DNA of 63,429 nt, filler included. It is 5 parts of 5 records of this genome, joined end to end, with 100 filler letters (N's around TTAATTAATTAA, not from the genome) between each part and the next. Parts side by side here need not be neighbours in the genome. Positions count along the whole stretch, not along the records: positions 38,409 to 49,830 come from DRR723986_16279; 4 more parts are not named here. One strand, written 5' to 3'. The notes beneath the pieces are model-generated. The model ran no database searches and was not told where the DNA came from. It worked only from the letters and a program-made list of their open reading frames with translations. A program made the translations under genes and the position numbers. Below are positions 1 to 63,429 of this stretch, one piece after another (the stretch's first letter is position 1; every line of letters starts with the position of its first letter).

Positions 1-328
1 CGGCAAACTGCCCTTCTGGCTGGCCCCGCGTCAGGTTGTTGTGGCCTCGATCACTTCCGAGGCTGACGATTATGTGGTTGAAGTTGTAGAGACTCTCAGG
101 GCCGCTGGTGTGCGGGCCGAGGCTGACACGCGCAACGAAAAGATCAATTACAAGGTTCGTGAACATTCGGTTGGCAAGGTGCCAGTGATCCTTGCCGTGG
201 GTGGCCGTGAGGTTGAGGAAAAGACCGTCTCCGTGCGACGTTTGGGCGAAAAACAGACCTCGGTGAAGTCTTTGGCCGATGTCGCTGCCGCGCTTGGTGT
301 TGAGGCCACGCCGCCGGATCTGCGCTGA
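1..328 (+). CDS. thrS: Threonyl-tRNA synthetase, C-terminal anticodon-binding part (5' truncated by window edge)
   Basis: Frame reads [14 protein letters not shown]...[29 protein letters not shown]...VSVRRLG, typical ThrRS C-terminus. Confidence 0.95.
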
Positions 329-353
329 TCGAAGCCTTTGTAACAATTCTCAC

Positions 354-382
354 ACGGGGCCGTTTGCGCGGCCCCGTTTTTT
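354..382 (+). terminator. Rho-independent terminator after thrS
   Basis: ACGGGGCCG-TTTGCG-CGGCCCCGT stem-loop followed by T run. Confidence 0.75.
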
Positions 383-557
383 CTGGGCCTGTAACATTTC
401 CAACGGGCCAAACGCCAAATTCGCAACAAATCCCCCGAATTTTCCGGCAAATCCTGACAGGATCGTGACACACTCCCTCGTGAGTGGTGTTAGATTGGGT
501 TGAATGCTTTACTCTTCGCATCACCCGTTGATTTGAACACCAAAGGAAGTTTGAAAA

Positions 558-860
558 ATGTCCAACACACTCAAATCCGTCGCGCTTGCAGGCGCTGTTG
601 CCGCAGCGATGACTGCACAGACAACCACGGCCGAGGCGGCTACTCCCGAGAAATGCTATGGAGTCGCATTGTCAGGAGAGAACGACTGCGCCGCAGGCCC
701 GGGTACGACATGTGCCGGCACTTCAGTCACCGACTACCAAGGCAACGCATGGATGTTGGTTGACAAGGGTACATGTGAAACCATTGAACTGCCTGATATG
801 GCGGACGGAACACCTAGATCCCCATCTTTGACCCCACTCGACCGCGATCTGCCTGCATAA
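558..860 (+). CDS. bufA: DUF2282 / BufA1-type secreted RiPP precursor (bufferin-like)
   Basis: Signal peptide then [26 protein letters not shown]...YQGNAW...GTC (4 Cys); directly upstream of a DUF692 gene. Confidence 0.9.
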
Positions 861-924
861 GCTTCAATTGTTCCGGGCGGGATTGTCTGGCCCGGAACAC
901 CCTTGATCCACCGGAGGGCGCATC

Positions 925-1773
925 ATGCTCGACACGCGGTCCCGATTTGACCAGTTGCCCAACGCAGCCGGGATCGGATACAAACCCCAACATTTCCAAG
1001 AGCTTCTGGAAGATCCAGGCGCTGTTGAATGGGTTGAGGTTCATGCCGAAAACTACATGGGTGACGGCGGACGCCCCTTGGCCCAGTTGCAAGCTTTGTC
1101 AGAAACCTTTGCGATCTCCATTCATGGCGTAGGCCTGTCCATCGGCGGCCAGCAACCGCTTGATAAGGCACATCTAAATCGGCTCAAACGTCTGTGCGAC
1201 CGCATCAAACCCGCCAGCTTTTCGGAACATCTTGCTTGGTCCACCCATGGCGCGGAATTCATGAATGATCTGCTGCCCCTGCCCTACACAGCAGAAACAC
1301 TGACCCTCGTGAGCGACCATATCAATCAGGTTCAGGATACGTTGGGCCGTCAAATGCTGCTCGAAAATCCGTCCAGCTATCTGGCTTTTGTCGAATCCAC
1401 CTTTTCAGAAACTGACTTTTTGCTCGAAGTTACCCACAAGACCGCCTGCGATCTCTTGCTGGATGTGAATAATGTCTTCATTTCATCCACAAATCTGGGT
1501 CTCAGCCCGCAATCCTATATTGATGCCTATCCTACTGACAGTGTCGGCGAGATCCATGTGGGCGGCCATGACGAAGACGAAGATGATTTTGGCGCGCCTC
1601 TGCTCATTGACAGCCATGCCAAACCCGTTGTTGATCCGGTTTGGTCTTTGCTCGCCTACACGCTTGCACAAACCGGACCGAAACCGGTTTTGGTGGAATG
1701 GGACAACGATATTCCGCCTTGGCCCACCCTCAAGGACGAAGCCAATCGCGCCGCGATGGCCCTTGCAGGATGA
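925..1773 (+). CDS. bufB: DUF692 multinuclear non-heme iron oxidase (MNIO)
   Basis: [51 protein letters not shown] motifs. Confidence 0.95.
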
Positions 1774-2513
1774 TCAAACCACACCAATTTCGCGCAGGTT
1801 TGCTGGACCCGGCACTGGCGGTTCCCGACGGCCTGATCGACGGCAAGAGCCAACCGGCGGGCCGCAGATATGACGTCTATCGCAACAATGTCACCACCTC
1901 GCTTTGTGAGGCGCTCTCAACGGCATTTCCTTTGGTCCGCAAGCTGATTGGTCCACAGAATTTCGACAATCTTGCGCCGATTTTTGTTCGAAACCACCCC
2001 CCCAAGTCGCCGCTCATGATGCACTATGGCGTTGATTTTCCAGAATTTATAAAGGGCTTCGCACCCCTTGCGCATATTGGATACTTGGCTGACGCTGCGC
2101 GGCTTGATCAGGCGCTACGCCGCTCCTATCACGCTGCAGATGCCCCAACCTTTGACCCAAGCGGGCTGCAAACCATGGCCCCTGATGCGTTGTCGGAAAT
2201 GCAAATTCAGCTTGCTCCATCCAGCCTGATATTGCGGTCTGATTGGCCTCTCTACGACATCTGGCGGTTCAACAATGAAGATGGCGCTCCCAAACCGCAG
2301 GCCGTTGCGCAGGATATCCTGATCACCCGGCCAGAATTTGATCCACAGCCATGGTTGCTGCCCACAGGAGCAGCGATTTGGCTTGAGGCCTTGGCCCAAG
2401 GCCAGACCTTTGGTGCGGCGCATGACCTCACCATAGCCCGGATGCCTGATTTTGATCTCACCGCCGCTCTTACAACGGCCCTCACATCCCAGGCCTTTAG
2501 AGAAACCCCGTAA
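1770..2513 (+). CDS. bufC: DUF2063 / HvfC-BufC-type MNIO partner protein
   Basis: [10 protein letters not shown]...L...FP...HPPKSP...YG..FP..I motif; ATGA overlap with the DUF692 stop. Confidence 0.9.
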
Positions 2514-2522
2514 GGAACTGAT

Positions 2523-3065
2523 ATGAAACCTCTTATCTCTCTGCATGATACAGTCTTTTCCAAACTTGAACAGGCCAATTGGCTGCTTCCAACGCTCGCA
2601 AGGTTCCTTTTTGCAGCTGTTCTGCTGGTCTATTTCCTCAACTCCGGCCTCACTAAAATCGGAGATGGGGTGTCTGGTCTGTGGACACCTTCTGTAGGGG
2701 CCTATGCCCAGATCTTTCCGCGCGTTCTCGAAGAGGCGGGCTATGACACGGACGCACTTGGACTTTTCCACCGTTTGGTCGTGCTGGCAGGAACATGGGC
2801 GGAGTTCATTTTGCCTGCGTTGATTGTGGTGGGCTTGCTCACCCGCCTTGCAGCCCTCGGAATGATCGGCTTTATCGTGGTGCAATCGCTCACCGACATC
2901 TATGGCCACGGTCAGGGCGGTGTACTGGGCGCATGGTTCGACCGTTTTCCAGACGCTGTTATCATGGACCAACGGGCCTTGTGGGTGCTTTTGTTGTTGG
3001 TTTTGGTTGTCAAAGGTGCGGGGCCTTTGTCCTTCGACCGGGCCTTGAAGCGCCGCAGCATCTGA
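2523..3065 (+). CDS. bufD: DoxX family membrane protein
   Basis: Hydrophobic; LARF...SGLTK, AEFILPALIVVGLLTRLAA, GAGPLSFD; last gene of the DUF692 operon. Confidence 0.9.
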   Translation: MKPLISLHDTVFSKLEQANWLLPTLARFLFAAVLLVYFLNSGLTKIGDGVSGLWTPSVGAYAQIFPRVLEEAGYDTDALGLFHRLVVLAGTWAEFILPALIVVGLLTRLAALGMIGFIVVQSLTDIYGHGQGGVLGAWFDRFPDAVIMDQRALWVLLLLVLVVKGAGPLSFDRALKRRSI

Positions 3066-3111
3066 CGTTTTAGACAACGCTGGCGCGTTTTGCCGCGCCA
3101 GCCGATCACCC

Positions 3112-3435
3112 CTAACTCAAAGCTTTAACTTCCTTCTCTATCTCTTTGTTCCAAGACAGAAAAAGTGCATTATCCACAGCAATCAGCGGCCGCTTCATCA
3201 GGGCCGGATGGGCCTTGATCAACGTCAACGGATCGCCTTGACGCTCTTCCTCGCTCAGCCCTCTCCAGGTCGTGGAACGCGTGTTCAGAAGCGCCGCACC
3301 AAACTTCTGATGGGCCGCGGACAGTACCGCATCAGGAACGCCATCAACACGTACATCAACAAGTATCGCTGCAGGCAATGCCTTCATCGCCTTTCGGCAT
3401 GTGTCGCAGTTTTTCAGACCATAAATTTGCATCAT
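3112..3435 (-). CDS. ArsC/Spx/MgsR family thioredoxin-fold protein
   Basis: IYGLKNCDTCRKA (CxxC), LLNTRSTTWR, HPALMKRPLI. Confidence 0.9.
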   Translation of the reverse strand: MMQIYGLKNCDTCRKAMKALPAAILVDVRVDGVPDAVLSAAHQKFGAALLNTRSTTWRGLSEEERQGDPLTLIKAHPALMKRPLIAVDNALFLSWNKEIEKEVKALS

Positions 3436-3608
3436 TTTCTCTCTTTTTTTTGCGCTCAGTGTGAAATTTGAACAAAATTTTGCGCGATTTACTTGATTTT
3501 TCTCCCGATTGCGCAATCCTTTCTACTGTAGGGCACGCCGGACTGGTTTGGCATAGGCCCTATCCTGTTTCGGCAGGCCTATGAAAGACTAAAGGAGGCG
3601 CGGATATT

Positions 3609-3815
3609 ATGCCGAATGGCACCGTGAAATGGTTTAACACCACCAAAGGTTACGGATTTATCGCACCAGAAGGTGGCGGCAATGACGTTTTTGTACATAT
3701 CTCAGCGGTCGAACGCTCAGGCCTGACTGGCCTTGCAGACGATCAAAAGGTCAGTTTCGAATTGTCCGAAGGCCGCGACGGCCGTCAAATGGCCTCCGAC
3801 ATAACCTTGTTGTAG
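3609..3815 (+). CDS. cspA: Cold-shock protein
   Basis: GTVKWFN..KGYGFI..DVFVHISA (RNP1/RNP2); AAGGAGG RBS. Confidence 0.95.
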   Translation: MPNGTVKWFNTTKGYGFIAPEGGGNDVFVHISAVERSGLTGLADDQKVSFELSEGRDGRQMASDITLL

Positions 3816-3886
3816 CAGCAGAATTGAGCGATCTACCTGGCGATTTGGCGCCGCGTTCCGGCGCCAAGCGAATGATTTTGACGTGC

Positions 3887-5071
3887 TCATGACACTGCGC
3901 AGGGCAGCGATTGATACCCGTGAAATCTGATGCGTCCACCGCCTACCCGTTCGGAGTTCAGGGCGTAATCTGGATAACGCCGCAAAAAGCGTTCGATCGC
4001 AATCCGGCCCTCCATCCGCGCCAGCGTCAGTCCCACGCAAACATGTGGCCCTCCGGCAAAAGCAAGGTGCCGGTTTGGTTGCCGCGCTATGTCAAATTCG
4101 GTGGGATTATCAAACACATCCGGGTCGCGGTTGGCCGCGCCGATGCACAGATGCAGGTTCGTCCCCGGTTGGATTGTAATACCGCCAATCGTCACCTCTG
4201 CGGTCGTCTCGCGATTGCCGAACTGATTTGGTGACCGAAGGCGCAGCATCTCTTCCACGGCGGTGTTGATCAGCGATGGATCATCAATCAGACGCGCCTT
4301 TTGTGATGGATGATCGTTAAGCAAGGCCAGACCGTTGCCAATCAGGTTTGTCGTGGTCTCATGGCCCGCATTCAGGATAAAAATACAGTTCTGGATCAAC
4401 TCAATCTCGGTCAACTGGCCCGTGTCGTCCCCATTGATCAACCGCGTCAGCACGTCGGTTTCTGGATCACCCGGCTTTGCCTTTCGCCGGGCGATGAGAT
4501 CGGTGAGGTAAGCTTTGAAGTCGCGCACCGCTTGATGGCCGGTCTCAAGCTGTTCCGGGCTCAGAACCGGCTCCAACGCGCCGAGGATCGACAGGGACCA
4601 ATCCCGCAGAGGCCCGCGTTCCTCCATCGGGACATCCAGCAGATTTCCGATGATTTGAATGGGGATCGTAGACGCAAAATCTTCAATCAGGTCAGCATGT
4701 TGCGGCATGACGTTCAACAAGTTATCGACCGTTTTGATTAACCCCGGCTCCATCCGCGCCAAGGCTTTGGGCGTCAGGGCCGATGTCATGATCCGCCGGA
4801 CCCGCGTGTGCAGGGGCGGGTCGTTGAACACCAGCGAGGTGGTATGATGTTCGAATAGTGGTGTATCCAGCCCGAATTTGGGGGCAAAGGCCGCCTTTTT
4901 ATCCGAAATATAGGTTGTCGTGTCGCGGTAGATGGCATTCAGATCGGCGTGTTTGCAAATCAGGACAGAGCCGTCCGGCTGCTCCAAAACAGGGGTTTCA
5001 GCCAGCAGGCGATCGTAATGCGGAAACGGGTTGTCGGTGAAACCGGCGGGTGGGTTGGCAAGATCAAACAT
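3887..5071 (-). CDS. Cytochrome P450
   Basis: DPPLHTRVR, AGHETT, EEMLR, FAGGPHVCVG heme-thiolate motif. Confidence 0.95.
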   Translation of the reverse strand: MFDLANPPAGFTDNPFPHYDRLLAETPVLEQPDGSVLICKHADLNAIYRDTTTYISDKKAAFAPKFGLDTPLFEHHTTSLVFNDPPLHTRVRRIMTSALTPKALARMEPGLIKTVDNLLNVMPQHADLIEDFASTIPIQIIGNLLDVPMEERGPLRDWSLSILGALEPVLSPEQLETGHQAVRDFKAYLTDLIARRKAKPGDPETDVLTRLINGDDTGQLTEIELIQNCIFILNAGHETTTNLIGNGLALLNDHPSQKARLIDDPSLINTAVEEMLRLRSPNQFGNRETTAEVTIGGITIQPGTNLHLCIGAANRDPDVFDNPTEFDIARQPNRHLAFAGGPHVCVGLTLARMEGRIAIERFLRRYPDYALNSERVGGGRIRFHGYQSLPCAVS

Positions 5072-5114
5072 GGCGGCAGTCTGGCCTTTGCCACGCCGGT
5101 GTCAATGCGGCGCG

Positions 5115-5438
5115 CTAGCCCGCCTGCATGCAATCGCGGCATTTCGGCATGGAAGGGTCCGCAGCAAGGCGGGCAGGCTCGACCGCCTCGCCGCAATCGG
5201 TGCAAAAGCCGTATTCGCCCTCCGCAAGCCGCGCCAGAGCCGCCTGAATGCGCAGCCGCTCGGCCCCGCGTCGCCGCGCCTGTGCCTGTGCCATCGCCTG
5301 ATATTGCAGGGCATCCATCCGCGAGAGCCGGCCAACCGCCTGTTGATCCAATTCAACGGTCTTTTGCCCGTCGAGGCCAGCGGCATCTTCGGCATCAAGC
5401 GCCTCAAGTCGGGCGTGTAGGGCAGTTTTCGGATCCAT
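5115..5438 (-). CDS. TraR/DksA C4-type zinc finger protein
   Basis: VELDQQAVGRLSRMDALQ...ALARL..GEYGFCTDCGE...RL...KCRDC; start taken at MDPKT. Confidence 0.9.
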   Translation of the reverse strand: MDPKTALHARLEALDAEDAAGLDGQKTVELDQQAVGRLSRMDALQYQAMAQAQARRRGAERLRIQAALARLAEGEYGFCTDCGEAVEPARLAADPSMPKCRDCMQAG

Positions 5439-5490
5439 GTGTTGTGGTAGGGCCGGGTTCACCCCGCCGTCAAGGGCATGGTGCAGGCAT

Positions 5491-5624
5491 CGCCGGGCAG
5501 CGACCGACCTAGAGGGCGCCTCCCCCCTCCAAGCGGCAGAGGGGCGGCGCAAAATGCACAGCTTTCATGAGGTGTGATCCGGTGCAAAAGCGCCCTCCTG
5601 GGGGAGGTCGGGCGCTGCCCGGCG
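5491..5624. repeat. ~134-bp palindromic intergenic element (REP/MITE-like)
   Basis: CGCCGGGCAGCGACCGACCT (5491-5510) pairs with AGGTCGGGCGCTGCCCGGCG (5605-5624) with 1 mismatch; inner GAGGGCGC/GCGCCCTC and TGCAC/GTGCA also pair. Confidence 0.7.
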
Positions 5625-5729
5625 GGGTGGGTTCTTCGACGATAAGGGCCATTTGTCTAATTGCAGCTTTCTAAAAGCCGTGAGAAGGCCAAGCCTTCCA
5701 TGGCTAACAACTAAACAAGAATCGCGCAA

Positions 5730-6659
5730 CTATCTGTCGGCAATAACCCCGCCCGTATCTTCGAGTAGTTTCTGATACTCAGTTACCAACCCAGCAAGCA
5801 TTAATGGTTGAAACTTCAGAGAGTTCAACAACACCACAAAGGAATTGAAAGAATTGGACGGGCGCATTGTGGCAGGTCCATCCCAGTTCGCAAGACTATC
5901 CCTGACCCATCGCCCACCCTCAGAATTTCCTAGATGGATCATTTGCAAAAGGGCAGCCGAATGATCTGGTCGACCCTCATTGGTTAGAAAAGACAGAGCA
6001 AACGTTCTGATCTCTTGGAAACCATCCAAATCGACTTCATGAACTATGCTCTGGAGACCACTACGCACATTCCCCTGGCAAACACAAAACACATTGAGCC
6101 AAGACTGATTTGGATCATGATTTAGAAGTAGTGAGGGCAGAAAACATCGGTCGAGATGTTTCATAGCCAACCCGGAAGTGTGTTCTGAGACTGCTTCAAC
6201 CTCGGGAAAACTGGACCCAAATACCACTTCCGGTCCTTGCCATTCTTGCATGTCGACACCCAGCTGACTGATCAAGGTGAAATACTCGACAAGGCTCGCA
6301 TTGAGAACGAGAAACCTGCCAAGAAGTCTAGCCCTCTCACGCTTCTCATGTTTGACTTTTTCGATTTCTTTTTCACGTTTCTCAGCGGCAGACGCGTATT
6401 CCTGCGAAAGCGAGTTAAGAAACAAACCAATAACAACAATTCCCGAAATGGCCTGAAAGCCTGCCACCAGTTTCCCGTCGAGGGAAACTGGTGCTATGTC
6501 TCCGTACCCAAGAGTGGTAATGGTAACAGCGCTAAAGTAGAGACCTTCCAATAGCCCATCTTTGAGTGGAACGAGGCCAAAATACCAATATACGAATCCG
6601 AAAGCCGGTACCATTGCCAAATACAGAAGTCCAAATAGCCGAGAACCCTGATTTTTCAT
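5730..6659 (-). CDS. Potassium-channel-family protein (2-TM pore domain) with unassigned C-terminal domain
   Basis: TM - YFSAVTITTLGYGDIAP selectivity filter - TM, then a coiled segment and ~190 aa soluble domain; AT-richer than flanks. Confidence 0.8.
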   Translation of the reverse strand: MKNQGSRLFGLLYLAMVPAFGFVYWYFGLVPLKDGLLEGLYFSAVTITTLGYGDIAPVSLDGKLVAGFQAISGIVVIGLFLNSLSQEYASAAEKREKEIEKVKHEKRERARLLGRFLVLNASLVEYFTLISQLGVDMQEWQGPEVVFGSSFPEVEAVSEHTSGLAMKHLDRCFLPSLLLNHDPNQSWLNVFCVCQGNVRSGLQSIVHEVDLDGFQEIRTFALSFLTNEGRPDHSAALLQMIHLGNSEGGRWVRDSLANWDGPATMRPSNSFNSFVVLLNSLKFQPLMLAGLVTEYQKLLEDTGGVIADR

Positions 6660-6752
6660 TTGATCTCCAACACAACATATTTGGACCAAAGGCAGCGCAA
6701 AGCGCGCCTGTTTTGAACTCAAAACGCTCCAATTGAGCGTTGTGCCCCCCGC

Positions 6753-7386
6753 TTAAGCAGGAGCGTTCAAAACCCCTTCAAATTCCCGCCATTCGCCTTT
6801 GCTCATGCCGGAGTTCTCCTGCGTGACCGTCTCGCCCTTGAGCATCCGGCGCAGGCAATCCAGCGCCTTTCCAGACAGCGTCGCGCCACCCAGACGATAG
6901 TCCTCAAACGCGCCATAGGCTGCGGGCACCCAGTCGGCCACCACCTTGCAGATCGCATCCGCGTAAACCCGGATCTCATATTGCGCATGGGCATCGGCCC
7001 GCAAGCGCAGGAAGTGGAAGAGATTGTGCAGATCCACCTTCCAGTACCACTGCGTATAGACATTGGCGGGCAGGTTCATCCGCGCCAGCTCGCGGGCCAG
7101 ACCGTCCTGCCCCTCTTGCGAGATCATTTCCTGATAATGGTCATAGGCGCGGCTGCTGTCTGCCTTGAGGATCTCCAGCACACGGGCCGCTTCTTCCCCT
7201 TCAAGCAGGCCGCCCCGCCCCTGATTGTTCACCGTGCTTTGCGCATTGATGTGCTCGGGCGCGGGGATGTAGAACTCGCGGTCCAGAATGGAATAACGGG
7301 CGGAATATTCGTTCACATTGGCGGTGCGGTGGCGGATCCATTGCCGCGCGACAAAGACCGGCAGTTTCACATGCAGCTTGATCTCG
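6753..7386 (-). CDS. thyX: FAD-dependent thymidylate synthase ThyX (5' truncated at contig end)
   Basis: [21 protein letters not shown] motif, [22 protein letters not shown]. Confidence 0.95.
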
Positions 7387-7486
7387 NNNNNNNNNNNNNN
7401 NNNNNNNNNNNNNNNNNNNNNNNNNNNNNNTTAATTAATTAANNNNNNNNNNNNNNNNNNNNNNNNNNNNNNNNNNNNNNNNNNNN
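7387..7486. other. Artificial contig linker
   Basis: N44-TTAATTAATTAA-N44 (stops in all frames). Confidence 0.99.
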
Positions 7487-7539
7487 CGAATTACACCACC
7501 TGATGGGACGCTACCCCTTGTGAAGAGGCGATATAGACT

Positions 7540-7743
7540 ATGGCAACGCTGCAGGAAAAACTGGCGGAATCTCTTGAGGCTCTGAAGGAGCTTCAGGAAC
7601 GTGGCGCTATTGCTATCCGTGGCGCAGACCTTTCTCGTGTCCATCGCGAACGTCTGAGCAAAGCCGGATTTCTCAAGGAAGTGATGGAAGGCTGGTACAT
7701 ACCCGCCCGCCCACGGCAAATCAGGTTCCCGGCCAATCATTGA
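7540..7743 (+). pseudogene. N-terminal fragment of a Fic-family protein
   Basis: MATLQEKLAESLEALKELQ...DLSRVHRERL..AGFLKEVMEGWYIPARP resembles the N-terminus of long Fic proteins; ends after 67 aa with no Fic motif. Confidence 0.6.
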
Positions 7744-7804
7744 ACCAGTCATCGAAGATGCTTGTCATATACTCCCGGTTTTGAGGGCGTGACGCGGTCA
7801 GACC

Positions 7805-9124
7805 CTATGCAGCTTGCCGAAGCTGGCCTGCGATCCTCAGCGCATTCGCTTCAATGAGGCTGGCCGCCTGTTCGACATATCCCGTGGTGCAGCCCGGTTG
7901 GGCCGCGACGGCGTTTGTCACGGCGACGCGGCGGGCGACCATTGCGTCCACCAATTCCTGGACACGTTTGCGGACATCGGCCGGTCGGTAACCGACGGCT
8001 TCGGAAATCGCATCCCAGTGGCGCGCGGCGACATCACCGGGCTTGCGCTTCCTGCCGGCAATGTTCTGCGCGAAATATTGCACGATCCGGGGCCAGGGCA
8101 GAACGGTCGAAACATCATAGAGCGGCGCGAGACGTGGCTCTGACCCGATCGGTAGCAACAGGGAATAGTTTTTTGCGTGGGCGTCCGTGTTGGCAACGAG
8201 AATGTTGAAGATGAGCTGGTCGAGCAGGGCCAGTGCATCTGCAGGCGGAAGGTTCTGTCCGGTCCTGAGCAGGGTTTTAATATCCGGGCCGGCAAGTGTG
8301 CCGCGCTCGTATTTCCGTCCAGGCGGCACACCGTTCGCCTGCGCGAAGTCTTCCTGGTGAACGCGTTGCAAGGTGCCGCGCCGGTTGATCCGCCGGTCAT
8401 ATCGCAGGACACAGATGGCGTTGCGAGTTCTGGCGGGCAGGACGGCGGCTTCGGCCGCAGGGATCCCGATCGCCCCGGCAAGGGTCAGGCAATAGGTCTC
8501 GTTTTCCACAATGCCAGGCAGGATCGGATTGTCGGGTTTCAGGATGATGGTTGAGGGCGCTCCATTGCGCGGAATCGCCAGAACGTCGCCTTCCTTTGGC
8601 AGCCGCAGGACGGCTGCGCCGGTTTGATCGAGAACCGCCAGGGCCGATTTCTTCTGGCCGCCGGCCAGTGATAGGCGGACACCTTCTTCGCCGACCAGGA
8701 GCGGGCGTTCCCCGAGGTCTTCGAAATGGCGTTCCAGGGCGGCCTCGGGATCCTTGATCTTGTAGAACTCCGTGAGCGGCGTATAGGCCCAGGCCGCCCG
8801 TTCGGACGGGACGCTGAACGAAAGCGCGCCCGCCGTATCCCCGCCGATCTCACAGAGAATGGCCGGCGTGTCTGCGCGGTCGAGCCCCAGAGAGCGGGTC
8901 AGGATCGTGAGCTGTTCTTCTTCTGGAAGAAGGTTGGCGAGCCATGGAGAGATGATTTCGGACCAATAGGCTTTCTTCCCGAGGGGCAAGGTCAGCGAGA
9001 TCGGGAAAGCACCTTCGGTGGCGAGCCAGTTGCTGGTATAGGCAAAGCCGAGTGCGCCGTCATCGCCGACGGTAATGTCGCCGATGTGCAGGGCGTCAAA
9101 CCAGACCGGGACAGCATTGGTCAC
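7805..9124 (-). CDS. hipA: HipA family kinase toxin
   Basis: N-terminal Couple_hipA region (FPISLTLP...WLANLLPE), SLAGGQKK, ILKP, RYDR, HQEDFAQ, NTDAHAKNYSL, LAPLYD. Confidence 0.95.
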   Translation of the reverse strand: MTNAVPVWFDALHIGDITVGDDGALGFAYTSNWLATEGAFPISLTLPLGKKAYWSEIISPWLANLLPEEEQLTILTRSLGLDRADTPAILCEIGGDTAGALSFSVPSERAAWAYTPLTEFYKIKDPEAALERHFEDLGERPLLVGEEGVRLSLAGGQKKSALAVLDQTGAAVLRLPKEGDVLAIPRNGAPSTIILKPDNPILPGIVENETYCLTLAGAIGIPAAEAAVLPARTRNAICVLRYDRRINRRGTLQRVHQEDFAQANGVPPGRKYERGTLAGPDIKTLLRTGQNLPPADALALLDQLIFNILVANTDAHAKNYSLLLPIGSEPRLAPLYDVSTVLPWPRIVQYFAQNIAGRKRKPGDVAARHWDAISEAVGYRPADVRKRVQELVDAMVARRVAVTNAVAAQPGCTTGYVEQAASLIEANALRIAGQLRQAA

Positions 9125-9468
9125 GCATAATCTCCGAGATCATAGCCGCGGCGCTCGCTATTTTCTTCTGCAGGCGGCGTCTCTTCCGGGGTATCGAGCA
9201 GGCTGCCGGCATTGACGCGCAGGGCCGCAGAGATCCGGTAGAGGCTGGTCAGGCGCAGGTCCCGTTTGCCGGTCTCGATCAGGGAAAGGGCAGGGGCACT
9301 GATACCGCACAGCCGGGCCAGTTCATGCAGGTTCAAGCCGCGCGTTTCCCGCAGCTTGCGAATACGGGCGCCGGCCTGGGCGAGTTGAGTCTGTTCCTGC
9401 TCTTGAGTCACAGCGATGATCCTTTTATCGAATACGGTAAATATTGGATCGTTTGGGGCCTTTGGCAA
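9121..9468 (-). CDS. XRE helix-turn-helix antitoxin (HipB-like); start uncertain
   Basis: IRKLRETRGLNLHELARLCGISAPALSLIETGKRDLRLTSL; GTGA overlap with hipA start. Confidence 0.85.
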   Translation of the reverse strand: MPKAPNDPIFTVFDKRIIAVTQEQEQTQLAQAGARIRKLRETRGLNLHELARLCGISAPALSLIETGKRDLRLTSLYRISAALRVNAGSLLDTPEETPPAEENSERRGYDLGDYA

Positions 9469-9637
9469 GATCTTTTACCGAAAAAGGTAAAAGTTGGGTT
9501 TGGGAGAGGCTTGAGGAGTTTATTTTACTGAATTCGATAAAATTCTGTATTGTGGCCAGAGATAGAAGAACAAATGCCTCGCAAGAGGCGGCACCACTAC
9601 GAACGAATGCATTGACCGGGGATACCATCCCCTGGGG

Positions 9638-9800
9638 CTAAGTATGACGATTCCCGGGATGTCGCCCCATCCGTGCCCGGCTCACCCGGTCGAGATGCGT
9701 GGTGATCTGAGCGATCGCACTCGCGAGATCGGTTTTGACCGTAGTTTCAGAGACAGAGAGTTGATCGGCAATTTGGCGATAGGTCAGACGAGGCGCGGGA
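9638..9800 (-). pseudogene. Remnant of a sigma-70 region 4 / LuxR-type HTH
   Basis: LTYRQIADQLSVSETTVKTDLASAI with no credible N-terminal domain. Confidence 0.45.
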
Positions 9801-9941
9801 CTTATACGATCTCGTAGTGAGCATTCAGCACAATCTGAAGACGATGAATATCTAGCCTCACTTGTGGCTGTTGCAGTGGCTTGGGGAAGGGGCGTTTTTA
9901 AAAATTTCAATATTTATTGGCTTTAGACCTACTATTGGCGT

Positions 9942-9979
9942 ATTTTTCAATATTTTAGATTGCGGGTTGTTTGAAAAAT
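9942..9979 (+). promoter_or_regulatory. Inverted repeat in abiE promoter (candidate AbiEi operator)
   Basis: ATTTTTCAA-N20-TTGAAAAAT 16 nt upstream of abiEi; AbiEi proteins autorepress through promoter inverted repeats. Confidence 0.4.
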
Positions 9980-9995
9980 TTGTATTTTAAGGATC

Positions 9996-10838
9996 ATGAG
10001 CCAACAAAGAAGTGAAAAATTAAAATCCCTTCTCAACGAGGTGCCTCCAGGCTTCCTGGTCGATGCTTCATGGCTTGTCGGCCGGAAAATCGATCGTAAG
10101 TCGATCCTGAACTATGAGCGGCGCGGCTGGCTCGAAAAGGTAACGCGTGGCCTCTACAGGCGACCGTTTGGGTCGTCTGAAGCTGACAGCGCAGGACAGA
10201 ACTGGAAGGTCACGGTTCTATCGATGCAGCGGCTCATGAACTACGATGTTCATGTGGGTGGCAAGACTGCGCTCAATACGCATGGCTTTGTCCACTACCT
10301 GTCATTTGGAGCAGACGAACCAATATATTTATACGGCAAGCCTCCAGCGTGGTTGAAACGCTTGCCAGATGCGGACCGTTACGTGACCCGTACTCTTAAC
10401 CTGTTTGGGGACGGAACAATCGGCGTCGAGAATTCGGTCACATCGCTTGGCGATTCGGGCAACCATCTCACCCTCAGTCCCTGGCGATGGAAATTGACTG
10501 TCTCATCACCTGAGCGCGCCATATTGGAACTTCTGGACGAACTACCAGACCATGAAAGTTTTCACATCGCCGACATGGCGTTCGAGAGCCTGAGCGGTTT
10601 ACGTCCGGCAAAGATGCAGGATCTTCTTGAAGCTTGCCGAAGCATCAAGGTCAAGCGCCTTTTTTTCATGTTTGCCGACCGGCATAATCACGCTTGGCGA
10701 AAATATCTGGACCTGAAAAAGGTCAACCTGGGCTCAGGTCCTCGAGCGCTGGTCGAAGGTGGAAAATTTCACCCCGCATATAAGATCTCGGTTCCTGCGG
10801 AGTATCTGCCAGGGCAGGGGGACGATGATGGCGCGTGA
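9996..10838 (+). CDS. abiEi: Type IV toxin-antitoxin antitoxin AbiEi
   Basis: wHTH N-terminus (GWLEKVTRGLYRR), HVGGKTAL, SSPERAILELL, LLEACRSIKVKRLF, LGSGPR. Confidence 0.9.
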   Translation: MSQQRSEKLKSLLNEVPPGFLVDASWLVGRKIDRKSILNYERRGWLEKVTRGLYRRPFGSSEADSAGQNWKVTVLSMQRLMNYDVHVGGKTALNTHGFVHYLSFGADEPIYLYGKPPAWLKRLPDADRYVTRTLNLFGDGTIGVENSVTSLGDSGNHLTLSPWRWKLTVSSPERAILELLDELPDHESFHIADMAFESLSGLRPAKMQDLLEACRSIKVKRLFFMFADRHNHAWRKYLDLKKVNLGSGPRALVEGGKFHPAYKISVPAEYLPGQGDDDGA

Positions 10839-11742
10839 GCGGTATACCGAACAGGTGCGATTGCTTGTCAGTCTGCTGCCAATTGTTTCGCAAGAAACAG
10901 ACTTTGCCTTGAAGGGTGGGACAGCAATCAATCTCTTCTATCGGAACCTACCCCGCCTGTCGGTGGACATCGACCTCACTTATGTTCCGGTCAAGGAACG
11001 AGCGGAATCCCTCGCCGACATCAATGCCGCGATGGACCGAATTGCAACAGCAATAAACTTGCTTCCTGGAGTGACGGGTAGGCGCATAGCTGGCGGTGGG
11101 CGTGGTGACACGCGGGTCGAGGCCGTGGCTGGCAATTTGGGCGTAAAAATCGAGACCTCTCCAGTTGCGCGCGGAACGGTACTGGCTCCAGAAACCAGGC
11201 GCGTTTCTCCCGCGGTGGAAAGCCAGTTCCGATTTGCCGAAATGCAGGTCGTTTCTTTTGAAGACCTCTATGGCGGCAAATTTCATGCAGCCCTTGATCG
11301 TCAGCATCCTCGAGACCTTTATGATGTGAAGCTGCTCTACGAAAACGAGGGCATCACTGACGATCTCTTTCGTGTTTTCCTTGTCTATGTTGCGTGTTCC
11401 GCTCGACCGCCACATGAGCTGATCAACCCGAATCCGCAAGCGCTCCGAGACCTTTTCGATAAGGAATTTGCTGGGATGACGGTCGAGCCGGTGACAGTTA
11501 AAGAGCTTGAAGATGTCCGCACTCGGTTTTTCGCAGACATCCAGGCCCGCTTGACCGGGCCTAGCGCGGCTTTTCTCAGATCGCTTCAGGCAGGGGCGCC
11601 CGATTTCACACTCATTGATTTGCCAGAAGCGGTCAATCTACCAGCAATACTTTGGAAGTTGCGCAATCTTGAAAGGCTCATTGCAGAGAATCCGAAAAAG
11701 CACAAAGAGCAGTCTGAAGCGCTTGAGGCGCTACTTTTCTAA
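10825..11742 (+). CDS. abiEii: Type IV TA toxin AbiEii (nucleotidyltransferase)
   Basis: FALKGGTAINLF..LPRLSVDIDL, GGKFHAALDRQHPRDLYD; overlaps abiEi. Confidence 0.93.
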   Translation: MMARERYTEQVRLLVSLLPIVSQETDFALKGGTAINLFYRNLPRLSVDIDLTYVPVKERAESLADINAAMDRIATAINLLPGVTGRRIAGGGRGDTRVEAVAGNLGVKIETSPVARGTVLAPETRRVSPAVESQFRFAEMQVVSFEDLYGGKFHAALDRQHPRDLYDVKLLYENEGITDDLFRVFLVYVACSARPPHELINPNPQALRDLFDKEFAGMTVEPVTVKELEDVRTRFFADIQARLTGPSAAFLRSLQAGAPDFTLIDLPEAVNLPAILWKLRNLERLIAENPKKHKEQSEALEALLF

Positions 11743-11884
11743 TCATAGGAAAGTTGTCAGCCCGTAGTGATTTCCGGAAGCCTTGCTCATGCCAAGCAGC
11801 GCAGGTCCTGGCACGCCAAACAACCGTGGGCTCAGATTTGCGGGGAAAACATATGGTACCGAGTAGCGTCCAAAATCGTGATAT

Positions 11885-12180
11885 CGGTCGGTCCCATGCG
11901 AGGGTGGACAGATTTTGATTTTAAATCAGGGTGTTGCGTGTGGGCGTGTGCAGTCAGTTCCAAGGATATGAAAATTAATCCCAATAAAACAATGGTGTAA
12001 ATTTCTACAATTGTACCCAAAAGCTGAGTTTTTCGGGAAATGAAAGACAAAAAACCAAATAAAAACAAAGATTTAAACTACCGTTTCTCCGTGGCTCCCA
12101 TGATGGATCGGAATAAAAAGATATAAGTATCAAATAGTTATGGGGCTCCGTGTGCGCTCCGTGTGCGGTTACAAAATTTC
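11885..12180 (+). repeat. dusA-att-like repeat, copy A (two cores plus GTGTGC arm repeats)
   Basis: Core 1 reads ISVGPMRGWTD; core 2 is a mini-ORF 12040-12126 MKDKKPNKNKDLNYRFSVAPMMDRNKKI*; both resemble the DusA N-terminus RFSVAPMMDWTD; homologous to 21053-21345. Confidence 0.8.
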
Positions 12181-12693
12181 AATGTTGTGGATAAAGATCT
12201 GTAGACCGAATAAGTTTCAGCTCGAGAGTCACCGGATTTTTCCTTGGCTCTCTGCGCCAATTTTAGCGGGCTGAGGGAGGGATTGGGCGGGATGCAGCAG
12301 GGGCGTGACCTCGCAAGGAGTGATTGTGCTTCCTGTATCACTGGCTCAAAGCCGAGCAGGCTTCCGGGTGCCCTACGATCGTCAGTGCCCAAATGCCGCA
12401 CATTAGATTAGGCGAGAGCCTCTCATCAACAGCGACCGGCGTGGTCCTATTCAGTTCTATGTCCTTTTTTGAAGTTGCTCCGGTCGACCCGGACGAACTC
12501 GACTATGCTGTTATCGAGTGCTGTGCGATGGCGGCCATTTGGTTTGACGAAGTTTTCGACCCGTTTCGGAATATGACGGAGTTCAAGCTGGGGCAGGTGC
12601 CCCACCCAATCAGGTGTGGAACCCGTCTCAGGACCGCGTATGCATATGGCATCGAGCTGTCCGAGGGCTCAAAAATGAGTTGACCGACGAGGG

Positions 12694-12733
12694 CCAACAA
12701 ATAAACTGTCAGTGGTGACAATTTATTTGTTGG
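12694..12733. promoter_or_regulatory. 18-bp-arm inverted repeat, candidate TetR operator
   Basis: CCAACAAATAAACTGTCA-GTGG-TGACAATTTATTTGTTGG (1 mismatch) touching the GGAGG RBS of the TetR gene. Confidence 0.75.
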
Positions 12734-12741
12734 AGGATGAT

Positions 12742-13329
12742 TTGGGGCGGCCACCGATGGGAGAGGAACGGCGCGAAGAAATTCTTGCTGCGTTTGAGCG
12801 ATGCGTTGTCAGGAAGGGGCTTGCCAAGACAACACTTACGGATGTTGCAGCAGAGGCTGGGCAACCGCGACCGCTCGTGCGGCATTTCATAGGCAACCGG
12901 GATGATATGGTAGGTGCACTTATCGACCGGCTTCTTGAGCGGGGTGAGTCGCAGATAAGCAGATTGCCGGCCGGGCGCGATACACAACACACGGTCGACC
13001 TGCTGCTCGAAGCCGCCTTTGCAGACATGACGACCAACGTCCTCATCATGGAACTCTGGCACCTCGCCCTGCGAGACGTTCCGCTTCGTAAACGGCTTGC
13101 TGCGATCTATGAAAGCTTAATTCTTGAGGTTGCCGCTTTGACCGGAGGCGCTGACAAGAAAGCGGCGACGGGCAGAGAGCATGCCTTTGCGGTCGTATCG
13201 ATGGCTTTCGGCGCGGCCTTCTTCCAGCACCTCGGCGTCCTTCCCGCAAATACCGAAACGGTTCGCAGCGTAGCGGCAGATATTCTTGCTGGTGACGGCG
13301 CCAATACAAAGAAATCAAAGGGGAAGTGA
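12742..13329 (+). CDS. TetR family regulator
   Basis: GRPPMGEERREEILAAF...GLAKTTLTDVAAEAG HTH; TTG start after GGAGG. Confidence 0.9.
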   Translation: MGRPPMGEERREEILAAFERCVVRKGLAKTTLTDVAAEAGQPRPLVRHFIGNRDDMVGALIDRLLERGESQISRLPAGRDTQHTVDLLLEAAFADMTTNVLIMELWHLALRDVPLRKRLAAIYESLILEVAALTGGADKKAATGREHAFAVVSMAFGAAFFQHLGVLPANTETVRSVAADILAGDGANTKKSKGK

Positions 13330-13330
13330 A

Positions 13331-14476
13331 ATGCCAGACCAGAGCCCAACCGACCTCGCACTGTTTACAGGCAAACCTCAGTTCGATAATTTCGCTCGCT
13401 TCAAGACGTTGCTGCCGACAACGTGCATGGCGGCATCTTCGGTTCCCTATCAATTCGCAGAAGGCCCGGCCCTCGACCTACCGGAACGGTACAGTTTCGA
13501 AGGCGCGGAACGCTCTACGAACGATTTCCTGGAAGAAACCCACACATGTGGTTTGATTGCCCTGCAGGATGGCAAGGTAAGGTTCGAACGCTACATGCGG
13601 AGTGGCGGTCGCGATGTGCAGTGGATTTCATGGTCAGTTGCCAAGAGCTTCGTTTCAGCACTGGTCGGTATTGCCGTCGATGAAGGCGGCATCCGGGACA
13701 TTTCCGATCCGATCAGCGACTATATAACTGTCGAGCCGGGATCTGCCTATGATGGCGTTAGCATACGAAATGTATTGCAGATGTCCTCGGGCGCGCGCTG
13801 GAACGAGGATTACAATGACCCCGGCTCTGAAGTGCATCGGCTGGCCGCCGCGATGTCCGGCGTCATGTCGCTTGAGCAATTTGTTGCGACGATGGTGCCG
13901 GAGTCAGAACCCGGTTCGGTCTGCCGTTACAACTCCGGTGACACGCAGGCGCTGGGCGCGCTGCTGGTTCATGCGACGGGACGTTCACTGACAGACTATA
14001 TGCAGGAAAAACTGGTTGAGCCCCTGGGTTTCGAGTCCGATAGCTACTGGCTGATCGATGCGACCGGAATGGAAATGGCATTTGCCGGCCTGAATGTGAC
14101 GGCACGCGATTTCGCCAAGTTTGGCGAACTCTATCGCAATGACGGTAACTGGAATGGCAGACAGATCGTGCCCGAAGCCTGGGTCAGGGCTTCGGTCCGA
14201 GCGGATGCGCCTCACCTCAAACCAGGCCAGCCCATTCTTGCCGACCATACTCTCGATCTCGGGTATGGATACCAATGGTGGCTTCCGGATGGCGAGCGCG
14301 GGGAATTCAGTGCCATCGGCGTCTACAACCAGCTTGTCTATGTTGACCCGTCGCGGGATGTCACGATTGTGAAGCTCTCGGCAAATCCCGCCTATGGTAC
14401 CAGCATGGATGAGTCCACCAATCGGGAGATGGAGAATATTGCACTTCTTCGGGCGATCAGCGCGGCTGTGGGCTGA
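13331..14476 (+). CDS. Serine hydrolase, class C beta-lactamase / NylB-like fold
   Basis: SWSVAKS (SxxK), YNSGD (YxS), GYGYQWW, AIGVYNQ; no signal peptide. Confidence 0.9.
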   Translation: MPDQSPTDLALFTGKPQFDNFARFKTLLPTTCMAASSVPYQFAEGPALDLPERYSFEGAERSTNDFLEETHTCGLIALQDGKVRFERYMRSGGRDVQWISWSVAKSFVSALVGIAVDEGGIRDISDPISDYITVEPGSAYDGVSIRNVLQMSSGARWNEDYNDPGSEVHRLAAAMSGVMSLEQFVATMVPESEPGSVCRYNSGDTQALGALLVHATGRSLTDYMQEKLVEPLGFESDSYWLIDATGMEMAFAGLNVTARDFAKFGELYRNDGNWNGRQIVPEAWVRASVRADAPHLKPGQPILADHTLDLGYGYQWWLPDGERGEFSAIGVYNQLVYVDPSRDVTIVKLSANPAYGTSMDESTNREMENIALLRAISAAVG

Positions 14477-14561
14477 CAATGCGACCGCACTGGCGTCTCG
14501 GAAGACTCTGGAGCGTCGCTTGAATTGATGCCAGGGATGTGACCCTCATCGCCTTCGAAAT

Positions 14562-15221
14562 CTATGTCGGTGCGCTGTCGTCGTTAGACCATCTTGGCGC
14601 TCGGGCCAGTGCCGCGCGAAATTCCCGCTTCGCGTCTGCTGTGAGGCAGGGCAGCAACACGGCATAGTGATGTTCGATCCCTCGTTCCTGGTCGTTCCAG
14701 GTAATCTCCTCGCGTCCTTCGAATTCGTTCAAATAATCCATCCAATACCGGCTTACGATCCAAATTGCCCGCGTGAGGACAAGCAGGTCCGCAACGACAT
14801 CCCGTCGGAACATGCCCGCGGCATCAATCCTTTTCAGGAGGGAGTGCAGCTCGTCAAAGTCTGCTGTAAGCTCCGAATCCGAATTGCGTACATCAATGCC
14901 TGAAGCAAACTGAGTCCGGTCCCGGAATAAGAAGCGGTGGTTCCAGGTCAGGTTCATTGCGAAGAGCAGGTGCTCGACATAATCGTCAGCAATATTGCCA
15001 GGGCGGAGATTTTTTCGCCGGGTTCGCGAACGCTTGCGCGCATCTGCCTCAATTCTCAAAACGAGGTCGCGTTTCGTCGGGAAATGATAGGTCAGGTTAC
15101 CCTGCGAAATGCCAATTTCCGCTGCAATCTCATTCAGAGACGTCGCAGCGTATCCCTTTGCGTTGAACAGCCGCCGTCCGGCTTCGGCAATCCGGTCCGC
15201 AGTCGACATTCCTGCACCCAT
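14562..15221 (-). CDS. TetR family regulator (start may be 15209)
   Basis: RRLFNAKGYAATSLNEIAAEIGISQGNLTYHFPTK. Confidence 0.92.
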   Translation of the reverse strand: MGAGMSTADRIAEAGRRLFNAKGYAATSLNEIAAEIGISQGNLTYHFPTKRDLVLRIEADARKRSRTRRKNLRPGNIADDYVEHLLFAMNLTWNHRFLFRDRTQFASGIDVRNSDSELTADFDELHSLLKRIDAAGMFRRDVVADLLVLTRAIWIVSRYWMDYLNEFEGREEITWNDQERGIEHHYAVLLPCLTADAKREFRAALARAPRWSNDDSAPT

Positions 15222-15265
15222 GCAGCTTCTCCGATTTTGATTGATTTAGATCAGTATTGACCATT

Positions 15266-15301
15266 TAGGTTTTATAACCTAGAAATAGGTCAAGCAACCT
15301 A
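15266..15301. promoter_or_regulatory. Two tandem 16-bp palindromes, candidate TetR operators
   Basis: TAGGTT-TTAT-AACCTA (15266-15281) and TAGGTC-AAGC-AACCTA (15286-15301) between divergent tetR and GMC genes. Confidence 0.7.
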
Positions 15302-15334
15302 ATCGAAGAAATTTGGTTGCCCGGAGGATCTGAG

Positions 15335-16816
15335 ATGAAGTCTGCATCGAAGCACATAATTGTCGTTGGCGGGGGCACGTCGGGGTCGGTTCTTGCAGCT
15401 CGCCTCAGCGAAAATCCGGGCCTGAACATCACATTGCTTGAGATCGGTGCAGATGATGCTGCTTATGGCGATGGTATTCTGGACCCTGCGCGCGCCCCCG
15501 AGGCCTGGCTCGGCATGCAGCCCGTCGCCATGACACCGATGCAGAATGGGGCCGGAGTGATCCCAATGATTCAAGGCCGCCTGCTTGGCGGAACCTCCGC
15601 TGTGAACGGCCTCGCGACCCTTCGCGGCTTGCCGGAAGATTACGATGGCTGGGCCGCGATGGGGCTTTCGGGCTGGGGTTGGGGCGATGTCAAAGACACT
15701 TTCATCGCTGCGGAAACCGATAAGGATTTCGGATCGTCACCCATCCACGGCAGTAGCGGTCCGCTTCCTGTCAGACGCTGGCGCAGGGAAGAGATGGGGC
15801 GGGCACAGCTTGCCTTCTATGATGGCATGGTGGAGCTCGGTGCTCGTACTGTCGACGACATCAATGATCCCAGCCAGTTGCCGGGCCTTGGTATTTTCCC
15901 GGTGACGATCGATGATGATGCCAACCGGGTGACCACGAGTCGCGCCTATCTGACGCCCCTGGTGAGGGCACGCGAAAATCTGACGATCCGTACACAAGCG
16001 GAAGTGGCCAGTCTTGTCATCGAGAAGCGCCGGGTCAGGGGCATTATTCTCTCGACCGGTGAAGCTATAGAAGGTGACGAGGTCGTCGTGACCGCTGGTG
16101 CGCTCTGGACGCCGAACCTTCTGATGCGGTCTGGCATCGGGCCAGCCGGTCATCTGGCCGACCATGGCATCTCGGTGCATGCCGATTTGCCGGTGGGCGA
16201 AACCATGAGCGACCATATTGGTCCGGGATTGCGGTACAGTCATGACGGGCCGCGGGGAGGGACAGCGGGGCCAGCACAATCCTTGCTCATTGGCGCCTCC
16301 AACGGCGTTGATATCGACTACCACGCATTCCCGATTGCGCCGCCACTGCGGGATGGGCCGACTGAGTTTGTGATTGCGGTCTTCCTGCTTCGTTCGTCCG
16401 GCTTGGGCAGTGTCAGGCTGGCAGAAAGACCCGGAGATGGCCCGACTGTCACGGCGCCGCCTTTGCCCGATGATGCGAATGAGAGGCTGCATCATGCGTT
16501 CATGCGCATCGCTGCATGGGAAACTTCAGCAGCTGCAAAGGCGCTCGGAAGCTCTCCGATTGACCCGCTGGATCTCAAAGACCCTGAAGCCCCCGGCATT
16601 GCGCGCGAACGTTACACGATCAGCTACGGCCATATGGCTGGTACCTGCCCGATGGGGACTGTCCTGGACGCCGATTGCCGGGTTCTCGGCATCGAGGGAC
16701 TGCGTGTCGCGGATGCTTCGGTGATGCCGACCATTCCTTCGGGCAACACCTATCTGGGCTGCGTGATGGTTGCCGAGCGGATTGCTCGGAAAATGATGGC
16801 TGAAGTGCGGGTCTGA
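15335..16816 (+). CDS. GMC family flavin oxidoreductase
   Basis: VVGGGTSGSVLAARLSE, GRLLGGTSAVNG, TPNLLMRSGIG, HMAGTC, LRVADASVMP, SGNT. Confidence 0.93.
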   Translation: MKSASKHIIVVGGGTSGSVLAARLSENPGLNITLLEIGADDAAYGDGILDPARAPEAWLGMQPVAMTPMQNGAGVIPMIQGRLLGGTSAVNGLATLRGLPEDYDGWAAMGLSGWGWGDVKDTFIAAETDKDFGSSPIHGSSGPLPVRRWRREEMGRAQLAFYDGMVELGARTVDDINDPSQLPGLGIFPVTIDDDANRVTTSRAYLTPLVRARENLTIRTQAEVASLVIEKRRVRGIILSTGEAIEGDEVVVTAGALWTPNLLMRSGIGPAGHLADHGISVHADLPVGETMSDHIGPGLRYSHDGPRGGTAGPAQSLLIGASNGVDIDYHAFPIAPPLRDGPTEFVIAVFLLRSSGLGSVRLAERPGDGPTVTAPPLPDDANERLHHAFMRIAAWETSAAAKALGSSPIDPLDLKDPEAPGIARERYTISYGHMAGTCPMGTVLDADCRVLGIEGLRVADASVMPTIPSGNTYLGCVMVAERIARKMMAEVRV

Positions 16817-16875
16817 CCGAGGGCCGGCTCTGTCGAGTAGCCTGACTGACGCAATGCGATGAGGGATCCCTTAAG

Positions 16876-17532
16876 ATGTCAAAGAATGTCGATGTTTATT
16901 GGTCTTTCAGAAGTCCGTACTCGTATCTGGTTACACCAGATCTTCTGCGCCTTCGCGACGATTTTGATGTGACGGTGAAACTGCGCCCCGTCCTGCCCAT
17001 TGCCCTGCGTGCCAAGGCAACGGTTTTTGATGCGCATGACAGGAAGCGCCCGCGCTACATCGTCATGGATGCGCGCCGTCGGGCAGAGTTTCTGGGATTG
17101 CCCTTCAGATGGCCCGACCCTGATCCGGTCATCCAGAATCGGGAGACTTTTGAGGTCCCGTCTGAGCAACCCCTTATCTGGCGCCTGACAGGGCTTGGTA
17201 TCGAGGCCGAACGGCGCGGGAAGGGGATCGACTTTGCCCACTCAGTCTCCGCGCTGCTGTGGAACGGCACGACAGGCTGGGACAGGGGCGAACACCTGGC
17301 GACCGCAACTAAAAATGCGGGCTTGGACCTCGCCGAGTTAGAGGCCGCGATCTCTGCGGACTCAATCCGGGCAGATGTTGAGAGAAACCATGAAGCGTTG
17401 GAAGCCGCCGGTCATTGGGGCGTGCCAACCATGGTGTTCAATGGCGAGCCTTTCTTTGGTCAGGACAGGATCGACACGCTTCGCTGGCGTCTCGATCAAG
17501 CCGGTCTGAGAGAAGAGCCCGGTACTCCTTAA
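16876..17532 (+). CDS. 2-hydroxychromene-2-carboxylate isomerase / DsbA (GST-kappa) family
   Basis: YWSFRSPYSYL, GHWGVPT, EPFFGQDR. Confidence 0.9.
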   Translation: MSKNVDVYWSFRSPYSYLVTPDLLRLRDDFDVTVKLRPVLPIALRAKATVFDAHDRKRPRYIVMDARRRAEFLGLPFRWPDPDPVIQNRETFEVPSEQPLIWRLTGLGIEAERRGKGIDFAHSVSALLWNGTTGWDRGEHLATATKNAGLDLAELEAAISADSIRADVERNHEALEAAGHWGVPTMVFNGEPFFGQDRIDTLRWRLDQAGLREEPGTP

Positions 17533-17573
17533 GCGTAGAAACCCAAGAGCGAATTAGGAAAGGGAGGATAAAT

Positions 17574-18368
17574 ATGGATCTCAAGATCAAAGGTAAAAAA
17601 GCAATCATGGCAGGCGGCAGCGCGGGTATGGGCCGCGCCACGGCAGAACGACTGGCTGAGGCAGGCGTCGATCTCTACATTACCGCACGCCGGGAGGAAC
17701 GCTTGAGAAAGGCGGCTGCCGAAATCTCGGAAAAATTTGGAACCAGTGTGACACCGGTCGTTGCTGATTCTTCGACCGAGGAGGGCCGCAATGCCCTGTT
17801 CGCCGCCTGTCCGGACCCGGACATTCTCGCGATCACCATCAAACCTCCGGCGCCGAATGGAAATTTCCTGAACGTGACGCCGGACATGTGGCGCTCATCA
17901 ATCGAAACCACGCTGGTCGGCCCTATCGAGATCATGCGTCACTACATCCCTGCGATGAAAGAAAAGGGGTGGGGGCGGATCCTGAATATCGCCACCTTCT
18001 CGGCAAAGAATCCGATGATCTGGCGTCTCATGTCCGGACCCGCACGTTCCGCGCTCATCAACTATACGGCCAGTGTTTCGCGCGAAGTCGCCCAGCACGG
18101 GGTCATCATGAACAATATCCTGCCGGGAATTTTCGAGACCGAAGGCATGGCCGAGAATCGCCAGGCCTATGCAGATGCGTTCGGTCTTGAGCCCGTGCAG
18201 GAGATCGTTCGCGAGCACTTCATTTCGCATAACAGAATACCAGCAGGATTTATGGGGAATGCAGACGATCTGGCACCGATGGCTGCCCTGCTATGCAGTG
18301 AGTTGGCGCGCTTCATCGTGGGCCAAAACATCGTGATCGATGGCGGTCAGCACTACTCGATCTTCTAG
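17574..18368 (+). CDS. Short-chain dehydrogenase/reductase
   Basis: MDLKIKGKKA..GGSAGMG, WGRILNI, NNILPG, GQNIVIDGG. Confidence 0.9.
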   Translation: MDLKIKGKKAIMAGGSAGMGRATAERLAEAGVDLYITARREERLRKAAAEISEKFGTSVTPVVADSSTEEGRNALFAACPDPDILAITIKPPAPNGNFLNVTPDMWRSSIETTLVGPIEIMRHYIPAMKEKGWGRILNIATFSAKNPMIWRLMSGPARSALINYTASVSREVAQHGVIMNNILPGIFETEGMAENRQAYADAFGLEPVQEIVREHFISHNRIPAGFMGNADDLAPMAALLCSELARFIVGQNIVIDGGQHYSIF

Positions 18369-18437
18369 CTGACCATACGATTGGCTCCAGCGAAGGGCCA
18401 CATCGATCTGTATGATATCCAGAGCGAGGCCAAAGTC

Positions 18438-20441
18438 ATGAGAATACCCTGTCTGATGGTGCTTGGCCTCTGCTTCATTGCGTCCTGCGGGCCTTCGAGC
18501 ACACCGGGTCGGGCAGTCGGGGACATTCCCAATGCCCCTCCCGCACCGCAATGGGACGGTGAAGCGCCTCCGGCCAGGCTCGCGACACCTGCTACCATTG
18601 CCTATAATGATGCTGTCGCTGAGCGTCTTCCCATTGGAGACGGGGGCGATTTCCAGGACGTGCAACGCGGTTTGCTGGCTCAGCTGGGCCAAGACATTCT
18701 CGACGCCAACGGCGAGATCGTGTGGCGTGTCAACGCCTATGATTTTCTGAGCGGCGAGGCGCCGGCAACGGTTAATCCGTCTCTCTGGCGGCAGTCACAG
18801 CTGACCGCGCTGCACGGGCTGTTTCAGGTTGCAGACGGCATATATCAGGTTCGTGGGTACGACGTTTCCGTCATGAGCATTATCCGTGGTGAATCCGGCT
18901 GGATCATCGTTGATCCATTGTTCACTACGGAGACTGCGGCTGCGGCACTCGCACTCGTCAATGACACGCTGGGCGAGCGTCCCGTGAGCGCAGTTATATA
19001 CACGCACAGCCATGTCGATCATTTCGGCGGTGTCCGCGGCGTTCTAGGTGATGGCGCCGGCATCCTGATCTACGCACCAGAAGGATTCTCGGAAGCGGCG
19101 ATTTCGGAAAACCTTCTTGCTGGAAACTACACAGCGCGTCGAACCGCCATGATGTTCGGCAACAATCTGGAGCGCTCGCCGATAGGGCAGGTCGGCACCG
19201 GCATTGGGCAAGCGATCCCCAAGGGAACGGTCAGCCTAATTCTACCGACCGAGGAGATCCCGGCTCCCGGGGCGACACGAGTCATTGACGGCGTAACCTT
19301 TGAATTCATGGATGCCAAGGGTACTGAAGCGCCATCTGAGTTTGTGTTCTTTCTCCCGGAATTCAATGCGCTCTGCACTGCGGAAGTCACGACTGCGACC
19401 TTCCACAATGTCCTGTCTCTCCGGGGCTCAAAGGCGCGCGACACCCTGCATTGGAGTAAGGTCATTGATGACATGCTTGTCAGCTATGCCAATCGTGCTG
19501 AAGTTGCTTTTGCGTCTCACAATTGGCCCACTTGGGGGCGCGATGAAGTGCGAGAGTATCTTCGAGGGCAGCGGGACATTTATCGGTATACTCACGACCA
19601 GGCGATGCGCTCGATTTCATCCGGCGTGACACTGCAGGAACTTCCGGAGCTCGTACCGGCACCGGCGACCAACGACGGCACATTTCATGAGCGTGGATAT
19701 TATGGGACCCTCAATCACAATCTGAAGGCTGTGTATCAGTTCTATTTCGGCTGGTGGGACGGTGTACCCGCAAATCTCAATTTGCTGCCGCCGGAAGAAC
19801 GGGCGCAGCGCTTAGTCGACGCAATGGGGGGCGCTGAAGCGACTCGGAACGTTGGCATTGAGGCTTTCCGCAGTGGAGACTACCGATGGGCAGCCGATGT
19901 ATTGAACCAGGTCATCTTTGCAAACCCTGATGACGCGCTGGCCCGGCAGTGGCTTGCGTCATCCTATGAACAGATGGGATTCCAGGCCGAAAGCGGATCG
20001 TGGCGGAATTACTATCTCTCTGCCGCGCAGGAGCTGCGCCAGCCGGAAGACAAAGCTCAGCTTAATAGCGACAATTCTGAACTTGTTTCCGCTGTTTCCA
20101 GTCTCGCCTTGTTTGATGCGCTTGCCGCGCGCTACAGGCCCGGTTCGATAAAAGAAGCCCCTTTTGACCTGGTGTTCAGATTTACCGATACCGCAGAAGC
20201 AGTAACCGTCGAGGTGGGGGCGGACGGTGTGTTCCCGAGGCTCGGAGAATTCAGCGATGAACCAGCGGCTGTGTTCGAGACAACGCGGAAAGACTTCAAC
20301 AGGATCATGATGGGTCAAGTCGGCCCGAGACATTTAATCATGATGGGAAGGCTCCGAATTACGGGCAATAGAGCTGCAATTCGCGAATTCTTTGAGGCGT
20401 TGGGCACTCCCGAATCGGATTTTGAAGTCGTTGTTCCATGA
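18438..20441 (+). CDS. Alkyl sulfatase (SdsA1-type MBL fold, dimerisation and SCP2-like domains), predicted lipoprotein
   Basis: Lipobox IASC; NPSLWRQ, YTHSHVDHFGG, SHNWP, RGYYGT, GDYRWA, YEQMGFQAESGSWRN. Confidence 0.92.
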   Translation: MRIPCLMVLGLCFIASCGPSSTPGRAVGDIPNAPPAPQWDGEAPPARLATPATIAYNDAVAERLPIGDGGDFQDVQRGLLAQLGQDILDANGEIVWRVNAYDFLSGEAPATVNPSLWRQSQLTALHGLFQVADGIYQVRGYDVSVMSIIRGESGWIIVDPLFTTETAAAALALVNDTLGERPVSAVIYTHSHVDHFGGVRGVLGDGAGILIYAPEGFSEAAISENLLAGNYTARRTAMMFGNNLERSPIGQVGTGIGQAIPKGTVSLILPTEEIPAPGATRVIDGVTFEFMDAKGTEAPSEFVFFLPEFNALCTAEVTTATFHNVLSLRGSKARDTLHWSKVIDDMLVSYANRAEVAFASHNWPTWGRDEVREYLRGQRDIYRYTHDQAMRSISSGVTLQELPELVPAPATNDGTFHERGYYGTLNHNLKAVYQFYFGWWDGVPANLNLLPPEERAQRLVDAMGGAEATRNVGIEAFRSGDYRWAADVLNQVIFANPDDALARQWLASSYEQMGFQAESGSWRNYYLSAAQELRQPEDKAQLNSDNSELVSAVSSLALFDALAARYRPGSIKEAPFDLVFRFTDTAEAVTVEVGADGVFPRLGEFSDEPAAVFETTRKDFNRIMMGQVGPRHLIMMGRLRITGNRAAIREFFEALGTPESDFEVVVP

Positions 20442-21052
20442 ATTCAGCTCAAAGATCATCAATCTGCCTGGCGCTGTAAGGACCCGTCAGAAATTAGGAC
20501 GCTTCGAAGGCAAGCTGATGAGTTCGAAATGGGCCAAGCTGACCAAGGCTTCCCAGGACACAACTTCGCAAGACATCTAGGATCCGATCGAGAAAGGGAT
20601 CCTGGGCCAGAACGAAGGAGCTGACAGGGCCACCAGCTGTTCGATTGTTCTGGATAAGCGGCAGAGCAGCCTCGTGCGAGGTCATGCGTATGAAGAGAGG
20701 GGTAGGATTGACGTCATCGTGAGCCAGCAATCCATCACATTGTGATTGATTTTGGTTCTGTGCACAATCAGCTCGGCCACCTTATCGATGATCACTGTAC
20801 GGAAGGTAATAGAGATTCGCTGAAAGAGGCGGCAATACTTCAGGTATGTGCTGTCCGGCGTTTTGAAAAGAAAGCGCCGCTGGGAAGGCGCGCCTGCGCG
20901 AGATGATTGGCAGGCAGAGTTGTTAGACCAATAGACGCCAGATACGAGCGTTTTCGATTGCGCGGTTTATCGTTTCGCAAAATAATCACCCAAAGTGAGT
21001 AAATACAATAAAAGCTAAACCAGTGCCCGCCCGAATTGGATGCGGGATGGTG

Positions 21053-21345
21053 AGTTGTGCCCATATGGGGTTGGACAGATTTTACTGCTAAATCAGTATG
21101 TTATGTGTTGGCATGTGCAGCCTGGATCCAACGAATGAAAAATAGTCCAGTAAAAACAGTAGGTTAGTTTGGCGCCACTATGCACTAAAAGCGAGACGTT
21201 TTGGAATGCGGGTGAGAAAAAATATATGAAAAACAAGGTATTGGATCGTCGGTTTTCCACTGCGCCCATGATGGAGCGGGCCGAAAGATAAACTATTACA
21301 GAGACTTACGGGCCTTCGTGTGCGCTCCGTGTGCAGTGTAAATTT
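21053..21345 (+). repeat. dusA-att-like repeat, copy B
   Basis: Core 1 reads VVPIWGWTDF; core 2 is a mini-ORF 21226-21291 MKNKVLDRRFSTAPMMERAER*; CGTGTGCGCTCCGTGTGC identical to copy A; offset 9167-9168 across the unit. Confidence 0.8.
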
Positions 21346-21531
21346 AGATAAGAGCGTGTAATTGTGTGGAGAGCTGGCATTATCCGGAATTAAGTCCTCC
21401 AGCTCGTTTGGTTCTATAATCAGCCTAAAGCCGACTGCGCAAAACTTGAGAAATTCCATAAACGGCCAGACCTTACGCAATCAAAGATGGCCGGGTGGTC
21501 ACGTGTGAATTGATCATTGATCTGTTAGGTC

Positions 21532-22705
21532 TTAAAGATCGCATTGATCTTCCTTCGGATTTACGATTTTCCATTGCAAACCCGGAAGTGATTTTGTCCA
21601 TGGAGTATAGGAGAGCTCGAGCTCTTCGTTATCCCGAATGACAATCAATCGGACAGATGTGCCCGGCAGCGCGGTTTCGACTGCGGCCAGATCTTCCGGG
21701 TTGTCAATAATGTCATAGCGCTGGAGGCCGGCAGTGTCTGCCGGTGAGCTCGGCGTGACCGGGCCAATCCGGGTATTTCCGGCTTCATCAAGGTAGGGGC
21801 GAAAACCGCGCGCGAAGTTCTGCAATTGTTGCGTCTCTGCTGTGAAGCAGGGGCCAAACAGGTCCGGTGGCAGGTTGAGTGGTTCGCCGGACATCATGGC
21901 GTCGAACTCGGCGCCGCCCGCTTCTCCGAGCGCGTCCGTCACGATTTCTCGCCAGAAGGCGACGGCGTCGTCTGCATTATCGCGCTCTGCAATAAAGCGG
22001 AAGATCAGATCATCAACGCGCTTCTCGCCGCCGCTTGTGGTTCGCATGCGATGATCGAGAAGCGCGAAATAGAGCGGCCCGCGATTGTATGGGACCAGCT
22101 GTGCATTGGAATCGGAGAAGAAGAGGGCGGTGACCTCTTCATTCGAGAGGCCGCTCTGAGGGTTGGTGTAATAATTCAGCGCGTGCGCATTCCAGGCATC
22201 AATGAAGTCGTCCAGCGTGCTGAGCCTGGCGCGGTAGGGCCGCACGATTGTGTAGTACGAGGTCGAGCCCTCAGAATACCATTGTTGGCCTCCGGCGCCG
22301 CCCCCATCGCCATATCCGCCTGTAAAATGGTGCAGGGCTTCATGCGCGAGAAGGGAGCGGACTTCGGCGGGATCACGGTCTTCGCCGTCAACAGTTCCGA
22401 AAATGAAGGAGTTGTGGCCGCCGCCACCGCCGCCCTGAAAACGCTCTGTCGTGCGCATGAAAATGCGGAAGGCGTCGACGTCCTGGCCGAAGAAGCTGAC
22501 GAAGTAGTCGTAGGCCTCCTGGGTCCACGCGGCCGAGCCCTGCAGGTCGAAAGCAGCGGGCGTCATCCAGTAGACTACGAAATCGCCATCACCGCTTTCT
22601 GGCTGTGACTTGAGAGGCCCAGCCATGAAGAAGGTGTTGTTAAGATCGCCCCGCTTCATGGCGCTTTCGGACGCGTTTGCGAAGCCAATGCTGGAGGCAG
22701 CCCGC
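21532..22705 (-). pseudogene. M61/M1-like zinc peptidase with C-terminal PDZ-like domain, N-terminally truncated
   Basis: LLAHEALHHF...WYSEG...YY, PYNRG, SPADTAGLQRYD; frame runs open past the annotated ATG up to the junction near 22705, no signal peptide. Confidence 0.75.
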
Positions 22706-22934
22706 GCGCGAGTTCGCCGCGCAGGTCAATGTCGGCATGGTCGGCATCAATGTGCCGATCCCGGTGCCGGTCAGCTACCACACATTCGGCGGCTGGAAGC
22801 GCTCTGCCTTTGGCGATACCAACCAGCACGGCCCGGAAGGCGTGAAGTTCTGGACCAAGATCAAGACCGTCACCCAGCGCTGGCCTGAGGGCGATATTGG
22901 CGACCAGGCTTTCATCATTCCAACGATGCAATAA
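22703..22934 (+). pseudogene. mmsA: 3' remnant of CoA-acylating methylmalonate-semialdehyde dehydrogenase
   Basis: [38 protein letters not shown]...[20 protein letters not shown]-terminal ~85% absent. Confidence 0.9.
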
Positions 22935-22971
22935 GTCTGACCTGATAGTTGGATTTTGAAGGGCTGAACCG

Positions 22972-24114
22972 ATGACGCTTCTGACTGAAGAGCAAACGAT
23001 GATTTCCGATATGGCGAAGAATTTCGCCATGAGTGAGCTCCGGCCTCATGCCGCCGAATGGGACAAGGCGGGGCAGATGGACCGGTCCAAGCTGGTCGCG
23101 CTCGGCGAGCTTGGCTTTGGCGGCATCTATACGCAGGAAGAGCATGGCGGCTCGGGCCTTGGCCGGCTCGATGCGGCACTGATCTTTGAGCAGCTCTCGC
23201 GCGGCGACATCAGCCATGCGGCCTTCCTGTCGATCCACAATATGGCGACCTGGATGATCGACAGCTTCGGTCATGACCAGCTGCGCGCGAAATATGTGCC
23301 TCGCCTGACGGCAACGGAACTCATCGCCTCCTACTGCCTGACCGAACCGGGTGCAGGCTCTGACGCAGCGAGCCTCAAGACGACGGCGAAGCTCGATGGT
23401 GACGAGTACGTCCTGAACGGCGCGAAGGTCTTCATCTCCGGCGCCGGCTTTTCGGACGTCTATGTCGTCATGGCGCGGACCGCTGATGGTGGCGCGAAAG
23501 GCGTCTCGACCTTCGTGGTCGAGAAGGATGCGCCGGGCCTCTCTTTCGGCAAGCATGAAGACAAGATGGGCTGGCGCGCCCAGCCTACGGCGATGGTCAA
23601 TTTTGATGATTGCCGTATTCCGGCCACCAACCGCGTTGGTGATGAGGGCCATGGCTTCAAGTTCGCGATGGCAGGGCTTGATGGCGGACGGCTGAACATT
23701 GCGGCCTGCGCCCTCGGCGGCGCGCAGGATGCGCTGGACCGGGCCTTTGCCTATGTGCAGGAGCGCAAGCAGTTCGGCCGCGCAATCATCGATTTCCAGG
23801 CGACGCAGTTCAAACTTGCCGACATGGAAACCGAACTCGCAGCGGCCCGTGCGCTTCTCTACGACGCGGCGCGGAAGGTCGATTCGAGCGCGCCGGACAA
23901 GACGAAGTTCTGCGCTATGGCGAAGCGGTTCGTGACCGACACGGCCTCAAAGGTGGCTAATGACGCGCTTCAGCTTCATGGCGGCTATGGCTATCTCGGC
24001 GACTATGAAGTCGAGCGGATCGTCCGGGATCTCCGCGTCCACCAGATCCTTGAAGGCACGAACGAAATCATGCGCGTCATCGTCGCGCGCGAAATGATGA
24101 AGGGGCAGGTATGA
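22972..24114 (+). CDS. Acyl-CoA dehydrogenase (isobutyryl-CoA dehydrogenase-like)
   Basis: SYCLTEPGAGSDAA, KMGWRAQPT, RKQFG, QLHGGYGY, QILEGTNEIMR; mms context. Confidence 0.92.
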   Translation: MTLLTEEQTMISDMAKNFAMSELRPHAAEWDKAGQMDRSKLVALGELGFGGIYTQEEHGGSGLGRLDAALIFEQLSRGDISHAAFLSIHNMATWMIDSFGHDQLRAKYVPRLTATELIASYCLTEPGAGSDAASLKTTAKLDGDEYVLNGAKVFISGAGFSDVYVVMARTADGGAKGVSTFVVEKDAPGLSFGKHEDKMGWRAQPTAMVNFDDCRIPATNRVGDEGHGFKFAMAGLDGGRLNIAACALGGAQDALDRAFAYVQERKQFGRAIIDFQATQFKLADMETELAAARALLYDAARKVDSSAPDKTKFCAMAKRFVTDTASKVANDALQLHGGYGYLGDYEVERIVRDLRVHQILEGTNEIMRVIVAREMMKGQV

Positions 24115-25136
24115 GCGAGCCAAGTGTAATCGCGCGCAAACAGGGGCGGGCAGGGCGGATCACGCTGAACCGGCCCAAGGCGCTGCATGCGCTCAATCAG
24201 GATATGTGCGACCTGATGACCAAGGCGCTCGTTAATTGGCGAGACGATGCGGACGTCGAACTCATCGTGGTCGATCACGCTGAAGGCACGCGCGGGTTTT
24301 GCGCGGGCGGGGATATCCGCATGCTGCAGGAGTCCGGCAAGGCAGACGGTCAGGAAGCGCGTGACTTCTTTGCATCCGAGTACCGGCTCAATACGCTGAT
24401 CAAGGAGTATCCGAAGCCTTACGTCGCCATCCAGGATGGCGTGACGATGGGCGGCGGGGTCGGCATATCCGTCCACGGCACATACCGCGTCGCGACGCCG
24501 AATACGCTGTTTGCCATGCCGGAAAGCGGTATTGGCCTTTTCCCGGATGTCGGTGGCGGCTGGTTCCTGCCGCGTCTTCCCGGCGGGACAGGCATGTGGC
24601 TCGCCCTGACCGGCGCACGCCTCAAGGGTGAGGATGTGCTGGCCGTAGGTGTCTCTACGCATTTTGCCGAAGACCCATCCGGACTCGCGAACAAGCTTTG
24701 CGCGGACGGCATCAGCGCCCTCGAGGACTTGAAAACAGACGCGGCGCCGAGCTTTGACGAGCACAGGCAAGAGATTGATGACTGCTTCGGAAAGGCCAGC
24801 GTCGAGGAGATCGTCGCGGCACTGAATGCCGGGAACGACTGGGCGAAAGCGCAGGCCGAGACCCTTTCCTCAAAGTCACCACTGACCATGAAGATCGCGC
24901 ATCGCCAGCTGACCGAAGGCGGCACGATGGACGACTTCCGCGAGAATATGCGGATGGAGTACCGGATCGGCGGGCGGCTCGTCTGCACGGAGAACTTCAA
25001 CGAGGGCGTGCGCGCCGTTCTGGTCGACAAGGATCACAATCCGAAATGGGAGCCGCCCACGCTGGAAGCCGTGTCTGACACCCTCGTCGACGGTTTCTTT
25101 GCACCGCTGGGCGAACAAGAGCTCCAATTCATCTGA
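24111..25136 (+). CDS. 3-hydroxyisobutyryl-CoA hydrolase-like crotonase
   Basis: LNRPKALHAL, FCAGGDI, MGGGVG, MPESGIGLFPDVG, EGVRAVLVDKD. Confidence 0.9.
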   Translation: MSEPSVIARKQGRAGRITLNRPKALHALNQDMCDLMTKALVNWRDDADVELIVVDHAEGTRGFCAGGDIRMLQESGKADGQEARDFFASEYRLNTLIKEYPKPYVAIQDGVTMGGGVGISVHGTYRVATPNTLFAMPESGIGLFPDVGGGWFLPRLPGGTGMWLALTGARLKGEDVLAVGVSTHFAEDPSGLANKLCADGISALEDLKTDAAPSFDEHRQEIDDCFGKASVEEIVAALNAGNDWAKAQAETLSSKSPLTMKIAHRQLTEGGTMDDFRENMRMEYRIGGRLVCTENFNEGVRAVLVDKDHNPKWEPPTLEAVSDTLVDGFFAPLGEQELQFI

Positions 25137-25150
25137 GAGAGGAAACAGCC

Positions 25151-26041
25151 ATGACAAAAGTCGCCTTCATTGGCCTCGGGAATATGGGCTCCGGCATGTG
25201 CGCGAACCTCGCCAAAGCCGGACATGAAGTGAAGGCCTTCGACCTTAGCGCCGAGGCTGTCCGAAAGGCCGAAGAGGCGGGCGCAACCGGGGCAGGCTCT
25301 CTGGTCGACGCCGTTGAAGGCGCCGATGTCGTAGTCTCGATGCTGCCGGCGGGCAAGCATGTGCTCTCGGTCTATTTCGGTGAGGATGGCGTTGCTGCGC
25401 ACAGCGCGCCCGGCACGCTCTTTCTCGACTGCTCCACCATCTCCGTCGAGGAGAGCCGTGAGGCCGCGAAGAAGGCAGCTGAGGGCGGCTTCCTGATGGT
25501 CGATGCGCCGGTGTCGGGCGGTACGGCTGCGGCAGATGCCGGAACACTGACCTTCATGGTGGGCGGACCGAAAGCTGCCTTTGAAAAGGCCAAGCCCCTG
25601 CTCGAGATCATGGGCAAGAATGTGTTTCATGCGGGTGATGCCGGAAACGGGCAAGTTGCCAAGATCGCCAACAATATGCTGCTCGGCATTTCGATGATCG
25701 GCACCTGCGAGGCGTTCAACCTGGCTGAAAAGCTCGGCCTCGATGCGCAGACTTTCTTCGATATCTCCTCGACCGCCTCAGGCCAGTGCTGGTCAATGAC
25801 GAGCTATTGCCCGGCGCCGGGGCCTGTTCCTGCCGCGCCGTCGAACCGTGATTACAAGCCGGGCTTTGCCGTCGCGATGATGCTCAAGGATTTGCGGCTT
25901 GCGCTCGGCGCGGCCGAAGGCGCAGAGGCGTCCACACCGCTCGGCGAGCATGCGCGCGACATCTATGCCAGGCTCGACGAGGACGGTCATGCAGGCCTCG
26001 ATTTCTCAGGCGTCATGAAGCGGATCAGGGGCGAAATCTGA
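25151..26041 (+). CDS. mmsB: 3-hydroxyisobutyrate dehydrogenase
   Basis: FIGLGNMG, DAPVSGG, GTLTFMVGG, AKIANNM, GQCWS, MLKDL. Confidence 0.95.
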   Translation: MTKVAFIGLGNMGSGMCANLAKAGHEVKAFDLSAEAVRKAEEAGATGAGSLVDAVEGADVVVSMLPAGKHVLSVYFGEDGVAAHSAPGTLFLDCSTISVEESREAAKKAAEGGFLMVDAPVSGGTAAADAGTLTFMVGGPKAAFEKAKPLLEIMGKNVFHAGDAGNGQVAKIANNMLLGISMIGTCEAFNLAEKLGLDAQTFFDISSTASGQCWSMTSYCPAPGPVPAAPSNRDYKPGFAVAMMLKDLRLALGAAEGAEASTPLGEHARDIYARLDEDGHAGLDFSGVMKRIRGEI

Positions 26042-26062
26042 TTTCCCCGGCGTGACGGGTGA

Positions 26063-27097
<1,035 letters not shown>

Positions 27098-27118
27098 ACG
27101 GACTCGGAGCTGTCCTGC

Positions 27119-28294
27119 TCATTCGCTGAGCAGGACACCGGCCTGTTTCAGACCCTCGACATTTTCGGGCCTCAGGCCCAGCCAGTCAGACAGAGCCTCC
27201 TGATTGTGCTCGCCGCGCTTTGGTGGGCGGATGCCGGGCTGGATGCCGCTCTTTGATTCAGAAAAGCGATAGGGCGACTGCACCGTGCGGCGGGGGTTGC
27301 CCTTATCATCGACAACGTCGACCAGAATGCCATTCGGGCCGACGCTCTTTTCGGCGTAGGCTTCCTCGCCGAAAGCGCGCACAAGCCCCCAGGCAAGGTT
27401 CATCCGGTCGAGCGCATCGGTCAGCGCCTCGAAGCTTGGATAGGACATGATGTGGTCCTCCACGGCCTTGTGGCGCAGCGCGACTTTCGTCTCGAGGTCA
27501 GCGCCTTCGGGCGTCGGGTCCTTCACGCCGCCCTTGGTTGAGAGGACGATCCAGATCCATTTCATGTCGGAGGCGATCAGGATTTTCTTTCCCTCTGGTG
27601 CGTCCCAGACCAGGTTTTCCCTGGGCTTCGGCCAGACGCCGTCGAGCGCCCAGTGGGCATAGTCGTCGGTGGCGTGAATGACATTGATCATGGCGATGTC
27701 GACCTGCTGGCCGATGCCGGTTTGCTCCGCGACGCGCAGCGCGGCGAGAAGGCCGACAAGTCCGTGGAGCGAGCTGTAGGAATCCGCGATCGAGTATTGC
27801 AGGTCATAAGCCGGCCCGCCGCTCATCTCGGCCTGGCGCGCGATGAGGCCTGTTTCAGCATGGACGACCGGGGCATAGGCGGCACGCTTGCTCTCAGGCC
27901 CGGTCTGGCCAAAGCCAGAGATGGACAGCATGACGAGCTTCGGATTGACCGCGTGGACGCTCTCCCAGTCGAGGCCGAACCGCTTCATGACGCCGGGCCG
28001 GAAATTCTCCACCAGCACGTCGGCTCGGCGGCAGAGGTCGAGCATCAGCTCGCGCGCGCCGTCGGCTTTCAGATCAATGCAGACATTCCGCTTGCCGACA
28101 TTCTGCTGAAGATAAAAGCCGGCGACGCCCTTGTTAGACTTGCCGAAGTGGCGCGTGACATCGCCTTCGGGTGGCTCGATCTTGAGGACGTCTGCGCCAA
28201 GGTCGGACAGCATCCGCGTTGCGAAAGGCCCTGCCAGCACACGTGACAGATCCAGCACTTTCAATCCCTCAAGCGGATAGCCCTTGATGTCCAT
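27119..28294 (-). CDS. CaiB/BaiF family III CoA-transferase
   Basis: PLEGLKVLDLSRVLAGP, DLGADVLKIE, ENFRPG, ISGFGQTGP, GEHN. Confidence 0.93.
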   Translation of the reverse strand: MDIKGYPLEGLKVLDLSRVLAGPFATRMLSDLGADVLKIEPPEGDVTRHFGKSNKGVAGFYLQQNVGKRNVCIDLKADGARELMLDLCRRADVLVENFRPGVMKRFGLDWESVHAVNPKLVMLSISGFGQTGPESKRAAYAPVVHAETGLIARQAEMSGGPAYDLQYSIADSYSSLHGLVGLLAALRVAEQTGIGQQVDIAMINVIHATDDYAHWALDGVWPKPRENLVWDAPEGKKILIASDMKWIWIVLSTKGGVKDPTPEGADLETKVALRHKAVEDHIMSYPSFEALTDALDRMNLAWGLVRAFGEEAYAEKSVGPNGILVDVVDDKGNPRRTVQSPYRFSESKSGIQPGIRPPKRGEHNQEALSDWLGLRPENVEGLKQAGVLLSE

Positions 28295-28524
28295 TCACGT
28301 CTCCCTGATTTTCGACTTTTCCGGGAGACTAGCGGCTTCACCGCAAGTCGCACAGCCTGACCTCGCGTTCACCTCCCGGATCAATGGGCGCGGCGATCCA
28401 TGTCGCTCAGTGCAAAGACTTCAAGCCGTCCGGCTTGTTCCGGCGGCACAGCAGACCCCATTGGTCGTCTTATGGGGGCTTGGAAGGGTGGTTCTACACC
28501 TGAGCTGGCACTGCTGAACGCGCG

Positions 28525-29673
28525 CTATTCAAGCAGGATCGAGAGACGCTCCAGCGTGCCATTGAATGGGAACGCGCCTTCATAGCTGTCGCTGATGCGG
28601 GATCCGCCGGCACGACCAATGTCGAGTGAGAAACTTTCGCCGGCATTTCTGAGATTGACCACGTCCAGCCTGTCTTCCGCCACCAGCTGGTCCCCAACGA
28701 AGAGGCGCAGCTCGCCCGAGATCGGCTCGAAAAAGGCTCTTTGTGCGTCGCAAACATCGCAGGTGAATTCTGCACGAAGCAGCTGTCTGCCCGCAGCGAT
28801 GGGCTGCTCGCTCACAACGATATCCTTGTCGACGCCTGCCCGGTTCTCAAAAACCAGACGGCCATCCTTCAGGTAGAAGGCAAAGCCCTTGTTGCGAAAT
28901 CCGAAGCTCGCCAGAGAACCCGAGCCGCCCTCCACCGGCACGATGACATCTGCCTCGAGCTTGAAAGATTTGTCGAATTCGGGGAGCTGAGAGCGCGCAA
29001 TCCGGCTTGCGCCCTTGTAAAAATCAAACCGCTTGCGCGCGTTCGCCGCGAAGGGCTTGGTGCTCCGCCGATACGCGGCTCCCCCCAACGGAAAGACGAA
29101 ATTGGCTTCGGCTTCCCGATCGAACAGGTCAATGAGTTCAACGAGTTTTTCAGGATACTGCTCCGCAACATCGCTGGCCTGAGTGAAGTCAGTCTTGAGA
29201 TGGTAGAGCTCCCAATCGTCCGACGCGCCGGTCGGCGAGTTGAAGGCGTTGAGCGCAGAGGCCATCCAGCCATCCTGGTAGATGGCGCGGTTGCCGAGCA
29301 GCTCGAAATATTGAGTGCGAGCCCCCGCCGGGCTATCGGCGTCCGTTAGGCTGGGCAGCAGGCTCACCCCATCCAGCGGTTGTTGGTTCACACCGGAAAC
29401 AGTCTCTGGCGGCGCCAGGCCAACAGCTTCGTATATTGTCGGGGCAATATCCGTGATGTGGGTGAAATTCGACCGAAGCCGCTCAGCCGCGTCGAGCCTC
29501 CCAGGCCAGGTCACGACCATCGGGGTCCGCAAGGCGCCGAAATGCGACGCGACCGTCTTCCAGTATTTGAAGGGCGTGTTGCCCATCCAGCCCCAACCGC
29601 CCTGCGACTGATTATAGGGCACATCCGGGCCACCGAACAAATCAAGCCGCTTGTCTTATGACTTTTCCTGCCG
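28525..29673 (-). CDS. Arylsulfatase C-terminal part (truncated at contig end)
   Basis: GWGWMGNTPF..WK, HITDIAPTI, TQYFELLGNRAIYQDGW, WELY, LamG-like tail FPFNG. Confidence 0.85.
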
Positions 29674-29773
29674 NNNNNNNNNNNNNNNNNNNNNNNNNNN
29701 NNNNNNNNNNNNNNNNNTTAATTAATTAANNNNNNNNNNNNNNNNNNNNNNNNNNNNNNNNNNNNNNNNNNNN
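29674..29773. other. Artificial contig linker
   Basis: N44-TTAATTAATTAA-N44. Confidence 0.99.
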
Positions 29774-29916
29774 ATCGAGATCATGTTCGGCCGACTGAAG
29801 GACTGGCGGCGGGTCGCAACACGCTACGACAGGAATCCGGTCATCTTCCTCTCGGCCATCGCCCTCGCCGCCATTGTCATCTTCTGGCTATGAATGGGAA
29901 TGAATCCTGACCCTAG
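29774..29916 (+). mobile_element. IS5-family element right end (transposase C-terminus and terminal repeat)
   Basis: IEIMFGRLKDWRRVATRYDR...IFWL* (stop 29891-29893) followed by TGAATCCTGACCCTAG. Confidence 0.9.
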
Positions 29917-30062
29917 TCCTTGCCAAATCTCTGCGGAAATCTGAAGGACAAAACTCAATTCAATTGCCAATTCAAAATGTGCTTTGGCTTAGAACAGGCC
30001 GAACGCTTGCCCGACGCATTCGTCTCGCGCGCCGTTGGTAGAACGGACGCCCGCCGCTTCGA

Positions 30063-30785
30063 TCAGCGTGATGATCGCCCGCCGGCGGCCAGCTTCGCGC
30101 GGCTTTTCAGCAACGCATCAATGCAAGCCCCGGGGTCTTCCACCAGTGCGTAGTGGCCCAGTCCCGGTAATGCCGTTACGTCGCCCAATGGCGCGACTGT
30201 CGCGGCATCATGCGCATGGTGGATCGGAATCCAGCTGTCTTCGGTCCCGGCGAATATCCGTACCGGAACGCGCGTTTTCGCAAGGCGGACCAGAGCACCG
30301 GGGCGCTTCAGCGCCAGTTCAGTCTGGGCCGACATCATGGCAGCGCTTTCCTCGGCCATTTTCAGGATTAAAGCCCCGGATTCTGCCTTCTGCGCGCCGC
30401 CCAAGGGTGGCAAACGGGAGGCGATCGCGCCGGCCCCACCCTTCCATGCGACGTCAGCGGCAAATGCCAACCGGCCGACGCGCCTCTCCGGTTCATCAGC
30501 GTGAGGATTGAGAGCGAAGAGAATGAATTCAGCGGCAGGCAGCCTATCCGCCAGATGCGCGGCCACCAGCGCGCCCAGCGAAAAGCCGCAGACCACCGTG
30601 TCGGGGGTGCAGAGTGTCTGCACCTCGTCGAGGTAGTCCTCAACGTCCGGGTGCCGCATGGCAACGACGTGCCGCGCGTCCTGAGGCACGCCTAATCCAT
30701 CGAGAAGCCCGTCGAAGACGGCCCCGGTGCAGAGCGTGCCGGGCAACAGAACCCAAGGCCGTCCATCGGCCAGATCAATAGCCAT
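30063..30785 (-). CDS. Alpha/beta-fold hydrolase
   Basis: LLPGTLC, GFSLG nucleophile elbow, GTED, GLGHY. Confidence 0.88.
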   Translation of the reverse strand: MAIDLADGRPWVLLPGTLCTGAVFDGLLDGLGVPQDARHVVAMRHPDVEDYLDEVQTLCTPDTVVCGFSLGALVAAHLADRLPAAEFILFALNPHADEPERRVGRLAFAADVAWKGGAGAIASRLPPLGGAQKAESGALILKMAEESAAMMSAQTELALKRPGALVRLAKTRVPVRIFAGTEDSWIPIHHAHDAATVAPLGDVTALPGLGHYALVEDPGACIDALLKSRAKLAAGGRSSR

Positions 30786-31575
30786 GCGCCGTCTGTGCCT
30801 TGTCCGGTGCGACCTCTGGATCGTCGGCCAAAGCCTGAACCGCCTTCGCCAAGCTGCGCGTCAGGTGGGCAAAGTCGTTGCCTGGTGTCACCAGCGCGCA
30901 GCCCTGTTCGCGCCGCGTGCGGGCGTCGTGCACGCCCGAGCAGAAGATACCCACCGGAACGCCATGCCGCCTTGCGGCCTCGAGCACCCTGGTGATCGCC
31001 ACTTCGGACTTCGGGCGCGGCTGGCTGACGTGACCGTCAATGGCAAAGGCCAGATCGTTGGGGCCGACATAGATCATGTCGATGCCCTCGACGGCGAGGA
31101 TCTCGTCGATCCGCTCCACTGCCTCGGCAGTCTCGATCATCGGGATCGCCATGACGGTGTCATTCGCTTTGGCGACGTAATCGCTGCCGCCATAGAGCAG
31201 CCCCCTTGACGGCCCGAAGCTACGCGTGCCGAAAGGCGGGTAACGGCAGGCCGAGACCAGCGCCGCGGCCTGTTCCGGTGTCGAGATCATCGGACAGATG
31301 ACGCCGTAAGCCCCGGCATCGAGCAGGTGCATGATCTTGGCCGGATCGAGGTCGGGCACCCGCACCAGCGGGGTCGCGGGCGTCGCGGATATCGCCTGCA
31401 GCATATGCAGCGCCTCGGAAAAGCCCAGCATCCCGTGCTGCAGATCGACGGTGACGGAGTGAACGCCGGAATGCCCGGCGCCCTCGGCGGAGTAGCTCGA
31501 CCCGATGGACAGCCATGCGTTGACCACGCATTCGCCCGCGGCGAGCCTTTGCTTGATAGTATTGGTGCGCATCAA
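30775..31575 (-). CDS. HpcH/HpaI aldolase family
   Basis: VDLQHG, LDAGAYGVICPM, YPPFGTRSFGP, MIETAEA, YVGPNDL. Confidence 0.92.
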   Translation of the reverse strand: MMRTNTIKQRLAAGECVVNAWLSIGSSYSAEGAGHSGVHSVTVDLQHGMLGFSEALHMLQAISATPATPLVRVPDLDPAKIMHLLDAGAYGVICPMISTPEQAAALVSACRYPPFGTRSFGPSRGLLYGGSDYVAKANDTVMAIPMIETAEAVERIDEILAVEGIDMIYVGPNDLAFAIDGHVSQPRPKSEVAITRVLEAARRHGVPVGIFCSGVHDARTRREQGCALVTPGNDFAHLTRSLAKAVQALADDPEVAPDKAQTAHGY

Positions 31576-32699
31576 CCCGCCCGCTTGTAATCGGGCAGCA
31601 ACGCCGCCTTGGCCACGTATCCGCTTGCGTCCAGCGCCTGCCCCGCCTCGCGCGCGGCGTCGATCACGTCGTCGGCAAACACAGGCCGCTTGCGGTGATC
31701 GCCAGAGACGACCATCAGCACCTCGGCCCCCGCATCCCCGGTCGACTCGATTGAACGGACCACGTCGGCCGGGATCGAGTAGGTGTCGCGTTCCTTCAGG
31801 TCGACGGTCACGTCGGCCGCCTTGTTGAGGCTAAGCCGGACCTGTCCGGAGCGGACGATCAGCACCATCTTCTCGGCCAGGATGAATTGGCTTACCCGTT
31901 TCCCGGCGCCGAGCCGCAGCCATTCGACCGAAAAGCCGTGCGGATTGGTGATCGGCGCGGCGTGGTCGCGGTTTTGGGTCAGGCCGAAGCCGATGACCGG
32001 CGCGATCTCGGCACCGCAGCCGGGCAGATGGGCGTCGATAAAGGCGGGTCGGAAATCGCGGTCGCCCTCGGTGACGACGCGGCGGCGCATCTCTTCGGGC
32101 GAAACCTCGCGCAATTGCGCCACCTCTTCGTCGGGCATCGGCGCGATGCGGCCCTCTTCGCCCGGCACCGCGTCACCCCTGGAGGCGTCGATCAGCGTGT
32201 TGTCGTTCGAGATGTAGAGGCCGTAATCGGCAGCCTCGCGGATGATATCGGGGTGGAAGATCACGCCACCGGTGTTGTCACCGCCAAGCGCGGTGAACAG
32301 CCAGCCGTCATCCGGCCCGGCATTGGTGAAGCCGCGGAAGATCCATGTCGGCACCGAGAGGATGTCGCCTGCGCGGCCGACAAATTCATTCTCGCCGTTC
32401 GAGCCCCAGCGGAAGGTCCATTCGCCCTTCTGCACGATGAATACCTCGGCGGTGAAATGGACGTGCAGGTTGTTGGTGATGCCATTGGGCATGGCCGCCG
32501 CGCCGATGTTGAAGCCGTGCGGCTCGGGCAGGTTGACCACCTGCTCGTCCGACGAGGTCACACCGGGACCGATGATCGAGTAGTTTTCCTTGAGGTGCGA
32601 GCCGGGTTTCTTGCAGTCGATGAAAGCCACCGTGCAGGAGACGTAGTCCTCGCGCTTGACGTGGCGGGCCTCGGCCTCGGATTGGGTGATCTGGGTCAT
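31572..32699 (-). CDS. Bicupin protein of unknown function
   Basis: NNLHVHFTAEVF metal motif and GDILSVPTWIFRGFTN in first cupin; degenerate second cupin. Confidence 0.8.
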   Translation of the reverse strand: MTQITQSEAEARHVKREDYVSCTVAFIDCKKPGSHLKENYSIIGPGVTSSDEQVVNLPEPHGFNIGAAAMPNGITNNLHVHFTAEVFIVQKGEWTFRWGSNGENEFVGRAGDILSVPTWIFRGFTNAGPDDGWLFTALGGDNTGGVIFHPDIIREAADYGLYISNDNTLIDASRGDAVPGEEGRIAPMPDEEVAQLREVSPEEMRRRVVTEGDRDFRPAFIDAHLPGCGAEIAPVIGFGLTQNRDHAAPITNPHGFSVEWLRLGAGKRVSQFILAEKMVLIVRSGQVRLSLNKAADVTVDLKERDTYSIPADVVRSIESTGDAGAEVLMVVSGDHRKRPVFADDVIDAAREAGQALDASGYVAKAALLPDYKRAG

Positions 32700-32720
32700 G
32701 TTTCTCTCCTATCGTAACGG

Positions 32721-33776
32721 TCAGACGTCGAGGCGCTGGCCGGAGGTCTTGTCAAACAGGTGAATGCGCGCGCCGGGCTTGGGGGCCAGGCCGCAAGGCG
32801 CGTCGATGGGCGCCTCGAAATCGGCCGGGCCACGGGCGCAGATCGAGGTGGCACCGTTGCGCAGCGTGACAAGCGTGGAGTCGCCGGTCAGTTCCAGCGC
32901 GTAGAGATTGCCCGAGATCGAGGCCGCGGCAATGTCGGTCAGGTGCAGGTCTTCGGGCCGGATGCCCATCACCACGTTTGCGCGGTCCGGCTCGGCTACC
33001 GGCACCGAGACGCCCTGCGCCTCGAAGTTGCCGCCGGTGATCCGGCCCTCGACCAGGTTCATCGACGGCGAGCCGATGAAACCAGCCACGAACAGGTCCG
33101 CCGGTTCCGAGTAGATCTTCTTGGGCGTGTCCAGCTGCACGATCCGCCCCTCCTTCATCACCGCCACGCGGCTGGCCAAGGTCATCGCCTCCATCTGATC
33201 ATGGGTTACGTAAACCGTGGTCACGCCCAACTCGTGATGCAGGTGCTTCAGCTCCGCCCGCATGGTGACACGCAGCTTTGCGTCAAGGTTCGACAGTGGC
33301 TCATCCATCAGGAAGATCTTCGGCGTCCGCACGATGGCCCGCGCCAGCGCAACCCGCTGCCGCTGGCCGCCCGAAAGCTCGGAAGGCCGGCGTTTCAACA
33401 GCGCCTCCAGCTCGACCTTCTGGGCGGTCTCCTGCACCCGCGCCTCACGCGCCTTGCGGTCCATGCCGCGCAACTTCAACGGGTAGCCGATGTTCTGCGC
33501 CACCGTCATGTGCGGATAGAGCCCGTAGTTCTGGAACACCATCGCGATGTCACGATCCTTGGGCGGCTTGTTGTTGGCGCGTTCCCCGGCGATCATCAGG
33601 TCGCCCGAGGTGATGTCCTCCAGCCCCGCGATCATCCGCATGGTGGTGGTCTTGCCGCAGCCTGAAGGACCCAGAAGGACCAGGAATTCGCCCTCTTCGA
33701 TGGTCAGGCTCTGCTTCGGGACAGCGAGGAATTCGCCATACTTCTTCTCGACATCGACAAGCTGTACTTCGGCCAT
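32721..33776 (-). CDS. CUT1 ABC transporter ATP-binding subunit
   Basis: GPSGCGKT, LSGGQRQR, MDEPLSNLD, YVTHDQ. Confidence 0.96.
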   Translation of the reverse strand: MAEVQLVDVEKKYGEFLAVPKQSLTIEEGEFLVLLGPSGCGKTTTMRMIAGLEDITSGDLMIAGERANNKPPKDRDIAMVFQNYGLYPHMTVAQNIGYPLKLRGMDRKAREARVQETAQKVELEALLKRRPSELSGGQRQRVALARAIVRTPKIFLMDEPLSNLDAKLRVTMRAELKHLHHELGVTTVYVTHDQMEAMTLASRVAVMKEGRIVQLDTPKKIYSEPADLFVAGFIGSPSMNLVEGRITGGNFEAQGVSVPVAEPDRANVVMGIRPEDLHLTDIAAASISGNLYALELTGDSTLVTLRNGATSICARGPADFEAPIDAPCGLAPKPGARIHLFDKTSGQRLDV

Positions 33777-33788
33777 TGCGAAGCCTCC

Positions 33789-34604
33789 CTATTTGACTGC
33801 GCCGGCTGTCATGCCGCGCGTGAAGTGTTTCTGGATGAGCAGCGCCATGATGAAGATCGGCACCGTGATCATGACCCCGGCGGCGCTCATCAGCTCCCAA
33901 AGGTCGCCGCGCTCGGTACGGAAACTGACCAGCCCCACCGGCAGGGTGACGGCATCGCGGCGTGTCAGGATCAGAGCGAAGAGGAACTCGTTCCAGGTCA
34001 GGATGAAGCAGAAGATCGACGAGGTCAGGATGCCGGGAGCGGCCATCGGCAGCACTATGTCGCGGATCACCCTCAGGCGCGAGGCGCCGTCGATCATCGC
34101 TGCTTCCTCGCTGTCGGTGGGAATTGCGTCGATGAAGCCCTTGATCATCCAGATCACGAAGGGCGTCACGATCGCTAGGTTGACAATGATCAGCGCGATC
34201 CGCGTGTCCAGAAGCCCCAGCGAGCGGAACATCAGGAAGAAGGGCAGCACAATCACCACCGCCGGGATGAACTGGGTCGACAGGATCAGGAAGAACAGAA
34301 ACTTCCGCCCCTTCACCCGAAACCGCGAGAAGGAATAGGCCGCGAGCGAGGCGCAGGGCACCGCGATCAGCACCGTGACCGTTGCGACGATCACCGAGTT
34401 CAGCACCATGTCGCCCAGGTTCCAGGGGTCCGAGAACACGGTGGCGAAGTTCGCCAGCGTCGGGCTGAAATCGAGCGACAGGGAATAGGCGTCGCGCGGC
34501 CGCTTGAAGGCGGTCAGGAACATCCAGGCGATGGGGAAGAGAACGATGGTGGAGATGAGAAGCAGCAGCGCGCGCTCGACCCACCAGAAGACAGATTTGC
34601 TCAT
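33789..34604 (-). CDS. Carbohydrate ABC transporter permease
   Basis: EEAAMIDGAS EAA loop, WNEFLFAL. Confidence 0.95.
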   Translation of the reverse strand: MSKSVFWWVERALLLLISTIVLFPIAWMFLTAFKRPRDAYSLSLDFSPTLANFATVFSDPWNLGDMVLNSVIVATVTVLIAVPCASLAAYSFSRFRVKGRKFLFFLILSTQFIPAVVIVLPFFLMFRSLGLLDTRIALIIVNLAIVTPFVIWMIKGFIDAIPTDSEEAAMIDGASRLRVIRDIVLPMAAPGILTSSIFCFILTWNEFLFALILTRRDAVTLPVGLVSFRTERGDLWELMSAAGVMITVPIFIMALLIQKHFTRGMTAGAVK

Positions 34605-35485
34605 GCCGTGGCCATCTTTCTTTCGCTAAGCAGCATCCGGACGTACCAGATCGAGATCAGCATCATGATTGCGGTGAGGATCCAGGCCAGTGCCGAGGCA
34701 TAGCCCATGTCGTACCATTTGAAGCCGACGTTGAAGATGAAGAAGGCCAGCGTCTCGGTCGAGGTGCCGGGCCCACCGCCAGTCAGCGTCACAACCTGGT
34801 CGAACATCTTCAGCGCGAAGATCGTCTTCAGCACAGCAACCACCAGCAGCACGCCCCTCATCTGCGGCAGCACAATGCCGAAGATGATGCGCAGGGTGGA
34901 GGCGCCGTCTATGCGCGCGGCCTCTTCGGTTTCACGCGGCACCGAGGCCAGGCCGCCGAGGCACATGAAGGTCATGTAGGGCGCCCAGTGCCAGACATCC
35001 GTCAGCACGAGGATGGCCATCGCCAGATCGGGGCTGGCCAGCCAAGGCGTGCCGTCCAGCGCCGGGAAGACTGCGCCGAGGCCCTTGGCAATGACGCCGA
35101 ACTCGGGGTTGAACATGAAGCGGTAGCTGACACCGATCAGCGCCGGGCTCATGGCGAAAGGCAGGATCAGGATCACCCGGGTGAAGGTGTGCATCTTGCC
35201 TTTGCGCCGCAGCAAAAGCGCCAACGACATGGCGATCACCAGGGTCAGCGCCACGCTGGTCAACACGAAGATCGTGGTCACCCAGAGCGAGTTCTGAAAA
35301 CCCGGCTCGGTAAAGGCATGTCCGAAATTCTCAAGACCGACAAAGTCGCCGGGGCGACGCTGCTTGGTCAGGTCCCATTCGCGGAACGCGGTGACCAGCG
35401 AATAGGCAAGCGGATACAGCGTTGTCGCCAGCACGATCAGGAATGCCGGAACAAGCAGAAGGTATGACAGGGACCTGTCCTGCAT
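34601..35485 (-). CDS. Carbohydrate ABC transporter permease
   Basis: FVGLENF, EEAARIDGAS, LTGGGPG, GYASA; start at MQDRS. Confidence 0.93.
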   Translation of the reverse strand: MQDRSLSYLLLVPAFLIVLATTLYPLAYSLVTAFREWDLTKQRRPGDFVGLENFGHAFTEPGFQNSLWVTTIFVLTSVALTLVIAMSLALLLRRKGKMHTFTRVILILPFAMSPALIGVSYRFMFNPEFGVIAKGLGAVFPALDGTPWLASPDLAMAILVLTDVWHWAPYMTFMCLGGLASVPRETEEAARIDGASTLRIIFGIVLPQMRGVLLVVAVLKTIFALKMFDQVVTLTGGGPGTSTETLAFFIFNVGFKWYDMGYASALAWILTAIMMLISIWYVRMLLSERKMATA

Positions 35486-35549
35486 GGTGTACCTTTCTGA
35501 AACGGAAGGGTGGCGCGCCCGGGGAGCAGGGCGCGCCATGGACAGGGGA

Positions 35550-36824
35550 TCAGCGAATGCGCGCGATTTCTTCGGCCGCGTGGTCCAGCGCCGCGGCGGT
35601 GTCGGTCTCCTCGCCGCTGGCGAGGCTGGAAATCGCGGTTTCGAGGATCTCGGAGATCCGCGGCCAGTTGTCGCCGAAATCCATGCCTTCGGCCGTGGCC
35701 AGCGCGTCGGCGGCGGCGGAGTGCATCCCGCCCCAGCGCGCGTTGACTTCTTCGTCACGCAGGTTGGAGAAATGCACCGCGACCACTTCGGAGCCGTTTT
35801 CATCCAGCAATACCTCGCGCTCCAGCGCCGGGTCGGTCAGCCAGCCAAGGAACTCCGCCGCGGCATCCTTGTTGTCCGCGCCTTCGGTCACCGCGAAGAT
35901 CCAGGTGTTGGTGAAGGTGGTCTTGTCCGCCCCGCCCACCGAGGGCAGCGAGGTAAAGCCGATCTGGTCGGCGGTCAGCTTGGATTGCTCGGGATCGGAG
36001 AGCTGCGAGCGCACCCACCACCAGACCGGCAGCATGGCGGAATTGCCCTGCTTGAAGCTGTTGACCGCATCCTGTTCGACGAAGGTAGCCGAGCCTGCGG
36101 GGGCGATCTTTTCCTCGGTCAGCAGGCTGACATATTGTTCGGTCGCGGCAATGCCTGCCTCGGAATTGAAGGCAGGGTCGCCGTTTTCATCAAACAGGTC
36201 GCCGCCATGGCCCCAGAGCAGGTTGATCCAGACCATTAGGTTCTGGCCGTTCAGTTTGCCATAGGGCAGCGCGATGCCGGCGGCCTCGGTTTTGTCCTGA
36301 ACCGCCTTCGCGGCTGTAACAACGTCGTCCCAAGTCGACGGTGCTTCGACGCCAGCCTGCTCTAGCAGGTCCTTGCGATAAAACAGGAGTTGCACATGGC
36401 CGCGCACCGGCAAGCCGACCAGCTCACCGTTCAACATGCCGTGGCGCAGGTGCGCCGGGGGGAAATCGTCTAGGTCCGTGCCTTGCGCCTCGATTTCGTC
36501 GCCGATGGGCTGTACGAGCATCTGCAAAGACGGCACCCACTGGTCCATGATCGAAACGATATCGTAATCGCCGCCCGCCACCATCTCGGTGGTCAGCGCT
36601 TCCTTCATGTTGGGGAAGGGCACATAGTCATAGACCACGTCGATGCCGGTGGCCTCTTCGAACGCGGCGAGCCGCGCTTCATGCGCTTCGAACTGGCTGG
36701 ATTTTACCGCCAGCACATGCACGGTTTCGCCGTCGTAGGGCTTGCCCTCAGTCGCTTCCCAGGCGCTGACGCTGGATCCGAATATTGCCCCCGCAATGGC
36801 AAGGGCGCTGGTGAAACGTCTCAT
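35550..36824 (-). CDS. ABC transporter substrate-binding protein (family 1)
   Basis: Signal peptide, FEEATGIDV, LFYRKDLL, APSTWDD. Confidence 0.93.
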   Translation of the reverse strand: MRRFTSALAIAGAIFGSSVSAWEATEGKPYDGETVHVLAVKSSQFEAHEARLAAFEEATGIDVVYDYVPFPNMKEALTTEMVAGGDYDIVSIMDQWVPSLQMLVQPIGDEIEAQGTDLDDFPPAHLRHGMLNGELVGLPVRGHVQLLFYRKDLLEQAGVEAPSTWDDVVTAAKAVQDKTEAAGIALPYGKLNGQNLMVWINLLWGHGGDLFDENGDPAFNSEAGIAATEQYVSLLTEEKIAPAGSATFVEQDAVNSFKQGNSAMLPVWWWVRSQLSDPEQSKLTADQIGFTSLPSVGGADKTTFTNTWIFAVTEGADNKDAAAEFLGWLTDPALEREVLLDENGSEVVAVHFSNLRDEEVNARWGGMHSAAADALATAEGMDFGDNWPRISEILETAISSLASGEETDTAAALDHAAEEIARIR

Positions 36825-36875
36825 GTGATCCTCCCTCTGAATCTGCCTGCAAGCTAGAGAAGGAGGGATGTTCGG

Positions 36876-36891
36876 TCAATAAGATTATTGA
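36876..36891. promoter_or_regulatory. Palindrome, candidate GntR operator
   Basis: TCAATAA-GA-TTATTGA between the divergent binding-protein and gntR genes. Confidence 0.55.
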
Positions 36892-36963
36892 TAATTTTAT
36901 CGTTGAGATGGCGACCGGCATTGTTTAAGCCTTCCGGAGAGATAGTGACCGAGGCCGGAGCAC

Positions 36964-37620
36964 ATGCCGAACGCACTCCAGAAAGACCTGGAAGATGACA
37001 TCATTTTCGGAGTTTACCCACCAGGCACGCGGATCACCGAGGATACGGTGATGGAAGCATACGACGCCAAGCGCCACGCGGTACGGCACGCCTTTGCCGA
37101 GCTGGAAAACCAAGGATTGCTGGTGCATCGCCCGCGGCGCGGCGTCGAGGTGGTGGATTTCACCCCCGACGAGGTGGACGCGCTCTATGATCTGCGGATC
37201 GTGCTGGAAACCGCCGCCGCGCGCCGCACCCCCCTGCCCGCACCGGTCGAGACCACCGAGTCGCTGACGGTGCTGGCCGATCGCCACGCCGAGGCAGTGG
37301 AACGGGGCGCATTCCGCGAGGTCTACGAGCTGAACCAGCAGTTTCACGAGCTGCAATACAGTTGCTGCCCGAATCCCCGGTTGACCAAGCTTATCGCCCA
37401 GCACGCCCGCATGGCCCAGCCGATCCGGGTGGTGAAATACGACGACATGGAGCACATGGCGATCGTTGTCGCGCAGCATCGCGACATCGTCGCCGCATTG
37501 CGCGGCACCTCGACCGAGGCCTACGAGGCCAGCGTGCGCGCGCACCTTCCGGCCTCGGCCGAAGCCTACCGCGCCCTTTACGAACGCCGCTTTGCTGGAC
37601 GCCGCGCCGCCCAGGCCTGA
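36964..37620 (+). CDS. GntR/FadR (FCD) regulator
   Basis: YPPGTRITE...AVRHAF..LENQGLL..RPRRG wHTH; NQQFH, QHRDIV. Confidence 0.92.
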   Translation: MPNALQKDLEDDIIFGVYPPGTRITEDTVMEAYDAKRHAVRHAFAELENQGLLVHRPRRGVEVVDFTPDEVDALYDLRIVLETAAARRTPLPAPVETTESLTVLADRHAEAVERGAFREVYELNQQFHELQYSCCPNPRLTKLIAQHARMAQPIRVVKYDDMEHMAIVVAQHRDIVAALRGTSTEAYEASVRAHLPASAEAYRALYERRFAGRRAAQA

Positions 37621-37737
37621 TCCTTCGGAACTGCGGACGGCGGCTTCGCTTGGCCTTCGCCCTGTCGATCAAGTGGTGCGGATGACCTCTGGCAACGGAC
37701 GATCAGTCCCCTGAAAGCCTCGCTTTGACAGAGGTTT

Positions 37738-38308
37738 TCACGCGTCCCAGTCCACGTTGAATGTCGTTACCAGATCCTTGACCTGCGCCGAACTCAGGGC
37801 ACGGGGGTTCAGGCCGCGTGTCAACAAGGCCAGACGCGCGGTGTCTTCGAGTTCCTCGATGGCATTGCAGGCGGCCTCGACATCCTTTCCGGCCACCACC
37901 GGCCCGTGATTGGCCAGCATCACCGCCGAACGTTTGCCAGCTAGGCTGCGCACCGCCTCGCCCATCGCCGGGTCACCGGGCAGGAAAAAGGGCAAGAGCT
38001 TCACCTTTCCCAGCTTCATGATCCCGTATGGGGTAAGCGGCGGCAGGAAGTTGTCCTCGTCCGCGTCCCGCATCATCGACAGCGCGACCGAATGGCATGA
38101 ATGCAGATGCACCACCGAGCCCGCTGTGCTGCGGGTGTCGTAGAAGGCGGAATGCAGGGGCATCTCCTTGGTAGGCTTGTCACCGTCGATGTGCCTGCCC
38201 TCGGCATCAAAGCGGCTGAGGCGGCCGGGATCGAGTCCACCGAAACTGGTGCCGGTGGGCGAGACAAGCAGCCCGCCATCCTCGGTCCGGGCCGAGATGT
38301 TGCCGGTG
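37738..38308 (-). CDS. otnC: Class II aldolase, 3-oxo-tetronate 4-phosphate decarboxylase-like (5' truncated)
   Basis: TGNISAR, SPTGTSFG, KPTKEMPLH, VVHLHS, LANHGPVV, EELEDTA. Confidence 0.85.
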
Positions 38309-38408
38309 NNNNNNNNNNNNNNNNNNNNNNNNNNNNNNNNNNNNNNNNNNNNTTAATTAATTAANNNNNNNNNNNNNNNNNNNNNNNNNNNNNNNNNNNN
38401 NNNNNNNN
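38309..38408. other. Artificial contig linker
   Basis: N44-TTAATTAATTAA-N44. Confidence 0.99.
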
Positions 38409-39076
38409 CGCAGTTTCCACACAGCCTCGGCCCTTTCCCACCGCTTCAGCTATCCGCTGCGTACTCCGGATTTGGTCACCACGACCCAAGCTCTACTCAA
38501 GATTGTAAGCCGCCAGGCCTTCGACATCTTCGCCAAGTTCGACAGGCCATACGGGTGACGTGCCTGAGATGGAAGTGCTGGACTATCCTCGCGCGATGAG
38601 CGCACGGCAAGTGCCACAGCGGATCAGAGAGTTTATGGCTACCGAAGCTGCTGCCTGAGAGGCTTCTGGAAAAGGCGCTTCCTCCCCGAGATTGGAAACT
38701 TGGCAGACCTCCATTATGCGCAGTTCAAGGCTGTGGTCCGCTCAATCCAACCTGAGGCGGCTTTACGGCTTAAACAGGGAGTATACGCTGCGCGAAGTGA
38801 ATTCCAGGTCTACGCCCCGCTTGACGTTGTTCCCTCTTCCGGAACGGCATTCCGGGCAAGATTCCGAAGACAGCCCCGTTTCCCTTTCCGAATTGTTTTC
38901 AAACAACGCACCTAAATCATCTGACCACGGAGTTTGCCGGGTCGTGCAAGAGTACCGAATACGAGACGTAGCACAAAAGGCGATGTAGTCGGCTGCAAGA
39001 TACTTCTGCTGGTGAGGTTGATGCTGGCGAGAAGACCACTGGGCGTCAAATGCACCAACTTCGTTGTGAATGCATG

Positions 39077-39118
39077 AACCAAACGGGTTATGCTCAATCC
39101 TTGAAAATGGATTAGAGT
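39077..39118 (+). promoter_or_regulatory. Shared promoter box, copy 1 (upstream of the LuxR-hydrolase gene)
   Basis: AACCAAACGGGTTATG-N18-ATTAGAGT. Confidence 0.6.
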
Positions 39119-39161
39119 ACCAAGCCAAGGCGAATACCCAACCGATCTCGAGGAAGCCGGA

Positions 39162-40646
39162 ATGCAAACAGTTCAGGAAATCGAAGCGAGGGCCATTGCG
39201 GCCCAAGCGATCCGCACCGTTCCTGATTTGCATCCAGAAGTTCTTCACAGCTTCCTTGTCGATATCGGGAAGCGTGAGCCGGTGCCGATTGCCCGGTTTA
39301 GGGGCGTTCCGATCTGGCGCTATACCGCCGATCTGACCACACTCAGCTCCTTGCCGGAGGCTGAACTCGCGACCGTGGCCGGTAACGATCACCTGGTGTT
39401 CCAGGAGGATCATATCTGCGTCTGCCTTCGCTTTGACCCGCAATCGCTTATGGTTGTTGTGCCCATGCGCATCGTGGGTGCCATCATGGAAGACCGGGGA
39501 TTTACCCCGGCCAGTGCGGCGGAAATGCGCTTGGCGGCGCAGCTTTTGTCCGGGGTATCGCTCAACGATGCCGCTACCGGGGATAACGTGGCTTATGAGA
39601 CAAAGCGCAACCAGTTCAAATCCCTTGCCGCAAAGATGGGCCTGTCTCGGCAGCAGGACGTGGTGCGGATATTGTTACAGGATCTGCTGCTGATCGTCGT
39701 ACCGCGGAGTACGGCGGAACCAAACCATGACCTGCTGTACGGCTACAAAGACCGATTTCTGCCTGACCGAGTGCGCCTTTCGATTCTGTCTCAGAGGGAT
39801 GGGCCAGATGCCCGGATCCTCGACTACGGTCCGGTGTCAGGTCGACCGGTCCTGTTGCTGCACCCGATGATCCTGCCAGACATAACCGACGCAAATATCA
39901 ACGCGGCAGAAGCGGAGGGGATCAGGGTGATCCTGCCCTTGCGCCCCGGCCTGCTGGACCCGAGCGCCGCGTCCCAGTCGCACGAAGCCCATATGGATCA
40001 GGCCTTCGCCTGTTTGGTGACAGCTTGGACCCAGATGTGTGGTACCTCTGCGGCATTGCTGGCACTTGTGTCGAGCGGTGCCCTGGCGACCCGCTTTGCC
40101 CGATCCTTTCCTGATCGGGTTTCGTCGGTGACTTATGCAGCGACCTGCTTTTCTTCGGGGCATTACCGGCCAAGCCCAATCTATTTCGGATCCAGCGTTG
40201 CTGAGCTTGCGCTGCGCAACGAATGGATCCTCACTAAGACCATGGCCACTCTGCGACGGCAGTTTTTCCCGCGGGACAAGTTCGAGCCTACGATCCGCCG
40301 CATCTTTTCCGGCAGCGCGCCCGACACCCGGATCCTCGAGAGGGAATTTGACGTACCGAACCACGGCGACCGGATCATGGCGGTGGTACTCCAATCCCCC
40401 GAGAGCTTGAAGCAAGACTATTTCAACCAGGTTCATTTCGACTGGAAACAGGTCGCAGACGTTAGCGCGCCGGTGGAATTCGTGCACGGGTTGGAGGATT
40501 CCATTCACGCTGTTTGCGATATGGAGCGACTGCGCACCCTGGCGGGGAATCGCCCAATGCGGAGTGTTCCGGGGGTGGGTCACCTGTTTCAATATGATCA
40601 GCTCGACCAGTTGATTGCCGATGTTGCGGCGGCGACTCCACGCTAA
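39162..40646 (+). CDS. LuxR-type HTH / alpha-beta hydrolase fusion regulator
   Basis: SAAEMRLAAQLLSGVSLNDAA..DNVAYETKRNQFKSLAAKMGLSRQQDVVR HTH; DYGPVSGRPVLLLH, LRPG, ALVSSG, VHGLED, GVGHL hydrolase fold. Confidence 0.85.
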   Translation: MQTVQEIEARAIAAQAIRTVPDLHPEVLHSFLVDIGKREPVPIARFRGVPIWRYTADLTTLSSLPEAELATVAGNDHLVFQEDHICVCLRFDPQSLMVVVPMRIVGAIMEDRGFTPASAAEMRLAAQLLSGVSLNDAATGDNVAYETKRNQFKSLAAKMGLSRQQDVVRILLQDLLLIVVPRSTAEPNHDLLYGYKDRFLPDRVRLSILSQRDGPDARILDYGPVSGRPVLLLHPMILPDITDANINAAEAEGIRVILPLRPGLLDPSAASQSHEAHMDQAFACLVTAWTQMCGTSAALLALVSSGALATRFARSFPDRVSSVTYAATCFSSGHYRPSPIYFGSSVAELALRNEWILTKTMATLRRQFFPRDKFEPTIRRIFSGSAPDTRILEREFDVPNHGDRIMAVVLQSPESLKQDYFNQVHFDWKQVADVSAPVEFVHGLEDSIHAVCDMERLRTLAGNRPMRSVPGVGHLFQYDQLDQLIADVAAATPR

Positions 40647-40677
40647 CGGTTCCCTGCATCCCTTCCCTTCCCGTTTG

Positions 40678-40719
40678 ACCCAAACGGGTCATGTGGCGAC
40701 GCGGCCCGGCCCCTAGCTT
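40678..40719 (+). promoter_or_regulatory. Shared promoter box, copy 2
   Basis: ACCCAAACGGGTCATG-N18-CCTAGCTT, 31 nt before the 40751 ATG. Confidence 0.75.
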
Positions 40720-40750
40720 TGCTTGGTCAAGACAACGAAGGAGAACAGCT

Positions 40751-41968
40751 ATGTCAAAGGTGACTTATCATCTTTCTCTTCTGTCCAAGGAAACGAACCA
40801 GCCCATTCGCGGCTTTACCGCCATAGTCCATGCCTGGGGCACGGGGGGGGGCGTTTCGGTGGGCGACATACTCTTTGCCGAAAGCCCTCTTCATGCGGGG
40901 ACCGATGCCCCGCTGGCAATCTCGCTAGATCAGGTTTCGAGCGGCGAAAACGGGGTGGCCAAGCTGACACTGAGAGGACCCATCTCGGGCGACCCGGGCG
41001 ATCCCGTCGCCTATGAAACCTATGTCGTCCTGCGCCGCCGTGCCTCGAGCGACGTGGTTCTTACCTTCCAAGACTGCAAAGAACTAAGCGCCGCTCAGCG
41101 CCCGCCCCTTGCGGCCACGCAAGAAGCTTTCGATCCGCACGAAGCCGCGCTTTCCGAAGACCTTTTTACCGCCAAAGAAGCCGTGGATGCTGGCAACAAG
41201 TCGCAGGAAGCCAAGTTCGCAGCCACGGCGACGGTACTTGGGCTGCGCCCCGAGCACGTGGCGCCCGACTGGTATGGCGTGTCCGATCTGACCTGTCACA
41301 CGATCTATGCGCGGATTGCCGATCTTGGACTGCCGCACACGGGCGACAAGACGGTCCAATTGCACTATCCCGGCACTCCGAACGGAGTCACCGTGCCCTA
41401 CCCCCTGTCGCGTAGTCTCCAATCGCCGACAGTGCTGAATGCGCGGGCGCGAACCGGCCGGATCTGGATGATCCTGCGGGACGCTGTATCTGGGGTGGTC
41501 GAGCAGAAAATCTGGCTCGACGTGGCGCGAAGCCAGACGCAGGAAGTCGTACTGATTTCCGGCAACGTGCCGCAGGTGCCAAATACGAAAGAGGCCTGGT
41601 TGCCAGTACCGCGCCCGCTGCGTTTTTTATTCCGGGGGCAATGGTACGAAGGCAACGATCCTGTGATTGAGCACTACAACTCGATCTACAACGAGGCGGC
41701 GGACAAGGCCTCTCACCTCACATCGGTCATCCCCGCTGATAGCCAGAAGGCAGCGGAGAAGGCCATCAAGGATCGCAATCCAGTGGCAAATAATATCCGG
41801 GCTATCCGGTTCCGGGATGTGCGCGAACAGGTAGAGTTCACGATTTCTGCGCACCCAGCCAACCCACGCCATTGGAGCGCATTCCGTTGGGCCCCCAATA
41901 CGCCCATGCATGGGACGTGGATCCAGACCCGGCTGTTCGTGGACGACGTGTTCGTCACTTGGGACTGA
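40751..41968 (+). CDS. Hypothetical protein (405 aa)
   Basis: Long ORF, GAAGGAG RBS, followed by terminator; no family recognised. Confidence 0.8.
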   Translation: MSKVTYHLSLLSKETNQPIRGFTAIVHAWGTGGGVSVGDILFAESPLHAGTDAPLAISLDQVSSGENGVAKLTLRGPISGDPGDPVAYETYVVLRRRASSDVVLTFQDCKELSAAQRPPLAATQEAFDPHEAALSEDLFTAKEAVDAGNKSQEAKFAATATVLGLRPEHVAPDWYGVSDLTCHTIYARIADLGLPHTGDKTVQLHYPGTPNGVTVPYPLSRSLQSPTVLNARARTGRIWMILRDAVSGVVEQKIWLDVARSQTQEVVLISGNVPQVPNTKEAWLPVPRPLRFLFRGQWYEGNDPVIEHYNSIYNEAADKASHLTSVIPADSQKAAEKAIKDRNPVANNIRAIRFRDVREQVEFTISAHPANPRHWSAFRWAPNTPMHGTWIQTRLFVDDVFVTWD

Positions 41969-42009
41969 ACCAGTCAGCCAGTCAGCAACGACAGCCCATT
42001 GAAAAACAA

Positions 42010-42041
42010 AAAAACGACCAGCGTCCCTGCTGGTCGTTTTT
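42010..42041. terminator. Rho-independent terminator (bidirectional type)
   Basis: AAAAACGACCAGC-GTCCCT-GCTGGTCGTTTTT. Confidence 0.85.
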
Positions 42042-42081
42042 ACGCCGCTTGACTCCGCAGCACTGCGAACTTCGATCTCTA

Positions 42082-42123
42082 ACCCATATGGGTCATGCTG
42101 GTTCGCCTCCTTGTGCCTAGCTT
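42082..42123 (+). promoter_or_regulatory. Shared promoter box, copy 3
   Basis: ACCCATATGGGTCATG-N18-CCTAGCTT. Confidence 0.75.
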
Positions 42124-42202
42124 CGAACCAGTCGCAGCAATACCCCAACTTCTCCCACCCGCTGCGTCCCCTGGAAAAGCCAGCCACTATGAGGATCCCG
42201 AC

Positions 42203-42523
42203 ATGACCCGATTCCACATCAACTGCCTCAAGGCCATTGCCCTCTGCCTGCCCATGGCTACTGCAACCGCCGGCTACGCGCAGAGCTGCCCCAACGGTCA
42301 GACCTTTGATCAAAACACCGGCCACTGCGGCGATACCTTCGGCAGCGGCACTACTTTCGTACAGGAAAGCGGCTCGGGCTGGTGGGTTCAGCCCGCTACG
42401 GATGATATTTCTGAACAGATGCGCAATCAGAGTGGCAACAGTTCCGGCTCGAGTTGTACCGGATGGTTCTGCGGCACCAGCGGATCGTCCACTTCCGGCA
42501 ACGGGTCTTCGATCAGCCAGTAG
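42203..42523 (+). CDS. Small secreted Cys/Gly/Ser-rich protein
   Basis: GAGG RBS; signal peptide ending GYA; CPNGQTFDQNTGHC, GSGWW, CTGWFC, Ser/Gly-rich tail. Confidence 0.75.
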   Translation: MTRFHINCLKAIALCLPMATATAGYAQSCPNGQTFDQNTGHCGDTFGSGTTFVQESGSGWWVQPATDDISEQMRNQSGNSSGSSCTGWFCGTSGSSTSGNGSSISQ

Positions 42524-42871
42524 TCTCTTCAGCCGGGCTGCCTGTTCCGATCTCCCCGCTTGACCTCAGTTATGATCTCCGGGTGATCAACAGGGCCGAC
42601 GCCACGCGATTCCAATGCCATTGTTCGCGCCTTCTGGGCGGCCCGGCTGGTTCTTTAAATCTGATCTGGGCCAAAGATCACAGCTTGTGACAAGAGTGAG
42701 CGTTGCACGCACACCTTTCAGATCGCGAAAAGACTAGTGTCACGGCAGATGTGTTGTGGTTGTCATTCCGGCTTAACCAGATGTTTTCGGGATCCGCTCT
42801 GGATCTTATGGTTGATCTGAAATGCGCCAAGGAAGCACTGCCGGGCCTCAGTCAGCGCTGGCGGAGCTTCG

Positions 42872-43840
42872 TCAACCGTCCTTTGTCTTCGCGGGGGGCG
42901 TGCCATGGGAGTGGAAGGTTTCTATGGTCTTCAACCCCCATGCCTGACCCTTCTTGCGATCTGCCTCTGTCCAGATAACCGGTTCCCAATCGGGTGCCAG
43001 GATCAGTCGGGCGCCCGCATTTGCCAGTTCCACCCGATTGCCCGCCGGTTCCCATACATAAAGGAAAAACGTGCCCTGGATCGCGTGTTTGTGCGGCCCT
43101 GTCTCGATGTGCACTCCGTTCTCAAGGAAGATATCAGCCGCCCGCAGAATGTCCTCACGCTGATCCGTGGCATAGGTAACGTGATGCAGCCGCCCTTGCA
43201 TGCCGCCATGTTCTTCGGTGCAGGCAAGATCATAAGTCTTGTTGTTCACCGTGAACCAGCATCCGCCGATCCGCCCGTTGTCGAGCTGGATCATCTCGGT
43301 CACCCGCGCACCAAGACAGGTTTCCATGAAGCGCCGAAATTCCCTGACATCCTCGCTTAGCAGGTTGAGATGGTCGAGTCGCCGCGGACAGGCGCCGGTT
43401 GCATGAAATTTCGACGCAACGTTCTTCAGCGCCGGGGTCTCTTCAGACCCCGGATCAAAGCGGCGTGTCTGCCAGTACAGTTCGAAAACATGGCCAAACG
43501 GATCGGCAAAACGAAAGGAGCGCCCGTGCCCCAGATCGCCATCGTCCCAACCCAGCACCTCAAAACCAGAAGCCTCGATCGCCGCAACACGCCGCGTCAG
43601 CGCCGCCTCGGAATCCGCCCGATAGGCAATGTGCCCGACCCCGGTCCGATGGTGGCGGGTCAGTTTCAAACTATGAAATTCGTAGTCATCCCATGCGCGC
43701 AGGTAGGCGCTGCGCTCATCCGTACCGGACACAGTCAGCCCGTAGACCCGCGTGAAAAAATCCAGGTTTTCTTCGTATCGGTCCGTGTAGATTTCTACAT
43801 GGCCCAGATGGGCGACGTCATGAAACCCGTCAGTCGACAT
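42872..43840 (-). CDS. VOC-family extradiol dioxygenase (catechol 2,3-dioxygenase-like)
   Basis: HLGHVE, YLRAWDD, RLDHLN, RLHHV, GPHKHAI, FLYVWEPAGNRVE. Confidence 0.9.
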   Translation of the reverse strand: MSTDGFHDVAHLGHVEIYTDRYEENLDFFTRVYGLTVSGTDERSAYLRAWDDYEFHSLKLTRHHRTGVGHIAYRADSEAALTRRVAAIEASGFEVLGWDDGDLGHGRSFRFADPFGHVFELYWQTRRFDPGSEETPALKNVASKFHATGACPRRLDHLNLLSEDVREFRRFMETCLGARVTEMIQLDNGRIGGCWFTVNNKTYDLACTEEHGGMQGRLHHVTYATDQREDILRAADIFLENGVHIETGPHKHAIQGTFFLYVWEPAGNRVELANAGARLILAPDWEPVIWTEADRKKGQAWGLKTIETFHSHGTPPAKTKDG

Positions 43841-44879
43841 AAACCATCCCGTCCATCAGCTTACGCGCCGTGCGCAGAATTGCGGCGGAGGTGACGTCAC
43901 CATTATCCTCAACCTGCGCCAGCACCGTGACAACGCCGGTCGGATGCTCCACAGCCAGCGCCTTTTCAGTCCCACTCGGCACCGTGGCCATCTCAGCGGC
44001 AGGCGATCCGGGCAACAAACAGGCCGTTGCCACACTGACCGCCCCCAAGACCCCAATCGAGGCATGGCAGCGATGCGGGATGAAGGTCCGTGTCGCAATC
44101 GCACCGCCAGAACGGGCTGCGCTGACCATGGTCATCTTCGGCACCGTCTTGTCGGCCACATCGCCAAGACTCATCAATGGCCCGCAGGCCAATCGGATGC
44201 TTTCGAGCCGCGCCTTCAATTGCGTGTCCGCATCCAGCGTCTCGCGGCTTTCTTGCCCAGTGATCCCCATATCGGCCGCGCGCAGCACAACGACCGGCAT
44301 TCCGTTGTCGATCATCGTGACTTCGACACCCTCGACGACATCCATCACGTTTCCCGTTGGCAGCAGAGCCCCGCAGGTCGACCCTGCTGTCCCGACAAAC
44401 TCCAACGGTACCGGCGCGGCTGTCCCCGGCACCCCGTCTATGGCAGCATCCCCGGCATAGATTGGCCTGCCATCCGGTGTTTCCACTGTGGCGATAGCGG
44501 TTTGACCGGTGTTTTCCATGAAGATCGTGACACGCGTCTGCCCGTCCTGCCCCTGCACCAACCCGCGCTCGATGGCGAAGGGGCCAACACCCGCAAGGAT
44601 GTTGCCGCAATTCTGTCCGTCAGAGACGACCGGTTGATCTACGACCACCTGAAGAAAGAGATAGTCGACATCGACCCCCGCCCGGTCGGATCGTTTCACG
44701 ACGGCCACCTTGGACGTTAGCGGATCTGCACCGCCAATCCCGTCGATCTGGCGCGGATCGGGGCTGCCCATTACTCGCAAAAGGAAGTTGTCCCGATCTT
44801 CTGGCAGGTTGTCTTCCAGCAGATACACCCCCTTGGATGTACCGCCACGCATCCACATGGCCCGCACACCGTCAGCCAT
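43830..44879 (-). CDS. galD: 4-oxalomesaconate tautomerase (PrpF fold)
   Basis: WMRGGTSKG, GSPDPRQIDG, TSKVA, QNCGN, RCHASIG, EHPTG, LRTARKLMDG. Confidence 0.93.
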   Translation of the reverse strand: MADGVRAMWMRGGTSKGVYLLEDNLPEDRDNFLLRVMGSPDPRQIDGIGGADPLTSKVAVVKRSDRAGVDVDYLFLQVVVDQPVVSDGQNCGNILAGVGPFAIERGLVQGQDGQTRVTIFMENTGQTAIATVETPDGRPIYAGDAAIDGVPGTAAPVPLEFVGTAGSTCGALLPTGNVMDVVEGVEVTMIDNGMPVVVLRAADMGITGQESRETLDADTQLKARLESIRLACGPLMSLGDVADKTVPKMTMVSAARSGGAIATRTFIPHRCHASIGVLGAVSVATACLLPGSPAAEMATVPSGTEKALAVEHPTGVVTVLAQVEDNGDVTSAAILRTARKLMDGMVYVD

Positions 44880-44926
44880 GTCGCGCTCGCAAAACCTTCG
44901 TAAGAACCGAGGCCAATCCATAAGAT

Positions 44927-45604
44927 TTAGACATAGCGCAAACCCTTTTCGGCAAGCCTGCCGCGCATGTCGTACATGTCCAGCCCCAATTCACCAGCGG
45001 CAAGGCGTTGGCGCTTCATGTCTTCGTTGGAAATCCTCGAAAGAGCCTCTTCCAGCACGGTGTCCGCATCGGCGCGCTTCACAACGCAGACCCCGTCATC
45101 GTCGGCCAACACGACGTCCCCCGGGTCTACGACAGCGCCTGCACAGACGACCGGCACATTGACCGAGCCGAGCGTCTCTTTCACCGTACCCTGCGCCCCG
45201 ATGGCCTTGGACCACACCGGGAAGCCCATCTGCTCTAGCTCCGCCACATCGCGCACGCCCGCGTCAATGATCAGTCCCCGGCATCCACGCGTCTGCGCCG
45301 ACGTGGCGAGCAGATCCCCAAAGTAGCCCGCGTCCGAAGGCGAGGTGGTCGCCAGCACCAGGATGTCACCCGGTTTGATTTGTTCGATGGCGACATGAAC
45401 CATCCAGTTATCGCAGGGAGGCGCGAGGATCGTGACGGCGGATCCCGCGATGGATGCCCGTGGATAGATCGGGCGCATGTAGCTTGCCAACAGCCCCGAG
45501 CGCCCCTGCGCCTCGTGCACCGTCGCAACCCCGCATTTCGCCAGCGCGTCGATGGTCGCCGAAGCTGCGCGCGCGATGTTCTGGACGACGACGCCTCCCA
45601 TCAC
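44927..45604 (-). CDS. galC: 4-carboxy-4-hydroxy-2-oxoadipate aldolase (RraA-like, LigK/GalC)
   Basis: [48 protein letters not shown]. Confidence 0.93.
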
Positions 45605-46332
45605 AATTCATCCACTGTGCGCGGGAAGACCGACTCGAACCCTTCGGCATATTTGGCTGCCCGTCCGCCTGCCTGCCCGCCCGAGTTGCGCCGAAAATGG
45701 TTGCCCCGGTTCTCGGCAACGTTGCTGTAGAAGTCCCACAGATGGTGCTGGCCTTCCATGCATTCGATCGCCGCACGCTTCTGATCCCAAACCTCTGTAA
45801 TGTCGAGGAACGTGTCCGGTTTCCAGCCCATCTGTTCGGTCTGGTGCGGCTCGAAGAGGTAAAGTTGCGGGGCGCCGAGAACCTTTTCCCCGGGATTGTG
45901 ACCCCAGGCCTGCGCGATCATCCGCACCTCCAGCGCGACCTCGGTCGCATGCATGTGGTCAGTGTTGTAGGGGTCATACTTGGAATGGCTCAGCATGAAC
46001 CGGGGCTGCACTGCACGAACCAGATCCACAAGCTTCATCTTGGCATCATGGTCTACAACAAGCGGGTAGTCGCCCAGATCGAAAAAACGGATATCGTGGA
46101 CATTCAAGGCCTTGGCAGCGTTCTCGGCCTCTTTATGGCGGATGGCCTTCACCTCGTCGGGGCTCTTGCCTTCCTTCCACAACCGCGCGCTTTCGCCCCG
46201 CTCTCCGTAAGACAGGCATGCAACCGTTACCTCGTAACCCATCTTTTGGTGCAATGCGATTGCGCCGCCGCAACGCCACACGAAATCGGCTGCATGCGCC
46301 GATATGACCAACGCCGTTTTCTGTTCCACCAT
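45601..46332 (-). CDS. galB: 4-oxalomesaconate hydratase (PIG-L family)
   Basis: [38 protein letters not shown]; real start MVEQK inside a longer computed ORF. Confidence 0.93.
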
Positions 46333-46437
46333 GTGACCTCCGCGCGGATTTTCTTGGGGGAAACGGTGCTTCACCAAAATCGAAAAGACCACTTCAAAGG
46401 CTGGAAATAGATATTCAAAAAAGCTATTGCCTGCGAT

Positions 46438-47661
46438 ATGAAAGCCAGTTCTCTCAATCTTCGCCATCTCCGTGCGCTCAAGGCCGTACACCACACCGGC
46501 AGCATTACCAAGGCGGCGGATATGGTGTTTCTGTCTCAACCTGCGATCACCCAAGGCATCGCCAAACTGGAGATCGCATTCAGGTCGAAGCTTTTTGTCC
46601 GGGGCCGGTCTGGCATGACGCCCACACCGGCAGGCGAGGCCGTTGCGCGCCGCGTGGAACGGGCGTTGGCGATACTTGCAGACGGGTGCCGACAAGCCGC
46701 ACAACGGGCCAAGGCCCGGTGCGATGGCGCGTTTGATCTGTCCGTAACTGCCAACCAATTGCGGGCGTTGGATGCAATGGCCCGACACGGCAGCTTTTCC
46801 GGCGCCGCCCGTGATCTTCAGGTGGCTCAGCCCTCGCTTCATCGGATCGCGAGAGATCTCGAACACCTCGCCGGGTTTCCGCTTTATGAGAAAACCAGTG
46901 CGGGCATTGCGTTGACGCCGGGCGCGAAAATCCTCAATCGCGCGGCGAAGCTGACCTTTGCTGAATTGAGGCAGGCAATCGACGAGGTTCGCGGGCATGG
47001 GGCCCGGCTTGCCACCGATTTGATTGTTGGCAGCCTGCCGCTTCCCCGCGCCCAACTTCTGCCATCCGCCATCGCACGCCTTGCCGCCGATGCACCCGAT
47101 ACCGTGATCCGCGTGATCGACGGCCCCTACGCAGACCTGCTCGAAGGTTTGCGGGAAGGGGATCTCGACATGATTGTCGGGGCTTTGCGAGCACCGGCGC
47201 CCGACGAAGTGGATCAGATCCCGCTTTTTACAGACCGATTGGGAATTTACTGTGGCCCCAGCCATCCCTTGGCGGGGAAATCCGATCTCCGGCTCTCGGA
47301 TCTTTGCGGGTTTGGTTGGGTTGTTCCGAGGCACCCCACCCCGACCCGTGCAATTTTCGATGCCGTTTGCGAAGCGGCAGGGCTGTCGGCAGATGTGGCG
47401 GTCGTGGAAACAAGTTCCATGATCCTTGTTCGGGGATTGCTGGGTGTGTCGGATCGCCTGACCATGCTGTCACAACACCAGGCAGCGACCGAGATGCGCG
47501 CGGGGCATCTGTACCTGCTTGACCTGCGCTTCGAGGATCTGGGCCGCCCCATTGGCATATCGGTGCGCCAGGATTGGTCCCCAACACCGACACAAACGCT
47601 GTTTATCAGCCATCTGAAGGACACCGCACGGGCCTATGAAGCTGCGGTTGGGTCCGTGTGA
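46438..47661 (+). CDS. galR: LysR regulator with two HTH domains (GalR-type)
   Basis: GSITKAA..LSQPAIT and GSFSGAA..VAQPSLHR HTHs plus substrate domain; divergent from galB. Confidence 0.88.
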   Translation: MKASSLNLRHLRALKAVHHTGSITKAADMVFLSQPAITQGIAKLEIAFRSKLFVRGRSGMTPTPAGEAVARRVERALAILADGCRQAAQRAKARCDGAFDLSVTANQLRALDAMARHGSFSGAARDLQVAQPSLHRIARDLEHLAGFPLYEKTSAGIALTPGAKILNRAAKLTFAELRQAIDEVRGHGARLATDLIVGSLPLPRAQLLPSAIARLAADAPDTVIRVIDGPYADLLEGLREGDLDMIVGALRAPAPDEVDQIPLFTDRLGIYCGPSHPLAGKSDLRLSDLCGFGWVVPRHPTPTRAIFDAVCEAAGLSADVAVVETSSMILVRGLLGVSDRLTMLSQHQAATEMRAGHLYLLDLRFEDLGRPIGISVRQDWSPTPTQTLFISHLKDTARAYEAAVGSV

Positions 47662-47724
47662 CGGGTGCATCGGCCACAGCCAATGCGGAACCTCGATCCT
47701 GACCACAGACCATCGCGCTATGGT

Positions 47725-48612
47725 TCAGGACTGGTACAGGCCCGGAACCAGCGCCTCCGCCCGCGCCTTCAGCCGGACGGGATCGGTCCCGGGCGGCTCG
47801 GGCGGGCCGTAATACATGTCATAGCTTCCGCCAAGCTTGGCCAGCAGCTCGGACATGTATCGCAGGGACGCAACAAGACGCCCGAAATCGTCATTGTTAC
47901 CGCTCAGGCGTCGGGCAAGGTTTCGGGTTCGGTAATAGTGGCGCGAATTGCGCATGTCGGGTGAGGCCGGAATGATCGGCGCTTCGCAGGCCGCTGAAAT
48001 CCGGGTGATGCCGCTACGCCAGGGCGGTTCTACCAGGCGGTCCGCCTGAACCCCCGGCACCTTGCCCGATCCGAAGACCAATAGCGCCCCGTCCGCCTCC
48101 AGATGCGCACGCATTCCGGTCAGCGTCTGCCGTGCGGTCAAGACATGATCCCGCCGGTCGAAATCCACAGCAATGATCCGGTCTGCGCCCAGAAACCGTT
48201 CCGCCTCGCGGTTCGCGACCACCTTCAGATCGGGCCGATGGTTCAACAACACCCCGGCATGGGCGATGAAGTCGAACGTCCCGATCGGATGGGTCGAGCC
48301 GATAACAACGCGCCCTGCCGGGGGGATATTGTCCAGCCCATGCGGCGTCAGCCGGGTGCCCCCGTTCAGGGACAGCAGCATGTCCACCAGATCCTTGCCC
48401 ACACGACCGTCAAGAATGCGCAAGGTATCCTCGGCCTCACGAAGGGCAAAGAAGGCCTGTCCCGTCAGGCCGCGACTGATAGCATCCACCGACTGCATGG
48501 CCATGCGCAGAGCCAGAAGACGATAATGCGCCCCGTCCGCAACCCGCAACCGGGCACGCAGCAGATCATCCATCGGTCTGGTCCGGCGCTGCCGCGGGGC
48601 TTTCGAATGCAT
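47725..48612 (-). CDS. Lysophospholipid/lyso-ornithine-lipid acyltransferase family (start may be 48573)
   Basis: GLDNIPPAGRVVIGSTHPIGTFD (Hx4D), RPDLKVVAN, LVFGSG, PWRSG. Confidence 0.8.
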   Translation of the reverse strand: MHSKAPRQRRTRPMDDLLRARLRVADGAHYRLLALRMAMQSVDAISRGLTGQAFFALREAEDTLRILDGRVGKDLVDMLLSLNGGTRLTPHGLDNIPPAGRVVIGSTHPIGTFDFIAHAGVLLNHRPDLKVVANREAERFLGADRIIAVDFDRRDHVLTARQTLTGMRAHLEADGALLVFGSGKVPGVQADRLVEPPWRSGITRISAACEAPIIPASPDMRNSRHYYRTRNLARRLSGNNDDFGRLVASLRYMSELLAKLGGSYDMYYGPPEPPGTDPVRLKARAEALVPGLYQS

Positions 48613-48809
48613 GATTATTCCAATGCCTTAAGTCGGTTGCCCGGTCAGGCTAACACGCGGGCAGAGCATGTAAACCACCCGCACAGGGGGAACCCGGCCT
48701 TCGGACAGCGCAGCGAACAGCAGTTCCAATGGCGTCTCGATCAGGTAATGTGACGGGAGAACATGCGGTCATTCGGTCGAATGCACCCAAAAACGCGGGG
48801 GGACACGCC

Positions 48810-49745
48810 ATGCGCATTCCAGCCAATGCTGGCATCGACGAGGCCATGCTGAGCTTTTCGCCAACAAGCCTTCAGATCCTCAACGCGGTTCTTGCGATTG
48901 TCATGTTCTCGATCGCGATAGATCTGAAGCCATCGGATTTCGGCAGGCTCATGCGCCATCCCAAGCCGCTGCTGACCGGTCTCTTTTCGCAATTCGTGAT
49001 CCTGCCTGCCCTGACCTTCGGCCTGGTGCTTGCCACACAGCCACAGCCCTCTATCGCGCTTGGGCTGATCCTCGTGGCGGCCTGCCCCGGTGGCAATATC
49101 TCCAACTTCATCACCCATCGGGCCGGCGGCAATGCGGCGCTTTCGGTGTCGATGACTGCTGTTGCTACGGTCGCGGCCATCCTTCTGACACCGATCAATA
49201 TCGCCTTCTGGGGCAGCATGTATGAACCGACGCGCGATATCCTCCGTCAGACCTCCATCGACCCTCTGTCGGTTGCGATCACGGTGGGAATGATGCTGGT
49301 TCTGCCGCTCTGCCTCGGGGTGCTGCTGAACATTCGGCGACCTGACATCACGACCCGCATCCGCACGCCTCTGCAATTCCTGTCGATGGGGATTTTCGTG
49401 GCCTTCGTGGTGCTGGCACTTGCTGCCAACTGGGCGCTGTTCCTGCAATTCGCGGGCGCGGTGGCGGCGCTGGTGCTGGCCCATAATGCGCTGGCCTTCG
49501 GGGCAGGATACGCAACCGCATCGGCCATGCGCCTGTCCGCCTTCGACCGGCGCGCAGTGATGATCGAGACCGGAATCCAGAATTCCGGCCTCGGGCTGAT
49601 CCTGATTTTCGGCTTTTTCGGGGGCTTGGGCGGGATGGCCGTCGTCGCCGCCTTCTGGGGCATCTGGCATGCGATTTCAGGGATCACGCTGGCGGCGATC
49701 TTCTCTCGCTACGACGTGCATCCACATCCCACGGGACTGGCCTGA
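48810..49745 (+). CDS. Bile acid:sodium symporter family protein
   Basis: LVAACPGGNISN, GNAALSVSMT, IETGIQNSGLGL; multi-TM. Confidence 0.93.
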   Translation: MRIPANAGIDEAMLSFSPTSLQILNAVLAIVMFSIAIDLKPSDFGRLMRHPKPLLTGLFSQFVILPALTFGLVLATQPQPSIALGLILVAACPGGNISNFITHRAGGNAALSVSMTAVATVAAILLTPINIAFWGSMYEPTRDILRQTSIDPLSVAITVGMMLVLPLCLGVLLNIRRPDITTRIRTPLQFLSMGIFVAFVVLALAANWALFLQFAGAVAALVLAHNALAFGAGYATASAMRLSAFDRRAVMIETGIQNSGLGLILIFGFFGGLGGMAVVAAFWGIWHAISGITLAAIFSRYDVHPHPTGLA

Positions 49746-49795
49746 TACCGGCCCGGCCCCATTGTCAGGGCCGGACCGAATGTCGGGTTTGCCGT

Positions 49796-49830
49796 TCAGA
49801 AGACCACGACGGATCTGATGGATTCGCCTT
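49796..49830 (-). CDS. frmA: Last codons of a class III alcohol / S-(hydroxymethyl)glutathione dehydrogenase
   Basis: Reads GESIRSVVVF* at the contig end. Confidence 0.6.
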
Positions 49831-49930
49831 NNNNNNNNNNNNNNNNNNNNNNNNNNNNNNNNNNNNNNNNNNNNTTAATTAATTAANNNNNNNNNNNNNN
49901 NNNNNNNNNNNNNNNNNNNNNNNNNNNNNN
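49831..49930. other. Artificial contig linker
   Basis: N44-TTAATTAATTAA-N44. Confidence 0.99.
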
Positions 49931-50049
49931 GGGGCGTGGAACTGGGCAAGGAACTGGCCACTGCCCTGCTGCCTATGGTCAAGGGCGAAGTCTCCGCAGA
50001 TTCCAAGGACGCCTCGACCAAAGGCTTGCTTGCCGCCCTGAAAAGTTGA
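49931..50049 (+). CDS. pgi: Glucose-6-phosphate isomerase C-terminus (partial)
   Basis: GVELGKELA...DASTKGLL* signature. Confidence 0.88.
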
Positions 50050-50281
50050 CGCGGGAACCACAACTTTGTTTACGCGTTAATACGTGAGGCGATCTCGTCA
50101 TAATTTTGCCCAACCGGCCCTATCTGGTTCACATCGTTGAAGAACTCTTATTGGTATTCACGATGAACACGGGCCGGCTGCGGCAAACAGAGATTGCCCC
50201 AACGTGCAAAGCAGCTTAGGCTTGGAAAGATTTTATACATTCGACCCGCCGAGGTTGCGGTCCGACAGGGAGACTGATTTC

Positions 50282-50551
50282 ATGAAAAAACTAGTTCTGC
50301 TCGCAGCAGTAGGCCTTGCCCTGGCGGGCTGCCAGTCCGATAGCCAGCGCGACCGCGCCCTCGTAGGCGGTGGTCTTGGCGCGGCAACCGGTGCAGCAAT
50401 CGGCGCTGCGGCAACCGGCGATGTCGGCGGCGCCCTTGTTGGTGGTGCAATCGGTGCGGCCGGTGGTGCAATTGTCGGCAGCGCAACGACTCCGAAGAAC
50501 TGCGTCGCCTACGACCGCTACGGCAATCCTTACCGGGTCGCTTGCCCGTAA
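50282..50551 (+). CDS. Glycine-zipper lipoprotein, copy 1
   Basis: Lipobox LAGC, GxxxG zipper, C-terminus NCVAYDRYGNPYRVACP; GGGAGA RBS. Confidence 0.88.
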   Translation: MKKLVLLAAVGLALAGCQSDSQRDRALVGGGLGAATGAAIGAAATGDVGGALVGGAIGAAGGAIVGSATTPKNCVAYDRYGNPYRVACP

Positions 50552-50601
50552 TCGGGGGCGATCCTTTTTCGTTTCGGTAATAGACCGTTGGGAAGAAAAC
50601 T

Positions 50602-50871
50602 ATGAAGAAACTCCTTCTGATTGCCGCTTCGGCCGCATTTCTGGCAGGTTGCCAGTCTGACAGTCAAAGGGATCGCGCGCTTGTTGGCGGCGGTCTTGGT
50701 GCGGCAACCGGTGCCGTGATCGGTGCCGCCGCCGGTAACGGCGTAGGCCCGGCCCTCGCCGGTGCGGCAATCGGTGCAGCAGGCGGTGCCATCATCGGCT
50801 CTGCAACGACACCCAAGAACTGTGTCGCCTACGACCGGTATGGCAACCCGTACCGCGTCGCCTGCCCCTGA
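50602..50871 (+). CDS. Glycine-zipper lipoprotein, copy 2
   Basis: LAGC, GxxxG zipper, identical C-terminus to copy 1. Confidence 0.9.
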   Translation: MKKLLLIAASAAFLAGCQSDSQRDRALVGGGLGAATGAVIGAAAGNGVGPALAGAAIGAAGGAIIGSATTPKNCVAYDRYGNPYRVACP

Positions 50872-50914
50872 TCTCAACTGACCTGAGTCAATCGGGTCTT
50901 CACAGGTTTACGAA

Positions 50915-51184
50915 ATGAAAAAGATCCTGCTGGTGGCCCTTGCGGCCATCGCCCTCGCCGGCTGTCAGTCAAGCAGCCAGAGAGACCGCGCGCTTGTCGG
51001 CGGTGGCCTTGGTGCCGCGACCGGCGCCATTGTCGGTGCCGCCGCCGGTGCCGGTGCAGCTCCGGTTCTCGCCGGTGCCGCTATCGGTGCTGCGGGTGGC
51101 GCTGTTATCGGCGCTGCGACCACGCCGAAAAACTGCGTGGCGCATGACCGGTATGGCAACCCTTACCGAGTCGCCTGCCCGTAA
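50915..51184 (+). CDS. Glycine-zipper lipoprotein, copy 3
   Basis: LAGC, GxxxG zipper, NCVAHDRYGNPYRVACP. Confidence 0.9.
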   Translation: MKKILLVALAAIALAGCQSSSQRDRALVGGGLGAATGAIVGAAAGAGAAPVLAGAAIGAAGGAVIGAATTPKNCVAHDRYGNPYRVACP

Positions 51185-51241
51185 GGCCAGGCTCTCTGTC
51201 GTCCTGACCACCGTCAGAGCGGACGAATTTAGCGACAATAC

Positions 51242-51273
51242 CGGGCATGCCCATGGATTCATGGGCATGCCCG
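51242..51273. repeat. Perfect 14-bp-arm hairpin with self-palindromic arms
   Basis: CGGGCATGCCCATG-GATT-CATGGGCATGCCCG. Confidence 0.8.
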
Positions 51274-51311
51274 TTCTGCTTTCAGGATCTGCCTTGGATA
51301 AATCCGCCTTG

Positions 51312-51330
51312 GTAAGAAACTGTTAACCAT
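51312..51330 (+). promoter_or_regulatory. CtrA-box-like site
   Basis: GTAA-N7-TTAACCAT, one mismatch to TTAA-N7-TTAAC, upstream of lipoprotein copy 4. Confidence 0.45.
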
Positions 51331-51377
51331 AGATCTCCACCCTTGGCAGACACATGTTTTTCGCCAAGGGGTTCTGG

Positions 51378-51650
51378 ATGAGATCCGTCCTTGCAGCCGC
51401 AAGTCTCGCCATTGTGCTGACAGGCTGCGCCAACACCGAAAGTCAACGGGACAGGATGCTGATCGGGGCAGGTCTCGGTGCGGCAACCGGTGCCACGATC
51501 GGCGCCGTTGCCGGTTCCACGGTGAACGCGACCCTTGCCGGCGCCGCTCTCGGCGCCGTCGGTGGTGGCCTGATCGGTGTCGTCACCACCCCGCGCAACT
51601 GCATTGCCACGGATGAACAGGGCACACCTTACAAGGTCCGCTGCCCGTAA
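51378..51650 (+). CDS. Glycine-zipper lipoprotein, copy 4 (divergent)
   Basis: Lipobox LTGC, zipper, NCIATDEQGTPYKVRCP. Confidence 0.85.
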   Translation: MRSVLAAASLAIVLTGCANTESQRDRMLIGAGLGAATGATIGAVAGSTVNATLAGAALGAVGGGLIGVVTTPRNCIATDEQGTPYKVRCP

Positions 51651-51804
51651 ACCCTTTCGCACGACAATAAGGTTTGTTTGCCCCCTGCGAAATCAGGAAT
51701 GCAATAACCTGCGGAACAGCCGGACATTTTCGACGCAAGTTGCACAGAACAGCAGGTCACGGGCTCACCGCTGTCACGTCAGTCCAAAATCCCGTTGCGA
51801 AAGC

Positions 51805-51833
51805 AAAAAGCCGGCCCAACGGACCGGCTTTTC
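51805..51833 (-). terminator. Rho-independent terminator after ald
   Basis: AAAAGCCGG-N9-CCGGCTTTT. Confidence 0.75.
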
Positions 51834-51858
51834 TCATCTTTGAAGCGAAGTCCCCTTA

Positions 51859-52998
51859 TCAGGCAGCAGCGCTTTCCTTGGCCTGCTCAAGAGCAACCTT
51901 CGGATCGACGTAGGCATAGCCGAGAGCGGTTGCGACCGCCTCACAGGTCACCTGACCGCCGATCACGTTAAGGCCTGGCAGGAAGTGCGGATCATCGAGC
52001 AGCGCCTTCTTGGCACCCTTGTCTGCCAGTGCAAGAGCGAACGGCAGGGTGGCGTTGTTCAGCGCGTAGGTGGACGTCTTCGGCACGGCGCCCGGCATGT
52101 TGGCGACGCAGTAGTGAACGACTTCATCGATGATGTAGGTCGGCTCGGAATGCGTCGTTGCCTTGGAGGTTTCGAAGCAACCGCCCTGGTCGATGGCAAC
52201 ATCAACGAGAACCGAGCCCGGCTTCATGCGGCTGACCAGCTCGCGTGAGACCAGCTTTGGAGCCGCCGCACCGGCAACCAGCACCGCACCGACGACCATG
52301 TCGGCTTCCAGCACATGCTTTTCCAGTGCAGCCTTGGTCGAATAGACGGTTTTCAGTGCCGGACCGAACGTCTGAGAGAGATTGCCCAGAACGGCGGTAG
52401 ACCGATCGAGAACGGTGACATCGGCTCCGAGGCCAAGCGCCATGGTAATGGCATGCGAGCCGACCACACCACCGCCAATGACAACGACCTTGGCCGGTTC
52501 GACGCCTGGAACACCGCCCACGAGCGTGCCGGAGCCACCCTGGGCCTTTTCCAGCGCCTTGGCGCCGGCAATCACCGACAGGCGGCCGGCAACCTGGGAC
52601 ATCGGCACCAGAAGCGGCAGACCGCCACGAGCATCGACAACGGTTTCATAGGCAATGCAGGTCGCACCGGACTTTACCAGGTCCGCGGTCTGCTCCGCGT
52701 CTGGCGCCAGGTGCAGATAGGTGAAGAGAATGTGGTCGGGGCGCAGCATGGCGCGTTCGACGGCCTGCGGTTCCTTGACCTTCACAATCATGTTCGCGGC
52801 ATCGAAGACTTCCTTGGCTGTTGCCAGGATCTTCGCGCCTGCTGCTTCGTAGTCGGCATCGCTGGCGCCGATGCCGACACCGGCATTGGTTTCAACGACA
52901 ACTTCGTGGCCATGAGCCACCATTTCAAGAACACTGTTCGGGGTCAGACCAACCCGATACTCGTGGTTTTTGATTTCTTTCGGCACACCAATGCGCAT
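51859..52998 (-). CDS. ald: Alanine dehydrogenase
   Basis: [45 protein letters not shown]. Confidence 0.97.
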
Positions 52999-53181
52999 AA
53001 CTCGACTCCTCTGGAAGCATTATTGATTGCTGACGATTTTACGCCTGTTTTCGTCGAATGTGCTTGCGTTCCCGGGGGCCTCCGTTCAAATACACGCAAT
53101 TTTATTGTGTCGATTTGATATTTCTTCAAATTATCTGCTATGTATTATCTTGAACTCGGCATTATGTGCGGTGCAGCAAAA

Positions 53182-53652
53182 ATGAAACTCGATCGCCTCG
53201 ACCAGAAGATCCTGAACGTTCTGCAAAGCGACGGCCGCATCGCCAACGCGGACCTGGCGGAAAAGGTGGGGCTTTCCCCTTCCGCCTGTTTGCGGCGCAT
53301 GCGCGCGCTGGAGGAGGCCGGCATCATTGAAAAATACGTCGCGCTTCTGGACCAGAAGAAACTCGGCCGGCACATGGACGTTTTCGTGGAAATCTCGCTG
53401 ACCGGCCAGTCCAAGGAAACGCTTGAGAATTTCGAACGCGCCGTAGCCCGGTCCGGCGAAATCATGGAGTGTTTCCTGATGGCGGGTGATGCCGATTACA
53501 TCCTGCGCCTCTCGGCCCGGGACCCGATCGACTTCGAACGCATCCACCGCGACCACCTTGCCCAGCTTCCAGGCGTTCTCAGAATGAAATCGTCCTTCGC
53601 CATCCGGCCGATCGTCAGACGCACAGCGATTCCCCTGAACGGCGAAACATGA
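53182..53652 (+). CDS. Lrp/AsnC regulator (AldR-like), divergent from ald
   Basis: LDRLDQKIL..LQSDGRIANADLAEKVGLSPSACLRR, GDADY. Confidence 0.93.
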   Translation: MKLDRLDQKILNVLQSDGRIANADLAEKVGLSPSACLRRMRALEEAGIIEKYVALLDQKKLGRHMDVFVEISLTGQSKETLENFERAVARSGEIMECFLMAGDADYILRLSARDPIDFERIHRDHLAQLPGVLRMKSSFAIRPIVRRTAIPLNGET

Positions 53653-53785
53653 GTTCCTTTCAGGGCCGGTCCACAACCAAACCGCCTGCAATTCCGCCAC
53701 TAAATCCAGCGTCTCGACGCAGCCAGCACTGGCAGGTATAGTCCGCATCCATTCAACTGCCCGGCTTTTCAAGGAACCCGCTCCG

Positions 53786-54676
53786 GTGACCCATACGATC
53801 ACCCGTTTCATCGACACGACTTACCAGCTTGCAGAATGTCCGACCTGGGACGACAGATTGAACCGCTTGCTCTGGGCCGACATCCAGGGCCGCTCCATCC
53901 AGTCCATGGATTGGGCCAGCCGCGAGATCACCACATGGCAATTCGACAATGAGGTCGGTTCCTTCGGCCTGACGGATGACGATCGCCTGATTGTCAGCGT
54001 GTGGGACAAGATCGTTCTGTTCGATCCCGAAAGCGGTGCCAGCGAGGTTCTGGCGGAAGTTCAGGCTGATGAGCCGCGCACACGGCTGAACGACGGCAAG
54101 GTCGGTCCGGATGGGGCCTTCTGGGTCGGCACCATGGACACCAACTCACCGCGTGAACCGATTGCCGGTCTTTACCGGGTCGACGGCAGCGGCGACGTTG
54201 CCGAGATCCGGGACGAACTGCAATGCTCCAACGGGCTCGCGTGGACGCCGGACGGTACCTACATGTACCACTCCGACACCTCCCCCGGCTGGATCGAATA
54301 TTACGGCTTCGATCCGGAGACCGGTGCACTTGGCTCCAAGATGCTATACGCCCAGCAGACCAACGACACCGGACGGCCGGATGGCGCAGCGGTCGACACC
54401 GAAGGCAATTACTGGAGCGCAGGGGTTTCCGCAGGCGTTCTCAACTGCTTTGCTCCGGACGGCAACCTGCTTGCCGCCATCAAGCTTCCGGTCGACAAGC
54501 CCACCATGCCCTGCTTCTGTGGCCCGGATCTGGACCATTTGATCGTCACCAGCATCAAGCAGCCCGCCGACCCGACCGCGGTCGAACCCGACACATTGTC
54601 AGGCGGCCTGTTCCTGGTGGAAGGTCACGGCAAGACCGGTTTGAAGACCTACCGGTTCAGGACGGCAAAAAGCTGA
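53786..54676 (+). CDS. SMP-30/gluconolactonase family
   Basis: LAECPTW, RLNDGKVGPDG.FWVGTM, SNGLAW, GRPDG, PTMPCF. Confidence 0.92.
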   Translation: MTHTITRFIDTTYQLAECPTWDDRLNRLLWADIQGRSIQSMDWASREITTWQFDNEVGSFGLTDDDRLIVSVWDKIVLFDPESGASEVLAEVQADEPRTRLNDGKVGPDGAFWVGTMDTNSPREPIAGLYRVDGSGDVAEIRDELQCSNGLAWTPDGTYMYHSDTSPGWIEYYGFDPETGALGSKMLYAQQTNDTGRPDGAAVDTEGNYWSAGVSAGVLNCFAPDGNLLAAIKLPVDKPTMPCFCGPDLDHLIVTSIKQPADPTAVEPDTLSGGLFLVEGHGKTGLKTYRFRTAKS

Positions 54677-54898
54677 TCAAAAGCAACGCCTGGGGCAAGT
54701 CGGTTTCTGCTGTAACCGGCTCCTGCCGCACATTTGGCCTGTCATCCGTTCCGCCGACCCGGGCACAACATCAGGGTGAAGACAAACATCTCTCTTCCTA
54801 AGGATGAGGGAGAGCCTTTGGCTCGGAGGCCATGCCGGGACGAATTTTTGAGCGGCCCGCCTGACGACTGTCTGTCGACGGCAGTTGTTTAGGGCCGG

Positions 54899-55129
54899 TT
54901 ATTCAGCGTCCTTCGGAGGCTGGCAGTCCCTGAGAGCCTCGATGATCTGTTCCGCTTTCACACCTGGCACCTGGATTTTCGTTTCACCGTAAAGGTGAAC
55001 GACTGCTCCCTCCCCCTTCACCGATTGCTCGTTGAAAATGCGGACCGACTGGTTTTCGGGAATGAGCACGGCCATGGAGCCGTCCTCCATGCTGAGCAGG
55101 ATGGAAGACGCAATCAATGTGCAAATCAT
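54899..55129 (-). CDS. Small hypothetical protein
   Basis: ORF with plausible composition between a GC hairpin and the repeat-protein gene; start uncertain. Confidence 0.45.
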   Translation of the reverse strand: MICTLIASSILLSMEDGSMAVLIPENQSVRIFNEQSVKGEGAVVHLYGETKIQVPGVKAEQIIEALRDCQPPKDAE

Positions 55130-55211
55130 GTTTCAGCCCCACAACTGGTCAGGTAACCGGCTTTCAGCCTGCTCCGGAAAACGGACAGAGGACCGATCTT
55201 GACCCAGTCAC

Positions 55212-55799
55212 CTAGTAGCGGCAACCCCGCACCTTTACGGGCTTCCAGACTGTCTGGGCGGGTTGAACCAGCACTTGGCGGCTGACCGTCTGGTAAACCG
55301 CGGGCTTTTGCACCCGGTAGCTCGTGGCAGGCTGAACCAGCACCTTTTCCTTCACGGAGCTGTAAATGGCAGGCTGGCGTACTGCGACACGGGACGCCGA
55401 CTGCACGAGAACCTTCTGGCTGACGGTTCGATAGACGGCGGGGTTCTGCACCTTGCACAGGATGTTGCGACCGTTGATGACCCGGTATTCCCAGCCGACG
55501 CTGGCGGGTTGAACCAGAACCCGGCTCTGCCGTGTCTGGTAGACGGCAGGCGATGTGCGATAGCTGACCCGCTCCGGCTGCACCAGAACACGCCGGGCCT
55601 GATAACTGTAGACGGCCGGCTTCTGCACCACGTAGCTGGATGCCGGCTGGACGAGCACTCGCTCGTTCACGGTTTTGTAGACGGCCGGCACGGTGGCCTG
55701 TTCATAGCAGGACAGTGCCTTGCCCCCGGCCAGCACGGACGTGCTGACCAACGGACTGACGATCAGCGCGGCAAGCGCGCTCCAGAAGCTGTGACGCAT
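55212..55799 (-). CDS. Secreted protein with six 23-aa PAVY...VLVQP repeats
   Basis: Signal peptide; repeats visible in protein and DNA; three Cys at start, middle and end. Confidence 0.85.
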   Translation of the reverse strand: MRHSFWSALAALIVSPLVSTSVLAGGKALSCYEQATVPAVYKTVNERVLVQPASSYVVQKPAVYSYQARRVLVQPERVSYRTSPAVYQTRQSRVLVQPASVGWEYRVINGRNILCKVQNPAVYRTVSQKVLVQSASRVAVRQPAIYSSVKEKVLVQPATSYRVQKPAVYQTVSRQVLVQPAQTVWKPVKVRGCRY

Positions 55800-55890
55800 G
55801 TACTTTCCCCCAGTCTGGCGCAGGAGATCCCCCGCAACCCTGACTTTAGGGAAGTTCCACAAGGCATTAAAGCGAAAAAGTTAATATCCG

Positions 55891-56733
55891 TTAAGAAACG
55901 GCCCTGACGATCTGCTGTTCGCCGTCTTCGTCATCAGCTTCAGCGCGAGCACTCTTCTCGTAGTCGGTGTCCTCGTTGATGATGTGACGGGCCTCTTCGG
56001 GGATCCATTCTCCCCAGCGTGGCTGCAGCTGATGGTCGACGGACACCCGGTCGTCGAAGACGAAACATTCGCCCTTCCAGAGGCTGTCGGCTTCCGGCAC
56101 CTTCTCCAGATAGTTCAGGATGCCACCTTCCAGGTGATAGACTTCCTCGAAGCCGTTTTTCAGCATCCAGGCCGTCGCCTTTTCACAGCGGATGCCACCG
56201 GTGCAGAACATGGCGACCTTCGGCTTTTTCTGAAGCTCGTCTTCGCCGTCCACCCAGGCCGGGAATTCCCGGAACGACTGGGTTTTCGGATTGAGCGCCC
56301 GCTCGAACGTGCCGAAGGCGAACTCATAATCGTTGCGCGTGTCGATGACAACGACATCCGGATCGGAGATCAGGGCATTCCAGTCTTCCGGCTTGACGTA
56401 TTCGCCGACGATCTCATTCGGGTCGATCCCGTCAACCGCAAGCCGCACGATCTCCTGTTTCAGCCTCACCTTCATGCGCTTGAAGACATGTCGGTGGGTC
56501 CAGGCTTCCTTGTGGTTCAGCCCGGCAAGCCGCGGGTCCGACCGCAGATGCGCAAGGACCTCTCGCACACCGGCTTCCGGCCCGCAAATCGTGCCGTTGA
56601 TACCCTCTCCTGCAAGCAGCAGGCTCCCGCGCACATCCCGTTCCTCGCAATAGGCCTTGAGCGGACTGCGCATGGCCTCGAAGTCGTCAAGCGGCGTAAA
56701 CATATAAAGGGCGGCAACGAGAAATTCGTTCAT
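55891..56733 (-). CDS. trhO: tRNA uridine(34) hydroxylase, rhodanese family
   Basis: [51 protein letters not shown]. Confidence 0.93.
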
Positions 56734-57184
56734 GGGGCTTGTTCTGTTTCTTGAAAGACGCCGGGCCCAAGGGGCAAAAGCACCACCCGGCTATTGGCGC
56801 CCTCTATACAGCCTAAGCCCCCCTTCTGAAAAGTCCGCAGTTTCTCGGACCCGGTTCTCTGCAGGCGAGGCCGCCCTGCAGGTTTTGGCTGAGCACAACC
56901 GAACATGCGCCAGGGGCCATGCAACGCGGAACTTGCCGATTGAAGTTCCTCGAAAGGAACATCGCCCAAACCCTTCGGAAGAATCGAAGAAAAGCGTCAG
57001 AGCAACAAAAAGATCGGCAACAATTCGCTTCAACAAAACTTTCTAAAGCGAAAGATGACATCGTTAGAAATACGAATGAATTCATATAGTTAAAAATCAA
57101 ACCTCATACGGTTTCATTTAAGGATCATTAAGCACACAACCGTACCCTAACCCTGAATTGCCAACATGAGCGGGCGCACCAAGG

Positions 57185-57712
57185 ATGACCCAGTACAAGG
57201 TCACCCCGACGGGGGTGGAACGGTTCTTTTCCGAACGGGACCTGATCGTTTCGAAAACAGACACGCGCGGGCGCATTACCTACGCCAACAACATCTTTCG
57301 GGATATTGCGGGTTTTGATGGCAAGGCTCTGGAGAATGCGCCGCACAGCCTCATCCGCCACCCGGACATGCCACGCTGTGTCTTCAAGCTGCTGTGGGAC
57401 ACGATAGAGGCCGGCGGAGAGATCTTCGCCTATGTGGTCAACATGTCCGCGAACGGCGACCACTACTGGGTGCTGGCCCATGTCACGCCGTCCTATGGCG
57501 AGAGCGGCAAGATCATCGGCTATCATTCCAATCGCCGGGTGCCCAACCGCCGTATCGTCGACGACATCATCACCCCGCTTTACGCCCAGCTGCGACAGAC
57601 AGAACAGCAGGCGGACAACCGCAAGACCGGCATGCAGGCCGGTCACGATCAGCTGGTATCGATCCTTCAATCGAAAGGCGTGAGCTATGATGAGCTCATT
57701 CACACTCTTTAA
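57185..57712 (+). CDS. Stand-alone Aer-type PAS domain protein
   Basis: [51 protein letters not shown]. Confidence 0.92.
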
Positions 57713-59018
57713 CGCCACGATCGCGTCGGGTGTCGCGCTGGTGGGCGGCGCGGCGACGGTGGTCTGTGCCCTGCTGGGCCTGACCATGGCTACGGTCCTC
57801 TGTGGCGCCATCGTCATGCTGGCCATGCTGTTCGCGCTGACCGCGGTGCATCGGACCCGGCGAGGGCTTGTGGCTGCGACGGAAGTCTGCAGCCAAATCG
57901 GCTGGGGCAACTTCGAGGTGAGGGCCAAGGATTACACCGAAGCCGGTGAAGTCCGTGAGCTGATGACCTCCATGAACCACATGATCGACCGGACGGACGC
58001 CTTCCTGCGTGAAGCTGCCGCCTCGATGACCGCGATCGAGAACAACCGCTACTACCGCCGCATCCAGCCAGGTGGCCTTAATGGCAGCTATCTGCAGAAC
58101 GCGGAAATCATGAACATGGCGATCGAGACCATCAAGGGCCGCGTCGGCGCTTTCCGCCAGTCGACGGATTCCTTTGAAAGCCAGATCAGCCAGATTGCCC
58201 AGAGCCTGATGGCTTCCGCCGAGCAGATGACCGGAACGGCCGAGGAAATGGAAACCTCTGCCGTTTCCAATTCGGAAGTCGTGACAGCCATTGCCGACGC
58301 GGCAGACCTGACAGCGGAAAATGTGAATGCGGCGGCATCCGCGGCCGATCACCTGTCCTCAACCGCCAGCGAGATTAGCGGCCAGATCGAACGCTCCATC
58401 GAAATTGCCCGTGCTGCCGTTACCCAAGTCACGCAAGGCCAGGACAAGGCAAACAGCCTTCGGACTTCCGCCGAAGCTATCGGCGAGATCATCGACCTGA
58501 TTTCCTCCATTGCCGACCAGACAAACCTGCTGGCACTCAACGCCACCATCGAGGCGGCCCGTGCCGGTGAAATGGGCAAGGGTTTTGCGGTGGTTGCTGC
58601 CGAGGTCAAGGAACTGGCAACGCAGACAGCCAAGGCGACTCAGGAGATCACCCAGTCTTTGGAAGAGGTCGACGCGGCCAGCCGCGATACGGCTCAGTCC
58701 TTCGACACGATTTCCAAAACCATTACGGAAATCGAATCCATTACCACGATGATTTCCAACGCCTCGGTAAAGCAGGCGGAAGCGACACAGGCCATACAGG
58801 AGAACGTGACCAACACCGTGGCCTGCACCAACAAGGTGACCGGAATTGTGGATGGTGTCGCCCAGAATGCGGCAACCACTCACGCGGCCTCCAAGACCGT
58901 TCTGAGCTCCGCGGAAAGCATGTCCTCCAACGCCGGGCAGCTCACCGAAGCAGTGGCGGCCTTCTTCAAATCGCTGAAGAAAGGCCCGCTCGACCAGCAG
59001 GACAGCGAAGCCGCCTAG
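57687..59018 (+). CDS. Methyl-accepting chemotaxis protein (TM hairpin, HAMP, signalling domain)
   Basis: [37 protein letters not shown]. Confidence 0.95.
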
Positions 59019-59151
59019 GCACACTGGCTGTTAGGCAATCCAACCCGGGCGTTCGTACCCGGATTGCCTCTTTTGGGGAATTGGGTCAAAGCCTCACACC
59101 TCTTATCTTCAGGACAGAGCCCACCCCTCACTGGACGTTCTGGAGGCCCAC

Positions 59152-60426
59152 ATGACCATTCTCGGCGACCTGCTGTCGACCATCTTCGAGCGCCGCTATC
59201 GCACAGCGGCGCCGGACCGGCGCGACAATCGGCCGATGGAGGATCTGGTCAGCGCACTTGTCGGCACAGCTGGCGACGTGACGGGCCTTGCCGCGGCCAG
59301 CACGCTCCTGCAACGGTTTCAGGAAATGGAGGACAGCGACAAGCTGCAGTTCTTCCGCCACCTTGCCCACGACATGAACATCGATCCGGCCGGCGTGCGC
59401 ACTGCCCTGGATGCCTATGAGGCAAGCCCGAACCGGAAGACATACACGGCCTTCATGGCGGCTGTGGAGCCCAAGCGCCAGGAATTGATCCGGCGGCTGA
59501 ACCAGATTCCCGGTGCCACCGAGCAACTGGTGCGCATGCGCGCCGACCTCCTGCGCCTCGGAGGCGCCGATCCGGAATTGCAGGCGCTCGACCAGGATTT
59601 CCGACACCTGTTCATTTCCTGGTTCAACCGGGGCTTTCTGGTGCTGCGGCCGATCAGCTGGGAAAGTCCGGCGCATATCCTTGAAAAGATCATCGCCTAT
59701 GAGGCCGTGCACGAAATCACCAGCTGGGAAGACCTGCGCAGCCGCCTGGCCCCTGGCGACCGCAGGTGCTTCGCCTTTTTCCACCCGTCCATGCCCGACG
59801 AACCGCTGATCTTCGTGGAAGTCGCGCTCACCGCAGACATCCCGGGTTCCATCCAGGACCTTCTGGCAGCTGACAGGGAACCCATCACAGCGGCCACGGC
59901 CCGTACCGCCGTGTTTTATTCGATTTCCAATTGTCAGGAAGGCCTGGCCCGCATTTCCTTCGGCAACTCCCTGATCAAGCAGGTGGCGGCCGATCTTTCG
60001 GCAGAATTGCCGGGACTGAAAACCTTCGTCACCCTGTCGCCGATCCCTGGTCTGACGAAATGGCTGTCGGCGGAAGGCATTGCTTTCCAGGACGCGGACC
60101 CGAAACTGCTGCGCACCCTCGCCGCGCATTATCTTCTGTCTGCCCGCCGCGAGGACGGACAGCCGGTTGACCCGGTGGCCCGCTTCCATCTGGGCAACGG
60201 CGCACTGGTGCATGCCGTCCACGCAGAAGCCGACACCTCCGCAAAGGGCCGTGCCCAATCTGCCGGCTTGATGGTGAATTACCTCTACGATCTCGGCAAG
60301 GTGGCCCAGAACCACGACCGCTATGCAGCGGCAGGGGAAATCGCCGCCTGTTCGGACATCAGGTCTCTGGACGCGGCCGCAAAGAAACTGGATTTACGCG
60401 AAGCGGAAGCTGCACAACAGGCCTGA
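59152..60426 (+). CDS. Malonyl-CoA decarboxylase
   Basis: SWFNRGFL, YEAVHEI, DRRCFAFFHP, FYSISNCQ.GL, FVTLSPIPG, DPVARFHLGNGA, MVNYLY. Confidence 0.95.
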   Translation: MTILGDLLSTIFERRYRTAAPDRRDNRPMEDLVSALVGTAGDVTGLAAASTLLQRFQEMEDSDKLQFFRHLAHDMNIDPAGVRTALDAYEASPNRKTYTAFMAAVEPKRQELIRRLNQIPGATEQLVRMRADLLRLGGADPELQALDQDFRHLFISWFNRGFLVLRPISWESPAHILEKIIAYEAVHEITSWEDLRSRLAPGDRRCFAFFHPSMPDEPLIFVEVALTADIPGSIQDLLAADREPITAATARTAVFYSISNCQEGLARISFGNSLIKQVAADLSAELPGLKTFVTLSPIPGLTKWLSAEGIAFQDADPKLLRTLAAHYLLSARREDGQPVDPVARFHLGNGALVHAVHAEADTSAKGRAQSAGLMVNYLYDLGKVAQNHDRYAAAGEIAACSDIRSLDAAAKKLDLREAEAAQQA

Positions 60427-60984
60427 AGGCGCACGGGTCGAGAGCCAATCGCAGCTCATGCTGCCGGTGCCCTGCCCGCCGAGCCGGCGCCATTCGTCCA
60501 CCCTGGCGCGCTAACTGTCCTGATCAGAACGACAGCTGGAACCGGGCTTGGCGCATCAGGGGTCAAAGCGATTCCCGCCGCCCCTCCCCAACCGATAGCT
60601 TTCGGTCCCGGCGTTTTCCTGACGCTGCCGGAAAGGTGGATTCCGGCTGTCTTGGCCTTGTCTTCGGCTTCAAAACCGTCAACTTGCAGGTGACGTGACA
60701 GTGCACGGGCGACTACTTCTTCGCTTCTTGGGTAACACCTAAGGAAAGTTGAAGAAGAAATCTCGCGTGCAGCAAAATTCTTTGCTAATCTGCGATTGGC
60801 GAAACGGGATCCATACCAATCTCGGATTGAAGCGGCCTCTGCACATCAGGGGACGTCTGGAAGATGTACCGGCGGGAAAAGCCGGCCGCTTTCCAGGCGA
60901 GCAGACCGTTCAATGGGTTTCTTGACGCCGGAAATTGTCTGAAAGGCAAAACAAAAAATGACATGTAAAGACAAGGCGGCAGGG

Positions 60985-61248
60985 ATGAGCGAAGATCAAT
61001 ACACCAAAGAGCAGCTCGAATTCCTGGAAATATTTGAAATTGCAGCAAGATATGACTGTCTGTTCCTGCTCGATTTCCATTGCTTCGATCTGTTCGACCA
61101 CGACCAGACCAGCCTGCTGAGCGACGGCGAACGTGCCCAGTTGGCGGCAGCGGCAAGATATGACATCTATGCCGAAGCCATGCAGAAGGGGTTTCTTCCG
61201 AAATCCAGTCCCTTTGGAGGCGTCCATGAGCATCAACACTTTTGTTGA
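60985..61248 (+). CDS. Small acidic hypothetical protein
   Basis: ORF overlapping the start of the next gene; no family recognised. Confidence 0.55.
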   Translation: MSEDQYTKEQLEFLEIFEIAARYDCLFLLDFHCFDLFDHDQTSLLSDGERAQLAAAARYDIYAEAMQKGFLPKSSPFGGVHEHQHFC

Positions 61249-61831
61249 GCCGCTACCCTTCTCGCTGATCGAAAACGGATTGGCGGGAGACAAGACGCAG
61301 TTTCTGTTCAAGACCTGGCGCGAAAACGAAGGCATCATCGTGCAGGACAGCCGCATGACGCAGCTGAGCCCGTATCTGCTGATGACCTTGCCGACCGCCG
61401 AGCCGGGCGATGTGCCGCCGCTGACCTTTGTGGGCAAGCACAGCACCTTCCGCCGGTTCTTTCCACAGGCTCTTGACCCGGAAACACCACATCCGCCGAC
61501 CAGCTTCCTGCCCTCAGTCTACCGCCAGGGCGTTGCTGATGCCTACCAGATTGCCATGGAAGGCGAGCCCTGGTTCGACATCCAGCGCACAGGCAATAAG
61601 CTGGGCGAAGGTGTGCCGGACATGACGCTGCAGCGTCTCCTCGTGAAATTCCGCACCAGTGCCGGGTTCACGCGGATTTTCTGCCTCATGACTTTGCTTG
61701 AAGTCCATTCGCGATCCTATCAATCAGATCGCACACATCGTCAGCTGTGTTCGCAACAAAAATCAGATTGGCATCCAGCGTACCAGGCAGCGGCTCAACC
61801 CAGTTCAGTGCATGAAAGTGTGCACGGGTAA
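61226..61831 (+). CDS. Hypothetical protein, possible PAS_5-like fold
   Basis: GGAGG RBS; LFKTW...LSPYLL...FVG...Y...GEP...LQRLLVKF pattern recalls PAS_5 proteins. Confidence 0.6.
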   Translation: MSINTFVEPLPFSLIENGLAGDKTQFLFKTWRENEGIIVQDSRMTQLSPYLLMTLPTAEPGDVPPLTFVGKHSTFRRFFPQALDPETPHPPTSFLPSVYRQGVADAYQIAMEGEPWFDIQRTGNKLGEGVPDMTLQRLLVKFRTSAGFTRIFCLMTLLEVHSRSYQSDRTHRQLCSQQKSDWHPAYQAAAQPSSVHESVHG

Positions 61832-62402
61832 AGCCGCAGTCGCGCCAGAAGCCGTCCATGAAGTTGAAACCCTGCACCCAGCCGTAATAGAAGCCGGCGC
61901 CCCACTCGTCCAATGCCTCGATCTGGGCCATCTGGTTGAGCAGGCCGCCGAGCTTCGAACCGCGCCACTCCTTGGCAACTTCCGTCCCGCCCAGATAAAC
62001 AACGTCGCCGGTAATGCGCCGGCCAACGCGCGGCTGCTTGTCACTCAGCACAACCTTGCCGCCCTCCGCATCCGGGTAGCAGCGGTGAAAATACTTGCGC
62101 CAGAAATCGGTCAGCGTCATCGGATAGGCCATTCTGTCGAAACGGGCACACACCCGCCCGACCATCCGGTCTTCCTCATCCACCAGCGCCAGCCAGAACG
62201 CCTGTGAAGGCGTATAGGTGTTGAGACTGGGGGTAAAATGCCCCTCCAGCCGCTTCAGGCCGCTGGCCGCTGCCATGGCCTCGACAACATCGAAATCCGA
62301 CCCGCGGCGCAGCATCAGCCCCAGGCGTTGAAACTCCCTGTCTATAACGCCCCAGGCACGTTTCAGCTGTGCCTTGTCCAACTCGAAATCCAGTTTATGC
62401 AT
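61686..62402 (-). CDS. Hypothetical protein, possible GNAT-like fold
   Basis: AFWLAL...VGRVCAR...VVYLGGTEVAKEWRGSKLG resembles an acyl-CoA-binding motif A. Confidence 0.65.
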   Translation of the reverse strand: MHKLDFELDKAQLKRAWGVIDREFQRLGLMLRRGSDFDVVEAMAAASGLKRLEGHFTPSLNTYTPSQAFWLALVDEEDRMVGRVCARFDRMAYPMTLTDFWRKYFHRCYPDAEGGKVVLSDKQPRVGRRITGDVVYLGGTEVAKEWRGSKLGGLLNQMAQIEALDEWGAGFYYGWVQGFNFMDGFWRDCGFTRAHFHALNWVEPLPGTLDANLIFVANTADDVCDLIDRIANGLQAKS

Positions 62403-62834
62403 GGATGTCCCGTCTGATGTTGCCCTTCATCCGCATCCTGCAAAGAGCGGTCGCGTCAAACGCGGCGATCGCCTTGTTTGCCAATAGATTAAATAGGCAC
62501 CGATTTTCCCTGCTTGGCAGCACGTTAAGTTGTCTGCCAAGGCGGTCAAACAAGAAAAAATATCAAGGTTAAAACTTGCGGGTACCGGTTTGAAAGAACG
62601 GGAGTTTTCAACCGGAGATTCACCGCCCGCAAGGCAAGCTGGTTATCCACCGCTGCGCGAATGAAACCCCACGCGGTCGGATTTCCCCTTCACGAAGGGG
62701 CTATCGCCCCCCTTGGATTCGCACGGCCAAACACATCCTTTGATCAAGTTGTCACCGTCACCGGGCACAACTACCGTTCAGACGTTACTGTGCAAAGACT
62801 TGTTGATTGATATTGAACTTGATTGGAGAACACG

Positions 62835-63242
62835 ATGATGAAGCAACTTTTCTTGCTTGCTGCAATGTGTGCAATTTCAACTGGCTCAATCGCCAAGGAT
62901 CTTCCGGCATCAGCCAAGCCGATGACAGAAGCCGAACGGATCGAGATCTTGTCCGGCAACAAGATCGAAGGAATTTTCTACGGAAAAAACGGCAAGAAAG
63001 CCGGTGACTGGATTGTCGAGTGGAACGACAACGGCAACAAGATCGCCGTGGTGACCGTGACGGGTAAAAAGCCCGCGAAGAAAACACTGAAATGGGAAGT
63101 GAAGGACGGCCAGTTTTGTGAACAGGGCTTCCGGGACGAGACAATGGTCTGCGGCCACGAGAACACCTACTTCAAGGACGGCAACACCTGTTTCACCACC
63201 TTGAAGGATTCGAAATTCATCACGAACGAGTTCCCCTGCTGA
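62835..63242 (+). CDS. Secreted hypothetical protein (DUF995-like)
   Basis: GGAG RBS, signal peptide, PMT..E...LSGN, W.VKDGQFC, four Cys in mature part. Confidence 0.7.
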   Translation: MMKQLFLLAAMCAISTGSIAKDLPASAKPMTEAERIEILSGNKIEGIFYGKNGKKAGDWIVEWNDNGNKIAVVTVTGKKPAKKTLKWEVKDGQFCEQGFRDETMVCGHENTYFKDGNTCFTTLKDSKFITNEFPC

Positions 63243-63371
63243 TCGCAGAAACCACGCACTAAATCTCGTGGCCGTCGACCGGCGGCCACAGATCTCGACC
63301 AAATGCACAATAAGAAGCACGGCGCGAACTCGCGGCGCCTTGGCATTTGCATAATTTCCAGGAGAAGAAAA

Positions 63372-63429
63372 TGGTGGGTGAGTGGGGGCTCGAACCCCAG
63401 ACCCGCTGATTAAGAGTCAGCTGCTCTAC
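63372..63429 (-). tRNA. tRNA-Lys(CTT), 5' end cut by window edge
   Basis: Reverse complement GTAGAGCAGCTGACTCTTAATCAGCGGGTCTGGGGTTCGAGCCCCCACTCACCCACCA: CTT anticodon, TTCG T-loop, CCA. Confidence 0.95.

Follow-up and report, generated by a model that had tools for sequence, protein, structure and literature searches.

The same box, followed by 18 unrelated bases and a TAGnnT hexamer, stands before each of three co-directional genes on the plus strand (39162-40646, 40751-41968, and 42203-42523). The first of these genes encodes a protein, P0001, in which a LuxR-type helix-turn-helix (HTH) is followed by an alpha/beta-hydrolase fold. Does this protein control its own gene and the next two through a shared operator, and what would a hydrolase fold contribute to such a switch? 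Few bacterial switches have been studied as thoroughly as LuxR-type regulators. No description of an architecture with a central HTH and a C-terminal hydrolase-like domain, or of its operator, was found in a search of the openly accessible literature that took in PMC4338825 and PMC3230580.

Setting of the three-gene cluster

The window, i.e., the whole stretch of 63,429 nucleotides analyzed, consists of several contigs joined by N linkers. The cluster lies on the contig at 38409-49830, and because of the linkers the DNA to the left of 38409 is not a real neighbor of the cluster. Re-derivation of the open reading frames (ORFs) gave products of 494 aa (P0001), 405 aa (P0002), and 106 aa (P0003), each gene having, by eye, a ribosome-binding site of the AGGAG or GAGGA type, 6-8 nt 5' of its ATG. 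The assignment of the first gene draws on the ORF, profiles, relatives, and a structural model; the second, an orphan, has a coding-type GC pattern, and the third was identified as an ORF. The terminator that a preliminary description had placed between genes 2 and 3 was found at 42010-42041 as a terminator-like hairpin of 13 pairs with A and T runs at its flanks. The search assigned it to the minus strand, and a T run follows the stem on the plus strand too.

No other regulator gene was present in the window cluster according to the gene list and Pfam, and Rfam gave no match between 36000 and 46000. An origin of the three genes in a genomic island was considered and rejected, as their GC content and codon-position GC resemble those of other genes on the contig. 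DNA of the window is present in algal, seawater, and plastic metagenomes.

Domain architecture of the regulator

P0001 comprises an N-terminal alpha+beta domain (aa 1-111), a GerE/LuxR-type HTH (about aa 112-180; nt 39495-39701), and an alpha/beta-hydrolase fold (aa 205-494; nt 39774-40643). Taken alone, the protein matched no Pfam or NCBIfam family significantly: its C-terminus gave weak hydrolase hints (E of 0.0012 at best, well short of the cut-offs), and its HTH segment matched neither Pfam GerE nor any PDB sequence. Profiles, relatives, and the predicted fold nevertheless bear out the LuxR-HTH/hydrolase fusion proposed earlier, even though Pfam misses the HTH in P0001 itself. A profile of 19 homologous HTH segments, P0001 included, matched FixJ (2e-11), GerE (2e-9), and NarL (6.5e-9) in the PDB; EL222, VqmA, RhlR, and a PqsE-RhlR fusion entry (7r3e) were also among the matches. 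Pfam GerE (PF00196) was matched by 8 of the 19 segments, and the P0001 model has four helices at 119-183 with a pLDDT around 90.

The hydrolase fold was recovered with a family profile against PDB hydrolases (2e-16), with Foldseek from the model (overall pLDDT, 78.6) to alpha/beta hydrolases (E of 4e-12, probability of 1.0), and with a VIA structural match over residues 205-492 (Z of 21.6, rmsd of 3.4, 276 residues aligned to 9wlv). Both GerE and Abhydrolase_1 are recognized in full-length relatives that are more distant, and the family extends beyond this locus, with 162 clusters (50% identity) at E<=1e-30. The autoinducer-binding domain PF03472 was not found in P0001 at E<=1 in Pfam or NCBIfam, and the N-terminal 111 residues reached atlas scores of 0.78 or less.

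A palindromic box at a fixed distance from a hexamer

All three box-N18-hexamer elements were present where they had been reported and with equal spacing. Box W1 (39073-39092, plus strand; core AACCAAACGGGT at 39077-39088) lies upstream of the regulator gene and differs from the 16-mer consensus at two positions. It reads AACCAAACGGGTTATG (39077-39092), 18 nt, and ATTAGAGT (39111-39118), the latter ending in the -10-like hexamer TAGAGT (39113-39118), 20 nt after the 16-mer, for which we predict a transcription start near 39125. Box W2 (40674-40693, plus strand; core ACCCAAACGGGT at 40678-40689) lies 28 nt beyond the regulator stop codon and has no mismatch; ACCCAAACGGGTCATG (40678-40693) is followed after 18 nt by CCTAGCTT (40712-40719) with the hexamer TAGCTT (40714-40719) and a predicted start near 40726. 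Box W3 (42078-42097, plus strand), also without mismatch, has a perfect 12-bp palindrome as its core (ACCCATATGGGT, 42082-42093); ACCCATATGGGTCATG (42082-42097) and, 18 nt farther on, CCTAGCTT (42116-42123) again end in TAGCTT (42118-42123), with a start predicted near 42130. The 18-nt spacers of W2 and W3 show no similarity, so the boxes are no recent duplication. A second dyad, noted by eye, overlaps W2 at 40670-40688.

The core ACCC-N4-GGGT is palindromic, as had been described, but the full element is larger: a palindrome of 16-20 bp, TnACCCAWWYGGGTnA, with the 20-bp near-palindromes beginning 4 nt earlier (39073, 40674, and 42078). Scanning the window for the 16-mer with up to three mismatches (<=3) yielded 8 matches, compared with a mean of 1.34 and a maximum of 5 in 100 dinucleotide shuffles. 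These 8 were the three boxes, W1 and W3 read again on the reverse strand, and three three-mismatch matches elsewhere (39987, 43798, and 51143). When 18 sites from 8 genomes were aligned, CCA (positions 3-5) and GG (positions 9-10) were invariant in 18/18, G11 and T12 were present in 17/18, and T(-1) and A(14), which form a symmetric pair, occurred in 16/18 and 17/18, respectively.

If TAGnnT is the -10 element, the center of the palindrome falls near -42.5. The hexamers are weak, and so is the -10 assignment that rests on them: of the 9 sites from the window and Oricola, 7 have a TAnnnT at the fixed distance, which is missing from 9/9 sites outside that group, for 7/18 overall. No sigma-70 consensus promoter was found between 38600 and 43000 (0 versus 1.4 expected). 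The box covers the place of a -35 element (positions 14-19 of the site alignment), where ATGCTC, ATGTGG, and ATGCTG match the -35 hexamer at 2-3 of 6 positions by eye. Sites of class II activators lie near -42.5 for LuxR at the lux box and at -41.5 for CRP/FNR. On the condition that TAGnnT is the -10 element, a center near -42.5 combined with the lack of a -35 consensus fits activation.

Co-occurrence of the box and the regulator

Many related bacteria of the sea and of soil show the same pairing of regulator and palindrome. The presence of the box near homologous fusion regulators had been named in advance as a check, and at 13 of the 17 alphaproteobacterial loci the core palindrome was found at the regulator gene or the apparent operon containing it. 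Eight of the 17 loci were fetched after the rule was set, and six of these have the box: five with the exact core NCCCAWWTGGGN (0 mismatches) and one with a single mismatch, all lying no more than about 120 nt from the regulator gene or apparent operon. Most sites adjoin the regulator, the distance being 1.75 kb in G085 and 6.3 kb in G106. The box is often doubly placed, 5' of the regulator and just downstream of it, before the next gene. The fusion gene is the only constant neighbor of the site across the 13 loci; the other genes differ.

In five whole genomes, the exact 10-mer CCCAATTGGG has 13, 5, 4, 2, and 2 copies, and each of them has one copy (G148 has two) at the regulator or the apparent operon containing it. 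The chance of such co-location is 2e-4 to 4e-3 per genome, with a product of about 9e-16. These data support the assignment of the box to this regulator family. Whole-genome counts of the 16-mer with one or two mismatches were rejected as evidence; they add nothing because they are close to the number roughly estimated for random bases (about 0.6 per genome with one mismatch), despite a lower reversed-pattern control.

A nearby box is missing at 4 of the 17 alphaproteobacterial loci (the O. indica type, the second copy in G106, G347, and G768 C33), and the core is absent from all four distinct gammaproteobacterial loci. O. indica has boxes elsewhere in its genome and none at the regulator, and G138 has 12 further exact sites far from the fusion gene. 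No common site was seen when the surroundings of the gammaproteobacterial and O. indica regulators were searched for other palindromes, an N run making up most of the output.

Catalytic residues of the hydrolase domain

The ALVSSG motif, Asp446, and His474 reported for P0001 are all present. The elbow had been called degenerate, as though its serine were weakened; profile alignment instead puts Val303 at the canonical nucleophile position. In an alignment of 64 family members, Val303 occupies the serine column of GxSxG, and in a profile-to-PDB alignment the catalytic Ser of a GGSWG enzyme falls on the same column. P0001 thus seems to lack a Ser-Asp-His triad with an Sm-x-Ser-x-Sm elbow. Asp446 is aligned with Asp in 62/64 members. 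The His474 column holds His in 34/64 and Gln in 23/64, and this replacement of the catalytic His points to a family drifting from catalysis. Lid and pocket are strongly conserved.

The hydrolase domain is therefore most likely a module for sensing a ligand or partner rather than an enzyme, and the sensor is probably noncatalytic. Could catalysis have moved to a neighboring residue? Ser304 or Ser305 (or Cys329) might act as a shifted nucleophile, tying regulation to substrate turnover in a KAI2/D14-like manner. Such an activity would agree with the invariance of VSS (with Ser304 and Ser305), Asp446, His474, and the AATC(F/Y)SAG motif in 12/12 close relatives and with the canonical GHSxG kept in distant family members. 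We consider it improbable, since Val303 stands on the nucleophile column, the residue at -2 would be Leu or Met and not a small one, and Gln replaces the catalytic His in the 23 members mentioned. The proposed analogy with RsbQ and KAI2 holds for the fold but not for the intact triad; a noncatalytic receptor is a nearer parallel because KAI2, D14, and RsbQ keep and need their Ser-His-Asp triads, GID1 being a noncatalytic example.

Proposed mechanism and alternatives

The reading that we favor, with a probability of roughly 0.62, is that P0001 acts as a one-component class II activator that autoregulates and has a hydrolase-fold sensor, probably noncatalytic. The elements, the domain folds, and the close genomic coupling of regulator and palindrome are observations, and from them we infer DNA binding, dimerization, the sign of regulation, the transcription starts, and the existence of a ligand. 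P0001 would be a one-component transcription factor of an uncharacterized family and most likely binds the TnACCCAWWYGGGTnA palindrome as a dimer. The palindrome would be centered about 42.5 bp upstream of the three predicted starts, and its promoter-proximal half-site would overlap the place of the missing -35, so that P0001 would act as a class II activator in the fashion of LuxR at the lux box. Besides its own gene, it would turn on two that are lineage-specific, encoding the 405-aa orphan and the small secreted-looking protein, in response to a ligand or partner that the hydrolase domain may sense. Comparative genomics defines the operator, its promoter geometry, and its pairing with the regulator sharply enough for experiments to be designed directly.

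The same contacts could have the opposite sign. EsaR-type LuxR proteins are repressors released by ligand, and P0001 might likewise block the -35 of active promoters until a ligand frees it; the site does cover the -35 position, and autoregulated repressors commonly adjoin their own operators. A repressor of this kind is nonetheless unlikely here, given that there is no -35-like hexamer or sigma-70 consensus promoter to block and that a center near -42.5 is the classical position of a class II activator. It is less likely still that the palindrome belongs to a different factor, classical LuxR-type or otherwise dimeric, and that the fusion gene is merely a frequent member of its regulon. The boxes far from any fusion gene, such as the 12 in G138, and those of O. 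indica would suit such a factor. The fusion gene, however, is the sole constant neighbor at 13 loci, the window cluster contains no other regulator gene, and HTHs of the GerE type typically bind inverted repeats of this size. We give hardly any credence to the boxes being nonregulatory repeats (mobile-element ends or recombination sites) or chance resemblances. The target genes of the cluster are orphans, and transposase-like ORFs lie, by eye, between regulator and box at one related locus, which would suit that reading; against this, conservation is limited to 16-20 bp with unrelated flanks, the sites hold a fixed relation to -10-like hexamers and start codons, the co-location product is near 1e-15, and the three genes do not differ in composition from the remainder of the contig.

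Relation to known systems

The activator proposed here resembles LuxR and TraR at lux and tra boxes, which share a GerE-type HTH, an inverted repeat of 18-20 bp, and, as the geometry suggests for P0001 if TAGnnT is the -10 element, a center near -42.5 in place of the -35 and autoregulation together with activation of adjoining genes. P0001 differs in lacking the autoinducer-binding domain, in its central rather than C-terminal HTH, in the alpha/beta-hydrolase fold of its large domain, and in its operator sequence. The LOV-HTH protein EL222, the PAS-HTH protein VqmA, and PAS-LuxR proteins (PimM) combine a sensing domain and a palindrome-binding GerE HTH in one polypeptide, as predicted for P0001, whose sensor is instead hydrolase-like and C-terminal to the HTH and is accompanied by an extra N-terminal domain. 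In sequence, the HTH profile matched NarL/FixJ/GerE output domains best, whereas P0001 has no receiver domain and the cluster has no gene for a partner kinase.

Use of a hydrolase fold in signaling, proposed for P0001, is familiar from KAI2/D14, GID1, and RsbQ. P0001 has a KAI2-like structural match (Z of 17.4), which is no better than its matches to generic esterases. Unlike the intact Ser-His-Asp triads of KAI2, D14, and RsbQ, P0001 has Val on the Ser column, and those proteins and GID1 work through partner proteins and are not known to carry a fused DNA-binding domain. A hydrolase-fold protein is also joined to a LuxR-type regulator in PqsE-RhlR of Pseudomonas aeruginosa, where PqsE enhances DNA binding by RhlR independently of catalysis. 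PqsE, in contrast, is a separate protein with a metallo-beta-lactamase fold, and RhlR also binds an acyl-homoserine lactone. With canonical GHSxG enzymes at one end and members without the Ser or His at the other, the P0001 family forms a natural series for studying the conversion of an enzyme fold into a sensor.

Genes following the box

Elsewhere, the genes after the box encode RTX proteins (three in G001), an autotransporter, a BcsS-like protein, a conserved unknown protein, and small secreted-looking proteins, which suggests control of the surface and of interaction with hosts or particles. More tentatively, the family might constitute a new class of bacterial receptor, in which a hydrolase fold with lost or fading catalysis binds an external small molecule, e.g., an ester or lactone of algal or other host origin. 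Acting directly via the fused LuxR-type HTH, it would reshape the cell surface and the secretome (RTX proteins, autotransporters, and small secreted proteins). If so, it would be a bacterial, DNA-bound counterpart of the plant GID1/KAI2-type receptors with targets freely swapped between lineages.

Genes 2 and 3 of the window are orphans, as first described: homologues of P0002 form four clusters, its own included, and those of P0003 its own cluster only. They are not conserved members of one regulon, for the targets differ from genome to genome; P0002 has no similarity to the conserved unknown protein of other loci, nor P0003 to the small secreted protein of G138. P0002 has no Pfam or NCBIfam family, no relatives in genome_contigs, and, by eye, no signal peptide. 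Its model is weak and mostly beta (pLDDT of 63), and assignment to a fold was rejected, with a best Z of 6.0 on that model and atlas scores of 0.80 or less. P0003 begins with a segment that resembles a signal peptide by eye, followed by four Cys, and is rich in Gly/Ser/Thr. It matches no Pfam or NCBIfam family significantly and shows a sub-threshold hint of CBM_14 (E of 0.0037).

A palindromic box precedes each gene of the cluster

The regulator gene (39162-40646), encoding the 494-aa protein P0001, is followed by the genes for P0002 (40751-41968, 405 aa) and P0003 (42203-42523, 106 aa), each with a good ribosome-binding site as judged by eye. Upstream of the three genes, respectively, lie the 16-mers W1 (39077-39092), W2 (40678-40693), and W3 (42082-42097), followed after 18 nt by ATTAGAGT at W1 and by CCTAGCTT at W2 and W3. 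When the sequence was re-read, the positions given for these elements in a preliminary description proved exact. Adding the four bases to the left turns each box into a 20-bp near-palindrome. Only the box and the hexamer are conserved, given that W2 and W3 have unrelated 18-nt spacers.

With up to 3 mismatches allowed, the 16-mer matched eight times in the 63-kb window, against a mean of 1.34 and a maximum of 5 in 100 dinucleotide shuffles. Three of the eight were the boxes themselves and two were W1 and W3 read on the reverse strand, which demonstrates the palindrome; the remaining 3-mismatch matches, at 39987, 43798, and 51143, were taken as chance. The terminator proposed between genes 2 and 3 was found as a hairpin of 13 pairs with T runs (42010-42041). 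A second dyad, with 8-bp arms and a 3-nt loop, overlaps W2 right after the regulator stop codon (40670-40688); no such dyad was seen at W1 and W3. It could be a hairpin in the regulator mRNA or a by-product of the box.

The window consists of several contigs chained by N linkers (7387-7486, 29674-29773, 38309-38408, and 49831-49930), in which paired 44-N runs surround a 12-base all-frame stop linker, and gene neighborhoods across the linkers are therefore artificial. The cluster contig spans 38409-49830; genes to its left, including a class II aldolase gene truncated at 38308, are thus not true neighbors. The three cluster genes have the same codon-position GC as the other genes of the contig. 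On the remainder of the contig, the minus strand (42872-47334) bears extradiol-dioxygenase-like, PrpF, RraA-like aldolase, and PIG-L genes. They resemble a string for the catabolism of aromatic compounds or organic acids, and no box with up to 2 mismatches precedes this string. The window DNA is present in algal, seawater, and plastic metagenomes.

P0001 joins a LuxR-type HTH to an alpha/beta-hydrolase domain

P0001 itself matched no Pfam or NCBIfam family significantly; NCBIfam gave weak matches, far under the cut-offs, to C-terminal ends of esterases. Close relatives are rare (15 clusters) and include proteins from Oricola indica and an Oricola metagenome-assembled genome (MAG) at 58-59% identity and from Granulosicoccaceae MAGs at 37-40%. 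A profile built from 12 close relatives and searched against a library of 1.84 billion proteins retrieved 7268 proteins at E<=1e-3, 678 at E<=1e-10, and 162 at E<=1e-30. The last group mostly comprises proteins of 480-560 aa that are matched from near residue 100 onward through to the end. Pfam identified Abhydrolase_1, Abhydrolase_6, or Hydrolase_4 in all eight such proteins analyzed from relatives, and GerE in two of them.

Nineteen homologous HTH segments, that of P0001 included, were combined into a profile, which matched the HTHs of FixJ (2e-11), EL222 (3e-10), GerE (2e-9), and NarL (6.5e-9) and, more weakly, those of VqmA, RhlR, CviR, SdiA, and TraR. Pfam GerE was matched by 8/19 segments; the segment of P0001 was not among them. 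The AlphaFold model of P0001, built with 12 sequences (pLDDT 78.6), contains an N-terminal alpha+beta domain of lower confidence (residues 1-111), four helices with pLDDT around 90 (residues 119-183), and an alpha/beta-hydrolase domain from residue 205. The fold was matched by Foldseek (E 4e-12) and by VIA-align, with Z 21.6 for residues 205-492 (276 residues aligned, rmsd 3.4) and hundreds of hydrolases at Z > 8. Together, the profile, the domains of relatives, and the fold matches establish that the fusion of a LuxR-type HTH to a hydrolase is real, as had been proposed. What is unusual in P0001 is the central placement of the HTH and the additional N-terminal domain.

The hydrolase elbow had been described as degenerate, with the Asp and His positions kept. 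When 64 family members were aligned, distant members showed the canonical G-H-S-x-G and intermediate members V/I-S-G, and the Ser column corresponded to Val303 in P0001 (A-L-V-S-S). Aligning the family profile with a solved proline iminopeptidase likewise placed the serine of its GGSWG motif on the Val303 column. Asp446 and His474 are indeed kept in P0001, their columns holding D in 62/64 members and H in 34/64 (Q in 23/64). Across the 12 close relatives, conservation is complete or almost complete for VSS, D446, H474, an AATC(F/Y)SAG motif, and a lid motif, DYFNQVHF-W. This pattern of conservation suggests that the domain is under strong selection, but probably not for classical serine hydrolysis. 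Displacement of the nucleophile by one residue is possible. With Val at the nucleophile column, P0001 differs from active serine hydrolases and was not assigned to them.

The box accompanies the regulator in most alphaproteobacterial relatives

Comparative genomics supports well the assignment of the box as the site of the regulator. In the Oricola MAG, a box lies 122 nt before the start of the regulator tblastn match and is followed at the identical 18-nt distance by GCTATCCT; a second box lies 20 nt past the regulator stop codon. Neither O. indica nor a near-identical metagenome contig has a box at the regulator gene, and autoregulation thus does not extend to all family members. A near-perfect 20-bp palindrome occurs elsewhere in O. 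indica (L013, contig C33, ~501525), with a large repetitive adhesin-like gene ~230 nt on.

When 151 genomes of the same family were searched with a profile, G138, G042, G106 (two copies), G148, and G085 proved to carry closer homologues, whose surroundings were searched for the core, either perfect (ACCCAATTGGGT) or with one end base changed. The core lies 30 nt upstream of the longest regulator ORF in G138 and at the beginning of that ORF in G042. In G148 it precedes a string of two genes, the last being the regulator, and a second core lies 73 nt past the regulator stop; in G085 it precedes a string of three genes that likewise ends with the regulator. One G106 copy has no core, and the other has it 6.3 kb away, with three transposase-like ORFs (by eye; L070, 9750-12606) separating the regulator from box-led target genes, which suggests that an insertion split a once-compact cluster. 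These five genomes contain only 13, 5, 4, 2, and 2 copies of the exact 10-mer CCCAATTGGG; a copy would lie this near the regulator by chance with a probability of 2e-4 to 4e-3 in each genome, and the product of these values is near 9e-16. Counts of the degenerate 16-mer across whole genomes were dropped as evidence, being close to a rough random-base estimate, though a reversed-pattern control was lower.

A later test sample, which covered 400 genomes from the family and 401 from the class, provided eight new loci. Five of these, in G719 (both copies), G706, G798, and G788, had an exact core within ~120 nt of the regulator gene or apparent operon, G788 with two sites arranged as in G148. One G768 locus (C55) had a one-mismatch core 27 nt past the stop codon; the other (C33) and that of G347 had none. 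In total, the expectation of a box at homologous loci held for 13/17 alphaproteobacterial loci, the G106 locus with its core 6.3 kb away included, but for none of four distinct gammaproteobacterial loci. Across loci, the sole constant neighbor of the site is the regulator. Just upstream of the gammaproteobacterial homologue in L007 and L008 (~5745-5870), a long 6-base tandem repeat ends at a terminator-like hairpin.

The putative operator may be placed like a class II activator site

Eighteen sites from eight genomes were aligned, oriented toward the downstream gene. CCA and GG are invariant, T(-1) and its mirror base A(14) are present in 16/18 and 17/18 sites, and promoter-proximal T15 and G16 in 13/18 and 15/18, giving the operator TnACCCAWWYGGGTnA. 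The two bases beyond it, TG, show higher conservation on the side facing the gene. TAnnnT follows the 16-mer at exactly 20 nt in 7/9 window and Oricola sites; sites of other lineages have no TAnnnT at this distance, and AT-rich hexamers were seen by eye within a base or two.

If the hexamer occupies -12 to -7, the palindrome would be centered at -42.5, and positions 14-19 (ATGnnn) would fill the -35 slot with a 17-bp spacer. Transcription is predicted to begin ~7 nt past TAGnnT, near 39125, 40726, and 42130. ATGnnn matches TTGACA at 2-3 positions, and no sigma-70 consensus promoter was found in 38600-43000. Class II activators, and LuxR at the lux box, have sites arranged in this way, and activation would for that reason be preferred over repression.

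The sequence comparisons thus lend good support to a real regulator-operator system. It is most likely a LuxR-type one-component switch. The closest working models for it are LuxR/TraR at their boxes, which it resembles in HTH class, palindrome size, and predicted position and autoregulation, and the single-chain sensor-GerE regulators EL222, VqmA, and PAS-LuxR. Unlike acyl-homoserine-lactone receptors, P0001 has no autoinducer-binding domain found by Pfam, and it was not placed among them. The hydrolase-fold receptors GID1, KAI2/D14, and RsbQ, like the PqsE-RhlR pair, offer analogies of function and are not relatives. In agreement with the preliminary description, full-text searches of the literature outside subscription journals gave no description of this architecture or operator.

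The probable regulator-operator pair has exchangeable cargo

Both putative targets in the window were confirmed as orphans. P0002 belongs to one of only four clusters, its own included, among 5.8 billion sequences searched, and has no Pfam or NCBIfam family; its model is weak and mostly beta, with low-scoring matches to beta-sandwiches. Searches with P0003, which by eye has a signal peptide and four cysteines, returned only itself. Neither is homologous to genes following the box in relatives, indicating a regulator-operator pair with exchangeable cargo. In the Oricola MAG, such genes encode three RTX calcium-binding proteins; in O. indica, a protein judged by eye to be repetitive and adhesin-like; in G138, an autotransporter and small secreted-looking proteins; and in G148, a BcsS-like protein, with a similar one in G106 (by eye). 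Most of the cargo consists of proteins that are exported or at the surface.

One conserved protein (~315-340 aa), without a Pfam or NCBIfam family and with the shared motif DERCGLYFLAG, is box-associated in G148, G085, G106, G788, and G719 (L079, 5197-6141; L069 and L070, minus strand after boxes at 9119 and 8000; L110, 35-1030; L111, 2631-3647). It is the first gene past the box in G148, G085, G106, and G788. In G719 (C2), it lies just upstream of the regulator, and the stretch compared begins downstream of its upstream region. This protein heads the gene string ending in the regulator in G148, G085, G788, and G719 and could be a core partner within this subfamily of regulators.
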